DNA of 60,876 bases from Girardia tigrina (lineage: Eukaryota). Positions within the stretch are counted from its first letter, which is position 1. Each line of letters starts with the position of its first letter. Position numbers and translations under genes: made by a program. Below, one piece after another: positions 1 through 60,876 of the stretch. Below the pieces are notes generated by a model that saw nothing but the letters and a program-made list of their open reading frames with translations, made no database searches and was not told the DNA's origin. The stretch covers positions 3,609-64,484 of the forward strand of contig MQRK01250323.1 in NCBI GenBank assembly GCA_001938485.1, given 5' to 3'.

Positions 1-166
1 TAAAAATTTGAATATTAAATCTAACTTTAAATAAATTAGTTTCAGATTATAAAAATTAAATATTGACAATCCATCTGGTTAGGAGAGGCACAATCCCAAA
101 TCAACATACAACATTTAAAGATACAAAAACTACAAAAAAACATCCACACACCAAATATTCCTCACA
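1..166 (-). mobile_element. LTR family A, 5' part (runs off the window edge)
   Basis: The reverse complement of 154-166 is TGTGAGGAATATT, identical to the start of the TSD-flanked unit at 58532. It also shares the CTCC..CCAGRTGGA motif with the copies at 6798-7311 and 58532-59062. Confidence 0.8.
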
Positions 167-1075
167 ACCATCATTGTTGGTCTCCTTCCGGATTTAGTTT
201 TAATAGTAAAAACATAATTACTGGGTACTCCCCATTGATTCCTTTTTTCAATGTTCCTGTATTCATTATCATCAATCTTTTCTATATCTGGATTAATAGG
301 TTTCATTTCTTTCAATTTAATAAATGGATAGGAAGGAAGAGGTGTTAAATTTGCAGGTGGATAGTATAAATTTTGATCCAAAGTTTCTTGATTTCTCAAA
401 ATTTGAATTTGATTTTCATATGTCGTTCACTGATTTTTGGATACACCTGTTGATTGAGATTGATCTGTACCGGTTATTTCGTTTCCATTATCATCTTCAT
501 TCCTTCTTTCATCACTCGTTGTACTTGGATCACTAAATTAATCATCTGAATTTGACTCAAATTGTACCTTTTTATTTTTTCCTTTCCGATTTCGACGACT
601 TATATTTTTTACACTGTTTAACTGTTGTTTTTAATGAGTTAATTTCTTTACTATGGTGATGGATAATTAAAAATTTCGCTAAAGTGGGTACACATCCCAC
701 TATCAATTGCCAAGATACACCAACCATTGTATACAATTTATAAGTCGACACAACTTGTGTTAAGACAACTTTTAACAGAACATATATCACATAGACACCA
801 ATAAAGCCTGAACATGCCTGACCAAAGAAAACAAATTTTCCCCAAATCTTTTTTAGAGTATTATATGCTGCTTTTTGATAATAATCAACGCTTAAAAAAT
901 TATCATAATTAACCTGACCAAAACCTCCTGGTGGGACAGTCTCAACAATTTCTGTTATAACTCTTTCTCATTTTGAAGGAAATAATAAATTTCTTCGTGC
1001 ATCCTACACTTCTTCAGGGGCATAAATACCTGCGGTAGACATTTGATCCAAAGATGTAAAGTTTATAAGATAATC
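167..1075 (-). pseudogene. Decayed C-terminal part of a chuvirus-like (class III) viral glycoprotein / env-like gene
   Basis: Minus-strand translation: MSTAGIYAPEEV*DARRNLLFPSK*ERVITEIV...KKIWGKFVFFGQACSGFIGVYVIYVLLKVVLTQVVSTYKLYTMVGVSWQLIVGCVPTLAKFLII. This matches the GIY...FP, W..F..FG..SG..G and TM pattern I recall for chuvirus glycoprotein EVEs. It has about 4 stops, one frameshift near 600, and a long hydrophilic tail. Confidence 0.7.
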
Positions 1076-1170
1076 CAAATCGAAACGTCTTTCAAAAATG
1101 TAAATAACATCGAAAGAGTGTTGAAGGAATGTTTGACCCTGATCGAATGGTGTAAATCGGGCGACCAAAA

Positions 1171-1389
1171 CTACAATGGAATGACGGGAGATAATCTCGC
1201 GAGTGTTAAAACCGTCAAATGGGTCGCTCTAAATGATGACGACAAAACCGACGAGAAATGATTCTTAATCAATCTAATCGATTCCCCGGATCACGTAGAT
1301 TTCAGTGGTGAAGTAACAGCAGCGTTAAGAGTAACCGACGGCGTACAGGCTGAGATAGCGTTGTGCCAGGTGATCATCGAGAGAATATA
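1171..1389 (+). pseudogene. EEF2: Elongation factor 2 fragment (G-domain), intronless and internally deleted
   Basis: [71 protein letters not shown] matches eEF2 [28 protein letters not shown]...VQTETVLRQAIAERI. It has one stop and a ~12-codon deletion. Confidence 0.9.
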
Positions 1390-2918
1390 GCATGTGAGCT
1401 CTTTTTGTGTCTCTCTCTGTCTCGTCCCAGTGTCTCCACGTTCCCAACACCGGAGCCCCACAATTGCGCCGCATTTACCCTCTTGTCATCAACACTAGCT
1501 TTCCGCAGGTGAATGGTGATTACATAATCATTTGTATAATACAGGCTCTATTTGAAAATGTTTAACAGAGAAATTGAGAATAAAAAAACTTATTAATTTA
1601 CGTAAATTATTTGGTGTAAAATTCGAGATATGTAATTAGAGATAAATAAATCTCCCACTCCTCTCGGTTTTTGCTCCGATCTTGTTTATAAATATTCTTG
1701 AAATGGGTGTATTTATTTTTAAATTTTAGATCGTGTTAAATAAAAATCGTATAAAAAGTCGTGTAAAAACAGAATTAGGTGTATATCAAAATAAAAAAAA
1801 TCAAATTATAATTGATTTATTGGGATTAAAAATTAAGCTGTGGAAATGCAAAATTAAAAATTTCTTACGAGTAACTGGAATTATATGCCATTTTTCCCAT
1901 CTTTTCAACAATCAAAATGGTTTGAATAATTTAATTCGAATTTCAATCGTCTTTCATGGCAATGAAAACCGGTTCTTGTAGCACTCCGTTAATGAAAATA
2001 GGCAATTTAGCTTACGAAACTCGATACAAGAATTCCTACTCTAAACTTCTCTGCAATTCAAATATTTTTACCGGCGAAAATTCGGCCTGACAAAATGACG
2101 ACTCTAAAGTTTCAAGTTTGACAAATTTTGAAATCGCTATCGACCCAAAATCAGTACTTATTCTGAAAAATCGGTGTTCGCTGATTTTTGTCACATAGAA
2201 ACTCAACAAGCTGCTTTACACAATGTTTTTCTGTGACGCATCAAACCGGATCACTAATCATTTATCGGGTTTCCTTGATTAGCCGGAAATCGGAATTCAT
2301 TTCACTGAGCACTCTCGCCGACGAATTTCCATCACACTACCGCCACATAATCCATTTGCATTGCAAGTTCACCCGATGAATGTTTAGTAACAGATTAAAC
2401 AAGGAAATCAGTAGTTTTACAGCAAATCTCATGTGACAATTTCGGCTCACTCAGAACCATATTTATTGTTGGTTTGGGAAATCCGAGTCTCAATCTAATT
2501 TTTTTATATCACCGAATGATTTAACAATTGCCTATAACAACCGGATGTTTATTGTACTGAATAATAAATATTTCTCATTTCTTTATATCTAGTTATTTAA
2601 TAAAGTTAATGGAAGATGAAAATACATTCAATTTCTTTTTTCATTACACCTATGATCTATTTTTATTTTATTTATTTATATAAGAAAATTAATCAGTTGT
2701 AGATACTGTTGAATAGTTTTTTTTAATAAAAGACATGTTATAAATTATTTTAATATATCATAGAAGAAAATCGACATTCATTTTTTAATATTTCTGAGAA
2801 ATAAATAATGAGAAAAATCTTGAAATACGTTAAGAAAAAAATTTTTAAAAATTTATTCTGTTTTGTAAAAACGTCATTTTCATTGGCGATCGTTATAATC
2901 GAGATGATATTCTGGCAG

Positions 2919-3131
2919 GACATGTACAAAGCTGCAATAGCAGCTGCGGGCCAGAGAATACGTGCAATAGATCGATCGAGACTGTTCGCTAGGCCACAAG
3001 CGTCCCAGAGAGACAGTCAGAACGAAGAAATAAGGAATCGCATAAAAAAGAACTATATTGAACAGAGCATCCTAACATCGAATCAACTTGTCAATGACTT
3101 AAAGCGTGTGACGACCGACTTTGCTCAACAA
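2919..3131 (+). CDS. SEC20: Sec20/BNIP1 ER SNARE, penultimate exon (5' boundary uncertain)
   Basis: DMYKAAIAAAGQRIRAIDRSRLF...EEIRNRIKK...LVNDLKRVTTDFAQQ is followed by GT at 3132 (phase 0) and splices in frame to 9413. A CAG at 2916-2918 is the putative acceptor. Confidence 0.8.
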
Positions 3132-3255
3132 GTATTACTTTTAATGTTTTTTTCTTAATCTATTTTTATATTGAATTATGACGATTCTCTTTGTATACCA
3201 TTGTTAAAAAATTAAAAGAAATAACACTAATCACTTTTCGGTTCTATTATTAATA

Positions 3256-3816
3256 CGAGGGGCGTTCCGAAAGTAAGTGGAATACTTATATGTGGGTGTG
3301 CGCGTGTGTGTGCATCTTACAGAGGGACAAATGGCGTGGTGGCGTGATGTCCTTACCAGCCAATAGAAATCGAGCAAAAGTGGCATTGGTCCATGCAACA
3401 GGTGAGCAGCATAGAGGAAACTGCCATAGGCAGTGTTTTCATTTTTGTTTAACACATGGAAGACGCAGTACGTTCTCAGCGTGCAATCATCTTTTTCCTT
3501 TGGAAAGAGGATACTCCAGTGTCTGACATTGTGCGCCGCTTATCAAATATGTTTCAAGGAAGAGCCCTGCAAAAGTCTGCCGTCTACAATTGAGTGCATC
3601 AATTCGAAAATGGACGTGAATCCTTGGACGACGGAATTCTTTGACAGTAGCATGAAGGCATTAGTGAAGCGTTGGAATAAATGCATTCGCATTTCTGGTG
3701 AGTATCTTGAAAAGTTTGACAGTGATGAGGATGATGAATGACATTGTATTCCTTCAAAAAATGCTCTCCTGTGGTGTCGTCTCCCTTTTTTCCACTTACT
3801 TTCGGAACGCCCCTCG
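3256..3816 (+). mobile_element. Internally deleted mariner (irritans-like) in the Sec20 intron
   Basis: Perfect 27-bp TIR CGAGGGGCGTTCCGAAAGTAAGTGGAA with TA TSD. It retains the mariner C-terminus FFDSSMKALVKRWNKCIRISGEYLEK. Confidence 0.92.
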
Positions 3817-4832
3817 TATATCCATGAAAACTCAAATCTTTGAACTCCTTAAAATTTCCTTATCTTCTGCCTAAATATATGATTATCCTCTAAATAAATA
3901 TTTCTTTTTTTTGGAATCGTTCTTTAACCACACTATTAATAGGTGTTCTACAAGGATGCGTTTACTTGGACTTATATCAAATCTAGTACAAAAACTTATC
4001 AAACTGTTCTTTGGGTCATTGCTATTTTCGTACCTTTATGAATCAAAAGAGAGTGGTTTTTTGCTCAAACAAAAATGACATTGAAAATATCTGTTCATCA
4101 CATTATCATATACCACCTGCCTTTCAGATCAACGGTTTGAATCCTATTGTCATTAAATTTTACTGATGTATCGTCCATAAACAGTGTTTGGGTAAATCAA
4201 TAACGTTTCAATTCATTAGTAGTATCGTTATTTGTGACATCTCTTCCAATTCGACTATTGATGTTTTCCGATCTCTTCCTGTTCGGTGCAGTCTCCAGGT
4301 TACAGTAAAGACTGACCGGTGGTGGCATAATCATGACGCTTGATTTACTGCAGTTCGTACTGGACCCATTTAAAATTTTAAAATTGATTGTTCATTTGAC
4401 TTATGTTTTTTAAATCGTTAACAAAATTCAGATCAAAATTTCTTTCAGAAAAATTATATAATCTCATTCAAATTCAAATTTTCACTACAAAAAATTCCAA
4501 TTTGTTACACTTAAAAATATTCACTGAACTCAAAACGAATTACAATAAATCGTCAATCGTAAAATTTGAGCAATAAATTGTATAGTGATAACAAAAATTC
4601 GTTAAATCATTAAATATGAACAATCAATCTTCAATCGTAATATTGAGATTTATCTCGATGAGACGGTACTTATCCAAGTCAGTGAATTGGATCTGGCAGA
4701 TGGATTTAATGGAGAAGATTATACATGCGAAAATCAATTAAAACCTGAGTAAATTGTCAATCGTAAAATATGAAATATTCTTAATCAGTACTTTAAAAAT
4801 TTGAGCAATTTGTCAGTCATAAATTTGAAATA

Positions 4833-6058
4833 TTAGGTTGGTCGAAAAATAATGGCGGTTTTTGAGTTTTATACTTTGTTTATCTACTTTGATATATATA
4901 TATATAAGTTTAAATGCATTAGTGTTAGATATTATTTGAAATCTTATGCCTAGCTGTATATTCCTATAGCCATTATTAACATATTGCTGTTATTTTTTAG
5001 AATATTTACGNNNNNNNNNNNNNNNNNNNNNNNNNNNNNNNNNNNNNNNNNNNNNNNNNNNNNNNNNNNNNNNNNNNNNNNNNNNNNNNNNNNNNNNNNN
5101 NNNNNNNNNNNNNNNNNNNNNNNNNNNNNNNNNNNNNNNNNNNNNNNNNNNNNNNNNNNNNNNNNNNNNNNNNNNNNNNNNNNNNNNNNNNNNNNNNNNN
5201 NNNNNNNNNNNNNNNNNNNNNNNNNNNNNNNNNNNNNNNNNNNNNNNNNNNNNNNNNNNNNNNNNNNNNNNNNNNNNNNNNNNNNNNNNNNNNNNNNNNN
5301 NNNNNNNNNNNNNNNNNNNNNNNNNNNNNNNNNNNNNNNNNNNNNNNNNNNNNNNNNNNNNNNNNNNNNNNNNNNNNNNNNNNNNNNNNNNNNNNNNNNN
5401 NNNNNNNNNNNNNNNNNNNNNNNNNNNNNNNNNNNNNNNNNNNNNNNNNNNNNNNNNNNNNNNNNNNNNNNNNNNNNNNNNNNNNNNNNNNNNNNNNNNN
5501 NNNNNNNNNNNNNNNNNNNNNNNNNNNNNNNNNNNNNNNNNNNNNNNNNNNNNNNNNNNNNNNNNNNNNNNNNNNNNNNNNNNNNNNNNNNNNNNNNNNN
5601 NNNNNNNNNNNNNNNNNNNNNNNNNNNNNNNNNNNNNNNNNNNNNNNNNNNNNNNNNNNNNNNNNNNNNNNNNNNNNNNNNNNNNNNNNNNNNNNNNNNN
5701 NNNNNNNNNNNNNNNNNNNNNNNNNNNNNNNNNNNNNNNNNNNNNNNNNNNNNNNNNNNNNNNNNNNNNNNNNNNNNNNNNNNNNNNNNNNNNNNNNNNN
5801 NNNNNNNNNNNNNNNNNNNNNNNNNNNNNNNNNNNNNNNNNNNNNNNNNNNNNNNNNNNNNNNNNNNNNNNNNNNNNNNNNNNNNNNNNNNNNNNNNNNN
5901 NNNTTTTATGCTGATGGCATAAAACAACTTGTTTCTCGTTGGCAAAAATGTATTGATGCCAACGGTTCATACTTTGATTAATAAACTTTTGTTTCTGTGA
6001 ATTTGCACGTCTTTGAAGTTTGAGTCCCAAAACCGCTATTATTTTTCGACCAACCTAA
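4833..6058 (+). mobile_element. Mariner (cecropia-like) spanning the assembly gap 5011-5903
   Basis: TIR TTAGGTTGGTCGAAAAATAATRGCGGTTTT at both ends, TA TSD, and a length of ~1.2 kb typical of mariner. Confidence 0.9.
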
Positions 6059-6797
6059 TATAAATCGTAAGTAATAACAAAAAGTTGTAAATCAAAATCG
6101 AAAGTTATAAAATGTGATTTTAAAAATCATTTGAATTCCTACTTGCTTTGATTGGCTCACCAATTCTTCAAATGATTTAAATTAAAAATTGTCTTTTGGG
6201 CAAGAAGAAGATGAAAATATTTCGATATAAATAAAGATAACGAATATAACAACAATTCAATTTAAAATTCCCGAATACCTCCTTTAATTCTATTCATCAG
6301 ATTTGGTTGAGTTTGTATTGTCCTTTTATTTGTATACCATTTCCTAATCTTTGAATGACAATATTCACAACGATCTCTTTCTTCAATATGTTTATCTGAT
6401 TTGTTTCTCATTCATTTTAATGACACTTATAATGAATGACATTGTTTCGTAAACATATTTCTTATCACACGATGCTTAACTGATTTTGATGCATTTTAAC
6501 CAAGAGTGTTGTAGAAATAACAACTTTAAAGGATTCTTTGCTGTGATCGTTACCGATGCTTTTTCATATCATCATTTAAACTATGTAGATTATATGATTC
6601 ACCATCTTTTTTCTCATCTTTATCAGTTCGTAATGAATTAAAAAAATTTAAACTACATCCCTGCTTTTCACAAGTATTCCATCATAACTCAACTTGTGAA
6701 TGGTTTTCTTTGTGTTACATCTAGCTCGAAGATTCGTAAGACTTCTTCTATAACTTCGTTTGAGAGACCTCTTGCCGCACATGCGCATGAAGTCTAT

Positions 6798-7311
6798 TAT
6801 TAAGAACGTTGAGACAATTCTCATTTGAATTTTTATTACTGCAACATTCATAGTCATTAAAACTCTCAGAAGATCTTTCATCATTTGACATCGCTCTAAT
6901 TGGTTGCGTTATTTCTATTTTTAATCATGATTATTCGAACAATTTTTCTAAATCTTTTAAAAATACATAATTTCTAAAAATATTAATTAAAAATAATAAT
7001 TTTAACCATTTCTTAAAAAAACCCAAAATAATAAAAATGTTATCAAATTATTGAAAATGAATTTAATTTAATTTATATCTAATTAAATGCTTTTCTTTTT
7101 AAACAAAAATAACAAACCTAATTTTAATTGTTAATTTAAAAAAATATCAACTTGACAAATTATTATTTTAATTTTGCTTGAATATTCAATCAATTTAAAT
7201 TAAAAAAAATACTAATTTCCATCTGGGTGGGAGTATCACCATTCTAAGTTAACCATATTCAAATCAACATACAGTATCAATACATTCAAACAATTTAAAA
7301 TATTCCTCATA
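6798..7311 (-). mobile_element. Solo LTR family A (514 bp)
   Basis: 5-bp TSD TCTAT (6793-6797 and 7312-7316). Ends TATGAGGAATA...GTTCTTAATA are homologous to 58532-59062. Confidence 0.85.
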
Positions 7312-9412
7312 TCTATAATATCTATCTGCATTAATTTCCGTCTATAAATAGAACTAATTCCTCATCTGTGAAATTATTGACACTAAGGGAAGACATCTAG
7401 TGGTTTCTAAATATCCATGTCGCATTTTGTGGCCAAACATCACCTAGCGTTGCAAAACATGTGACTAAGACATCATTTGCATCTTCAAGATAAATTATTG
7501 CACGCATTTGATGAATAGATATTTGACGACGACAATGCTGGAACAGTGTCGACAGTCGATGTAAAGTAGACTGTAAATCTTGTGTGGGTAGCATGATATG
7601 TTTCCAGAAACAATTGTCAATTGTATGCGTCATGGTGGAATTATCAATTACGATGTCAGTCCTCCACTGAATCTACGCCAATGAATTTTTCAATCATTTA
7701 AGAGACATTTATTTAACTTTCTCTAGAGCGGAATTATTATTCTTATTCAGAAGCAGACAATGGTATGGTTACAAATTCCGAAATTGTGGACAGTATTTGT
7801 GATACAAAAAATAGATAAACGGAATACTAAGATTAATCTAAAGTAAAATGTAATGCTATTGTCCACAATCCACAAACCAAAAAAATCTTAAAGAACATTT
7901 AAACTCTGATTTTTTCTGCAATGTCAGGCTGTGTCAATATCTTCACCGGATGCTGTCGTACCTTCACAACACCAAGAAGAGTGCAATACTTGCTCATAAT
8001 TTTTGAATTTCAAAAAAAGATCACTTGATAGTACTTCCCAATAACACATGATAAGATGCTATTGATGTTTTTGTTACCGTTTAACGTTGAATATTGAATA
8101 TGATTTTTTTTGAAAAATAAGAACTAAGTACGACAGGAGTTACAGTTGATGTTTTTTTATATTTCAGGAATAAAGTTTATTCAGACAAAAATTTTTAACT
8201 CTAAGAAAATAATGAAGTAATTGTTATTGATGATGAAACTTAATTATAAGCTAAGTACATTGTTTTGTTAAATCATTGCTCAGACATTTTTATTTTATGA
8301 AATTTGAAACTAGTTACCTAAATATCTGTTTTTTTACATTCTTTTTATTAGCTTACTTTCTATATATATGTATATCCATGGAAATTAGAAACATATTTTT
8401 GATAGCCTTTTCCTTAATCAATTTTCTTCAAACTTTGCACGGGTACTCATTACCGATGACAATAAATGATTATGTGAAAATTTGATCATTAAAACTTTTT
8501 AAGGTCCCAAAATGAGATAAAAACGGAAAATTCGGAGTTCCAATAGAATATTAATAGAAAAAGATCTACTTATAAATTATAAGTAGTTTATATAAATTTT
8601 TATTGTTTTTTAAATTATTTTTTTAATTAAACCTTTGTTGGCAAAGTTGAGTTCTGTCTAAATAAAGAATGGATATAAAAAAATTAATTTTTTGATTTAC
8701 TAGTTTAAAGTGTAAGAACTTGTCGCTAGATCATCTATCGTAATTAATGGAATGTGTATTAATGAAATGTGTATTCTAAAATTTTACCATAATTTAATGT
8801 TAAATTTAAGTTCCAAATAATCTAAAAGTAAAAACATATTATTCGAAATTGATGGTTAATATGAGTTACTTAATAAAGCTAAATGGGATCCGTAAAAAAA
8901 CATCACATAATAAAATTCGTCACTGAATTTATGATATTTTTGTAGTAAATTTAGTAGCCAAATTATCGATATTCTTTGTATTAAATGTCCTCACTTAAAT
9001 GATTATATTTAATTGTACAATTTTTAATAATGCAATTATAAAATTATATTTTGGAAAATACATTTCTCAATATTAAACAGAAAGTAACTTAGAAAAGTAA
9101 AATGATAATTTTTACATAATAATTTGAATAATACTACTAAAAATACTATCACGAATTCGGCGATGAAATTTACTGCGAAAATTTTTTCATATATTCTGTG
9201 ACGTTTTTTCTTCGATCTTTTTATCATGAATGTAAGTATGTATAAATCTTCTTTAGTTCTAGAATTGACAACTCTAAACTGTTAATCAGTCTAAGATTTC
9301 CATGATGAACTGCCACCTTTTTAATTTTTTCATTTATACTGATTACTAAATGAATCGTTTTATTCTTTAGAATTATACCTCGTTAATTTTTTATCATTAT
9401 TTTTGAATCTAG

Positions 9413-9643
9413 GCAGAACTATCAAAAAACACTCTAAATATTTTGACTGAAGATTCAGAGACCTTATCTCGTACTCACAACGTTTATCAGCAGTTAGATA
9501 CAAATGTTAACAGTGCTACAAGATTGGTTGGCAAGTACAATCGCCGAGAGATATGGGATAAAGTTTTGATAACAATAGCCTTTTTGTTCTTTCTGTTGGT
9601 TTGTGGTTATATTTTTATCAAAAGAGTCAGCAGAAAAATCTGA
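9413..9643 (+). CDS. SEC20: Sec20/BNIP1 last exon (SNARE motif plus tail anchor)
   Basis: AG at 9411-9412, then AELSKNTLNILTEDSETLSRTHNVYQQLDTNVNSATRLVGKYNRREIWDKVLITIAFLFFLLVCGYIFIKRVSRKI*. This matches BNIP1 KYNRRE..DK followed by a C-terminal TM helix. Confidence 0.9.
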   Translation, partial: AELSKNTLNILTEDSETLSRTHNVYQQLDTNVNSATRLVGKYNRREIWDKVLITIAFLFFLLVCGYIFIKRVSRKI

Positions 9644-9776
9644 GAAAGGCTTTTTTGAAATATTCAATTTGAGATATCAATTTATGATTTTTTATTGTTT
9701 TTATCAAATCAATGCTGCTTTTGTTAAATGTGCAGTTTCAAATATTTTTTCATATTTAAAACGATCGAGGTATTTA

Positions 9777-10495
9777 TTAGGTTGATGCAAAAGAAATGTC
9801 GTTTTTTAATCGTCAACTTTAAATGAACATAACTTTCTTTAGAAGTAACTTTATTAGTCAAAATAAAGACCATTACATTGAACACCCTGTTGCCAACGGG
9901 TAACAAGTTTTTTTATTCCAGTGTCATAAAATTCTGGAGGCGATGAAGTCGTCCAAGGCTCTATCAGCATCTCCTTGGTTTTTGAAGCATTTTTCGCGAA
10001 GGAACTGGCTGAAATGTTTGAAAAGATGACAGTCTGTAAGAGAAAGGTCTGGTGAGTACGGTGGGTGAGGCATAGTTTCATATCCCAGTTCGTTTAACTT
10101 CAGTATGGTCTTTCTTGCAAGAAGTGGACGAGCGTTGTCATGCAGAAGAATTGGCCCCTTTTTATTGAGTAATGCTGGCTGTTTTTTGTAGTTCTTGGTG
10201 CATTTTGTCAATTTGCTGACAGTACTTTTCCGCTGTAATTGTTTCGCCTTGTTTTAGGAAGCTGTAATGGATTAAACCGTGTGCGGACCACCAAACAGTT
10301 ATCATGACTTTTTTGGTGTAATTTTTGCTTCGTGAAAGGTTTTGGAGCCTCATTGAAATCCCACCACTGAGCTGAAAGTCGCCGGTTGTCGTATATGATC
10401 CATTTTTCATCGCACGTTACAATTCGATCCAGAAACGGGTCGCTTTGATTACGCAAAATCAGAGAAGAACACACGTTAAAACGACAATTTTTTTC
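9777..10495 (-). mobile_element. 5'-truncated mariner transposase pseudogene (DD34D, cecropia-like)
   Basis: Motifs IVTCDEKW, LLHDNARP and HPPYSPDLSLTDCHLF across frameshifts. TIR TTAGGTTGATGCAAAAG follows TA at 9775. Confidence 0.93.
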
Positions 10496-10504
10496 TAATA
10501 AAAA

Positions 10505-10602
10505 CAATCGCCATTTTTTTCGGGGTGTGGGTGGGTGGGCACCGCGAAATTTAAAAATTGCATATTGGGGTGCCGCTACCTGAAAAAGGTTGGGAAACAC
10601 TG
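10505..10602. mobile_element. Orphan hAT (Charlie/Buster) terminus
   Basis: GGTTGGGAAACACTG followed by ATCTAGAC (NNNTANNN target consensus). Same type of end as 17338-18148. Confidence 0.75.
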
Positions 10603-11593
10603 ATCTAGACTAATATTTAGAATTTATGACATACATGATTTTTCTTTCCCATCAAATAATAAGTGTTTTTATATAAGATTTTCATGCTTATTTCAAATCT
10701 GAAAACGCTTTGATCTATCACATCGTGTTTCAAAAAGGAGGACTTAACCGTTTTTTTAGAGTTTTTCTATACCCTACTTTTATTGCATTCGAAATATCCA
10801 ATATAGTCGCATATCGTAAGTTCACTAATAAAACATATCGACATAGGAATATATAGATGTATAGTACAATTTGATAGTATTGGAAAAGTGAGTGGCTACA
10901 TAATAATGATGGTCTTTATTAACGGTCTACCTTCGTGCATGGGACAGGAATTGGTAAAAAAGGTTACACTGATGCCCCGCAAATGGTCGATGAAATCGGA
11001 ACCGTTGTCAAGGAAACTGGAACCATTCATAAGCGTTGCTGATGAAGCTGGAACCGTTGCCATGTTTACGGGTACCCCTCCGGATCGCTCTTGAGACCGG
11101 AGGTACATGTATCGAATGCCCATTTTTCCCTACTTACTTTCATGCTAAGTTAATGTAAGAGAAGGCACAAATTTGTACATCTATGATATATTCAACGAAA
11201 CTATTGAAGAGGTCAAGGCTCTTTATATAAATATGTTGGGACCAGTGAGTTTTTCCTTCACGTCAGCCTCAGGCCTATTCATTGCACAGGCACCGAGGTA
11301 GGCGAAGGAAAAACTCCTAGAACCTAAAAAACTAAAAATAAAATATTATAATTTATAATTAATTAATTAAAAAACAGAAACTTTTAATTGGTTTTGACCC
11401 TTGGATCCTGTCGATTTGAATATTTTCTTGTGAAAATTTGATGGCCTGATTTGTTGACGTGGGTTTGATCGGAATTTTGGCCCTCTCCGGGTTGTTTCTA
11501 TCTGAGAACTGTTGACTTAGTGATGTATGATTGAAGGTTGACTGTGAGAATTGTCTGCTTGCTGGTTCTGTGAGTTTTTGTGACAAAAGATTG

Positions 11594-11602
11594 GTATAAA
11601 TT
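11594..11602 (+). promoter_or_regulatory. TATA box of family B
   Basis: GATTGGTATAAATT is conserved at ~49955 in copy 2 and lies upstream of the ORF in both copies. Confidence 0.55.
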
Positions 11603-12016
11603 CATCCGAATTTGTGCACTTGATCAGACTTTTCTTTGAATAAATTTTATTTAAAAAAATTTTTGTTTTGTACTTCGGTAATTTTTGGATTTTATTTCCT
11701 TTTTTAAAATTTGATGGAGTTTGGGGAACATCCTCAAGGCTGCCGATCTGTCGATAGATAACAGTATGGGCTTATAGTTCCTGCCGAGACTATTGACCAT
11801 CAGGTAGGGAATATGAACAGGTTGTGAGGTAATTTGATGACTGTCGATCTGTTAATAGATTAACGGTAGGTGCTTATAGTGCCTGCCGAGACTATTGACG
11901 ATCTGGAAGTTTGAGAAAGTCCTTACCAAGTTTCATTTCTAGAAGAGAATTCGTTTCTCTCAGCCTCCATCAATTATTTTTTGTTTTTTTTATTTTTTTT
12001 AATCCACTCATCGTTC

Positions 12017-12795
12017 TGGATAGGAAATATAACGAAAACAAAGAGCAACAAAGAGAACTGCTGCTGGAGTTGCAGAAATGGAAATGCGAATGTGCCAAGC
12101 TGAATGACGAATTAACGAAGAGGACAACCGAATTTGAGGACTACAGAAAGCATTCAAATCCTCTATCAATTCATAAACCGGTTGTGGATAAATATTTATT
12201 GGGACAACAGAAAATAAAGTCCTTGCAAAACGAGGTCACCGAGATGAGAATTCAGCAAAATATGTCCAGCTACTACAAGAAAGTGATCGAAAAAGTCTCA
12301 GAAGAGCAACCGGAAATAATTATAGAAACAGCAAGCAAGATTGGACCAAATACGGAAAAGAAGCCTCTGGTGACGAATCCAAACATTTATGGGTCAATTA
12401 TGAAAGAGTATAAGGTATCATCTTCCTCTTTGGTGCTCAGCAGATCTCAGAAGCGGCGGGAGCAGAGGAAGCGAAAGGCTCAAATGTTTCAACAGGCCAA
12501 TAATGATCTGCAAGCTGTTTTTAAAACCAGTTGTATTGAGGTTGACGTCCAAGATGGAAAGACGGTAATCAGAAATGACACCAGTCAAAGAGAGTCTTCT
12601 GATTTTGATACCTCGCATCAAATTTCGTTGTTTTTTCCAACAAATAATTTCCAAGGGACTATAGAACAACAAGAATGGCTGAACTTTAAGTCAAAACTTA
12701 AAATTCAGAAGGAGAATCATGACCGCCTACAGTTCCGCTCTATCACAACTGGTAAAGGGGAAGAGTTTGTCAATCTATCAGATTTAGATGATTAG
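12017..12795 (+). CDS. Uncharacterised coiled-coil protein inside family B unit (start codon probably mutated)
   Basis: Longest gap-free ORF in the window (open 11911-12795). Its paralogue at 50273-50747 conserves the amino-acid sequence (PLSIHKPVVDKYLLGQQKIKSLQNEVTEMRIQQNMS vs PLSVHKPMVDKYMLSQQKIKALQVEITELRIQQNMS) with many synonymous changes. Confidence 0.75.
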
Positions 12796-13034
12796 GGACG
12801 ATGGGTGGATTGCCTTTGATTAGCATTTTCTTTTGTTATATTTTAATAAAACAATGTCAACATATAATTTGTTCATGTTCTTTTAACTTTAATCTCGGAT
12901 ATGAAAATGATAAATTCATAATAAGAAATATAATAATCAAATAAAAAAACATGTTGAGGAAAATATAAGATAATAATTAACTAAATAGAAGTAGCATAAG
13001 CCAACTTTCATAGACTTAATATATTTAAATATAA

Positions 13035-14571
13035 TGTAGAACCCAATATGTACTTCATCAACTTCACTGGCGAGATAAAAGGGCCAGTTGAGGTTGATGG
13101 GGTACGATATGGATCTCTAATAAGTGTGAGTTAGAGACACTTAGCGGAGAGACATATCTAAATAATATGTTGGGTTAAAATAGACTAAGGTGCTAAAGAA
13201 TACCATGAAAAAAATAAATTTAATTAATAAAATCCAACACTAATAATATCACACCCAACAAATATGGATTACAATCAAAGGAAATAGAACGACCAACTAT
13301 ACCGAAAGAGTTGCGCATTCTATGAATTGACTTAGTATTCAAGTGATCTGAATAATGGGTCAGATAAAGTAACCCAAATAAAGTCTCATCCTGACTCGTC
13401 CCGGATAATATTTCAACCGGTATGGTTATTGTTACGATACGACTGCGAATAATAGTCAGAAAAAAAACTCGACTATCCCCGTTAATGGTAAATAGGTCCC
13501 GAGCGTGTTGGAGCGAAGAGCAGGCGAAGGGTTCCCCTGATTTCTTTTCCGTTCCATGCCCGATTAAGCCTGTCGATAAAAGAACCTCTTGAAACCCTCT
13601 GAAAACAAAAATAGAAAATAAACAAATTTTAATTAGATTAATTAAAAATTACCCAAATGATTAAACGTGAATCATAACATCGTCAAAAGCTCCGTGGAAT
13701 AAACAATCGGTAGATTCTGACTGCACTCCGAATGATAGCATATCCGAGACGAAGGACTATGGGTGACCGACCTGCAGATGTCTGTTCTGAATGAAATAAA
13801 TAAATCAGATGAGAGACCCCTCACCCGCGAATAAACAGATAAACCGGATTGCAAGACCTTTCCAGATAGACGACAACGATACCTGCAATCTACAGCGATT
13901 AGAACTGATGTACCCATGAACCACTTATATTACCAATCCACAATGTGAAGCAGCTTCTCTGTTCTGAAATGACAGATAATCTAAAATAATTAAACTAGAG
14001 ATCTTAAGAACAGACATTCGCAACAAGACGTCGCGACTTCCCTCTCGCATCCTGTCAGATAAAAGGTAAACATCAAGATTGCGAATGATATCTGTTAGGC
14101 GCGCACAGGATGTCACTAAATCGAGACCGTTTCCTCTCTCACATCCTGCCTTGAATCAACAGTCTGATAGATACACAGAATGCCCGAACATTCCGATAAA
14201 TATGTGCATCCGGTAGGGTATAAATACTCGAACCGGTTTGTACAAAGTGACACACACAAGAAACAAACCCCAAAATCGCACTTACTTATCATTTTGTTTA
14301 ATTTTGCGTACGATTCCGAAGACGATTATTATTGTTGGCAAAACTTATATTAATTTTGGGAACTAGCCTATTATCTTTGGACATATAATTGATCGAGAGT
14401 ACGGTTAATTATTGTTTATTATTATTATCTGATTCATTATTAATAAAAATCTATCTATATGATCCAGTCTTGTTTTATTTAAATGTTGCTAATAATGTCT
14501 CATTATGATATCTAATGTTTTATATTTTAATAACGAAAGTCAAGTTGATGAAGTCGACTCCAATCGTCACA
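13035..14571 (+). mobile_element. Long LTR (family E, ~1.5 kb) followed by a degenerate PBS and leader
   Basis: TGTAG...TCACA termini, TATAAATA at ~14219 and AATAAA at ~14442. It is followed by AAAG-TAGAGGCTGTCGACC, which resembles a decayed tRNA-Pro PBS, and a GC-rich hairpin at ~14625-14660. Confidence 0.6.
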
Positions 14572-15989
14572 AAAGTAGAGGCTGTCGACCAGAGCGAAAG
14601 GGGATACGATTGTGGTTCGTCTCCGCATCCAAGGGATCCAGAGAGGGGGTTCTTGGATTCTGATGCGTAACCGGGTCGTGTAAATAACCGAAGAAATAAA
14701 TTGCTGTAAATAACTATAATTAAGTTAAGAAGTAATGATAATGATTAATTTAATTGTTAATTATGATTAATTTATAGGTTGAAGTGATAATTTTGAGATT
14801 GATTTAACTTCATTATACTTTGTTGCATTGCTTAATTATAATTTAATTTTATTCTATTTTATTTTTTTTGGGTAATTTTAATTTAATTTAATTGTAACTA
14901 ACTAATTTCGAATAATGGTAATTTCATGTAAATAGAGTGTGTTGCGAGACTCATGCAGAATAATCGTAATTACCGTAAAGGATAATAATTTCATAACCAG
15001 TTCAATTACTTCGTTTGATTATTGGTTCAAGCAAACCTTTTATTTGAAAATTCTTAATTTAGATTAAACTAATTAATATTTATATTTTATTTAATTGGTT
15101 GGAGTATTGGAATTTATTTTATTATTAATACTTGGCAGTTTTGTAAAATAAATTCGACTTTATTTAATTATTCTTTTTATTTATTTATAAAGAGATATGT
15201 TTAACAGTTTTCTTTCAGTATAAATGTGTAATTTATAGTAGATTTTTTTGACGATTTTTATTGATTTCTGTTTTGAAGAAATAATTGTTTAGATTAGTTA
15301 TTTTGAAGAGTTAGCTATGACATCAGGGTTGGTTTAAACATGCTGCTTTGGATAGATACTTTCAATATTAAATAACTTTGAAGTCGCTAGCGAAAGTTGC
15401 AAGAGAGGGATAATTAGATATCGGTAGTACGAGATGAAACAAAGTCACTGAATAAATTTATGAGTGGGATTAAATAAGTTCATTATGGAACAAATGGACC
15501 AAATAAAGATGAAAATTTATATAAATTCATGAGACGAAAATTATAACTGTAATGATTACAAGAATAATATAATGTGATGTTAAAGGTCGGTAAAGAGTGA
15601 TTACAGGCCCTCTTCAAGACTGCGATGCGTGTTTGAGAAATCGAGGTGGAGAATAGTTTATTTTAAAATTGTGAGAAATATCGAAACAAGCAGTAAAGCA
15701 AGGGAACTGAGTCTGTGAAAGTTACGATAATATAGTGACAGAGGTTCACAGACATACTATCAGAATTATCAAATTTGAACGATTAAATTTGACCTTATGT
15801 AATAGTAAGGAGAAGTGATACTTCCGAGGAAATGCTGAGTTATATTTGGTAATTTGACAAAATGAACTTAATAAAATTCAAGTCGTAAAATTTAAACTAA
15901 AACATGTCATCAAATATAAAATGTCTTATAATAAGGTAATTAAATCGAGACTCGAAGTGAATATTACTTTTGAACGTTGGTTGAAAGAG

Positions 15990-16420
15990 CGAGGAACCCT
16001 TTGAAGATGACGCAGGCTGCCCATAGCATGCAAGGGGCACGCGGGCAGACCAACGTTTATCTTCTCGGGGCTATCTTCGTTCCATCTAATCTAAAATGAT
16101 AATTCATGAGTTTAACTTATAACGATAAAATGAAATGACGTATACCCCTCAGTGCCTGAGCTACCAGTCGCGCCATACTCGTTACAGGTTGAACCCGAAG
16201 GCGATGCGATGTACACACAACTCGTTGATGTGAGCGGAGGAGACGCGTCTGTTCCCGTAATGATTGATGAGTTATTGAGGGGAGTCTGGAATAAGTATGA
16301 GTTGCCGTTTAACTCAAAAAGTGGATGGGAGCTAAGAGCTTGCCAAAATGTTGTCGAGAGGAGGGAACACGACATTATCGTTTGACTTGACCGCCGAATC
16401 GATCGCTCCATTTCGATAGT
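15990..16420 (-). mobile_element. Internal fragment of LTR-like family C
   Basis: Colinear nucleotide similarity to 48785-49245, including the splice-site positions. Confidence 0.75.
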
Positions 16421-17209
16421 AAGAAAATTGTTCATTTGGACCCACATCAAATGTCAAATTCACAAGAATTTGTATTGAGATGAAATATATTGTTTACAGT
16501 ATTTTTTCTAAATTATCTCCGTTTTAAATAATATGTATATCCAAAAAAACTTTTCTCCTCTTTTTTTGCAATAATTTTTATGCAACTATTTTCATAATAT
16601 AATGTTTTTTATCGATTATTAACATTACAAAGAGTTTTATCGTTTGTTTTCTTTTGCTAAATCTGGGAGCATAAAATGATTTGGATATGTTCCTTTGTCT
16701 GTTTGAAAAAACTGTTTTTCATCGTTTAATTATTATTATAGAGTTTTTCTATTTTTTGTTTCTTGGGAAGTGGCAACGAACGAAACATAACCAACCGCTT
16801 TCGGAGACGACTGATACCTTGAAAGAGAAGTGGTTGAGGTGGATTATAGCGAGGGTAATAACATCATTCCTTTTGGGTAGTGTACCCTGGTGTATTTACT
16901 GTGTCGCGTTTGTTCTGCTGTTGTGGTATCGTTTATTGTGGAGTGTTTGTGTTCTGTTCTATCGTGGTTTGATTGGTGTATAGTGTGCGTGTCAGTGTTG
17001 CTTTGTTGTGTTGTGAAAGTGTAGGTTTTTGAGACAGGTGTTTTTAGTGGTGTAGCTAAAATGTCGGATGCTCAGTTTGTCATGTTAGGAAGATGAAGTG
17101 TACGTGATTGATTTTCGATGGAACCGTCGTCGTCAAATACAAATTCAAATTTAGATATATTTAAATATGTAGTTTGTTAAAGAAATTTTAAAAATTAATA
17201 AGATCTAAT

Positions 17210-19920
17210 CAGTGATGCCAGACCATGCGGGAAATCCCGCATTGGGGAAATTTTGTAAAACAGCGGGAAATTTTGTAAAACAGTGGGAAATGCGGGAAAA
17301 AGTGAATTGTAGCAGGATTTTTTTCCATCGTATAAATCAGTGTTTCNNNNNNNNNNNNNNNNNNNNNNNNNNNNNNNNNNNNNNNNNNNNNNNNNNNNNN
17401 NNNNNNNNNNNNNNNNNNNNNNNNNNNNNNNNNNNNNNNNNNNNNNNNNNNNNNNNNNNNNNNNNNNNNNNNNNNNNNNNNNNNNNNNNNNNNNNNNNNN
17501 NNNNNNNNNNNNNNNNNNNNNNNNNNNNNNNNNNNNNNNNNNNNNNNNNNNNNNNNNNNNNNNNNNNNNNNNNNNNNNNNNNNNNNNNNNNATATGTAAA
17601 TCTTTTCGGTTATAAAGTTTTTAAAAGTAATTACGTAAAAAAAATTGTATTGAAATTTATTAAAGTTATAAAGAGGCGAACCGAAAAAGTTGCAGAAATT
17701 GTAACTTTTTCCACCCGGTTGCTCTAGTTATAAAGGTTGATTAAAATTGTAAGCGTTTAGATATCAGCGAAGTGAAAATGGTAAATGAAAATTAATTTGA
17801 AATGTAATCAATAAGATTAATATTATTTTTTTTAAAAACTTTTATTATGGATGTCGACATAAGCATAACTAAAAGTCGCTGTCGTGATATACACTATGAT
17901 TCGACTTTTCCAATGCACTGGACATTCTTACGACATGCGCATATCAGGAATTTACTAAGTGTTATTATTTAGCAATGAATTGAAAGTAAAAGTAATTTAA
18001 ATATTTCTTCTATATTTATAGATATTTTTTGTACAAGTTCATTTTTTCATTTATTTTATTTTTATAATATTTTTGTGTAATACATATTTTATTATTTTAT
18101 AATTTCGTACATCTCACGAGCTCGCGGCACCCAGGTTGGGAATCACTGGTATAAATAATAAGTGATTGGTCATGTTTTTGTTCTTAATGAAATGGAAAAT
18201 TAAAGACTTACATACTTTTAATGCTACCTTGTACTATTTATAACCCAACATTGTTTTTACTTTTTAGAAATTTGTACAGAAATTTATCATTTAACAGTCT
18301 TTTTATAAGTGACTATGATTTATAATATAAGCTTTTCGTTTTCATACATATATAATTTCTGATATCCTGACGGTGCATTGTGCCTTCTGTTAATTTATGT
18401 TATACATTGACTTTTAGAGTAAACGAATCTCAGTATTGCCAAACATGGTTTTACGTTTTATTTTTATTTTTTACATTTTTTTGTGATAATCTTTTTTATT
18501 ATTTTCTATACTCACTTTATAGTCTTATCGATAATTCAGTCCATTCATCTTTTTGACACCTAGTAAACCTTTTACAGTATTTGAAAATTCTTTATACGAA
18601 GAATTTAAAAGAAACATTTTGGACTATACTGGAATGCAGATATCTTTATCCCAGTTTTATTGCAGTGCAACTGATGTTTTATATTTTTCTCGATATTCCT
18701 ATGTTTGGTTCATCTCTCATTTATAAACTTGAAATCCTCGTAATAATAATACTTGGAACTATCTAATTTAACACTCATGTTTTTTATAAGAGCTACACAA
18801 AACAACAGACCTACTGGTTTACATTACCATACGCGTCTCTTTGCTTCTAGAGCCTTTTTAGCATAGATTATCGTAATACAATAGAATATGCAGCGTCCTC
18901 AAGCCAAATACATGTTTTCTCAATTTCTCTGCACTAGAACACTGATTTATGTAGCGTACTAATAGGATAATCCCCAAATGAATGAAAAAAATAAATTGAT
19001 TGATTTCAACGTAAGTCAAATACATTATGGAATGATACTATGATTGTAAGGTTTTTAAAGTGCATTTCATATTAATCGGAACACCGTGATTTTCGAAAAT
19101 GATATTTCTCATTTTTATGCTATTTTAAATGAGCAAACCAAGAAGGACCCCCTTTGAGCAAGACTGGTTAAATAAGATTGGTACTGATGGATTGCCATTT
19201 AAAACATGGTTAAGTGCAGTACGAGATGATAAAAACAGTGCACATTGTACAAAATGCAGCGAACATTTCAACTGGAAATTAGCGGAATATAATATGTCGT
19301 TTCTTTACAAGGAGAAGGGAAAACCCAAAAGAAAAATGGCTCGGATAAGGCAAGATGCACCTCTGCTGAAATTTATTAGTAGTAGCACCCCTGACTATCT
19401 AAACCTAAGCATGCTGAAAGAATTAAAACAATGAATGCATAATTGAGGTACTGCATCCACTTCGTGGGTCATGACTTCCCAGTCCAGGCTGCTGATCACT
19501 CAAAAGTCTACCAACTATTGTTAGGACTTTAAAATGGTGTAAATTACCGTTGATCCATGGATCACGGTGAGTAGATTTTTGGAGGCCACCAAATAGACCT
19601 ACTGTACGTTTCCTGTGGACGAGGAACTTTTAACAAAAGGATTTAACAGTTAAGCGGCATCTAAAGAGCTCATGAAAAAGGAACAGCCTAAAACTGCCGA
19701 AAAAATCGCTGCAATTAAACACAAGCGAAAATTAGAAGAACAAGTTAGAACTTTACATTAAGTTAGGGTAGTATTCTGAATAAATATTATTATTGAATCA
19801 TTTTTCGATTGAAGAGGAAATGGAAGGTAGTGAAAACGTCGACAACTGCTTCAAGCATAGATGGAGGTGATTGACAAGAAAATTAATCTGGAAAATGACG
19901 AAAAGAAGTGATGATTGAAG
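17210..19920 (+). mobile_element. Decayed hAT-like element (left TIR plus BED-finger transposase remnants; linkage of the two inferred)
   Basis: CAGTGATGCCA with subterminal GCGGGAAA repeats at 17210. At 19129, MSKPRRTPFEQDWL...WLSAVRDDKNSAHCTKC and later YCIHFVGHDFPVQAADH. No right TIR found. Confidence 0.55.
17338..18148. mobile_element. Non-autonomous hAT (Charlie/Buster) spanning the gap 17347-17591
   Basis: CAGTGTTTC...GAATCACTG ends with a perfect 8-bp TSD GTATAAAT. Confidence 0.88.
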
Positions 19921-20936
19921 AATATGTTTGTTTAAATATTAGATTTAGGCATTAATGTTTCGTGTTAATAATAACATTTGAATGTCTGAAATAAGTTGTA
20001 ACCGTAATTCCGAGGATGTTCCTGGAACATCTATCACAAGCATTCAATAATTAAAATAATTTTCGAATCTCTATAAATAAATCTCACTATAATCAAACAA
20101 TAAGAAATTATGTATAGCCTAATTGTCTTCCTATTTTATTAATTTTTAAAATCAACAATTCAACTAAATTTTATCTCCGTCAACAAGTTAATGAAAACAT
20201 TTTTTATAAAACAATAATTACTTTCTAGATATTGATGTGTAAATATTGAGAAAAATAAATTATATTACACACAAAATAAATCATTTTAATTAATTAAACA
20301 AATTTTTGAGAAAATTTAAATAATTATTTGGCAAAAGTCAAATATTATGATAGATTGACTTTAGGGGCAAAACTGATTGGTTATGAAATAATTTTATTCA
20401 TTAGAAATTGCATTCGAATTTATTTATTTATTCATATTTATTTGTTTTAAGTTTTTTTTGAGAAGAAACTTTGAATGTCTTTCCATTGAAAGCAAACTCA
20501 CAATTATTTACACTTAAATGCCGATTTAGTTTATCAATAGAATAAAAAATGATTTCCTTTTAATTGGAAAATATTTTTGTAGAATTTCAGTTCAAAGTCT
20601 CAAAACGTTTTGTATTTTTATATTTCTAAGGATCAGAAATTTTGAATCTGAGCAAAATCTTTAAAGTAATACTAAAATCGCAAATCTTTTCCTTGGAAGG
20701 CAGATTTAATAAATCGAAAGTAGTAAACATCTGATGGGGCAAGCCTTACAAGTATAGGTGAAGCTGCCTATTCTTGTCTTTATAATATTTATTTGGGGCA
20801 TTTTCATTGCCGTGCTGGAGATGATTCCAACGGGTGATTTTTCTTCTTTTTCGTTGTTCACATCTTCTTCAAAATAAATGTAATAAATAATTTTTCTTTT
20901 AATAACTGGATATCAAATTTTCCTTTATACCACACT

Positions 20937-21600
20937 ATGTCTACGAAGCGCAAGTCTCTGACACTCGACGCAAAATTAAAAATTCTTCAAGTTGTAGACG
21001 ACAACGTGAATAAAGCAGTTGGTATCAAGCGCAAACTGGGAGATATCACCGAAGAATTTGGCATTGAGCCATGTACTTTTTCTGCCATCGTTTTGGAAAA
21101 GGAAACAAACTAATCCAGAACCTTTTCCAGCTGTTTCGACTCTTCGGCAAAAAGACACCGTCCATCGGGCAAATGTGCTGAAGTTGACAAGGCTCACCTC
21201 CTATGGTTCAAGACGCGCCGATTCCAATATAACCATTAGTGATGAGCATTACGGCATCTGCGAGCTGCGTTCTATTTGTCAAAAGAAGAAATGACCCCAA
21301 AACTATTCACGTCGATTGATGATGATATTATGATTTTAAAACCTCCTAGTGACACTGATATCATCAATTCTCTGTTGCCATCAAAGAGTGAGACCGTGAG
21401 TGATCTTTCTGATGATGACAGCTCCTGTGATGCTAATGGAAAAATCCCACCACACGCTGAAATTCTTCAAATGCTACACAAAGTACGACTTTATCTGTTA
21501 AAGCATTCCTACTCCGCAGATGATTTCAGAAATTTAGACAATTTGTAATTTTGTGTTATCACCACGGTATTCAACAGTAAAACGCATACTACACACCATT
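20937..21600 (+). pseudogene. Tigger/pogo transposase remnant (CENP-B HTH plus acidic tail, DDE deleted)
   Basis: MSTKRKSLTLDAKLKILQVVD...EEFGIEPCTFSAI...EVDKAHLLWFK, joined to a Tigger-like tail SDTDIINSLL...SDDDS. Confidence 0.8.
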
Positions 21601-23325
21601 GATTTACACTTTACTCAATTTTTTATCTCAATTTTTTTGGGTTGTCCTCTAAATTTTACAAATAAAATATACGGTATGCCACTTAGTGTTTTAGTTTGAT
21701 TTAGTGAGGCGATTTTTGTAATTTGGACAGCTAATCGATATAGTTGCGTGTTTAAATGTTATTTTAGAGATTAACAATTAACTAAGTACTGTATTATACG
21801 TTCCACTTTTTTTCTGGCAAAAGGCGCTTTATTAATTTCGAAAGTTACTGTTGTTATAAACAGGGCAATGAAATTAGTATGAAAAAAGCTTAACTGTGAC
21901 TCCAAACTTTTTTAACTGATCCAACTTTCTAATGTTTTTTTGCCATATCAAATTTCCTTTCCGACTCCAATGTCCATTGTAATGATCCTTGTTCTAAAGT
22001 GTTGAATCAAAACTAATCTGTCCTCATACTTTGGAGACCCCTCCTATTTTTCTCACAGTTCTTCAAGCTGCGAAAATAGTCATACTTATTCTTTAGATTT
22101 CTTTTAAAATACTTGATAGAATTTTCTACTGACTCAAATTCCATCAGTATTTAGGCATATTCGTGATACACCACAAACCATAATCTAGCCACTGGTTCTT
22201 TCATTTAACTTTTAATATCACTTAACTAAATATTGTTCTGAAAAGTTCTCTTCAATGAACATTTTAACTGCCCCTTTAGCTTGAAAATGAGGAAATAAAA
22301 CTTTCAAATCACAGTGATTTTTTAAAACTTGTATTTCTCGTGGTATGGAACTGGACTACAATGTCAATTGGCCGAAGAATAATCAATTTATGGAACTGAA
22401 TTATCGTGAGTAAATAGATGCTTGTTCTGAACACGTAAATAAGTTAGTGTTGAAAGATTTTTAGTGACATTTCTTTTGAATCATATGAAAAATGTTGGTT
22501 TGATGAGTAATTATTTAAAATTAAATTCTTAAATTACTTATAAAAATGACTTACATAGTGAGTTGTTTAAAATAATAATTAAATTTGCGGTAACGCAAGA
22601 AAAGAATTCTAAAGTTAGAAAATAAAGAATTTTGAAGTCTTTTTATTGGTAATATTTCGCAAACTCCACCAATTGAATATTAACTCAGTTATTTATTCAA
22701 CTATTTCGAATCGAAACAATAGTGCTATTGCTGAGACGAGTGTCATAAAATGATCGATTTGTTCAGTTTTCAAATTCAACAACTCAATTTTGAAGTGATG
22801 TTGAAAAAAGTTGGGATAAAACAAAGAATCAATAGCAAAAATATTCTTTTGCCCAGAGTGAAAATCGAAAAGAACGTTGTTGATGTACGGATATCTAAAT
22901 GTGGACCCTGCCAGCGAGTTAGATGGCTGACCCACTGATCGATTTGATTTGGTAAAAGTTGACGGTAATCTGATTGGTAGAGGACCATCTGATGAATAGC
23001 GGCTATGGATAGATTGGATTGATTTTATCACAGCTTTCCAGAAACTCTAAATTCCGTTTCTTTTTAAAATTTCTTTTCAAAGCTCACTAAGAATAAGGAT
23101 CTGAATTTTCCAGAGCTCTGTTAATTGAACGAGAACCGGTCCTTATTAAGACCAGATATGTTGATTGCACAATGTTTTCTAGAAAGGAGAGATAACAATC
23201 TGGGGTAGAAATACATATAATAAACGACACCAATGCCAGAGTGCAGTGACCACGCTTCAAGGATCGTTCTGTGAACACAAATGAGGATTCAATTTTCTAT
23301 AATTTTTAGTTTTAATACATTAGAC

Positions 23326-23731
23326 CAGGTGTGGGCAACTACGGCCTTTAAGGCCACATGCGGCCTTAAAAAAATAAATGCAGCCTTCATGACAAGCTGA
23401 AATATCTAAAGCTCTGCGGCCTTTAAACGAAATATTTTGCGGTTGTGAAAAAAATATTGCGGCCTTCATGACAAACTAATCGTACAATGTTGACTGACGC
23501 TCATTTACAAGATCAATTACGTTTGAAAACAACTAATTTTGAGCCGCGTTTTGCTTGTCTAGCAACAAATATGATTAACTGATTAACACATTTTCTTGGT
23601 TTGTCTCTGTGTATTATTGTTTTATCCATATTATACAATAGCTGTATATATATTCAATTTGAGGAATTTATATAAGAATATTGGTGAAATCAAAATGCGG
23701 CCTTCGGCTGTCCAAAGGTTGCCCACACCTG
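23326..23731 (+). mobile_element. hAT (Charlie/Buster) MITE
   Basis: TIR CAGGTGTGGGCAAC, 8-bp TSD CATTAGAC, GCGGCC subterminal repeats, and the transposase tail LTDAHLQDQLRLKTTNFEP. Confidence 0.95.
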
Positions 23732-25378
23732 CATTAGACAATGATTCTTATTATGAGTGCGTCCATCCATTCCAGGATCTTTTAATCTAAGTTCTTTAAA
23801 TCAGATTCAATATCCTTTACATTCGAACGGAATTTAAATTCTAATATTCACTTCTGCCGAGTTTTTATCCAGTTGAATTCACGTTCTGCTGAACAGATTA
23901 ATTTATATAAAAAACAAAGGCATTAAAGTTATAAAGAGGAACAGAAACGATTAACTTCTTTCGTCATTTTAAATATTAGTTTTAAATCTTTTCAATTATT
24001 TAAATTAATAACCAAAGTCATCCATTTAAAAATTTAAATTTATTTAAATTAATATAAAAAAATAACAAAATTATGTTACTTAAATAACATTTGATAAGCT
24101 CTAAAATCAAAAAAAAATCTTTCCTCTTCAGATAGACATTGCTTTAACACCGAATTATTAAAAATAATTAAAGCGAAAGTAAATGGTGCTTAAAGATTTC
24201 AATTAAATTAAATTAATATTTATTGAAACGTTAATTATTGAGATTAATCTTTTAATTTTAATTTTTGAATAAAAAAACTAGTCAAATGAAAAAAAAATTA
24301 CAAAAATACGAATATTTTCCCCGAATTTTATTTTATTTATTTTAATAAATTTAACGTTAAATCATATTTTTGTTAATTAACTTTCTTTTCGTACTTCTTT
24401 TTTGTTCTTTTTAAATCAAACAATTAGAATTTGTAAATGTCTTTTTTATCATCAACAATATCGAAATGATTAAGAAAAGAAAATATAAAAATAAAATAAT
24501 TTTATATTTTCGCCAAGAAAAAAATGTAAGTTTTATCTTTATTCTAAAAGAAAACGATGGGATAAAATTGTCGTATCAACAAATTTAATCGATTTGAATA
24601 TAATTTTCATGTTTTCCATTTGATTATTTCCGGATATGTTTTCCTTTCGAAAATAAATAATTTACCATCAAATTGATTATTTCATACCAAATTACCGTAT
24701 TTAAAAATATAAAAAAAAGCGATAAAAATATTTTATATATTTTCCACTAATTTTTAATGACACATAAAATATTTTTTCCATGTGTTTCTGTTGTTTTGGA
24801 CTTGTTTATTTATCGATGCCTCTATGTTTATCAGATGGTGGTTTTAGTGCAGTTTACGTTGGTCTAAAGAGTTGTTATGGAAAGATATGTCAGTAAAATC
24901 AATAAAGAACAGATCAAAATAAATTATTTTTTTATGTTTATATTTTGATATATAATTTATATTTTTTTCGTTTTAGAAAACATAATTGATTTTCAATTTT
25001 TCAAAAGTATTTTTATAATTATAAGTAACATGGAGTATGTCCTAGTAAACGATTTTACCCTTCTGTCAATTTATGTCCTAATATAGGGGTCTGTAAATTA
25101 ATATTCCTTTATTTGATATGATGAGGAGTTATTTCATTTTCATTTTGCAGATTGAGACTTACATAATATAATTTTAAAAAGATTTAAAATTTATTATATT
25201 ATAAATAATTTGAAATAAATATTAAAATAAAAAATTAAATATATATTAAATTCTAATTAAATATATTCTAAATTCTATACATTTGGGTCCCGAATTTTAA
25301 TTTAAAGAAAACCTTATATAATGTTTTACGCTATATTCAGAAATGAGATTAAAATATTATATTTTTATTATATATTAT

Positions 25379-25867
25379 TGAGGTGCTGGTGGCTGAACCG
25401 AGTGGCGGCAACCAGCACCTCTGAATTGTATCGGGACTCAGTGCCCGGAAAGATAGGCTTGTCGTTTCAACGGCGGCTTTGTACCTATCGAGTCCAGTGC
25501 CAACCAGTCGATAAGTGAGCGTGTTCTGGCGCTAAAACCGGTCCACAGTGGTTCTTCGAAGTGTGTCGGTCCTGTCGGTGGTCCACTCGATGAGTCCAAG
25601 TTAGTCGTCCGGATGTCGATCCGCCGAATGATGCGGTGGTAGATCTGGCCCGACCGATTTCACCCAATTTAAGAATAAAAAAGTGAAAAGAAAAATAAGA
25701 AATCTGTTGTTTTTATGAAACATTTATTTTTACCGACATAATTACAAAATTTTGAATTTTCTGCGATCACCAACAGCTTATTTAAACACAGCTTATTTAA
25801 AATTATTTTATTAATTAATTTTAATAATGTTTTTTTTTCATTTCGGTCGTTTGACCGAAGCACCACA
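25379..25867 (+). mobile_element. LTR-like family C, internally deleted copy (489 bp)
   Basis: TGAGGTGC...GCACCACA ends with 5-bp TSD ATTAT. Both ends are homologous to 47656-49394. Confidence 0.85.
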
Positions 25868-25899
25868 ATTATCGATATTACAATAATGTTACATAAATA

Positions 25900-27578
25900 C
25901 CGTGTTTCTCATATTATAAGTCCTACTCAAAATATAAAACATCCTTCGATTTTTTCAATTTGTTTATAAATTTTTTATATTGTAGACCTATCCCAATAAA
26001 TAAGATCTCGTGAAGTTTTTAATTGATATAAAAATTTTTAAAAAATTAACCGATATAAAACGGCTGAGAGACGAAAAAGATATTCAATTAGTTTTAAAAA
26101 AAGCAATCGTTGAAGAGTCTCGAAATCAAAACCTAACTGCGTATTGTCGAGCAAAGAATCTTTATTAAAGACATATACGCAAATGGCGAGCACAATATTC
26201 CAATATTCTTGAATACAATGAAAATGATGCTTCAAAGAGAAAAGTTGGAGCTGGTAAAAAACCAATGTTCGTTGAATTAGAAAATGAAGTGTTTGAATGG
26301 TTTGCTGAAAGAAGAGCATCAGCTTTTGTTGTTAGAAGGAGAGATATGCAAACTTTTGCCATCTCGATTATTTCTCAATTCAATGTACCTGTTGATAAAT
26401 TCAAGTATCAAATAACTGACTTAATATATTTTTGAAACGGTTTGAATTATCTCTAAAAAAGTCGACTACACTCTTTAAATTAGAAGTTGCCAAAGTAGTT
26501 AGAAGAGCTCTTCCATTTAAAACATATATTGATAGTATTGGTTTTTCACAATATCAACTCTCCAATATTGTTGCTAAGGATGAGACAACTATCTATTTGG
26601 GCCAGTCTTCACTTACTACAATTGATTTTAAAGGGGCATCATCCATATATATTGTATCCACTGGTTATGAAAGCGCTCAAATATCATGTGTTTTGAGTAT
26701 TGATTTAAATGGAAAAAAATTAAGGCCGTTAATTATTACGTAGGGGAATAAAGAAACAATTACTTCTTTACTTGGAATAAATATAATTGAAACAAAATAG
26801 TTTGGGGCACTCAAGAAGTAATAAGACAAAGGATAGAATATACATTTCCTTTAATTTTACGTGGCTCACACCGAGGTTTGCTCATATGGGATTCGGTAAG
26901 TACTCATCGAGCAAAAGAAATTGGTAAATTTTTGGATGAGCGAAGAATTGATCAAGTTATGATTCCATATGGAATGACCGGACATTTACAAACATTAGAT
27001 ATTACAATAAATAAGCTTTTTAAAGATTTTCTTAAAATTGAAATTAATGATTATATTGAAAATAGGATTGAGAGAAATTCAAAAGGAAATTATATTAAGG
27101 CAAGCTTAAGTGAAGCCGTATTATATGTAAAAATTGCTTGGCATAGAGTAAGTAATGAATGTGTTAAAAATGCTCTTCGTGCAGGATATTTCGACAAAAA
27201 TCATACATTTAGTGATTCGGCTATAGCAAAGCATGAAAAATATGACCCATTAATTACACGCGAAATGATATTTTCTAATATCGCGATAAACACGTCTTCT
27301 TTAAATGATTCAAATATTCCAGAACCAGATGAAATGGTCATTTTTAATGATAATTAAACTCGATCTGAAATTAAATGTTTTTTTTAAAATAAAATAAATA
27401 ATATTGTGGCTGAATTCGTAAATACACTTCAATAATTTATATTCTTATTCATATTTTATTAAATTTATATTGTAGACCTATCCCAATAAATAGAACCTAG
27501 TCTACTTTTTTGAAAAAAATTTCTAAAAAAATTATATGGATGACCTTATATAGAGGTCTTATATAGTGATAAACATGG
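25900..27578 (+). mobile_element. Full-length decayed pogo-family transposon
   Basis: TIR CCRTGTTT..CA...TATAAG with TA TSD. Motifs LENEVFEWF, KDET, LIWDSVSTH and GMTGHLQTLDITINKLFK. Confidence 0.92.
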
Positions 27579-27609
27579 TAAGACGTCAATATTATATCAG
27601 ACGTTATAT

Positions 27610-27880
27610 TGTAGGTTTGTGTGATAACCCTTGAAGCAAATTTTACTAAATTCTCATCAATAAAATATCCAAAGAAGTCAATAATAAATGCATCATTTCT
27701 AATTTCAAAACACAGTCTGTCTTTCGATCAATTCATGCACATTTAGTGAGAAATACTTAACAGTCCATAAATGTTGATATGGCACATTTAATGCATCCGG
27801 ACTTTCTTCTAAATCGAATTCTTCATCTGAATTCAGCAGAGATTCGTTGTCCACAATGTGTTCTTGAAAATCATCTATGA
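27610..27880 (-). pseudogene. piggyBac-like transposase N-terminal remnant
   Basis: An acidic stretch followed by IIDFFGYFIDENLVKF, resembling the PGBD DFF.LF.D..L motif. Confidence 0.4.
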
Positions 27881-29431
27881 TAACTTAACACAAGTTACAA
27901 CTAATATTTTTTCGAATTTATTTTGAGAAATATCAATTTTTCGAAACTTTGCTGTCAATTTAGAACTAGTAGAATGAATAAAAGAATTGGACATTCCTAG
28001 AGAATTAGTTTTTAAGACATACTTAAAAAATAAACACTTAAAAAATATGCATGCTATACAAAGAAAAAAAACTATTATGTGCACATAAGATAAGGTTCCC
28101 AGACAATTGGATAATGGGGCATTTGGGTAATCTGGCAATAGGTAAATGGGACAATTTGGTAATGGAACATTCGGGTAAATTGGGGTTTCAAATCTCGGCA
28201 TTTTCCAAATCCCTGGATCCAAGAATTATATAATTTTTATTATATAATCATTTTTTCATGAAGTAAAATCATTTTTCATAAACTAAATCATTTTTTCATA
28301 AACTATAATCATTTTTTCATAATGAATAAATTTAAAAACAATGGAAATTTTTATAAAACAAAAGATACGCCACTTCAAAATATATTTTTTCATTATAATA
28401 TATTTCGAAGGTTTTTCATAACTTTCGTATACAGTAGAATTTGCATATTAGCACGTCGGAAAAAGTCAGAAAAAAACTTGTTATTAGACGAACTTGCTAT
28501 TAGACCAATTTACACTTTGAAGTTCGCATTCTCAAAATACCGTTTCAGTTAACCAATTTAATTGCTTTCTAATTAGTGTTTTCTTATAGTGTTCACAACA
28601 CTTGTTTGTTGTTTCAATACTTTTTTACCACAGCAAATAATGGCATGTTAGATACAAGGGGCCAAGAAGATTTATTTGACCCGTTTTTGTACTAACAAAG
28701 AAGATTTTATAGAATAAAATCTCCGCTCAAATTTCTGAATTTTTGAAACAGTTAAGGATTATATTAAATCGATTATTTTTCGAGTCAGTTAAAATTAAAT
28801 CAATTATTTTCAAATCAGTTAAAATTAAATCAATTACTTTTAAATCAATTAAATTTAAATCGAACGATAACACAAGACTGTTATAAAAAATTTTTATTAA
28901 AAGTATTTATAACAATATACACGATTACAATTAAAATTAGCAAAATATGAGTAATATCCCTGTGTATCTTGTCGGATATTATGTGACTGGGAAACTACCG
29001 TTCGCTACTCTCGATTATTTGAAAAATGTATAAATAAAGATTATTATGTGATATACTAAGGATACTATAGTTATAGTTTTAGTAAAATTAATTAATTAAA
29101 TTGATTTTAATATAATAAAAGTAATTTCAACATTGCTACCCCATAAATCAAGAAATTCCTCCAAAATTTAAATATCCTTCCTTTCTCCAAATACGACCGT
29201 TAAAAATCACGATGGATACAATAATTAATTAATCGGCTGAGGAAATTTATAGAGATAAGTGCTTGCTAAGCGAGAATCAATACTCTCAGTAAGACGAAAA
29301 GCTGGCTACGGGCCTGATATTATAACATTAAAATTAAATTTACAAAAAGTTTTTTTAAATTACTTTTATTTTTAGTTAAAATTTTTTTGACTTAACTTAT
29401 AGCCAATAATTTTATTTTTTTAAATTTTAAT

Positions 29432-30318
29432 GGAGTTACAGCATTAATTACCCTAGTGATTTAATTTCCTCTCGAATTAATTTCCCTAAATTAATGCTTA
29501 AGAGAAGAATAGAATTACACATTTTACAGTGAATTAGAAATATTTAAGAAATGGTAGATATAAATTTTCATAAAATATTAAATAAAATACCTTTTTTATG
29601 ATAATAACTCAAAGCATGAAAAGATAAATAAAGAAAATATAAACGATGAAGCAAAAAATCATTTTTACTTAACATTTATTCAAAAAATGACTTTTAAGTC
29701 TGAAATCTGCTTACGACAAATGGCACATTTAGAAAATTCATTATTGTGGACTGCAGTATTGATTATATTTTTTGTGCAGTCATAGCATACGTTTGCATGT
29801 CCACATGAGTGATGTATGCTTCCAGCATTATGTTTATGACAAATCATACATATTATTCTGTTTGTTTGTGAATCTCTGTTCATGCAATCAAAAATACGTA
29901 GAAGCCTTACATTTTGTATCAATGCAGTATTATTTGCAGTCTCACTTGATTCAATCAAGTTTTGTTTAATCAAGTATAGAAGTGAATTTGGAAAATTTTG
30001 AATGTTCAAATGTTTCTGAATAAATGAGAATTTCGATATAGAATTGTTCAAGAGCTGCTGTCTTAAATGGGGGTCTACTGTTAAAAGTGCACTTGGATTT
30101 CTTTGTCTAGATGTCGATCGATCCGTGCCGATTCGAAACTATAATCCACAATTGTATTATTTAATTGAGTTATTGCATTAATTTCCCCAAGGAATTAATT
30201 TCCACAGTGAATTAAATTAACATTCAATAATAAAATTAAATTTATTAAGAAATTAATTCACTGGAGAAATTAATTCACTAGGGAAATTAATTCAGTGGGG
30301 AAATTAATGCGTTACTCC
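29432..30318 (-). mobile_element. Nested MULE-like element carrying a RING finger
   Basis: GGAGTWAC termini with 17-bp AATTAATTTCCC subrepeats and direct flanks TTTTAAT (7 bp). Confidence 0.75.
29680..30051 (-). CDS. C-terminal RING finger (C3HC4, IAP/MDM2-like) ORF fragment
   Basis: CMIC...SCGHANVCYDC...CAICRKQISDLKVIF* retains all 8 ligands and the hydrophobic terminus. No clear ATG. Confidence 0.8.
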   Translation of the reverse strand: MNNSISKFSFIQKHLNIQNFPNSLLYLIKQNLIESSETANNTALIQNVRLLRIFDCMNRDSQTNRIICMICHKHNAGSIHHSCGHANVCYDCTKNIINTAVHNNEFSKCAICRKQISDLKVIF

Positions 30319-30889
30319 TTTTAATGTCGATATAAAGTTGAATAATAAATATTAAAGTTACATTATAAAAAAATTTAAAAATACAATGTACTTACAATTA
30401 TCTATATTGCGTGAGCAACAATTGATATTGAATATATGTTATAATAATATTGAATGTTACCCAATTGTTCCATTACCCAATTGTCAATTTCCAATATGGT
30501 ATTACTCAATTGTCCATTACCCAATTGTTTGGTCACCATGAGATAGACCAGAACTCAAATGGTTAAATATAATATAGAAAATTTAAATTAAATATATAAA
30601 AATAAATATGTATTGAATGTATTAAATATATATTAGAGTTGAATGTTTAATTATTATTAAAATAAATATAATTTTAAAAAAATTGTAGTTTACTTTAATT
30701 AAATTTTAAAAGTTATAAATTTAATAATTTAAAATTATGATCGAAATAAATAATTTTTTATTGTAAAATTATTAGAATGTTTTAGGATAAATAAAATATT
30801 ATTTAAATAATAGAAATTTGCGAAATAATGATTACTTAAAGAAAAGAAGTGAAAATTCGTATAAATTTCTGAAAAGAAAAATTAATAAC

Positions 30890-31670
30890 TGTGCTTTTTA
30901 AATTCAAAAAAGAATCCATCTTCTTGATCATATTTTTGATTTTCTCTGTTGATGTGGAGTCTCGCAATTTCAATTCCCTTTTGTGTCTCCATTTTTGATA
31001 CAATTAACCAAAAAATAAGATGTTAATTTTTCTTAATTCCATTTTGTGTATGAGTAATTTATCGACCATATTTTCAATGTTTTAAAGATATATCTGTGCG
31101 ACACCTCTTCCTTTTTCATAATTGAAAAGATTCATAAAAACTTGAATAATAGAAGATGGTTTCTAAAATGCCATTTTAAGTCGTTCCTCAAAATTGGTCG
31201 ACTGCTTCATAAATTGGAATAAGTTACTTGGCCAAGAATCCTTTGCAGATATTACTTTGAACATCATCTTCAATTTTGTCAATTTAAAAGAATCTTCCGT
31301 ATTCTGTAAGTAATTCGGAGAGATTCTGTTTTCCATTGAAATCGGAGGGGCTTTTAGTTTCCTCCCCGATAATATGTGGATCCCTGAAAGAGATTACAGA
31401 CCCACTGAGACGATATTAAAATTAACCTACTTAGACCCGGTCTTATGGTCCGTGTGCGGGCGCTTTTATTTATGGAGCTGTCAGTTCACCCGAGTGCCAT
31501 TCGATCCACAACTCGAATAAGTCTAGATTTCAACTGTAAATTGCACCGAACCTACCACCGGTATGATTGTGATCATATCATGTTGCTAACATGAATGCCT
31601 TGCGGTAGTAAATCAAAACTCTTCAAATAAAGTGAAATCAAAATTTATTTGTCATAATTACAATTCCACA
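30890..31670 (-). mobile_element. Truncated LTR retrotransposon: LTR 31375-31670 plus decayed gag-like ORF
   Basis: TGTGGA...TCCACA LTR. The ORF remnants KGFLAK*LIPIYEAVD and LFNYEKGR are homologous to 36990-37514. Confidence 0.6.
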
Positions 31671-32844
31671 AACATTATTGATTAAAATGACTTAGTTAAA
31701 CAAATAGATTTTTTATGAAAAAAATGGCTGTGGATCTAACAGCAAGGCAATAATTTTACTTCATTAAATTTTCGTGTTGAAAAAAATACATAAAAAAAAT
31801 TCTTGAATAAAGTTTTATATATTATTATCAAATATTGAAAGATAATTACAGATCTGATTAGTTTAGATAAAAATTTAGTGAAGCAATTTCTATTTATTAA
31901 AAGCAGTTCAAAGACGAATATTAAAGCTATTATAATAAGTATTGAATTGGGGAAATTTAATTTATTTATATTGACTATCAAACCAAGTATAATTACTTAA
32001 ATGTTAAGCTCCAGTATTATCAAATAATTGATTTGTTGTCTTGAAATTATAATAGTTGTCATCCCCCAGACTCAGATCCATGCCAATTTGTTTTATTTTT
32101 TCTCTCTTTCGATAGTTAAATGTCATTCTTTTTATACATATCCTTCTTTCCTTTTAGACTGTCAAGATTTCAAAGAATTGAGTCGAAAAGAATGAGACAA
32201 AACGTTTATAAGACTGATTTAGACAGCTACGAATTGCTTTTGTTTTCTTTTCATTTAATATAGGCATTTTTCTTTTAATCTTTCATTGAAATTGAATAAG
32301 TGTTTTTCAATTATATAAATTGAATTTAAAATATGAAAGTAAAATAAATGATAACAATGTATGTATTAATTGAACATATGTTTGAAGACAAGAGCTATGA
32401 CAGTTGTTTCGGAATAAATCTTTATTATATTATTATAATATTATCAACATTTATACCGAGAACATCTCTTTCTTTGTTCATAAACAATTTAAATCGACAT
32501 TTAGTATATATGCAATAAATAATAGTATAAATTATGAAAATTGAAATACGATTAAATTAAAATGAAAAGAAAAATTAAAAATGTGAGGGATAATTGTGAA
32601 TGTTGTAAGTTTGTTGTTTTTATGCTGTTTAGATTTGTGACTCTCCTACTCAGATGGGATTGATATGTTATTTGATTAATTATTTGAATCTAATGAAATT
32701 AATTTAATGATATTAAATTAAAGTACTAATTAATTAAAGTTTGATAATTATGAATTTTAATAATATTTTCAGTAAACGATTTTAACTTATTAAATTTAAT
32801 ATTTTAGTATGTGTGCCGTTTTATTGCCGAGTAATCGTGCACTT

Positions 32845-34115
32845 TTAGGCAAACTGCATCGACCGGAACAAGTGGTAATCAGAAGGAGCTATGTCTGGGC
32901 TATAAGGCGGGTGAGGTAGAATTTCCCATCCGGCATTTTCCAAATAATTTTTGACCGGTACTGCAACATGTGGCCGAGCATTGTCATGATGGAAAATCAA
33001 TTTCTCGTGTCTGGTCGCCCATTCTGGCCGTTTTTCGGCTATTGCTTGCTTCAAACGTATCAATTGTTGCCTGCATAGCTCTCCCGTGATCGTCTGGTCC
33101 GATTTTAACAGCTCATAGATCTCACCCTTCTGATCCCACCAAATACAGAGCATTACCTTCAAACCATGAATATTCGACTTTGGTGTCGATTTGGCTGGTT
33201 GGCCTGGCTTCAAATATGATCTTTTACGCTTTGGGTTGTCGTAATGAATCCACTTTTCATCGCCAGTGACAATACGATGTAAAAACGGTTTCTTTTNNNN
33301 NNNNNNNNNNNNNNNNNNNNNNNNNNNNNNNNNNNNNNNNNNNNNNNNNNNNNNNNNNNNNNNNNNNNNNNNNNNNNNNNNNNNNNNNNNNNNNNNNNNN
33401 NNNNNNNNNNNNNNNNNNNNNNNNNNNNNNNNNNNNNNNNNNNNNNNNNNNNNNNNNNNNNNNNNNNNNNNNNNNNNNNNNNNNNNNNNNNNNNNNNNNN
33501 NNNNNNNNNNNNNNNNNNNNNNNNNNNNNNNNNNNNNNNNNNNNNNNNNNNNNNNNNNNNNNNNNNNNNNNNNNNNNNNNNNNNNNNNNNNNNNNNNNNN
33601 NNNNNNNNNNNNNNNNNNNNNNNNNNNNNNNNNNNNNNNNNNNNNNNNNNNNNNNNNNNNNNNNNNNNNNNNNNNNNNNNNNNNNNNNNNNNNNNNNNNN
33701 NNNNNNNNNNNNNNNNNNNNNNNNNNNNNNNNNNNNNNNNNNNNNNNNNNNNNNNNNNNNNNNNNNNNNNNNNNNNNNNNNNNNNNNNNNNNNNNNNNNN
33801 NNNNNNNNNNNNNNNNNNNNNNNNNNNNNNNNNNNNNNNNNNNNNNNNNNNNNNNNNNNNNNNNNNNNNNNNNNNNNNNNNNNNNNNNNNNNNNNNNNNN
33901 NNNNNNNNNNNNNNNNNNNNNNNNNNNNNNNNNNNNNNNNNNNNNNNNNNNNNNNNNNNNNNNNNNNNNNNNNNNNNNNNNNNNNNNNNNNNNNNNNNNN
34001 NNNNNNNNNNNNNNNNNNNNNNNNNNNNNNGAGGTAACAAATATGAAATGAGGTAACAAATACGAATATAAGGTTATTTCGTAACAAATACGAAATTAAT
34101 TAGTTGTACACCTAA
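32845..34115 (-). mobile_element. Mariner (mauritiana-like) DD34D, 3'-truncated, gap 33297-34030
   Basis: IVTGDEKW, HHDNARPH and HPPYSPDIAPSDYHLF in one open frame. TIR TTAGGTGTACAACT at 34115. Confidence 0.93.
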
Positions 34116-34689
34116 TATTTTAAACACTGAAAAAATTTTAATTATTTTATGAACGCTGAATCGAATTTACGAATTATTTTGAACTCTGAAAACCTTTGTA
34201 AATTTGTTGAGTTACTATTCGTGAGTTTGATGGAGAGTGATTATTTCAATTTTGTGAACATTTTTTGAATAAAAATTTCGAATATAAAACTCTTTAATTG
34301 CAACATAATTATAATGATGATCACCCTGAGCAATACTACCATTCTAAAATAGGCCCAGCACGAAAGGTCCGAGCTTACAATCACCCTCCGACCCTGCGCT
34401 TCTGCAACCACCGTCTGGTCTTGTAGGTAACATGGGGATCTGGCGGAACAACAGTTAATTTCATATATTAGATTGTAGGAAGTGCTTGTTTTCACAGGGA
34501 GAGACTCAAGGTACAAAATATAATTTGACGAACCATTTCATGCGGTTTTATTAATCCAAAATATCATCTATATTTGGTATAAACATATACATCTGGTGCA
34601 CCTAATAAGTAATTTGCCTATACAAGAAATAATTACTTCAATAAATTTATTTTGAAGGTGATTATACTTAAGTTAATGTAGGTAAAGGA

Positions 34690-35290
34690 AAGGTTTTTTT
34701 CTAAGCTAATAATGTATTTAAAGAAATCGCACAACTTCATTATTTCATCATAACATATCAGATAGCGTTAACTTGTAAATCGTTAAAAAGCTTTGGCTTT
34801 TTGAGAAAACTAGCAGCTAAGAAATTATTTCCACAACTGCAGGACACTTAATAGAGTTAGTGCCCTTGTAAAAAATAATTTACGAATGGGTTCTTGATTT
34901 TAAAAATGGGGACACTAATGTTTTTAGATTTGAAAAAGCCAGTGGAAGTTATAAGAAGAAAAAATGCTACAATTAATTTGTTGTATCATATGTCAAAATC
35001 AACTCAAATACTTTGTACAAATAATAAAGGAAGCATAAAGAAAGTGGCAGAAGAGGAAAAACCGAAGTTTGGCTATTGCAATGCAATGGCTCAATCCTCA
35101 CAACTGCAACAACTGGTGCTTCATTCCCCTTAAAGTCCCGATCTCACCTCTAGTGATTTTAATCTCTTCCGATAATTGAAGAAAGATTTGCATGAAAAAT
35201 GTCTTCATTATGCTAGTTATTTGCAGCAGCATTTTGGACGGGGTTTCAATATGGCGAAATTCTTGGAAATATGTGATAGAAAAAAACTTA
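34690..35290 (+). pseudogene. Highly decayed mariner transposase
   Basis: EWVLDFKNGDT and LHSP*SPDLTSSDFNLFR*LKK. Confidence 0.7.
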
Positions 35291-36461
35291 GACTAATTAC
35301 TTGTTTATTGTTATAAATTTGAATAACATTTGAATAACTAATTTTTATTAGTATTAATTTGAGTTACCACGTACATAAATATAATATTTACAAGAATCCT
35401 GACAAATTGGGCATCCATTTTTGATTATGCCTGTGTTGAGACTTCATAGTTGGGCATCATCTAAGTCATTGAGTTTGGCCTCAGTTTATTAAAACATTTT
35501 ATGACTTATGTGATTCTGCCAAACATTATTTAAAACTTTTTTCTGAAACATTGATAACCCAAAAAACCTTCAAACTGAAAATTTGAACATTTCACATATG
35601 AATTTTCCCTGAAGTAATATAATTTGATTGTTTTCCTGATATTGCCGTCTGACTGATATTTTCTAAATTGAAATGTCTTGTTTCTGAGATTCATTTTTAT
35701 TGACTCGGTCGAATTGGAATCACTAATCACTTTTTAAGAACGTGGTCAAATGTCTTTGAGAATATTGGCGATTTCCTAATTTTTATTATCACTCTGTTAA
35801 TTTTCTCGATCACTGTTGGTATTAGTACTTGAAATTTGACTTCCTTCACATAAAATTATCCTTTAATCTTGATATCTTCAACAAAATGTGCTGACATATT
35901 TCAAATCGAAACTGGTTATTCCCATTTCTGATTAAAAATGGGTTCAGCCATTTTTTCAACTTTGTCAAAATACGTTTTTGTTTTACTTGCTACTTTTCTG
36001 TATTATTGATTTCTTGAATTTCTTAAATCAGCTTCGTTGGTCTTTTGAAGACCTTCATGGAAATGTCCGTAAAATGGACAATTTTAATAACCGCATTTTC
36101 ACGTGTCAAGCAAATGTCAATACAAAAATACTTTCACCGCCTTTAGTTGAATTGTACCCCATGATTTTTGAAACCTCTAAAAAATGTCTTCTTATTTTCA
36201 CAAAATTTCTTTTCTTTTTCACTATCTGAGCAAATTCTTCTTTTTGATTGATTACAGGTTGAAATAATTTACATCTTGATCGAACTTAAGCAGAATTAAT
36301 TAAAGAAACATGTTTTTTTTAAAAAGAAATTAAATAAAGTAATTAATTAGAAATTTTAGTTAAGTTAAAAATTTAAGTAAAATCAAAATTTAAATTTCTA
36401 GTGTAAATACTTCCAAGAAAACACAATTTTTTGGTATGAAGGAAATAAAAATGCAAATATA

Positions 36462-36464
<3 letters not shown>

Positions 36465-36507
<43 letters not shown>

Positions 36508-36557
36508 NNNNNNNNNNNNNNNNNNNNNNNNNNNNNNNNNNNNNNNNNNNNNNNNNN

Positions 36558-36600
<43 letters not shown>
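36465..36600. repeat. (TA)n microsatellite with internal gap
   Basis: Direct observation. Confidence 0.95.
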
Positions 36601-36602
<2 letters not shown>

Positions 36603-36989
36603 GTGCATATATAATTTATATAATGTAAAAAGTTGTTTGTTTAAATAATAGCGGAATCACCGCACAATTTTTTAAATATATAGTTTCCGATTTTGTTGAA
36701 TTTGAATGATTTGTGGTAAAACCGAATTAATGAACAATGAATCCGTTAAATCGGATAATTTTGAATCGATCTCCAAAGAAGTTGATAAAGCGCGAATTAT
36801 CAAAAATAAATCTTATAATAAGAAACTATTCATCAGTTTTATATCACCAAAAGACTGGCGAAAGCATTTAAACTTTACTAATTCCGTTGTAAATGATACT
36901 GATAATAAGAAATTAATTAATAATCTTCGGGAATGTTCCCGGATTTTCAAGAATTCATGTTCGTTATTATCAGTACAGAATTCCCTTAT

Positions 36990-37632
36990 GTATTCCAAAG
37001 AAAGAGAACGAGAAAAAGTCCTCTTGAGGACTAGAAATATTGATTGGATGCGCAGCGCGACACCAATTACTGCGCCTTTGTTGTCCTGTAATACACATTC
37101 CATTTTCCTAACAATACTCTTGATGTCTTAACTTTTTGTGGCAGCGTGCATTTTTAACTCTTTCTTTGTTCAACATTTTTACACAATGTTCCATGAAATA
37201 GGATGTTCATTCCTCTTTATTCCATTTGCGAGACAACAAATTTTCCATCATTGTATCGATCTTCTGAAAAAATAGTGCAGCTGATCCCTTCCTTTCTCAT
37301 AATTGTACAAATCTATGAAGTCTTATATTAATGAAAATGGTTTCTTAAAAATTGCTTTAAACAGTTCATCAAATTTGATGATCTCCGGATCCACTGCTTC
37401 ATATATTGAAATTAAATCCTTGGCCAACAGTCCTTTGAACATCTCCTTCAATTTTGGAAATGTCAAAGAATCTATTACACTTTGTAATAAATTTGTTGAT
37501 GTCATGTTGTCCATTGAATGCTTCCGGAATCATGTTATTGTGAAAATTTGCATAGGTCACCATGTAAGAAGACAAGATTCCACACCAAAAAATATATATT
37601 TATTAATAAACTAACATGCATACATAGAAACA

Positions 37633-37677
<45 letters not shown>

Positions 37678-37724
37678 GAATAAAAGGAGAATAAAAGGTG
37701 AAATCTGTTGTCGACCCCGTAACA
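36990..37724 (-). mobile_element. 5' end of an LTR retrotransposon: LTR 37563-37724, PBS and decayed gag-like ORF
   Basis: TGTTAC...CTTACA with an internal (TA)n, immediately followed by TGGTGACC (tRNA-Trp-like PBS). ATG at 37514: MDNMTSTNLL...KGLLAKDLISIYEAVD. Confidence 0.72.
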
Positions 37725-38589
37725 GTTATGTAATACAAATTTAGAAATTTCCTAAATTTCGTTGATTATGTAATATTTTTATTTAGTTATTTTTCTTTAT
37801 TTTGCAATAACTCACAATCTGTATTAAACTGCTCCAAATCTTCATTTCCCTTTTAAATTCATGGGTCCCGGTTTTTAAGTCACTTTGCCTGATTGAATTG
37901 TAAACTTTCACCAGATTTTAAAATGAACAAAAATATTAATAGATTATTAATAACCGATTAATATTTCGAAATAATTAATTATTATTACTAAGAATAATTA
38001 ATTAGCAATTTTAAGTTAGTTATACTCCCAAATTATTCCTAGAACACCTTCCTCTTAAATCAATAGTCTTAGAGTTATAATACAATATTTTTTGATTCAT
38101 AAAGGAAGAAAATATTAAAAAAATAATACGAAAAATTATAAATTTTAATTTATTTTAATTTTTTTTACAAATATAATTTATTAAAAATTTAATTTCACAA
38201 ATTGACATTGATTTTTGTAATTATTTTTTGTAGAAATCGCTCAAATATTTTCTCGAATTTTATGAATTCGATAGGAATAATATCGTTTCAAAATTTCATT
38301 TACTAAATTAAAACATCAAAATCATTTTTCCGCTGAGCTGCAAATGTCTTTTTACAAATAAATTGTTGAAATTGTTTTAGGGTTTATTTAATTTAATCAT
38401 ATTTTATATAATCTATCTATTGCTTTGAAATGACCTTTGTGTGGAACTTATTAAAGTTATTATTATCAAATAGAGCTTATTAAGAACATATAAAAGAAAC
38501 AAAAGTCTTTAAAATGGTGTACAGACACTATAACGTGACATTTTATCCCTGCGACACTTTATCACTTTATAAAAGAAAAGCTTTCTTAA

Positions 38590-39110
38590 TTAAAATTTTA
38601 ATAAACACTCTTGTTAAGTCATCTAACTGTTCTTGGGAGCCCATCATAATAATTCTATCTTCTCCCGGTCCTGAATCAAAAAGAATCATTTCTTTAAAGT
38701 TATGTGGAAGTGGAAGAAGTTGAGATTAATTATTGAGAAACATTCGATGCTGTAAATTTCTTTTCAAAGACAATTTTATAGGAAGAGCTAAAGGAATACA
38801 TGAATCAAGTTGGATGCTTACAAAGCCGATTACTTCAGTTGATGAGGACGAAATTTCCTCCATCCTCTCATCACTGAAACAGCCTGTCTTGTTGGTGTTG
38901 TTTGCATGTTTCCTTCGTGGTTATGGTCTGGATCACATTTAAAAATTATTTGGGCACTCTGTTGTCATTTTAGCAGTGAATTTCATTCTTCGATACATGC
39001 AGCATCTCCATTGAATTTTTCCATTCATCTATTCTCGATGTTTAAGATGTTGCTTAAAAAACACAAATATTGTCTTTTGATGTTTTTCCAAATGTTATTG
39101 TTTCTTGGAC
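38590..39110 (-). pseudogene. FLYWCH-MULE transposase remnant
   Basis: DHNH and ILFDSGPGEDRIIMMGS motifs. Confidence 0.7.
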
Positions 39111-39714
39111 CATTTTTTTAAAATTCCACGAGATATTAAATGTAGTAGATATTAAAGCAATATTAAAACAGTTTTTATAATAATTTTATAGTTTATAATT
39201 GCTTTTTAAAATTCTTTTTAAATAAATATTTTGACAAGTTCATTAAAAAAGTTTCATAAATTTTCTATTTAAAAGGACGAAAATCTTAATAAGAAAATCT
39301 TAGATAGAAAAAAATATCATGATTTATTTTTTTATGATGAATTTCAAATATCTAAAGATTATGTTAATGTATATTAGACCAAATAAAGTTACGGATATTA
39401 TAACAATAAGTTATAAAAAAATCAAAGGAACCCGAAATTATCTCTAAGCAAAAGCGCAAACAAACCTCTCTTTCTTCCCACAATAAAATGAATAATTCTA
39501 ATAAAACTGTTGGTTAACCCCCACCGAAAAGCGCCCGATAAAATGTCGCGGGATGAAATGTTAGCAAAACCTTAAAACATTATTTAGAAAGTTATAAAAA
39601 TATAATATAATAATAATAATATAATTATGAGGGGTTAATTTAAATTTACATCTCGCCAGAATAATTTATTATTTTTTTTTAATTTAAAGGTAAAAATATT
39701 TTAATATTTATATG

Positions 39715-40170
39715 CGTATTAAATATTTAAAAAAATTAAAATGATATAATAAAACAACTATTAAAAAAATCAAATACGTACTTAAAAATAAAATATGTTT
39801 TTAATGTGTTTTTTAAAAATATTTCAAAAATTAAAAAGGATATAATAAAAGAAAATCTTAAAAAATTAAATATCTATTTAGAAATAAAAAAATATCTTTT
39901 TAATGTGTCTATTAAATATCTTAAAATTAAAAATGATAAGAAAACCATTAAAGATTAAATATTTGTTTTATAAATAAAAAATATTTTTACAATCATAACA
40001 ATTTATATATTTTAATAGAAATTATGAAACAATTTTAAATAAATTTGAAAATAAATTTTTAGTTTTAATGGGAAAATTATATAATAAATTTGCAAAATTT
40101 TAAGTAAATTTTGAAATAAATTTTTAGTTAAAATGGGAAGATTATTTAATAAATTTGCAAAATTTTAGAA
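39715..40170. repeat. Degenerate AT-rich tandem repeats (~95 bp x3, then ~60 bp x2)
   Basis: Recurrent TTTTAATGTGT / GATATAATAAAA and AATAAATTTGCAAAATTTT units. Confidence 0.65.
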
Positions 40171-40863
40171 ATTGAATCGAAAAATTTAATAGATTAATTC
40201 GTGGCGGGAAAATTAAATTAACAGAAAAATTTTTTTAAATGTGTGAATTTTTGTTATAGTAATAAATTTTGGTGTTAAAAAAATGAATCTTGATATTGAG
40301 GTTGCAAACACTTCTCACAATAATATATAATATCATAAATTAAAATCCTTGTTTTAATTAATAAATAAAAATATTTTATTTATTCTATTGTAAATTTAAT
40401 TACTAAAAGTTAAAAAAACAATATAATAAATTAAGTATAACACATTTAAACCGATGGAGAAGGAAAATAGAAAAATTGTCTGAAAAATAAAAATAATAAT
40501 TTTAGTTTTATAAATAAAGTTTTTAAATTAAGAAACAGTATAAAAGACAAAAAAATTAAATTTTTTGTGACAATTGAATATCTTAAAGGAAAAGAGTGAA
40601 AAAAACGGAAATTATATATTAACGTTTTAATTATTTTTGGACATTGAGTCACACGTTCTATTAATGGTATTTGATCTTTGTTCGATCATGAAGTGTAATT
40701 TGATGTACACGTTCTGATTTTCTATAGAATTTGCTAACCTAATTAATTCATTACTTATATTGGATACCTAGAACTATTTTGAGGTAAATATCAATTAAAT
40801 TTTTATATTTTAAATTCTCGCTAGTGAGAGTATTATGTCCCACTTCCTATTTTAAAATCACGT

Positions 40864-41195
40864 TGTGGTGTTCAAAAAAAACACAAAAAACAATTTAAAT
40901 TAAAATTCAAAAATTAACATAATAATGTTTTGTTTTAACTAATCAAAAATTAGCGAAAAACTCAAAAACACACGAATCCACAAGAACACCAACCAGAATC
41001 GCAATCAATATGCTCAACGGACTGTCAATCGTCAACCCAACTATGCCCAGACGAGACTCGTGGATCTATTCCAATTATTGTGTCGATTCGGGTCATGTAT
41101 TCGTTCTATACATAAATAAATTTTATATTCCAGTGGTGTCTTATTTTTTCCCGTTCCAACGACGGAAGTTGGTGGTGCAAATTGCACTCGCCAAA
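40864..41195. mobile_element. Solo LTR-like unit (332 bp)
   Basis: TGTGGTG...CGCCAAA ends with a perfect 5-bp TSD CACGT. Confidence 0.7.
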
Positions 41196-42349
41196 CACGT
41201 GTTAATATTTCATGTAATATTGTAATTTTATTTTTATTTGATATTTAAAGAAATTGTTAATTCTGTTCATGATATTTGAATATTTAACAAACTATTTCGT
41301 TTTCCATTTTAATATTTAATAAAAATCAAACTTATACCAATATCTCAACAATAGTTAAAATATAAAATGACTTCTTTTACAAATTTGGTTGAGTTAAACA
41401 ACTTTCTTCCTCTATTTTGAAAAAATAACATTTTTTTGTAAGTAAAACTAAATCTTCTTTTTGTCATTTATCAAATATAAAATTTTGAAAAATATATTTC
41501 AAGTAAATAATTACATTTGAAAACAAAAGTGAGTCAAATTTGTGTCAACAAATATGTTTGATTGCGAAAAGTGAGACGCACGGACAAGGAAAGACAAGAG
41601 TTGAGTAGAAAGTCTTTTAATATTTTATATAAATAAGTAGAAACAGTGATTGTCTAAAATCATCAGTTAAGCAAAAAGTGATAAAATCTAATTCTGAAAA
41701 ATGGATGAGTTAAAAAACGATAACAAAATTTTATGTATCTTTTTGTATTCTTCTTTTTATTTCTGTCACATTACACAATATATCAAATTATCGTTATAAA
41801 AAAGTTTATATTTGGAACGAAACAAAACCCATTACTGAAATTGATTTCATTTAATATTCATTTTATAACAATTATTATTATTACTACATTTTACCTTTGT
41901 GCAAACATCTATTGTTATTTTTACAATTAAAAACCAATAAATACGAAATAAATAAAAACCTTTTACTTTGTATTTTATAGTCATTATTAGAAAACATTTT
42001 AAAATCCAAAGTATTCATAAAATATAATTGGATTAAAGGTTTATATTTTTTATGTTCCTAACCATACAAAATACAAATTCTATTTCTTGTGTGATCGGAA
42101 ATTATTTACATGGAATAAATATTTAACAAAAACAGAACTTTTTAACAAAGAAACATCCTCTACCAGTCCCATAATAACCAGTTGGTAAAGAATATACATT
42201 TTCTTAAGGTTCATGACTAAAAGTTGTTTGGAAGAACTTTTTTCCTGTTCTTTCTTTTTAAAAGTTTCTTTGAACATCTCTTTTTTTATTAAGAAAAATG
42301 ATTCTAGAACTTTTCCTCACCGAACCATTCATTACACTTTTATTTTTTT

Positions 42350-42437
42350 ATCAGCTCTCAGGGTGTGAGAAACATAGTTCCAAATCAGTACACAACATTC
42401 AAACAAAAAACATCAAACATTCCGAATATTCCTCACT
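42350..42437 (-). mobile_element. LTR family A 5' fragment
   Basis: AATATTCCTCAC and GGGTGTGAGAAACA..TTCCAAAT match family A. Confidence 0.7.
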
Positions 42438-43570
42438 GAGCATTTAAAAATGTCAAACGACTTGATATCCCGTAACTTTCCACTGCTCGCCTGATCTGCT
42501 TTTTAAATTATACATATTTTTCTTCGCCTTCTGTGACTTCCGGATGTGGCCTATAAAAAACTTGCAGTCTGCAGGAGTGTTTCTTTGATTATTCTCTGAA
42601 GAAAAGTCAAGATTGATCGATGATTGCATAAGCGAAACAACTAATCTTTAATTATTAAAGGCTGGTATTCAATCCTTCACAAATATTTGTTTTTATGTGA
42701 GATACCGTCAATTGCTGAATCATGTTGATTCCAAATACTGGGAGAAAATGTGATGTATCATCCGGTTATGATTATTTTTAATTTATAAAATTTTATTTAA
42801 AGTGTGATGAATAGTCCGGTGATGAAACAATCGGAAAACACGAAGAATACTCTCTTGTCGGGATTAGGAAAATTCGTTTCCGGAAAAATAGATTCCCTAT
42901 AATCTTTTCCTGAGATAAAGAGTATTTTATTAATTATGAAAAAAATACTATTGGGACTATCTTATTGATCAAAATGAATGTCGAATTAATTTCGCTCCTG
43001 GAAAAAATAAATAATTATTACAAATTAAATTATATATGAAAATTAAAAATAAACAAAGTAGAAAAAAGTAAAACTAGCAAATTAAAATTAAAAATAAAAA
43101 ATTACTAGATTTTAGAATATATTTTTGTTTAAATATTATTTAATATTGAAATTACATATTAACCAAAGAACAAATTATGCCACGTTTTATGTGTACAAAA
43201 TATTTGAACAATATATGGATGTATGAAAGTCATTCGGATTGCAACGGACGTGTTTGTACTGAATATGAGTAAACAAATATTGTAAAAATCGTAACTTCTC
43301 CTTCTCAAACTGCATCAGATGTAAGACCACAAACTCTACAGAGAATTGATAGGATTCGTCAATGTTAAGATTCGTCAAAGGGGAGTACCCTCAATAAATT
43401 TTAACATCACTTGCGTAGATTTGCATCATGATGTAGTTGCTGTTTTTTCTATGTAATGATTTCATTAAACATTTTATTCACAATCAACGTACAAATAACA
43501 TTATCTCAAATCTTTCAACAAGTCTCTGTAATCCAATTATTCTGTGTGAATACAGTAAAATCATAGTTAA

Positions 43571-43790
43571 CCCTTTGAACCCTAAAGGCCAATAAACCGG
43601 CCAGAAAAAGTATACTATGTACGTTAGGAATGTTTATAAAATTATTAGCACATCAGCAGACATCAACTCTGACCTAGCGACACCATCGAACTGAGTTCAT
43701 GTTCGAGCAAGTTCTTGGTTATAACGATAGATATGGAAGCCGGTAAATCGGCAATTATGGTATATGTCTCGCCAAATTTGGTTCAAAGGG
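43571..43790. mobile_element. piggyBac-type MITE (220 bp)
   Basis: TIR CCCTTTGAACC with TTAA TSD on both sides. Confidence 0.9.
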
Positions 43791-44441
43791 TTAATGTCTT
43801 ACCAGAAAAGCTTTTGATATATAATTCTGAACAAAAAATATTACTAAAAAGAATACTAATTTTTCTACTAGGAAAAGTTTCAGTTACTGTCTGTTAGGGA
43901 TAGTAAGTCATCAGAAGAAAATTTGGGAGTTAGAGTGGAAATGCAAGATGAGATTATTTGCATAACATTGACGAGAATAGAAGAAATAAGAATAAATTAA
44001 GTAAATTAAAATTTAAATAAGATAGAGAGTTAAATTTAATAATTAGATGAAAATTAAAATTAGAATTAGTTAAATTAAAATTTACCATGAGAAATAAAAT
44101 TTTATAAGTAAATTAAGAATAAATTAAAATTAGAATTTTCCGGTTTGACATTAACAAGTTTTAGAAAAAGATTGTTTCTCAAATTAAAATTTATAATTAA
44201 TTGATGATAAAAATTAATTATAAAAAAATTTGTTTTGGAGGTGGAATTTTTCTCAAATAAAGTTTTCAAGATAAATTAATTTTTTTATGGATTCACATGT
44301 TCTTCATGATGAAGTGCCCATCAATTCTAACACTGTCATTTTATAAAAAATGGTTTTAAGATGATACTTTTTCAAGCGGCCCTCAACTATTTAATCAACT
44401 TTATACAATTCATGTGTATAAAATATTATCAGTTTAACCAG

Positions 44442-45095
44442 TTATTTATGCTTTACTTCTCGATAAGACTGCTGTTGGGGTTGCAGTTGACGTTGCCCGG
44501 GATGTGTTCCGTGGATCTCGTGGAACGAACCGATTGATCGCGTACTAAAATGCGATAACGCAAGATTTGTTAGCCGATCGCTAAGGCTTACCGTATTTTG
44601 GTGGCGTTCGTACTTTCGAAGGGTCGTCACCATACCCGCACGTACCGTGATCCAGACGATGAAGGTTCGTGGTTCGGTCACTCGCGACAAATCGGAAGCG
44701 CCATCCTCGAAACGATCGACCGAATTGATCGCCTGGTGGTTGTTTTCGTCACGGATTTTCGACAACAAATATTTCGTATTCGATCTAGCGGTGATTATTT
44801 TTCAATTGTTATAGGAAGTGTTGGCGCTATTGATCGAGTGCGCCTTGAAAACCATACCAAATCCACATCGGGCGATTTTATCATCGATAATTATCGATTC
44901 ATTTGTCAGCATTATCGATTTCAATAATTTATTTGATGTTGAAATATTCGCGTTGAAGATTCGATAAACGTTTTCATCACAAATCACTTGACAAATCGAT
45001 CGATTCATTGTCATTTTTGTATCGTTTAAATCGGGTTTTTGATTTCTTCGTTCATTCACAATTTGAATGTGATTAATTATCAAATTGTAATGCAA
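44442..45095 (-). pseudogene. Degenerate protein-kinase-like (N-lobe) fragment
   Basis: A single frame with one TGA (44802-44804). IIIDDKIARCGFGMVFKA resembles a Gly-loop and RFEDGASDLSRV resembles helix C. No HRD or DFG motif. Confidence 0.4.
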
Positions 45096-45419
45096 AAACT
45101 TTCGAAAAAAATCGTTGAATCAAAATATTTATTAATTTCAAAATATTGTTTACAAAGAGCATAAATTTAACAAAACGCGAAAAATTATTTGTGTTATTAA
45201 AACACTACAAGGATTCATTAATTAAGTTTTTGATAATAGTTCTTTTTTTTGATTATTTTTTTAAAAATTTTTTCATTGCATAAAATATTTTCTAATGTAC
45301 CTCTGAATTTTTCCAGTTTTAAAAATTTCAGGGGTCGCAAATTCAATTAAGAAATTTTTTTTAAAAATTAAAAATCAAAAAATTAAATTAATATAACTTA
45401 AAAAACTCTTAATTGGTTG

Positions 45420-46100
45420 CTACTGCTGATGCGATTTAGTGAACACTTCAACTGCTGAAACTTATAAGCAAATGCTTCAATAAATTTAAGTTTTGATATC
45501 TGATATTGATCCAGAAACAATATGAATAGATTTTTAAATGACAGCAATCAATGTGTTTCATATATAAAATTTCAAATATATTAATTACAGGTTGCTTTTT
45601 CAACCAAAGCAGAATGTCTATAAACGTGTTCAATCAGAAAGTCTAAAGCAACGTTATGAAACTGATCATAATTTTGCAATTTGAGTCAGAATGATTTCGT
45701 GTCTTGCATTTCACCCGTCTGATGTTAAATGGGTCTTTGAAAAATTACTAGACAATGACAAACTCCTTCTTGCAGTATTTCCAATAGATTTACATTTTAA
45801 AGACAAGTACATTGAAAAAATGTTGCACACTAGACGCAGATCAGTAATTTTCGAAAAGAGTAGTGGAATCAATACCGATGAGCACTAATTGAAGATTCTC
45901 GTACAAATAATTATATTAAATTATATTTGCACATATGTGTGGCACAGTTCACCCAAATGTCAATACATTCATCGACATTCTAAAAAAACGTAAACATTAA
46001 CAATTTTGCTCTCGTCTAAATTTCGGAATACCTATAACAACAAGAAATAAAAAATACAGTTACTTTCGGTTATTACAAACTCTCTGCTGCCAAGGCAAAA
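45420..46100 (+). pseudogene. MULE transposase C-terminal remnant
   Basis: CLAFHPSDV...HFKDKYI...RRR and a frameshifted SRTNN motif. Confidence 0.7.
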
Positions 46101-47655
46101 GTTTGCAATAACCGATTGTTTGTAATAACCTATAGTCCCTCTACGGTTTTAAAGTTTTTATATTAAGCAAAAATCAGAAAAAATAATGGTAAATTTCTTA
46201 AAAAAATAAAGCAATACCATTTGAAAACATAAAATAATATCAAATAATATATTTTACAACATGCGTTGCATTTCGACGGATTTATCCAAGATAGACTGGC
46301 GTTAAGAATTAAAACATTTTTAGTATTTATTTTTTTCTTGAAAATTTTAAAAATAAAATTTTTGTCAGATTTAAACAAGTTTTTTAAGGATTATTTTCGA
46401 TTAATCAAACATTCGTGATTCTCATATAAATATAGCGACTCAATTTTAATATTTTCTCAATTTTATTGTTAAATATTTAATATTCTGATAATTGATAAAG
46501 TGGATTTGACTGATTTTTCTATGGGTAAATAATAAATATCACTTCAGGACAAGTTTCTAATTCAAATATACCAATATTTGAAGATAGCGCCGATGACATT
46601 TTAATTTTAAAAAAGAATTTCTTTTATTATTAATATAATTTGTTTTTTATTAATAATAAATGATATATCAAATATATTTGGTGTTAGGTTCGTGATTAAT
46701 AAGAGAATTCATAACACTAAAATTTATTTTCTATGACAGTTAACTATTTTTAACCAACTTTCTGAGGAACAATGGTTTCTTATTTAGCATAAACCAGTTA
46801 TAAATGAAAATACTAAATGTAAATGTCGATATAAATTTTAATTTTACAAATCGATTTTTATAGTTTTATTACTTGTCACAATTTTTTGCAAATTTTATTA
46901 CTTTTTTCATTTTTAATTTAATATGATTTTTATTAACGTCAAATTTACTTTAAGTGTTACTCATAATAAACATTTAATATCATATATTCGATTTTAATTT
47001 CGTAACATTTTTTTATCCTAATTTTAGAAAATTAATTGTAATATTTTATTTTGTTGCTTCACTAAATAAAGTTAAATAAAATATGATTTAGTAGTTTTTT
47101 TTAAATGTTTTTCACAACAATTTTTAAAATATAGTTTAATGAAATATTTTTAAATACCACAATTATAAAATTTTTAATGAAATATCTTTAAAATGTTTTA
47201 TTTGTTACTTTTTTAAATTGAAAATTTTACGAGCTCACCAAAATCCTTACATTGGGTATTCAAATCAAATTTATCTTTATTTAACTCAATCCATTATCTG
47301 ACTCCAAAAACAACAAAAGATTCTTCCAATACAAATATATAAGAAGTGAACCAAATTCCTTTATTTAATGTTTTATTTTCTCTAAATACTTTTTGCACAC
47401 AGTTATATACTTAAAACTTTATAAATCAATTTTCAAAGAGCATAAAATTCGATTTAAACGAGATACAATAATATTTAAAACTCGAATGACATTAAATTTC
47501 ATTTAAATATAAAATTACTTTTCTCCCATACATGAAAATTTGCTTTTACAAATGAATAAATAATTATACCTAATAAAATTTATTTATTTTCAAAAATCTT
47601 GTTATTTTACAACTCTAATGTAAGTCAAACAATTTTGAATTACTGAATTAATTAC

Positions 47656-49394
47656 TATGGTGTTTCTGTCAAACGACCGATATTAAAAAAACTCTTTAAA
47701 AAATTGATTTTGTTTAATCAAATCAAACAAATATGTTTATGATACCACACTTTTAAATTTTAATATTTTGAATACAAATAAAATGCTCTTCAACAACATC
47801 TTCATTCTTATTCTACTAATATATTTTTTTAATTCCCTTGAGCGATCCACAAAATGCAACTGTTCAGTTCAGACCGACTGACACCTCACTCAAGTTATCG
47901 GTATTCAGATGAAACACAAATCGATCGACTAATCGAACCAATCACCATCCGAGACGGAACCGATCGCCAAATGGGGATCGAAACGCAACTGTTACGATTG
48001 CAAATGTTACGATGCAAATGTGTGGTCCTTACACAACTCCTCACGCATGGAATAGTCGCAACAAGAACATTATCAAAAATAAAAAGATAGGAAATAATCA
48101 AGCTAGACCATTCCCGTTATTTTTAAATAATCCCACCCAACATGATGTACAACCCAGAGAACCATAAAGGTCCACACCATCATGTCAGGTGGGGGTGCAG
48201 TCACAGTCCATTACTAAACTCTCAGAGGCCGTAGAAAGCTTCTGGTATATTTATCAATTTTTCTAGATTATATTTAAATAATAGTTTTTTTACTTATGTT
48301 ACATTTTTCCCATTAAATATATTATTCAAAGTATAAAACGTTCGTTCATAATTGGCTTGTTCTTCGTTATATTTATGTTCATTTCTTTAAGTGTCACTTT
48401 TAATTCTTTTAATTCATTTTCATATGTAAATATTGGGTGTAATTCTATAAATATTAAAACTATTATTACGTACTAGGATTTCTTTAACATACTCATAACT
48501 CTTTATTATTTTAACAATTCAACCTCACAACTGTGTCAGTAAAATTTCGGGTGTCGATATTCAAGATTAATTATATCAAATAAATTTAATTTAATTATTC
48601 AATTTATTTTATGTGAGTTAATATCAACCTAGGACGAGAGGATATTAAAATGATAAATTAATTAAGAATTAACTTGAAAGTTCAATCTAAATTTTGAGTC
48701 AAGGTTTTACATATTAAAGTATTATATAAAAGATTCAGTACTCCAATTAATTTAACAACTAATTGTAATTACTAAAGATTCAAAGAACCTTTTGGAGGTG
48801 ACGCAGATCGGATCGCAGTATCCATAGGGACACGCGGTTCGATCATCGTTTACTTCCTTAAGGCTCCCTTCATTCTATAAAATTAATGAGTATGAATATG
48901 TAACTTAAAATGTAATGCGATAATTTCAACAGATCCAAATCGATAAAAGATTATGGTTTCACAAATTGGTTTAATATATTGACTAGATTTAATAGATTTA
49001 TCAACCCCATCAGACGCTGCAGCTCCGGTCGGGCAATACCCGTCACCTGTCTGAACCCGAAGCGCACACAACTCATTGATATGCGTGGAAGAGACTCGTC
49101 CGTTCCCCGAGTAATAGTGAACGGTCAAAGCCGTGCGAGTTATCGGTAAGATCAAAAAACGACTGGGGCCTCGAGCCTGCAAAAATGTTGTGAAAAGAGT
49201 GGAACGCGACACAACACAGAACCACCACGAGTCGGTCGCTAGTCCGACATCTGATGACGCGTCGTCCGATAGTCACTGGATCCGATCGGCACGCGGACGC
49301 CGTCAAACCGACACGGTGATCTTCCGGGACACCAAGTCCCGGCACATCTAAGAGATGCTGACCGCCGCTACTCGGTCCGGCAGTCGACACCACA
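47656..49394 (-). mobile_element. LTR-like family C, long copy (1739 bp)
   Basis: TGTGGTGT...ACACCATA ends with 5-bp TSD ATTAC (47651-47655 and 49395-49399). Confidence 0.85.
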
Positions 49395-49587
49395 ATTACA
49401 AAACCGAATTAATTACATCACCAAAATAATTACAACATTCTTCATTCTATATAATTTGATCGCTCTGACGAATCTTCTCATATTTACAACATTTTTTATT
49501 TTGATGTCATCTGATTGCTCTATTTTTTCCTCGTTCCATGCCATCAAAGGCCACAGAAAAGGTTCAATCCTCTATGAAGCACATTGA

Positions 49588-50910
49588 TGTTAGAATCAGA
49601 AAGTTTTTCCTTTGGCTCGGCCTCGGGCCTATTCATTGCACCAGCACGGAGGCGGTCAAAAGAAAAGACTCCCAAGATCTGAAAACCGAAAAATAAAAAT
49701 GATTATAATTATAAATTATAACATAACTTAATTAAAAAAGAGAAACTTTTAATTGGTTTTGGACCTTGTTCCCATTTGAATTGAATATTTTCTGGTGGGA
49801 ATTTGTTGACCTGATTTGTTGACGTAGGTTTGACCGGAATTTTGGCCGTCTCCAGATTGTTTCTATCTGAGAGCTGTTAATTTAGTTATGGATGATTGAA
49901 GTTTGACTGTGAGAATTGTCTGCTTGCTGGTTCTGTGAGTTTTTGTGACGAAAGATTGGTATAAATTTGTCTGAATTTGTACATTCTACCAGAACTTTTA
50001 TCATCAAATATATTTTTTCAAAAGAATTTGACTTGGTAAATTTTGCCTTTTATTTTTTTTGTTGATGGAGGTTTGGAGATGTCCACATGGCTGCCGATCC
50101 GTCGATGGGTAACAGCAGGTGCTGATAGTGCCAGCCAAGCCTGTTGACGATTTGGTTGGGAAAAGACGTTATTGTTAAACTGAGGATTTGTTTTTATTTA
50201 TCTCCATCAACTATTTTTTATTTATTTTTTTATTTACATCAATAAATTCACTTTATCATTCTCATTTAGTTAATGAATCAACCGATTTATGAAAAAGAAG
50301 ATAGAGGGTTGCTTCATGAGCTTCAGAAAAGGAGGGAAGAAATTGACAAAATTACAAAAGACTTGTCCGAAAAAAATAACAGAGCTCGAGGAATACAGAA
50401 GAATTTCAGTTCCTTTATCAGTACACAAACCGATGGTGGACAAATATATGTTATCGCAACAAAAAATAAAGGCATTACAGGTTGAAATTACCGAGTTGAG
50501 GATTCAACAAAATATGTCGGAGTACCACAAAAAGATCATAAAGAAAATCTCCAAAGAAGTTCCCGCGATGATATTGGAGACTGCTTCTAGAATTGCAGCA
50601 AAGGAACCCATGGATGCGAAAGACCTTACTTCATCTTCAAAAATTCATGAATCTATCACTAAGGAAGATATGATGGCATCGATGACCGGAAAAATGAGCC
50701 GAACTAAGAAAAGTCGCAACTATTCCGACAAGCAGAAACTGAATTGAAAAAGTTTCAAGGTTCAGGCCATTCCGATTCATACCAAAAGAAGCAGAAAAAT
50801 ATCCAGCAAAGTGGCTGTGAATTAGAAGAGATTCCTTGCTTTAATATGAATGAACAACTCATGGCTACAGTGCCTGGTGGTGATTTATTGGATGATTTCA
50901 ATTTTTAATA
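49588..50910 (+). mobile_element. LTR-like family B, copy 2, with frameshifted coiled-coil ORF (50273-50747)
   Basis: Starts TGTTAG and is colinear with 11234-12850. ATG at 50273 and a frameshift in the A-run near 50370. Confidence 0.7.
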
Positions 50911-50984
50911 AATCTTTAATATGCAAAGTTTTTTTCATATTTTTTTTCATATTCTTGAGTTGTACTGCATCGGATGCGCCTCTT

Positions 50985-51440
50985 TTTAGCATAAAAAATC
51001 ATAATTTTGAGATTGAGTTTAAGGAAAATTGATCGATTAAATGGAACTGAAAAAGTGAGGCACCGAGTCATCTTCCGAATAGCCAGTCAGTTTTTAAAGA
51101 CAACAAATTAAAAGATGTTGCAACGTTGAAAATTTTAGACGGTTGGGTAGAAAAGGGTTATCTAATCGAGTTCAATGAGAAAGAAATGGGTAAATTGATG
51201 GGATTCATACCGATATTTGGAATACTACAGGCTAATAAGTCCAAGATAAGACCCATTTTTGATTTTAGAAAATTAAATAATTACATGGACATTTATAGTG
51301 GTTCAGCAGATATATTTTTAGAAAAGCTCCGCGATTGGCGACGTAGGGGTTCGACTTTTTCAATGCTTGATTTGTCAGAGGCGTACATGCAGATTCATTT
51401 TCATAAGGAGATGTGGCATTACCAATCTTGTATCATTACA
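50985..51440 (+). pseudogene. Gypsy-like reverse transcriptase N-terminal fragment
   Basis: WVEKGYL...IPIFGILQANKSKIRPIFDFRKLN...LRDWRR...LDLSEAYMQIH. Confidence 0.88.
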
Positions 51441-54400
51441 ATTAAAATGGTATCAAATTTGTATAAAAATATAATTATAATTAAATGATTTTTTAAAAAT
51501 TAGGTGGTAAAAAATCATTATGTTTATTTAAAATTGAAAAAGTGACAATTTGTATTAAAAGAATAATTATAATTGAATGTTTAACCAATTAACGAAGAAT
51601 AAAATATTAAGAAATTTAATTTTAACAATAGATGTACCATTCAAATATTATAAAAGATCTAAAATTATATTTAAGTTAACTGGTTTTAGATAAATAATAT
51701 TGAAATAACAACATTTAAATAATTTAGATTACTAGAAATTGTTGTAAAATACGTTTAAAAATGATTTAAAATAGAACAGTTATTATTTCGATTTTTATAA
51801 TGTATTTTGAAGATTTTTATAAAATAATAAAATCTTAATATATAAATTAACGTAATCAAAAATAAATTCAATTTTAACGTTTTAATAACACAACATGATG
51901 AATTAGCGATTCTGTACAAAGATGATTAGATGAAAATGAAGAATGATAATATTCTAAAAACAAATAAATTGCGACATTTGCAGTTGGTAAGTATAAATAT
52001 GCTAATGTGAATTAAGAATTCCACGAAATTGAATAAATAATTGAATTATTTAAGGTAATGCGATTTAATTAATGAGAAACTTGTTGAATATAAGAAATAT
52101 CATGGAATACCTGATGCTAATGTGCTTGGACTACCAACAGTTCATAACGTAGGTATTATAAACATTAATAAACGTTTTACAATTATCAATAAAACATTTA
52201 CAATGAAGTATGCATTTATAAAAAATGTGTACACAGAATATGTTTTCTAGAAAAGTTTTAATTTGCTCTATGTATGCTATCTTACAAATAGTATGTATCA
52301 AGTAGAGTATGCATAGTCTAAATATTATTTTAATATATATTTAAAAATTTTTATAATCGTTAACCTGCAAACATTGTGTTAATCAAAATTAAAATATTAT
52401 TTGTCTCCCATTATCATAATAACAATACCCGACAAATTTGAACTTTTTTTAGACAAAGAAGTCTTTACCTCTATTATATGCAGAATTTGATGCTGAACAC
52501 GAATATTATAGTCGTTTTTCTCCTATACGTCCAGATTTTTTGTTATCTTATCTTTTTTATTTACTTTGAAAAAGTGCAAAAGTTCGAGGTCGAAAACCAG
52601 TAACACAGTACTTATGACGAAGTAATTTATATTTTAAGGACTGCAAATCATCCAGCAATAGTCAGCCATCATTCTCTGATCTGCTCTTCTTTGATATCGC
52701 TGTTCCAGTGTTTAAAGGGTCTGGTTCACCATGTTCATCTGTGACCTGTTCCATCTCGAATGGGAAAAAGTCAATGTGACTTTTTAGAAAGTGAATTTTT
52801 GGAGACATATTCGCCTTCATCAGTTCAAATGCATCCAGCATTTCTGAAACTATATCTCGGTAATCAGGAGATCGATGTTTGCCTGAGAAAAAAATAAAAA
52901 TAAATTGCAAATACCATTTGATGTTATCTTACGTATGTTGTTCAAATGATTGAAGTATGAAAACATACCAAGAAAGTTTTCCACACCTTTTTTAGCATTC
53001 CAGGCACGCAATTCAACTAGGGGTAATGCTTCTTAAAACTACTGACTTTTCATTAATTTCCTCGTATCTGGCTCAACAAAGACAACATCTTTTATTTTGG
53101 CTGCTGACAGTCGCGGACAAATATTCTTTAGTGTTTTCATTGGCTCATCTTCCGAATCAAAAGCCTTGATGAAAATTTTGAAAATCCCAAACTCGATATG
53201 CAAAGGTGGTAAAATTACCTTTCGAGGTGGTACAAGAGCTTCGTGGAGGACATTTTGCACTCCTGGTGTTCGATTTACACGTTCTGGCCAATGGTTTCTG
53301 CTGTAATGCTGCTGACGCGCTCTGCTATCTCATAGAGAAATAAAACAATTGTACTTGGTGTAGCCACCCTACATCCCAGTGAGCATTCCGATGATTTTTA
53401 AATCAGAACAAACTCTCCATTTGAAGTTTTCGTAATGAATTAGCTCAAATATCAATTTCAATGAGGAGTAGGATTCTTTCACTTTCCTGGAATAGGCCAC
53501 TGGAAGTGCAGGAAACTTGTTGTCCTTATGGAGGAGCACAGTCTTCATACTATCGACACTACCATCAACAAAGAGCCACTAGTCCCATTTCACATTCGTG
53601 TGAATGTTCATTCTCGAAACAAGACTTTCAACTTCATCGCAGTAGACCATCTCATCGCAATCACTTGTTTTGAAGAATTCCACGAACATCTTATCCCTTG
53701 CCCTGTAAGCCGTCGTGTTCGTTTCTGCTACTAAAACACCAAATTGTTTAAGCATGGTTGCAGCAAGATAGGAACCATCTTTCGATAACCCCAATTTTCT
53801 GACAAAACTATCAAGTTGATCTTGGTTGATGGTTTTACATGTGTGTTCCACGTCATTTGGTCTCCAGTTGGCTTCCATGTCATCAGGTGTTTCTGATACT
53901 TTCTCATCGCTGTCAGAAAGAATGTTCAAATCCTTCGGTGGAAATCCTAAAAGGTGGAACAGGAGGCTCATCTCCTGTTTCATATGGTCTTTGTTGGTAA
54001 ATCAGGATAATAAATAAAATGAACTGTCTTTTTGCTGTGACCACGAACACTTGTCAAACAGAAGTGACAATCGTTAACATGATCCATCTGCTCACTCCAA
54101 GCCATTGGATTTGAAAATAGCATTTGTTTCAGTTTTCCAGAGGACCATAGAGAGAGATCAGAAAACATTTCTGGCAGACGCAATGGGGCGCAAATGACTT
54201 GTTCTGGTCTCCTATTTTCATTTTAAAGTAGTGAAAAAAAGGCTTTGGATTCTGGGAGTAATGGATCTCGATGCACCTTTAAATATATATTTTCCACAAA
54301 TATAGCAAAATTTATTGGGATCTTTGACACACTGACGTCTATTCGACATAACCACAAAAAAATATAATTGTTTAAGTATAAATTAGGTAATGATATTAGA

Positions 54401-54535
54401 AATAACTTATGCGAGAATTATAAAATAAATTGCAGTAATGACACAATTTGAAGCAACGCACAATGATTACTCGTTAAAAGAATAGAACAAATTAAATGTA
54501 AATATAGTTTACAATATTTGATTATTATTAAAGTA

Positions 54536-56181
54536 CCGTACTTATCGAACTATAAGTCGAACTCGCATATAAGTCACATCCCATTTTTATTTAAATTTTG
54601 AAAATTAAATTCAACAGTGTATAAGTCGCATATTTTTGTGACTTGAAAACTTGAATCAAAAACTTATTTTAAATTATGCAAATGAAGAAATCATTAAATT
54701 TAAATTAATATTATTTTAATTTTGACTTTAATGATTTTTGTTTTATTAAAATAATTTGAATTTAAAATCTACGTTAAAAATGAAGAAAACAAGAAAATCG
54801 TTTACGGTCGAAAGAAAATTGGAAATTATTGCTTGTGCTGACAAACATGGTAACAGAGAAGCAGAAAGAGAATTCAATATAAATGAAAAAACCATTCAGG
54901 ATAGGAGAAAATTGAAAAACCTTTAAAACGTAATGCCGAAAAAAAGGAAAGCAAAAAGATGGGGATTTGTACATTTGGCCCGATTTAAAAAAGGCCGTTA
55001 AAAGTATATAATTGAGAAAAGGGAGAAAGGGTTTTAAGTTTCTACAATTGATATTAGATTTACAGCGACAAAATGGCAAAATAATGATTTTAATGTAGAA
55101 AATTTTAAAGGAACGAATGGTTGGTGCACAAGATTTATGAAAAGAAATAATTTAAGCATGAGAGTAGTCATTTCAGTCGGAAAATCGTTGCCAGCTGATT
55201 GGGAAGAAACAAAAGAATCATTTTTACTTTTTATTAAAGATAAAAAGAGATATATCAATTTGAAGCATCTTGGGAATATGGATGAAGTTTCTGTTAGTTT
55301 CGATATTCTTGATACAAGGACAGTTGATGAAAAAGGAAAAAAGGTATTCTGATCAAAACAAACGGAAAATGAAAAATATAATTTTACAGTTATAATAACT
55401 GTAACTGCCTATGGAAAAAATTTAAACCAATCGTGATATTTAAAAGACTAACAATGCCCAAAGAAAATTTTCCAAAAGGAATTATTGTTGAAGTCAAGAA
55501 AAATGGATGGTCAAATAGTGAAATAATGAAAAAATGGATACAAAAAATTTGGATAAAAAGAAATGATTCCTTTTTTAAGCCAAAATCACTTTTAATATTC
55601 GATTCTGCTAGATGTCATATTACTGAGGAAGTTACAAATGAAGTCAAAAAATATTCTGAACTTGCAGAGATCCCTACTGGCCTCACTAAAAGCCTTCAAC
55701 CACTTGATCTATCAGTTAGCAAATCGTTCAAATCTAAGCTAAAGATACATTGGGAAAATTGTTGTCACATTTATAACAAAAGGGGGAAAATCAAAATATG
55801 CGATTGGATTGTTAAAAGCTGGAAAGATGTTACACCACAGTGTATTAAAATGGATTTAAGAAAGCAGGGATTCAAACTTATGATGAAAATATCGAAGGTG
55901 ATGATGATTCAGAAATTGAAACTGGAAGTGAAGATAAAGATTTACAAGAAATCCAAACGGAATTTTTGCACATTTTCGAAACGTTTGAAATAATAGATGA
56001 TGAAGATTTTGATGGATTCGAGGAAATCGAATAATCTTAAAATAAAATTATTGGTTTTGTTTTTATATATTGATGTTTTTATTTTTATATACGTCGCACA
56101 CGCGTATACGTCTAACCACTTTTCTTTAATTTTCATACGTTTTTTTCATATAAGCCGCGGTTTATAGTCTGATAAACACGG
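54536..56181 (+). mobile_element. pogo (POGK-like, Brinker DBD) transposon, decayed
   Basis: TIR CCGT..TTATC..ACTATAA with TA TSD. HGNREAEREFNI, GNMDEV, IFDSARCH and LQPLDLSV motifs. Confidence 0.92.
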
Positions 56182-56362
56182 TAATAATTAATTGCCCGTA
56201 AATTGTATTCTTAATATATATTTGATGCAAATATTTAATATTTTCTATTAGTTTACTATTTTAGAAATTAATTTCTTTTAAGTTATAATTGAAAATATAT
56301 AAAAATATTACATGAATAATAAGAATACAATTTAAGGGCAGTTAATTATTGCTTTAATAATA

Positions 56363-57905
56363 CAGCCGAACCTCTATTTAACGAAGTGGAATGGACCAAA
56401 AAAATACTTCGTTAAATAGAGGTAAATCTTTTTTTTTCTATGCGATGTCATTGGCCAGGTTGATAGCTATTCGCTAATTTAATTGTAATTGAGAACCCTC
56501 GATAGTTGTGTTTTCAGTGAAAGAATAATGCCTTGATCGCAGGGTTGAATTATTGAGGTGGTGATTGGTTGAAGATACACCAATTCTACAGCTGCAAGTC
56601 CCATTGGTATACAATGACTGCTGCAATTGTCTACAAAAATAAGAACTTTGCGGTTAGATGTATTCATCTTTTGATCAAACTTGTGCAACCACTCAGTCCA
56701 GATTGATGAAGTCATCCAAGTTCGTTTGTTGCATTTGTAGTCAACAGGTAATTGTGACTTTTTCCAGCCTTTGAAGCATCGAGGATTTGACTCTTACCAA
56801 TCACCAATAACTTTCGTTTATCTGTTCCACTCATGTTTGCACAGACTAGCACTGTTAGACTAATCTTGCTTTTCTTTCCCCCAGAACATGTTTCTCCTTT
56901 GAAGGCAGAGTGTGAGATGAAAGCAGTTCGTAGAAGAAACTTTTTTCATAAGCATTGTATACGTCTTCAAGCGAATAGCGATGTAGATAAGATGGAAGGA
57001 TGTTCTTAACCCAGCATTCAGTAGCCGGTGAATCTGCTGATGTAGATTCTCCACACATGGCTTTGAAAACTAGCCCGTGTCTCCTTTGAAACTTCTCGAT
57101 GTATCCATTATTTCCTTAGAATTCTTTCATACTAAGACTTTCAGCAAATTGCTTTGCCTTGGTTGAGAGAAGTGGCCCATTCACTGGAACATTTTGGGAA
57201 CGCTGCTGAGTAAACCACAAAAGGAGAGCTTCTTCCAAGTCATCGCTAGTTACATTTTTAATGCGCTTTAACTCTGAGCCACCAGATGTTTGGGACCATT
57301 GCGCCTGTATAATCGTTGCGATATAATCGACGATAGACTGCTTGCTGGTATACCATATTCCGAAGCAATGTCAACTTTTCTCTTCTTAGCATTGCACTGA
57401 CATGCAGAAGTAAAAAAAAATTATTAAATAAAAGGGAATTTTACTGATAATAGTTCTTTATAAACAAATTATTTAATGTATTCAATAATTTCCTTTTTTT
57501 AAATAATAATTTTTTTTACATATTTTAAATACAAGTATTAAGAAAAAAACTATATTAAGAAAATAAATGTGTGTTTTAAAAAAATAATGTTTTTAACGCA
57601 AATTTACTTTTCAAAAATACATTTCTTTTTCCGAATTTGATAATCGGTAATTGCTTAAAAGTTTTGAAATTTTCAAGTATTTAAAATATCTGAAATTTTT
57701 CAACGCGGCATTGTCTTCGTTATACAGAGGTTAATTTACACCTAAAATTTTTGATCGGTACAGAAAATGCTTTGTTAAATAGTGGTTTTCGTTAAATGGA
57801 GGTTCGTTAAATAGAAGGAGAAATATATGAGGATTTCTGCCCTCTTAGTCGGGACAAAAGATTTGCTTCGTTAAATGGAGACTTCGTTGAATAGAGGTTT
57901 GACTG
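56363..57905 (-). mobile_element. Tigger (TIGD4/6-like) transposon, decayed
   Basis: TIR CAGYCRAACCTCTATTYAACGAAGT with TA TSD. FVDNCSSH and TTSIIQPCDQGII motifs. Confidence 0.92.
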
Positions 57906-58492
57906 TACTATTCTATATTTACAATTAATTTATTCTGTTGTTTTAACGTGTAAGCATCGAACGTTGCTTTAAAATATAAAAATTTATATAATTATCAGTT
58001 TTTCTCAATTTACCAAAACTCTGGTCGTATAAGAGGAAAATGACTACCATATTCGTGTTCAGCATCAAATTCTGCATATAATAGAGGTAAAGACTTCTTT
58101 GTCCAAATTTGAGTGTCGGGTAGTGTAATTAAATGTAAGACTATTCATAATTTCAATATCACGAATGACATAATTTCTATTAGAAACAAATTTTAACAAA
58201 TCAATTTGCCGATATTATTTTTTACATAATCCTTCAATTGTTTTTAAAATTCTGATTAATTTTTAAAAAAATTAATGAAAATGTAAAATAATATATTTAA
58301 TTTGATTTTTAATTTAATCTAATTTTCTTTTAAAAATAAAATTTACTTTTAAAATTAAAAAAAATTTATTCTAAAAAATAAAAAAAACTTAATTTCAAAT
58401 CAATTAAAATATTAAAAATTATTTAAAGCGTAAATCTATTATTTTCAAATTTATTATTAAAAAATATTTTTGAAACTTTTTTTTAAATTATG

Positions 58493-60367
58493 TGTAATAT
58501 AACGATTTAAATCATTTGTTTAAATCGTTCTTGTGAGGAATATTTTAAATTTGGTATGTTGAAATTGGTTTGTTGAATTTGGTATGTTGAGTTTAGTATT
58601 TGGAAATGTGTTTCTCCCACCCAGGTGGAAAATTAATATTTTAGATGTTCACGATAAATAATTGTTCGAGTATAATTTGCATTTTAAAGTACAACATAAG
58701 ATATTTAAAAACTTTAAAAATATTAAATCGTTTCAAATTTTCATATTAAAATTGAAATAAAGTAAATAGTTTTAACTAAGTTTTGAATTAAATAAATGTT
58801 CTTTCTTTCTATAAAATAATTTTTTAAATAAAATTAATATGTAAATAAAATTATTACTAAAATTACAAAATTCGAACTTTAAAAATAAAATCTGAAAATA
58901 ATGAAAAATTTGTTCGAATAGTTGTTTATTAAAAAACATTAACTAAAAGTTATCAATTTAGGACGATGTCGAATTACGAAAGTTTTGCTGAGAGTTGTCC
59001 AAAAGACAATTTTAATTGTATTGAAAATAAAAGTTCGAAAACCCATGTTGGTGTTCTTAATAGTTCTATTGCAGAAAACGGAGTTTATTTAAAATACAGA
59101 TTTATGAAGCTTCGTTAATTCTTTTTGATTTAGATTTAACATCACAAGCTATCGTGGCATGAAAAAATTGCAATTCGCGGATTCGGTGCCTCGGTTTGAA
59201 AGAACCAGTGATTTCAATGTCTGGTGTCGGAAATTCGAATCCCCTGCGGCAATCTGCGAGATCGACCAAATATCAGCACTGCCAATGATGCTAGAAGGAA
59301 GAGCATTCGAGCTTTTCGATGGGTTGCCAAAGAAAGATCAACAAGATTACGGGGAAGTAAAGATGCTGCTGTCAGAAGCATATGGACCGGATCCTTGGGG
59401 GGCCTAAGAAGAATTTCGCACCCGATAGCTCCGGGAGGGAGAATCAACGGAAGAGTTCGTGGCAGCATTACGAGCATTTATTGCGGGTCTCTCGGAAAAT
59501 GTTTCAAAACATTTGGTCTCAGAATCGACCAGAAGGACGGATAGACTACCGGAGTTGCTTCCGGTTGCCCGTGCGCTTCTTTGGATTAATCAATCGGATG
59601 CGGTACCATCAATACCAGTGGCTGCGATCAATGAGAATGGTACCATTAATCAAGTGGTAGCGATGGCGACGAACCCCCATCCGGATGTCAAAAAATCCCA
59701 ATGCTACAAATGTGATCAAGAGGGCCACATCAGACGAGAATGCCCGAGAGAACAAGCCCTGATAAATGAAGTAAGACTTACCGGACGGGTTAAATATTGT
59801 TTAGCGTGTGGTTGGTTAAGGGCTTACGAAGTTTTCGTGACACCCGCACCGCCATAAACCTGTACAACAAAATGGAAACGCGCAGCGGTAACATGGAAAA
59901 ATTTACCGCAACAAGTGGAAGTCAACGGGATGTCTAATCACATCAGCCATGTGCGTAGGGCACCACCAGAGGATAAAACTCCGGAGGATGACGAGATTAA
60001 CGATAGAAGAGACATATTAATAATAATAATAACGTTAGTTTTCTAGAAGCAGACAGCAGCAAACTCGAGAGAGCAGAACATGAAGAATCAGGCGGTGAAT
60101 CAACATCAGAAAGGCGACCTCGCAGGACGATCCGCAGACCGGGCTCGTTACGACGATTACAATTGCACAGGTGCGGCGGCAGTGGTCAGTTCCAGTACTC
60201 CCAGATGTTCGGACTGTGTCTGTCTTTGCGCCTTAAAGAAAGGAGGGCGTGTAATATAGCGATTTAATTCACTTGTTTAAATCGTTGTATTGCAGAAAAC
60301 GGAGTTTATTTAAAATACAGATTTGTGAAGCTTCGTTAGTTCTTTTTGATTTAGATTTAACACCACA
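58493..60367 (+). mobile_element. Internally deleted gypsy-like LTR retrotransposon (118-bp LTRs, gag remnant)
   Basis: TSD TTATG. 3' LTR 60250-60367 follows the PPT AAAGAAAGGAGGG. The 5' LTR 58493-59146 is split by an insert. gag 59159-59760 contains the CYKCDQEGHIRREC zinc knuckle. pol is largely deleted. Confidence 0.93.
58532..59062 (+). mobile_element. Solo LTR family A nested in the 5' LTR (531 bp)
   Basis: 5-bp TSD GTTCT; the empty site is visible in the 3' LTR. Confidence 0.9.
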
Positions 60368-60661
60368 TTATGTTTAAAAATTTTAACTTTTTAACTATTT
60401 AAAATTATTTAAATTTTGTCAGTGAAAAGAAAATTAACTTACTTCTTATACTGCTTAAATTTTAATTAATTAATCAATTATTTAAAAATAATTTTTGGCT
60501 TTTTTTTATTTTAAGTTAAATATTATTGAGATTCCCACCTTGATGTTATGTAAAGATAACGTAATATTACTTGTAATAGTAAATTTGAATTTGGTTATGT
60601 TTTCATCACGAGACGACTAAAGGATAACACTGAATACGAATTCTAGCCAGAGACAAGAACT

Positions 60662-60876
60662 GGTAACCAGACAATTCGACACACTTATTAATTCGACATA
60701 TTTTTCATTCTTCACAATAAAAGTTAATTCAATAATAAGACAATTCAACACAAATTAAAAAATAATTAAAATTAAAAAGTAAAAGTTATTTCGACAATAA
60801 GACGATACACATTTTTTAATTCGACACATTTATTAATTCGACAAATTTTTTATTCGACATAGTAAAAGTTAATTTT
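60662..60876. mobile_element. Left end of a MULE/foldback-like element
   Basis: GGTAACCAGACAATT resembles the 28094 end and is followed by ATTCGACA subrepeats. Confidence 0.65.

Follow-up and report, generated by a model that had tools for sequence, protein, structure and literature searches.

A decayed chuvirus-type glycoprotein fragment in a flatworm genome is probably debris of a planarian-type Ty3/gypsy retrotransposon

Bases 167 to 1078 of the stretch of Girardia tigrina DNA analyzed here (60,876 nt of contig MQRK01250323.1, referred to as the window) very probably represent a dead remnant from the interior of a Ty3/gypsy LTR retrotransposon that is multi-copy and of the Burro/Smed_errantivirus kind, with an LTR of a second family, family A, inserted into it later. 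On the features tested by sequence comparison, the fragment appears to belong with the planarian gypsy elements that carry an env in frame. It is ordinary genome debris of a published kind of retrotransposon and not a new virus fossil. An earlier note, made from the letters of the window alone, had described a chuvirus-like glycoprotein fossil abutting an LTR and offered two origins for it, an env-bearing retroelement or an endogenized RNA-virus gene. The features of the locus are listed in Table 1.

Table 1. Features of the env locus and the solo copy of LTR family A
Feature	Positions	Strand	Basis
End of family A LTR (TGTGAGG...), cut by window edge	1..166	minus	Similarity to two copies
env cytoplasmic tail and putative linker to aspartic protease	167..627	minus	tblastn with P0034
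C-terminal ~165 codons of HSV/gB-type (PF24664) env	575..1078	minus	Pfam; identity of relatives
Repeat truncating env on its 5' side	1082..1387	plus	EF-2 pseudogene fragment at 1172-1387
Solo LTR of family A	58532..59062	plus	5-bp target duplication GTTCT, read from the sequence

RESULTS

The fragment matches the C-terminal quarter of a class III glycoprotein

The translation of minus-strand bases 1078 to 575 (168 codons, with X put in place of the stops at 1006-1004 and 970-968) matched the Pfam profile PF24664, Monjiviricetes_fusion, with an E value of 3.7e-27 and 95 bits against a cut-off of 27, which bore out both the decayed frame and the class III (chuvirus/gB-like) reading of the earlier note. 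The stop-free open reading frame at 967-572 gave an E value of 5.6e-19 by itself. The match spanned positions 465 to 630 of the 653 in the profile, its C-terminal quarter, and took in the last part of the ectodomain together with the membrane-proximal region and transmembrane helices, with the N-terminal three quarters missing. A hydrophobic peak of 2.18 was found in this part (Kyte-Doolittle, window of 19), followed by a weaker stretch. The fossil had been placed at 167 to 1075; its location was correct, and its start had to be moved, since env homology begins on the 5' side at about 1078 to 1081. Four stops and one frameshift interrupt the copy between 167 and 1078, and we infer that it is dead and would encode nothing functional today.

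The fold was examined on P0004, a 350-residue metagenomic fragment, and not on the window fragment. The predicted model (pLDDT of 87) was compared with the PDB, where the top matches were all herpesvirus gB (best E value of 9.3e-6, TM-score of ~0.38), and with viral models, where chuvirus-type G came first (E value of 2.9e-17). A profile search of the PDB sequences found gB only at E values of 0.16 and above, which is not significant. According to the model, the ectodomain of this close relative is predicted to fold like herpesvirus gB.

The closest relatives are env-pol polyproteins

A phmmer search with the env fragment produced 288 matches, the best 150 of which were listed. The best 23 of the 288 had E values of 1.1e-15 or lower, and 13 of these extended more than 60 amino acids (aa) beyond the match; in all 13, an aspartic-protease motif was observed in frame within 600 aa. 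The other 10 end at most 31 aa from the match and hence are uninformative on the protease. Pfam supported the protease in 12 of the 13 at an E value of 0.001 or lower, with P0018 at 0.0018. Four relatives (P0011, P0015, P0156, and P0158) carry env, protease, reverse transcriptase (RT) and RNase H, as well as integrase, in one open reading frame, and their Pfam models are typical of Ty3/gypsy. With a protease downstream in every informative best relative and a full pol in four, the env-bearing retroelement, one of the two origins first offered, is the one that we favor. Identity to the window was 77% over 61 aa for P0004, 76% over 76 aa for P0009 and 43% over 151 aa for P0156.

Gag features were found upstream of env in P0014 (a zinc knuckle) and P0021 (Retrotrans_gag, E value of 0.00017), and P0019 exhibited a weak Bcl-2 match in the same position (E value of 0.00096). 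P0158, of 4,844 aa, carries ankyrin repeats (weak matches); the Bcl-2 and ankyrin matches came from the more distant relatives. A hydrophobic stretch lies immediately before the env start in P0006, P0011, P0013 and P0156. When the window was searched with seven relatives, no gag, RT or integrase of the env element was found in it, and the Ty3/gypsy class of the fragment is therefore transferred from its relatives. A word-index protein search gave 1 match among 188 candidates, and of 52 pattern matches obtained with P0004 in a metagenome scan, none was confirmed.

Two further observations concern the relatives themselves. In seven of the nine long ones (P0158, P0014, P0006, P0156, P0013, P0015, and P0021), the stretch from env to RT contains between two and four protease-like D[ST]G motifs, and Pfam marks up to seven protease-like stretches in P0158. 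P0011 (HBK71150.1), a complete env-PR-RT-RH-IN polyprotein, has been deposited under a Flavobacteriaceae MAG, on a contig of 9 kb, with the label of hypothetical protein; the DNA is probably of animal origin and ended up in a bacterial bin.

The second origin on offer was a viral glycoprotein gene, endogenized from a negative-strand RNA virus (Jingchuvirales or other Monjiviricetes) and without retroelement ancestry. Such a gene would account for a match to a Pfam family named after these viruses and for the chuvirus-type G proteins heading the viral-fold matches of P0004. An Atlas search also found PF24664 clusters nearest, mostly arthropod, although its recognition of 1959 lies under its 2300 mark and is weak. 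However, among the best 150 of the 288 matches, stand-alone chuvirus-type G proteins were more distant relatives than the env-pol polyproteins: the first named viral G listed, that of Wufeng shrew chuvirus 2 (P0032), had an E value of 6.6e-12 and 30% identity, against 6e-38 and 43% for a polyprotein. A tree was built by quick search from 152 columns and 107 rows, comprising the window and those 106 matches, out of 153, that span the fragment, with the four closest short matches excluded and the row labels assigned by rule. The window grouped within a set of 21 rows (SH-aLRT of 97) that includes every one of the 14 rows with a protease downstream, and the 31 stand-alone G rows all lay outside it. 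The 460-nt tail of the fragment, homologous to an env-protease linker as described below, also argues against a viral gene. Since the closest relatives are gypsy-type polyproteins and not stand-alone viral G, we consider an RNA-virus fossil extremely unlikely.

BEL/Pao elements are marked by the families Peptidase_A17, DUF1758 and DUF1759, and a 5-bp target duplication, as observed for LTR family A, is compatible with them. The earlier note had drawn an analogy to the env-like genes of mosquito BEL/Pao elements, and chuvirus-like glycoproteins do lie inside such elements, of which Anakin is an example (PMC7642597). None of the three marker families was detected in any of the 27 relatives scanned (E value of 0.001 or lower), which matched RT_RNaseH, Integrase_H2C2 and gag-asp_proteas instead, and the planarian relatives have been published as Ty3/gypsy (PMC13524379). 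With the closest relatives being of gypsy type and their env fused upstream of the protease, the analogy was not supported, and derivation of the fragment from a BEL/Pao element is hardly credible.

The tail corresponds to a linker between env and protease

A frame change near position 600 separates the env part from the tail, whose frame of 153 codons is interrupted by 2 stops (540-538 and 429-427); the remaining two minus-strand frames have 10 and 21. By tblastn, residues 43 to 197 of P0034 aligned to bases 627-166 with an E value of 1e-10 and 30% identity; over bases 426-167 identity was 43% over 70 aa (E value of 2e-13). The transmembrane part aligned with P0034 as well, at 49% identity over 53 aa. 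The link was made by this one relative of the 156 searched, which ends in the protease, without RT. Its catalytic Asp is residue 209, and since the alignment stops at residue 197, 12 codons earlier, the tail is best read, by homology, as the linker from env to the protease, ending at the first strand of the latter. The "long tail" that had been noted running into the LTR is thus a real coding remnant reaching base 166, but it represents a linker and not the 3' end of an element.

The adjoining LTR was most likely inserted later

Bases 166-1 were compared with two further copies in the window, scoring 46 against 58532-59062 (500 shuffles: mean of 24.4, maximum of 38) and 53 against the copy from 32582 onward (maximum of 39 in 500 shuffles). 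Both scores lie above all 500 shuffles, confirming that family A is a true LTR family. The copy at 58532-59062 is a solo LTR that sits inside the left LTR of another element, the interrupted LTR matching 60250-60367, and family A is thereby seen to insert into other retroelements. The host of this insertion is a small LTR element (58493-60367, plus strand) with 118-bp LTRs, a 5-bp target duplication (TTATG) and a purine tract before its right LTR; it carries a zinc-knuckle gag remnant at 59429-59854 (E value of 9e-7), without pol. In host DNA run X1, 64 contigs departed from the LTR at position 166 into unrelated flanks (agreement of 0.41).

Because the tail corresponds to the linker and stops 12 codons before the catalytic Asp of the protease, the LTR at 1-166 sits inside pol, and, as the earlier note had suspected, it most likely came later, by insertion into the coding region of the protease. 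Bases 167-171 would then be one copy of the target site. The same note had remarked on the lack of a clean polypurine tract (PPT), and indeed no purine tract abuts the LTR, the nearest being a 9-nt run that ends 14 nt earlier. We do not take this run for a PPT, as it forms part of the coding frame and its homologue lies in the linker of P0034. That the LTR shares the strand of env, as stated there, is not established: which end is 5' cannot be read from a solo LTR.

An alternative is that the fragment comes from the same gypsy env-pol element but that the LTR is that element's own 3' LTR, an internal deletion having removed pol and the PPT. The coding frame does run straight into the first base of the LTR, as this would predict. 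Against it, the junction lies 12 codons before the catalytic Asp without an abutting purine tract, family A is seen to insert into another element with a 5-bp duplication, and the summed contig depth is far greater for family A (2.7-5.0 million) than for env. A weak observation points the same way: nine contigs of run X2 leave at 188 into one shared sequence (median of 10 letters, longest of 27), which differs from the LTR where it passes 166-161. We regard an own 3' LTR as very unlikely and retain the later insertion.

An EF-2-derived repeat truncates env and points to a flatworm host

The pseudogene of EF-2 within the repeat on the 5' side of env contains one stop and a 12-codon deletion and is 64% identical to P0166 over 84 columns (E value of 8e-26). 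Contigs of run X3 and a 991-nt contig of run X5, aligned over 387 nt, follow env to 1078 and then continue into other sequence; the cut at 1078 is therefore particular to the window copy. Five weak tblastn rows suggested env homology above 1081; we discarded this extension, as the closest relatives do not reach beyond 1078.

In the host DNA runs, numerous diverged contigs span 1092-1341, with a summed depth of ~11,000-49,000. As they fill the deletion with decayed EF-2 letters that differ between contigs, it seems that a piece derived from EF-2 has multiplied into a repeat family.

The earlier note had considered the host a probable flatworm. In the variable loop of EF-2 before FLINLIDSP, all 13 named flatworm rows scored 16.5-40.5 and the 19 other named rows scored 10 or less. 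The scoring covered 118 of the best 120 matches, and two further rows scored 82 and 75. The best two named matches by E value were a fungus and a nematode (59% and 51% coverage), and their loops scored -1 and 10. The loop thus sides with the flatworm rows, in agreement with a flatworm host, on this one pseudogene marker. The G+C content of the window is low, at 20-37% per 2 kb outside N runs, and together with the env relatives it suggests that the flatworm is a triclad.

Other features of the window

Two plus-strand exons of a host Sec20/BNIP1 gene, at 2916-3131 and 9413-9640, are 48% and 74% identical to P0160 (1 relative among 106 candidates), and a minus-strand RING finger exon lies at 29683-30138 (zf-C3HC4_3, E value of 2.9e-8). 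Two plus-strand copies of a repeat, at 11233-12305 and 49587-50557, are 65-78% alike and contain a coiled-coil-like open reading frame without a Pfam match; the second is followed by an RT remnant at 51051-51485 on the plus strand (RVT_1, E value of 0.022). Decayed mariner and pogo/Tc5-type DDE transposons occupy 9854-10609, 26169-27354, 32845-34095, 54750-55990 and 56479-57370. A short repeat at 1542-1742 reached a summed depth of 227,000-423,000 in runs X1 and X2.

The env family is present in many copies

Contigs from 4 of the 24 listed runs (X1, X2, X3, and X5) were compared with the window. Summed contig depth over env was 13,000-129,000 in X1 and 107,000-418,000 in X2, with reference depths of 491 and 661, respectively, at 1810-1876, suggesting that the env family is multi-copy, although a summed depth is no copy number. 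Across runs under three coded organism labels (X1/X2, X3, and X5), the env contigs were 95-97% identical to the window, with 17 differences in 521 nt for X3 and 18 in 387 nt for X5. Such similarity might be taken to mean that the subfamily still is, or was until recently, an infectious enveloped retrotransposon and has crossed between species of freshwater flatworms; the presence of up to four protease-like motifs between env and RT in its relatives might in addition hint at unusual processing of the putative env-pol polyprotein. We think this reading unlikely, as the run labels may denote close congeners or mislabelled or mixed samples.

DISCUSSION

Planarian elements of the proposed kind have been described before. 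Chary and Hayashi (2026) reported GAG-ENV-POL Ty3/gypsy elements with an HSV/gB-type env in Nematoda, Bryozoa and Platyhelminthes, and tabulated nine flatworm elements, six of them in Schmidtea mediterranea (PMC13524379). Smed_errantivirus_1 to 6 have 45, 215, 3, 8, 1 and 1 intact copies, respectively (PMC13524379). They resemble our fragment in the type of env, in its position before pol and in the flatworm host, and they differ from the window copy, a 0.9-kb decayed fragment, in being intact. Because the env sequences used for comparison cover the N-terminal ectodomain, which is absent from the window, the link goes via P0004; likewise, the window lacks the part with the cysteines that define the planarian ENV cysteine-bridge configuration C1a. 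Counted by eye, P0004 agrees with the Smed_errantivirus_2 env in 34 of 52 and 24 of 38 residues (~64%) and with that of Smed_errantivirus_1 in 23 of 38, while the published envs of Smed_errantivirus_1 and 2 are 63.7% identical to each other. At ~64%, the group of the fragment is probably a sister subfamily of Smed_errantivirus rather than the same one.

Arkhipova and Yushenova (2019) described the planarian gypsy element Burro, with an env in frame between a gag/BCL2 region and the protease, matching mononegavirus fusion glycoproteins, and decayed fragments in Dugesia japonica (PMC6431247). Burro and abundant gypsy elements are also mentioned in PMC11410931. Burro/GYPSM1 of Dugesiidae are giant gypsy elements with long LTRs; Burro in the strict sense exceeds 30 kb and has accessory BCL2, BIR, MATH and ankyrin domains in one polyprotein. 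The likeness to our fragment consists in the env upstream of the protease, whereas the size, LTRs and accessory domains lie beyond the 0.9 kb found in the window.

The remaining comparisons are more distant. Anakin, a mosquito BEL/Pao element (Dezordi et al. 2020), likewise combines a chuvirus-like class III glycoprotein with an LTR retrotransposon, but it differs in superfamily and host, and the env of the fragment would lead in frame into a gypsy-type protease. Glycoproteins of the Jingchuvirales have the Pfam family and fold class in common with the window env and its relatives, but they are only ~25-30% identical, stand alone at ~650 aa with short tails and lie on the other side of a well-supported split in the tree. 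The Jingchuvirales EVEs of arthropods are of this stand-alone kind (Dezordi et al. 2023, PMC10084718). The earlier note had drawn attention to a non-arthropod host, which is unsurprising given that planarian elements of this kind are already in print (PMC6431247, PMC13524379).

In elements of this kind, the HSV/gB-type class III env follows the gag region in frame and precedes the protease, RT, RNase H and integrase, and each intact element would make one polyprotein. The hydrophobic stretch before env may act as an internal signal sequence that sends env into the endoplasmic reticulum, and the transmembrane helix would leave the tail or linker and pol in the cytosol, where one or more proteases of the element could release the enzymes. 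Env may let the particles pass between cells. The copy in the window would have decayed after its insertion, losing everything upstream of 1078 at the junction with the EF-2-derived repeat, and the family A LTR would have been inserted at the start of the protease.

The fragment adds one decayed copy to the published class of planarian enveloped gypsy elements. When a PF24664 or "chuvirus glycoprotein" match is obtained in a flatworm genome, the sequence downstream should be checked for a protease before the match is called an RNA-virus fossil.

Follow-up and report, generated by a model that had tools for sequence, protein, structure and literature searches.

The window analysed here, a stretch of 60,876 nt of Girardia tigrina DNA, carries at positions 11234-13260 (plus strand) a solo LTR of 2027 bp with the ends TGTTGGG...CCCAACA, which belongs to family 1 of a Burro-like Gypsy clade. 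A genome search with positions 11200-11700 returned 1661 candidates, and most of the 40 that were scored begin at 11234. When 20 longer stretches were compared, the likeness extended over about 2.0 kb and gave way to unrelated flanks at either end, i.e. they are end-to-end LTR copies. The repeat has the TG...CA ends, the short terminal inverted repeat and the target-site duplication that are expected of a Ty3/Gypsy LTR, and a 4-bp duplication is present in 17 of the 18 copies in which a script located the right end (in 3 of 21 it did not). As the earlier note had assumed, the repeat is an LTR, namely that of a high-copy, env-carrying Gypsy retrotransposon. LTR length in the clade is 1.9-2.1 kb; the more distant families were reached by using the LTR protein and the pre-LTR motif, both described below, as search queries. 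The features of the locus are as follows.

11230..11233 and 13261-13264, plus strand: left and right target-site duplication, 4 bp, AATA
11223..11282, minus strand: short antisense frame, 19 aa in the window (16 LTR codons, then flank)
11247-11316, folding on either strand: conserved U3-edge stem-loop
11276..11288: 13-nt apical loop, holding the minus-strand ATG (11282-11280); core TCATT in families 1, 2, 4 and 5
11324..11381, minus strand: predicted 58-nt antisense intron with a weak donor GTTTCT, a T-rich tract and a TAG acceptor
11595..11601, plus strand: TATA-like box, predicted sense promoter; a similar box was seen by eye in families 2-5
11740-11807 and 11841-11909, plus strand: two copies of a ~70-nt unit, ~75-90% kept in families 3, 4, 5 and 6
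12016..12795, plus strand: LTR-encoded orphan protein of ~258 aa with predicted helices, a basic RREQRKRK stretch and an acidic C-terminus
13039..13179, plus strand: right-hand LTR block, ~81% kept in family 4
49588..50946, plus strand: copy 2, a truncated LTR of the sister family (family 2), with the ATG at 49636, an acceptor at 49679, a donor at 49746 and a frameshifted LTR ORF near 50277-50747

The ~70-nt unit (11740-11909 in the window; also L297) can fold into either of two hairpins. Every family retains it, and family 5 has it in tandem arrays; it is a candidate packaging or dimerisation signal. Some LTRs are mosaic. When L247 and L291 are compared with the window, the left end of family 4 is family-1-like and its LTR ORF is only ~50% identical, which points to recombination between families. 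A second, unrelated repeat family lies near both LTRs of the window, at 16145-16256 and 49006-49107 (72% over 114 nt).

Internal genes were found on several copies. A left flank was common to 2 of the first 60 copies, and in L042 this flank carries the integrase end on the plus strand. The 30 junction rows used below are matches to the L042 left flank, i.e. 3′-LTR junctions, some of them duplicating one locus. In L112, which retains both LTRs, the 5′ LTR is followed by a 9-nt spacer, the PBS and then PR-RT-RH-IN, all on the same strand; the PR-RT-RH-IN order was found in L112, L121 and L127, and gag, a fusion-glycoprotein env and PR follow one another in that order in L377 and L121. A 665-aa ORF of L377 contains PF24664 (E 3e-40) and continues in frame into the start of PR, and the Gag of L114 has Retrotrans_gag and zf-CCHC as two Pfam stretches, with three CCHC motifs recognised by eye. 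The join of LTR end and PBS has 29 matches in the genome. Since the plus strand carries the PBS as well as gag, env, PR, RT and IN, position 11234 marks the edge of U3, and the loop ATG is antisense. An integrase motif of the YKGPFE type lies 816-882 nt from the 3′ LTR in 13/13 rows in which it was located; with the integrase end less than 0.9 kb away, there is no room for an antisense gene.

We call the clade Burro-like because its gene layout resembles that given for the planarian giant Gypsy element Burro in section 7 of PMC6431247: a Gag with CCHC knuckles, a mononegavirus-like fusion glycoprotein in frame before the protease, and RT-RH-IN. Burro has an internal region of up to 25 kb and a polyprotein of ~5000 aa. 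The copies seen of the present clade are deleted or fragmented, none exceeding ~8.5 kb from LTR to LTR in the fragmented assembly. No named Burro sequence was among the matches of an integrase search. BIR, BCL2, MATH, ankyrin and SUMO-like domains had no match in the scanned ORF pieces, which make up a minor part of the internal region. Section 7 of the Burro account (PMC6431247) makes no mention of an LTR ORF, antisense introns, a U3 hairpin or a missing polypurine tract, and nothing on an LTR gene or a missing polypurine tract appeared in excerpts of PMC8532177 or in a term search of PMC12440569. Literature searches on missing polypurine tracts and LTR-internal ORFs gave no description of the clade, and the original Burro paper or Repbase may already note these features.

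The earlier note had placed a minus-strand ATG in the apical loop of a long hairpin and had given a peptide for each copy. The ATG does lie in this loop, at 11282 and in copy 2 at 49636, and both peptides are correct. Of the three synonymous changes it listed between the two, CCT/CCC and CTC/CTT are variants of the window copy that are absent in most aligned copies. Among the best matches, the ATG is present in 30/30 family-1 and 27/30 family-2 copies, and it stands at LTR position 49 with the frame open to the terminus in 28/30 and 19/30, respectively; these rows were selected for their similarity to the window, and some loci appear in them more than once. The conservation it expected of ATG and frame across copies holds in such close copies and breaks down farther away. 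In family 5 the ATG is at LTR position 44 in another frame, and 7 of the 8 copies without gaps yield an altogether different peptide of 27 aa from the first residues on; the antisense ATG frame is absent in families 3 and 6 (in family 3 an antisense ATG open to the terminus occurs in only 4/20 copies, over 7-9 codons). With another frame in family 5 and the ATG missing in two families, it is best taken for a component of a conserved loop motif. By itself, a loop of 13 nt that holds an ATG followed by 15 open codons could arise by chance.

The long ORF beginning MNRPE that had been predicted past the terminus was not found either. When translated through the 3′-LTR junctions, the frame ends after 22 aa in 26/30 rows, after 13 aa in one and after 32 aa in another, the remaining two having no ATG or running into the contig end. 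In solo copies it enters unrelated flanking sequence, for 17-143 aa. Between families 1 and 2 the short frame has a pN/pS of 0.47 on ~10 changes, a number without power, as against 0.43 for a plus-strand frame, and its third codon positions vary somewhat more (4.7 of 10 changes per pair). Some 580 nt inside the element, over the integrase end, a hydrophobic antisense ATG-ORF of 80 aa recurs in family-1-type copies; it is absent from the checked family-2 and family-3 junction copies (L081, L292), and antisense open frames of 55-117 codons are found all along pol.

The long hairpin itself is real in the window copy. Its minus strand folds with -49 kcal/mol (z -7.9) and its plus strand with -38.5 kcal/mol (z -5.3), and 0/200 shuffles fold as well on either strand. 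The copy 2 hairpin in the window is not significant (z -1.2 and -0.6); that of another family-2 copy is. In an alignment of 49 selected copies 90% of the cells are paired, and a C-G to U-A change separates families 1 and 2 at the family level. Family 5, a diverged sister family, retains the hairpin with its apical stem and loop core; it shows a compensatory G-C to A-U change in the apical stem and, by eye, an exchange of T/A runs between the arms of the basal stem. Counted as independent cases, these covarying events are few in number. It had also been claimed that G-U pairs favour the minus strand. The minus strand folds better in 24/30 family-1 and in 11/30 family-2 copies; the large minus-strand energy advantage is copy-specific, and folding energies do not fix the strand. 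What stands of the claim is that the widely shared non-Watson-Crick pairs are mostly G-U on the minus strand, at three positions (19/19, 19/30 and 6/30), while any one plus-strand G-U pair occurs in at most 4 copies, which lends weak support to the minus strand. Family 3 has an unrelated left end with a long hairpin of its own, for which the plus strand is better in most copies, and family 6 (3 loci) is without the hairpin. From these two families it follows that hairpin and intron array are not essential to the clade. Since loop core and closing stem are fixed while the arms vary, the pattern would fit a protein-binding stem-loop and not a miRNA. An Rfam search gave six matches at E<=5 in four loci, all far under the gathering scores, and no ribozyme or miRNA family; a search for a long-range partner of the loop gave longest matches of 7-8 nt.

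Upstream of the ATG on the minus strand, an AG acceptor had been reported near 11329 in the window and at 49679 in copy 2. The latter is correct, and in the window the AG ends at 11324 (or 11332). The predicted window intron is homologous to a 57-nt predicted intron of family 5 and has a weaker donor; this GTTTCT donor occurs in 24/30 and 21/30 copies of families 1 and 2. The minus strand of the family 5 U3 contains four tandem predicted introns of the pattern GT[AT]AGT..TTT[CT]AG, 45-57 nt long, and the plus strand none (L289, L297, L299). The last of them ends at the hairpin base. None of 2000 shuffles reached four; the pattern was chosen after the family-5 introns had been seen, and as tandem duplicates the four are not independent. 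Donors GT[AT]AGT and acceptors TTTCAG presumably represent the host splice consensus. The array is present in 3 of 4 tested loci, the fourth (family 6) having two donors and no match to the strict pattern, and family 3 is without such an array. Seven unstranded assembled-contig runs, some only presumed to be RNA, contained no GT..AG or CT..AC joint of the predicted intron, uncovered parts being uninformative. One exact pattern for an intron-less LTR copy had 0 matches in the genome, and in metagenomes the 47 matches to the intron-less pattern included 0 from this LTR end. These sequence patterns make splicing of an antisense RNA likely for the clade and plausible for family 1. Thus, of the spliced antisense mRNA that had been proposed to start from the LTR, the minus-strand splice signals were recovered and the long HBZ-like ORF was not.

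The two junctions of LTR and internal region have peculiarities of their own. Past the 5′ LTR, the PBS TGGCGCCCAACGTGGGGC follows after a 9-10-nt spacer. We take this PBS to match tRNA-Lys; a host tRNA gene for it was not recovered. The spacer (L186-L214) is able to pair back onto the LTR end; where other LTR families of this genome share the PBS, their spacer measures 3-4 nt. At the 3′ junction the polypurine tract, the standard plus-strand primer (PMC10085805, in excerpts), is missing: within 60 nt upstream of the 3′ LTR the longest purine run is 3-5 nt in 29/29 junctions, and families 3, 5 and 6 likewise have no such tract. The last ~50 nt before the LTR instead hold a small hairpin and a C-rich motif that are conserved in all families (L081-L109, L275-L310). 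This stretch is 81-87% identical between families 3 and 1, whose U3 regions cannot be aligned, and the motif core has 59 matches in the genome as against 0 with a reversed control. We also considered whether the C-rich tract could be a tRNA primer site in inverted orientation. A T-loop pattern gave 36 matches as against 15 in the control, the identity being ~6 nt only, and ARAGORN found no tRNA in 30 fetched loci or in 360 loci of the own genome.

A gene for a protein kept within the LTR is rare outside retroviruses. In the window the gene is without an ATG at the start used by its relatives. Six relatives (P0001-P0006) share 40-91% identity, and the protein had 7 matches among 1.84 billion representatives and none in Pfam. 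In four gap-free copies pN/pS is 0.23 in the own frame as against 0.36-1.9 in the other five; within family 1 it is 0.23-0.37. Across families, at 40-48% identity, pN is 0.3 and pS is 0.8-0.9, i.e. near saturation. By its pattern of substitutions, the protein is under purifying selection. The arginine-rich stretch is kept in all full-length relatives, and a hydrophobic motif in the acidic C-terminus resembles a SUMO-interacting motif. The predicted model is helical and partly disordered (pTM 0.21). The fetched part of the family-5 LTRs does not contain the LTR ORF.

On balance, and with little more than even confidence, we propose that the U3-edge stem-loop, which compensatory changes have kept, forms the terminal exon of an antisense RNA that is spliced and probably acts as a non-coding regulator. 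A minus-strand promoter in the U3 would make an RNA with small 5′ exons, and splicing would join these to the hairpin. From the 3′ LTR, such an RNA would run antisense into the 3′ untranslated region and the integrase end, and it may damp the expression of the element through double-stranded RNA, small RNAs or transcriptional interference, with the conserved loop as a putative protein-binding site. Antisense-oriented introns could persist in an LTR because the plus-strand genomic RNA, which is reverse-transcribed, does not splice them. Since the ATG frame closes after 22 codons, the RNA would be regulatory rather than the message of an HBZ-like gene.

The main competing explanation, to which we give limited credence, is that the hairpin acts in the replication cycle, on plus-strand genomic RNA or on minus-strand cDNA, and that the antisense splice signals are a separate feature. 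Either hairpin and upstream motif together would define plus-strand priming in place of the polypurine tract, or the hairpin would serve in packaging or export, as a signal to which the basic protein of the LTR binds in the manner of Rex or Rec. The missing polypurine tract and the conserved junction keep this replication or RNA-export function alive for the U3 hairpin. It also gains from the position of U3 at the 3′ end of genomic RNA, from the plus-strand preference of the separate family 3 hairpin and from the persistence of the arginine-rich stretch. Yet family 6 keeps the upstream motif without the hairpin, family 3 has the protein together with a different hairpin, the fetched family-5 LTR parts have no LTR ORF, and the shared wobble pairs favour the minus strand. 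Much the same material could be drawn into a wider and speculative picture, which we consider unlikely, of the clade as an invertebrate Gypsy 'complex retrovirus' with a regulatory module in its LTR, consisting of a sense-encoded, arginine-rich accessory protein with the U3 hairpin as its binding site, an antisense RNA with several introns and a new mode of plus-strand priming, from the structured C-rich junction in place of a polypurine tract.

Readings that give the loop ATG a coding role fare less well. It is quite improbable that the ATG is a real start, either of a 22-27-aa peptide or short upstream ORF or, in solo LTRs, of an outward frame fused to host flank. The loop bases around the ATG are conserved, position -3 being a purine in families 1, 2 and 5, the ATG follows the acceptor, and in junction copies the stop keeps its place; however, frame and peptide differ in family 5 past the first residues, the ATG is enclosed in a stable stem-loop, the ~10 changes have no power to reveal a coding signal and the read-out lengths of solo copies are scattered. 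An HBZ-like arrangement, in which antisense transcription from the 3′ LTR and splicing give the mRNA of a long regulatory protein that starts with MNRPE, is very improbable. The splice signals, the conserved ATG and the 80-aa antisense ORF would suit it, but the frame stops early, the intron precedes the ATG, no strong donor was seen by eye before the stop, and the 80-aa frame is antisense to the integrase end, inconstant among families and one of many similar frames throughout pol. For a microRNA precursor one could cite the ~70-nt stem with its terminal loop and a sub-threshold Rfam miRNA match (29.5 bits as against a gathering score of 100); the loop is kept while the arms change across families, the opposite of what a miRNA needs, and we regard such a precursor as extremely unlikely. 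The alternative once offered, that the element reads in minus sense and the ATG begins gag, can be practically dismissed: a TGG 4 nt past the LTR end on the minus strand looks like a primer site, but it is the opposite LTR end that precedes the real PBS, the plus strand carries gag, env and pol, and the frame stops at 22 aa.

A predicted antisense RNA without a long ORF would work most like the BLV transcripts AS1 and AS2, which are spliced, start in the 3′ LTR and have little or ambiguous coding capacity (excerpts of PMC4855707), or like the antisense RNAs of Drosophila micropia, of similarly little or ambiguous coding capacity (cited in PMC7264820, in excerpts), and not like HBZ (excerpts of PMC1459196). 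It differs from the BLV and micropia RNAs in that its introns are tandem, lie wholly in U3 and end at a conserved hairpin, introns and transcript alike being predicted. With HTLV-1 HBZ SP1, as given in excerpts of PMC1459196, it would share the antisense sense, an LTR-borne ATG and splicing, here as signals only; whereas HBZ joins its ATG exon to a long internal ORF, the predicted intron here precedes the ATG, whose frame closes after 22 codons. The plant elements Retand, Grande and RIRE2 (excerpts of PMC7264820) are likewise Gypsy elements with antisense transcription, here predicted, near the 3′ LTR, but in them a long ORF separates pol from the 3′ LTR, whereas in our clade the integrase end motif is less than 0.9 kb away from that LTR.

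MMTV sag, HERV-K Rec/RcRE and HTLV Rex/RxRE are retroviral accessory systems that are LTR-encoded or act on the LTR. By analogy, the LTR-coded protein would resemble sag, and the combination of an arginine-rich protein with a structured LTR RNA would resemble Rec and Rex; there is no sequence similarity to any of them, and the feature seen of a Rev/Rex/Rec-type export system is the arginine-rich stretch. With the claim of an antisense gene gone, the headline of the earlier note is removed. The clade is a variant of the env-carrying Gypsy LTR elements, noteworthy mostly for its LTR gene, its missing polypurine tract and its predicted antisense introns. An env-carrying Gypsy clade that has a tightly conserved, structured junction but no polypurine tract makes plus-strand priming directly testable, and antisense U3 introns across many solo LTRs could give the host genome outward-facing spliced leaders.

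Several deleted copies (L111/L119, L112/L205, L194/L204/L209, L114, L120) carry host-like coding pieces between the PBS and the 3′ end, among them a 535-aa 2-hydroxyacid dehydrogenase ORF and a laminin-EGF piece (Pfam). Further pieces presumably resemble NOMO, Sec31 and a tetraspanin. These pieces suggest LTR-mediated capture of host mRNAs. In L201 (G000:C210375) a truncated PBS is joined directly to the unspliced antisense left end of the LTR (from position 230), and in L192 such a PBS precedes a piece of the fusion glycoprotein in antisense orientation; both joins represent either a template switch or a DNA rearrangement. Elsewhere in the window, the fragments 572-967 (minus), 29680-30138 (minus), 59429-59857 (plus) and 51051-51488 (plus), with matches to Monjiviricetes_fusion, a RING finger, a CCHC knuckle and RT, are remains of other retroelements, and the RT fragment at 51051-51488 has no match to the pol of this family.
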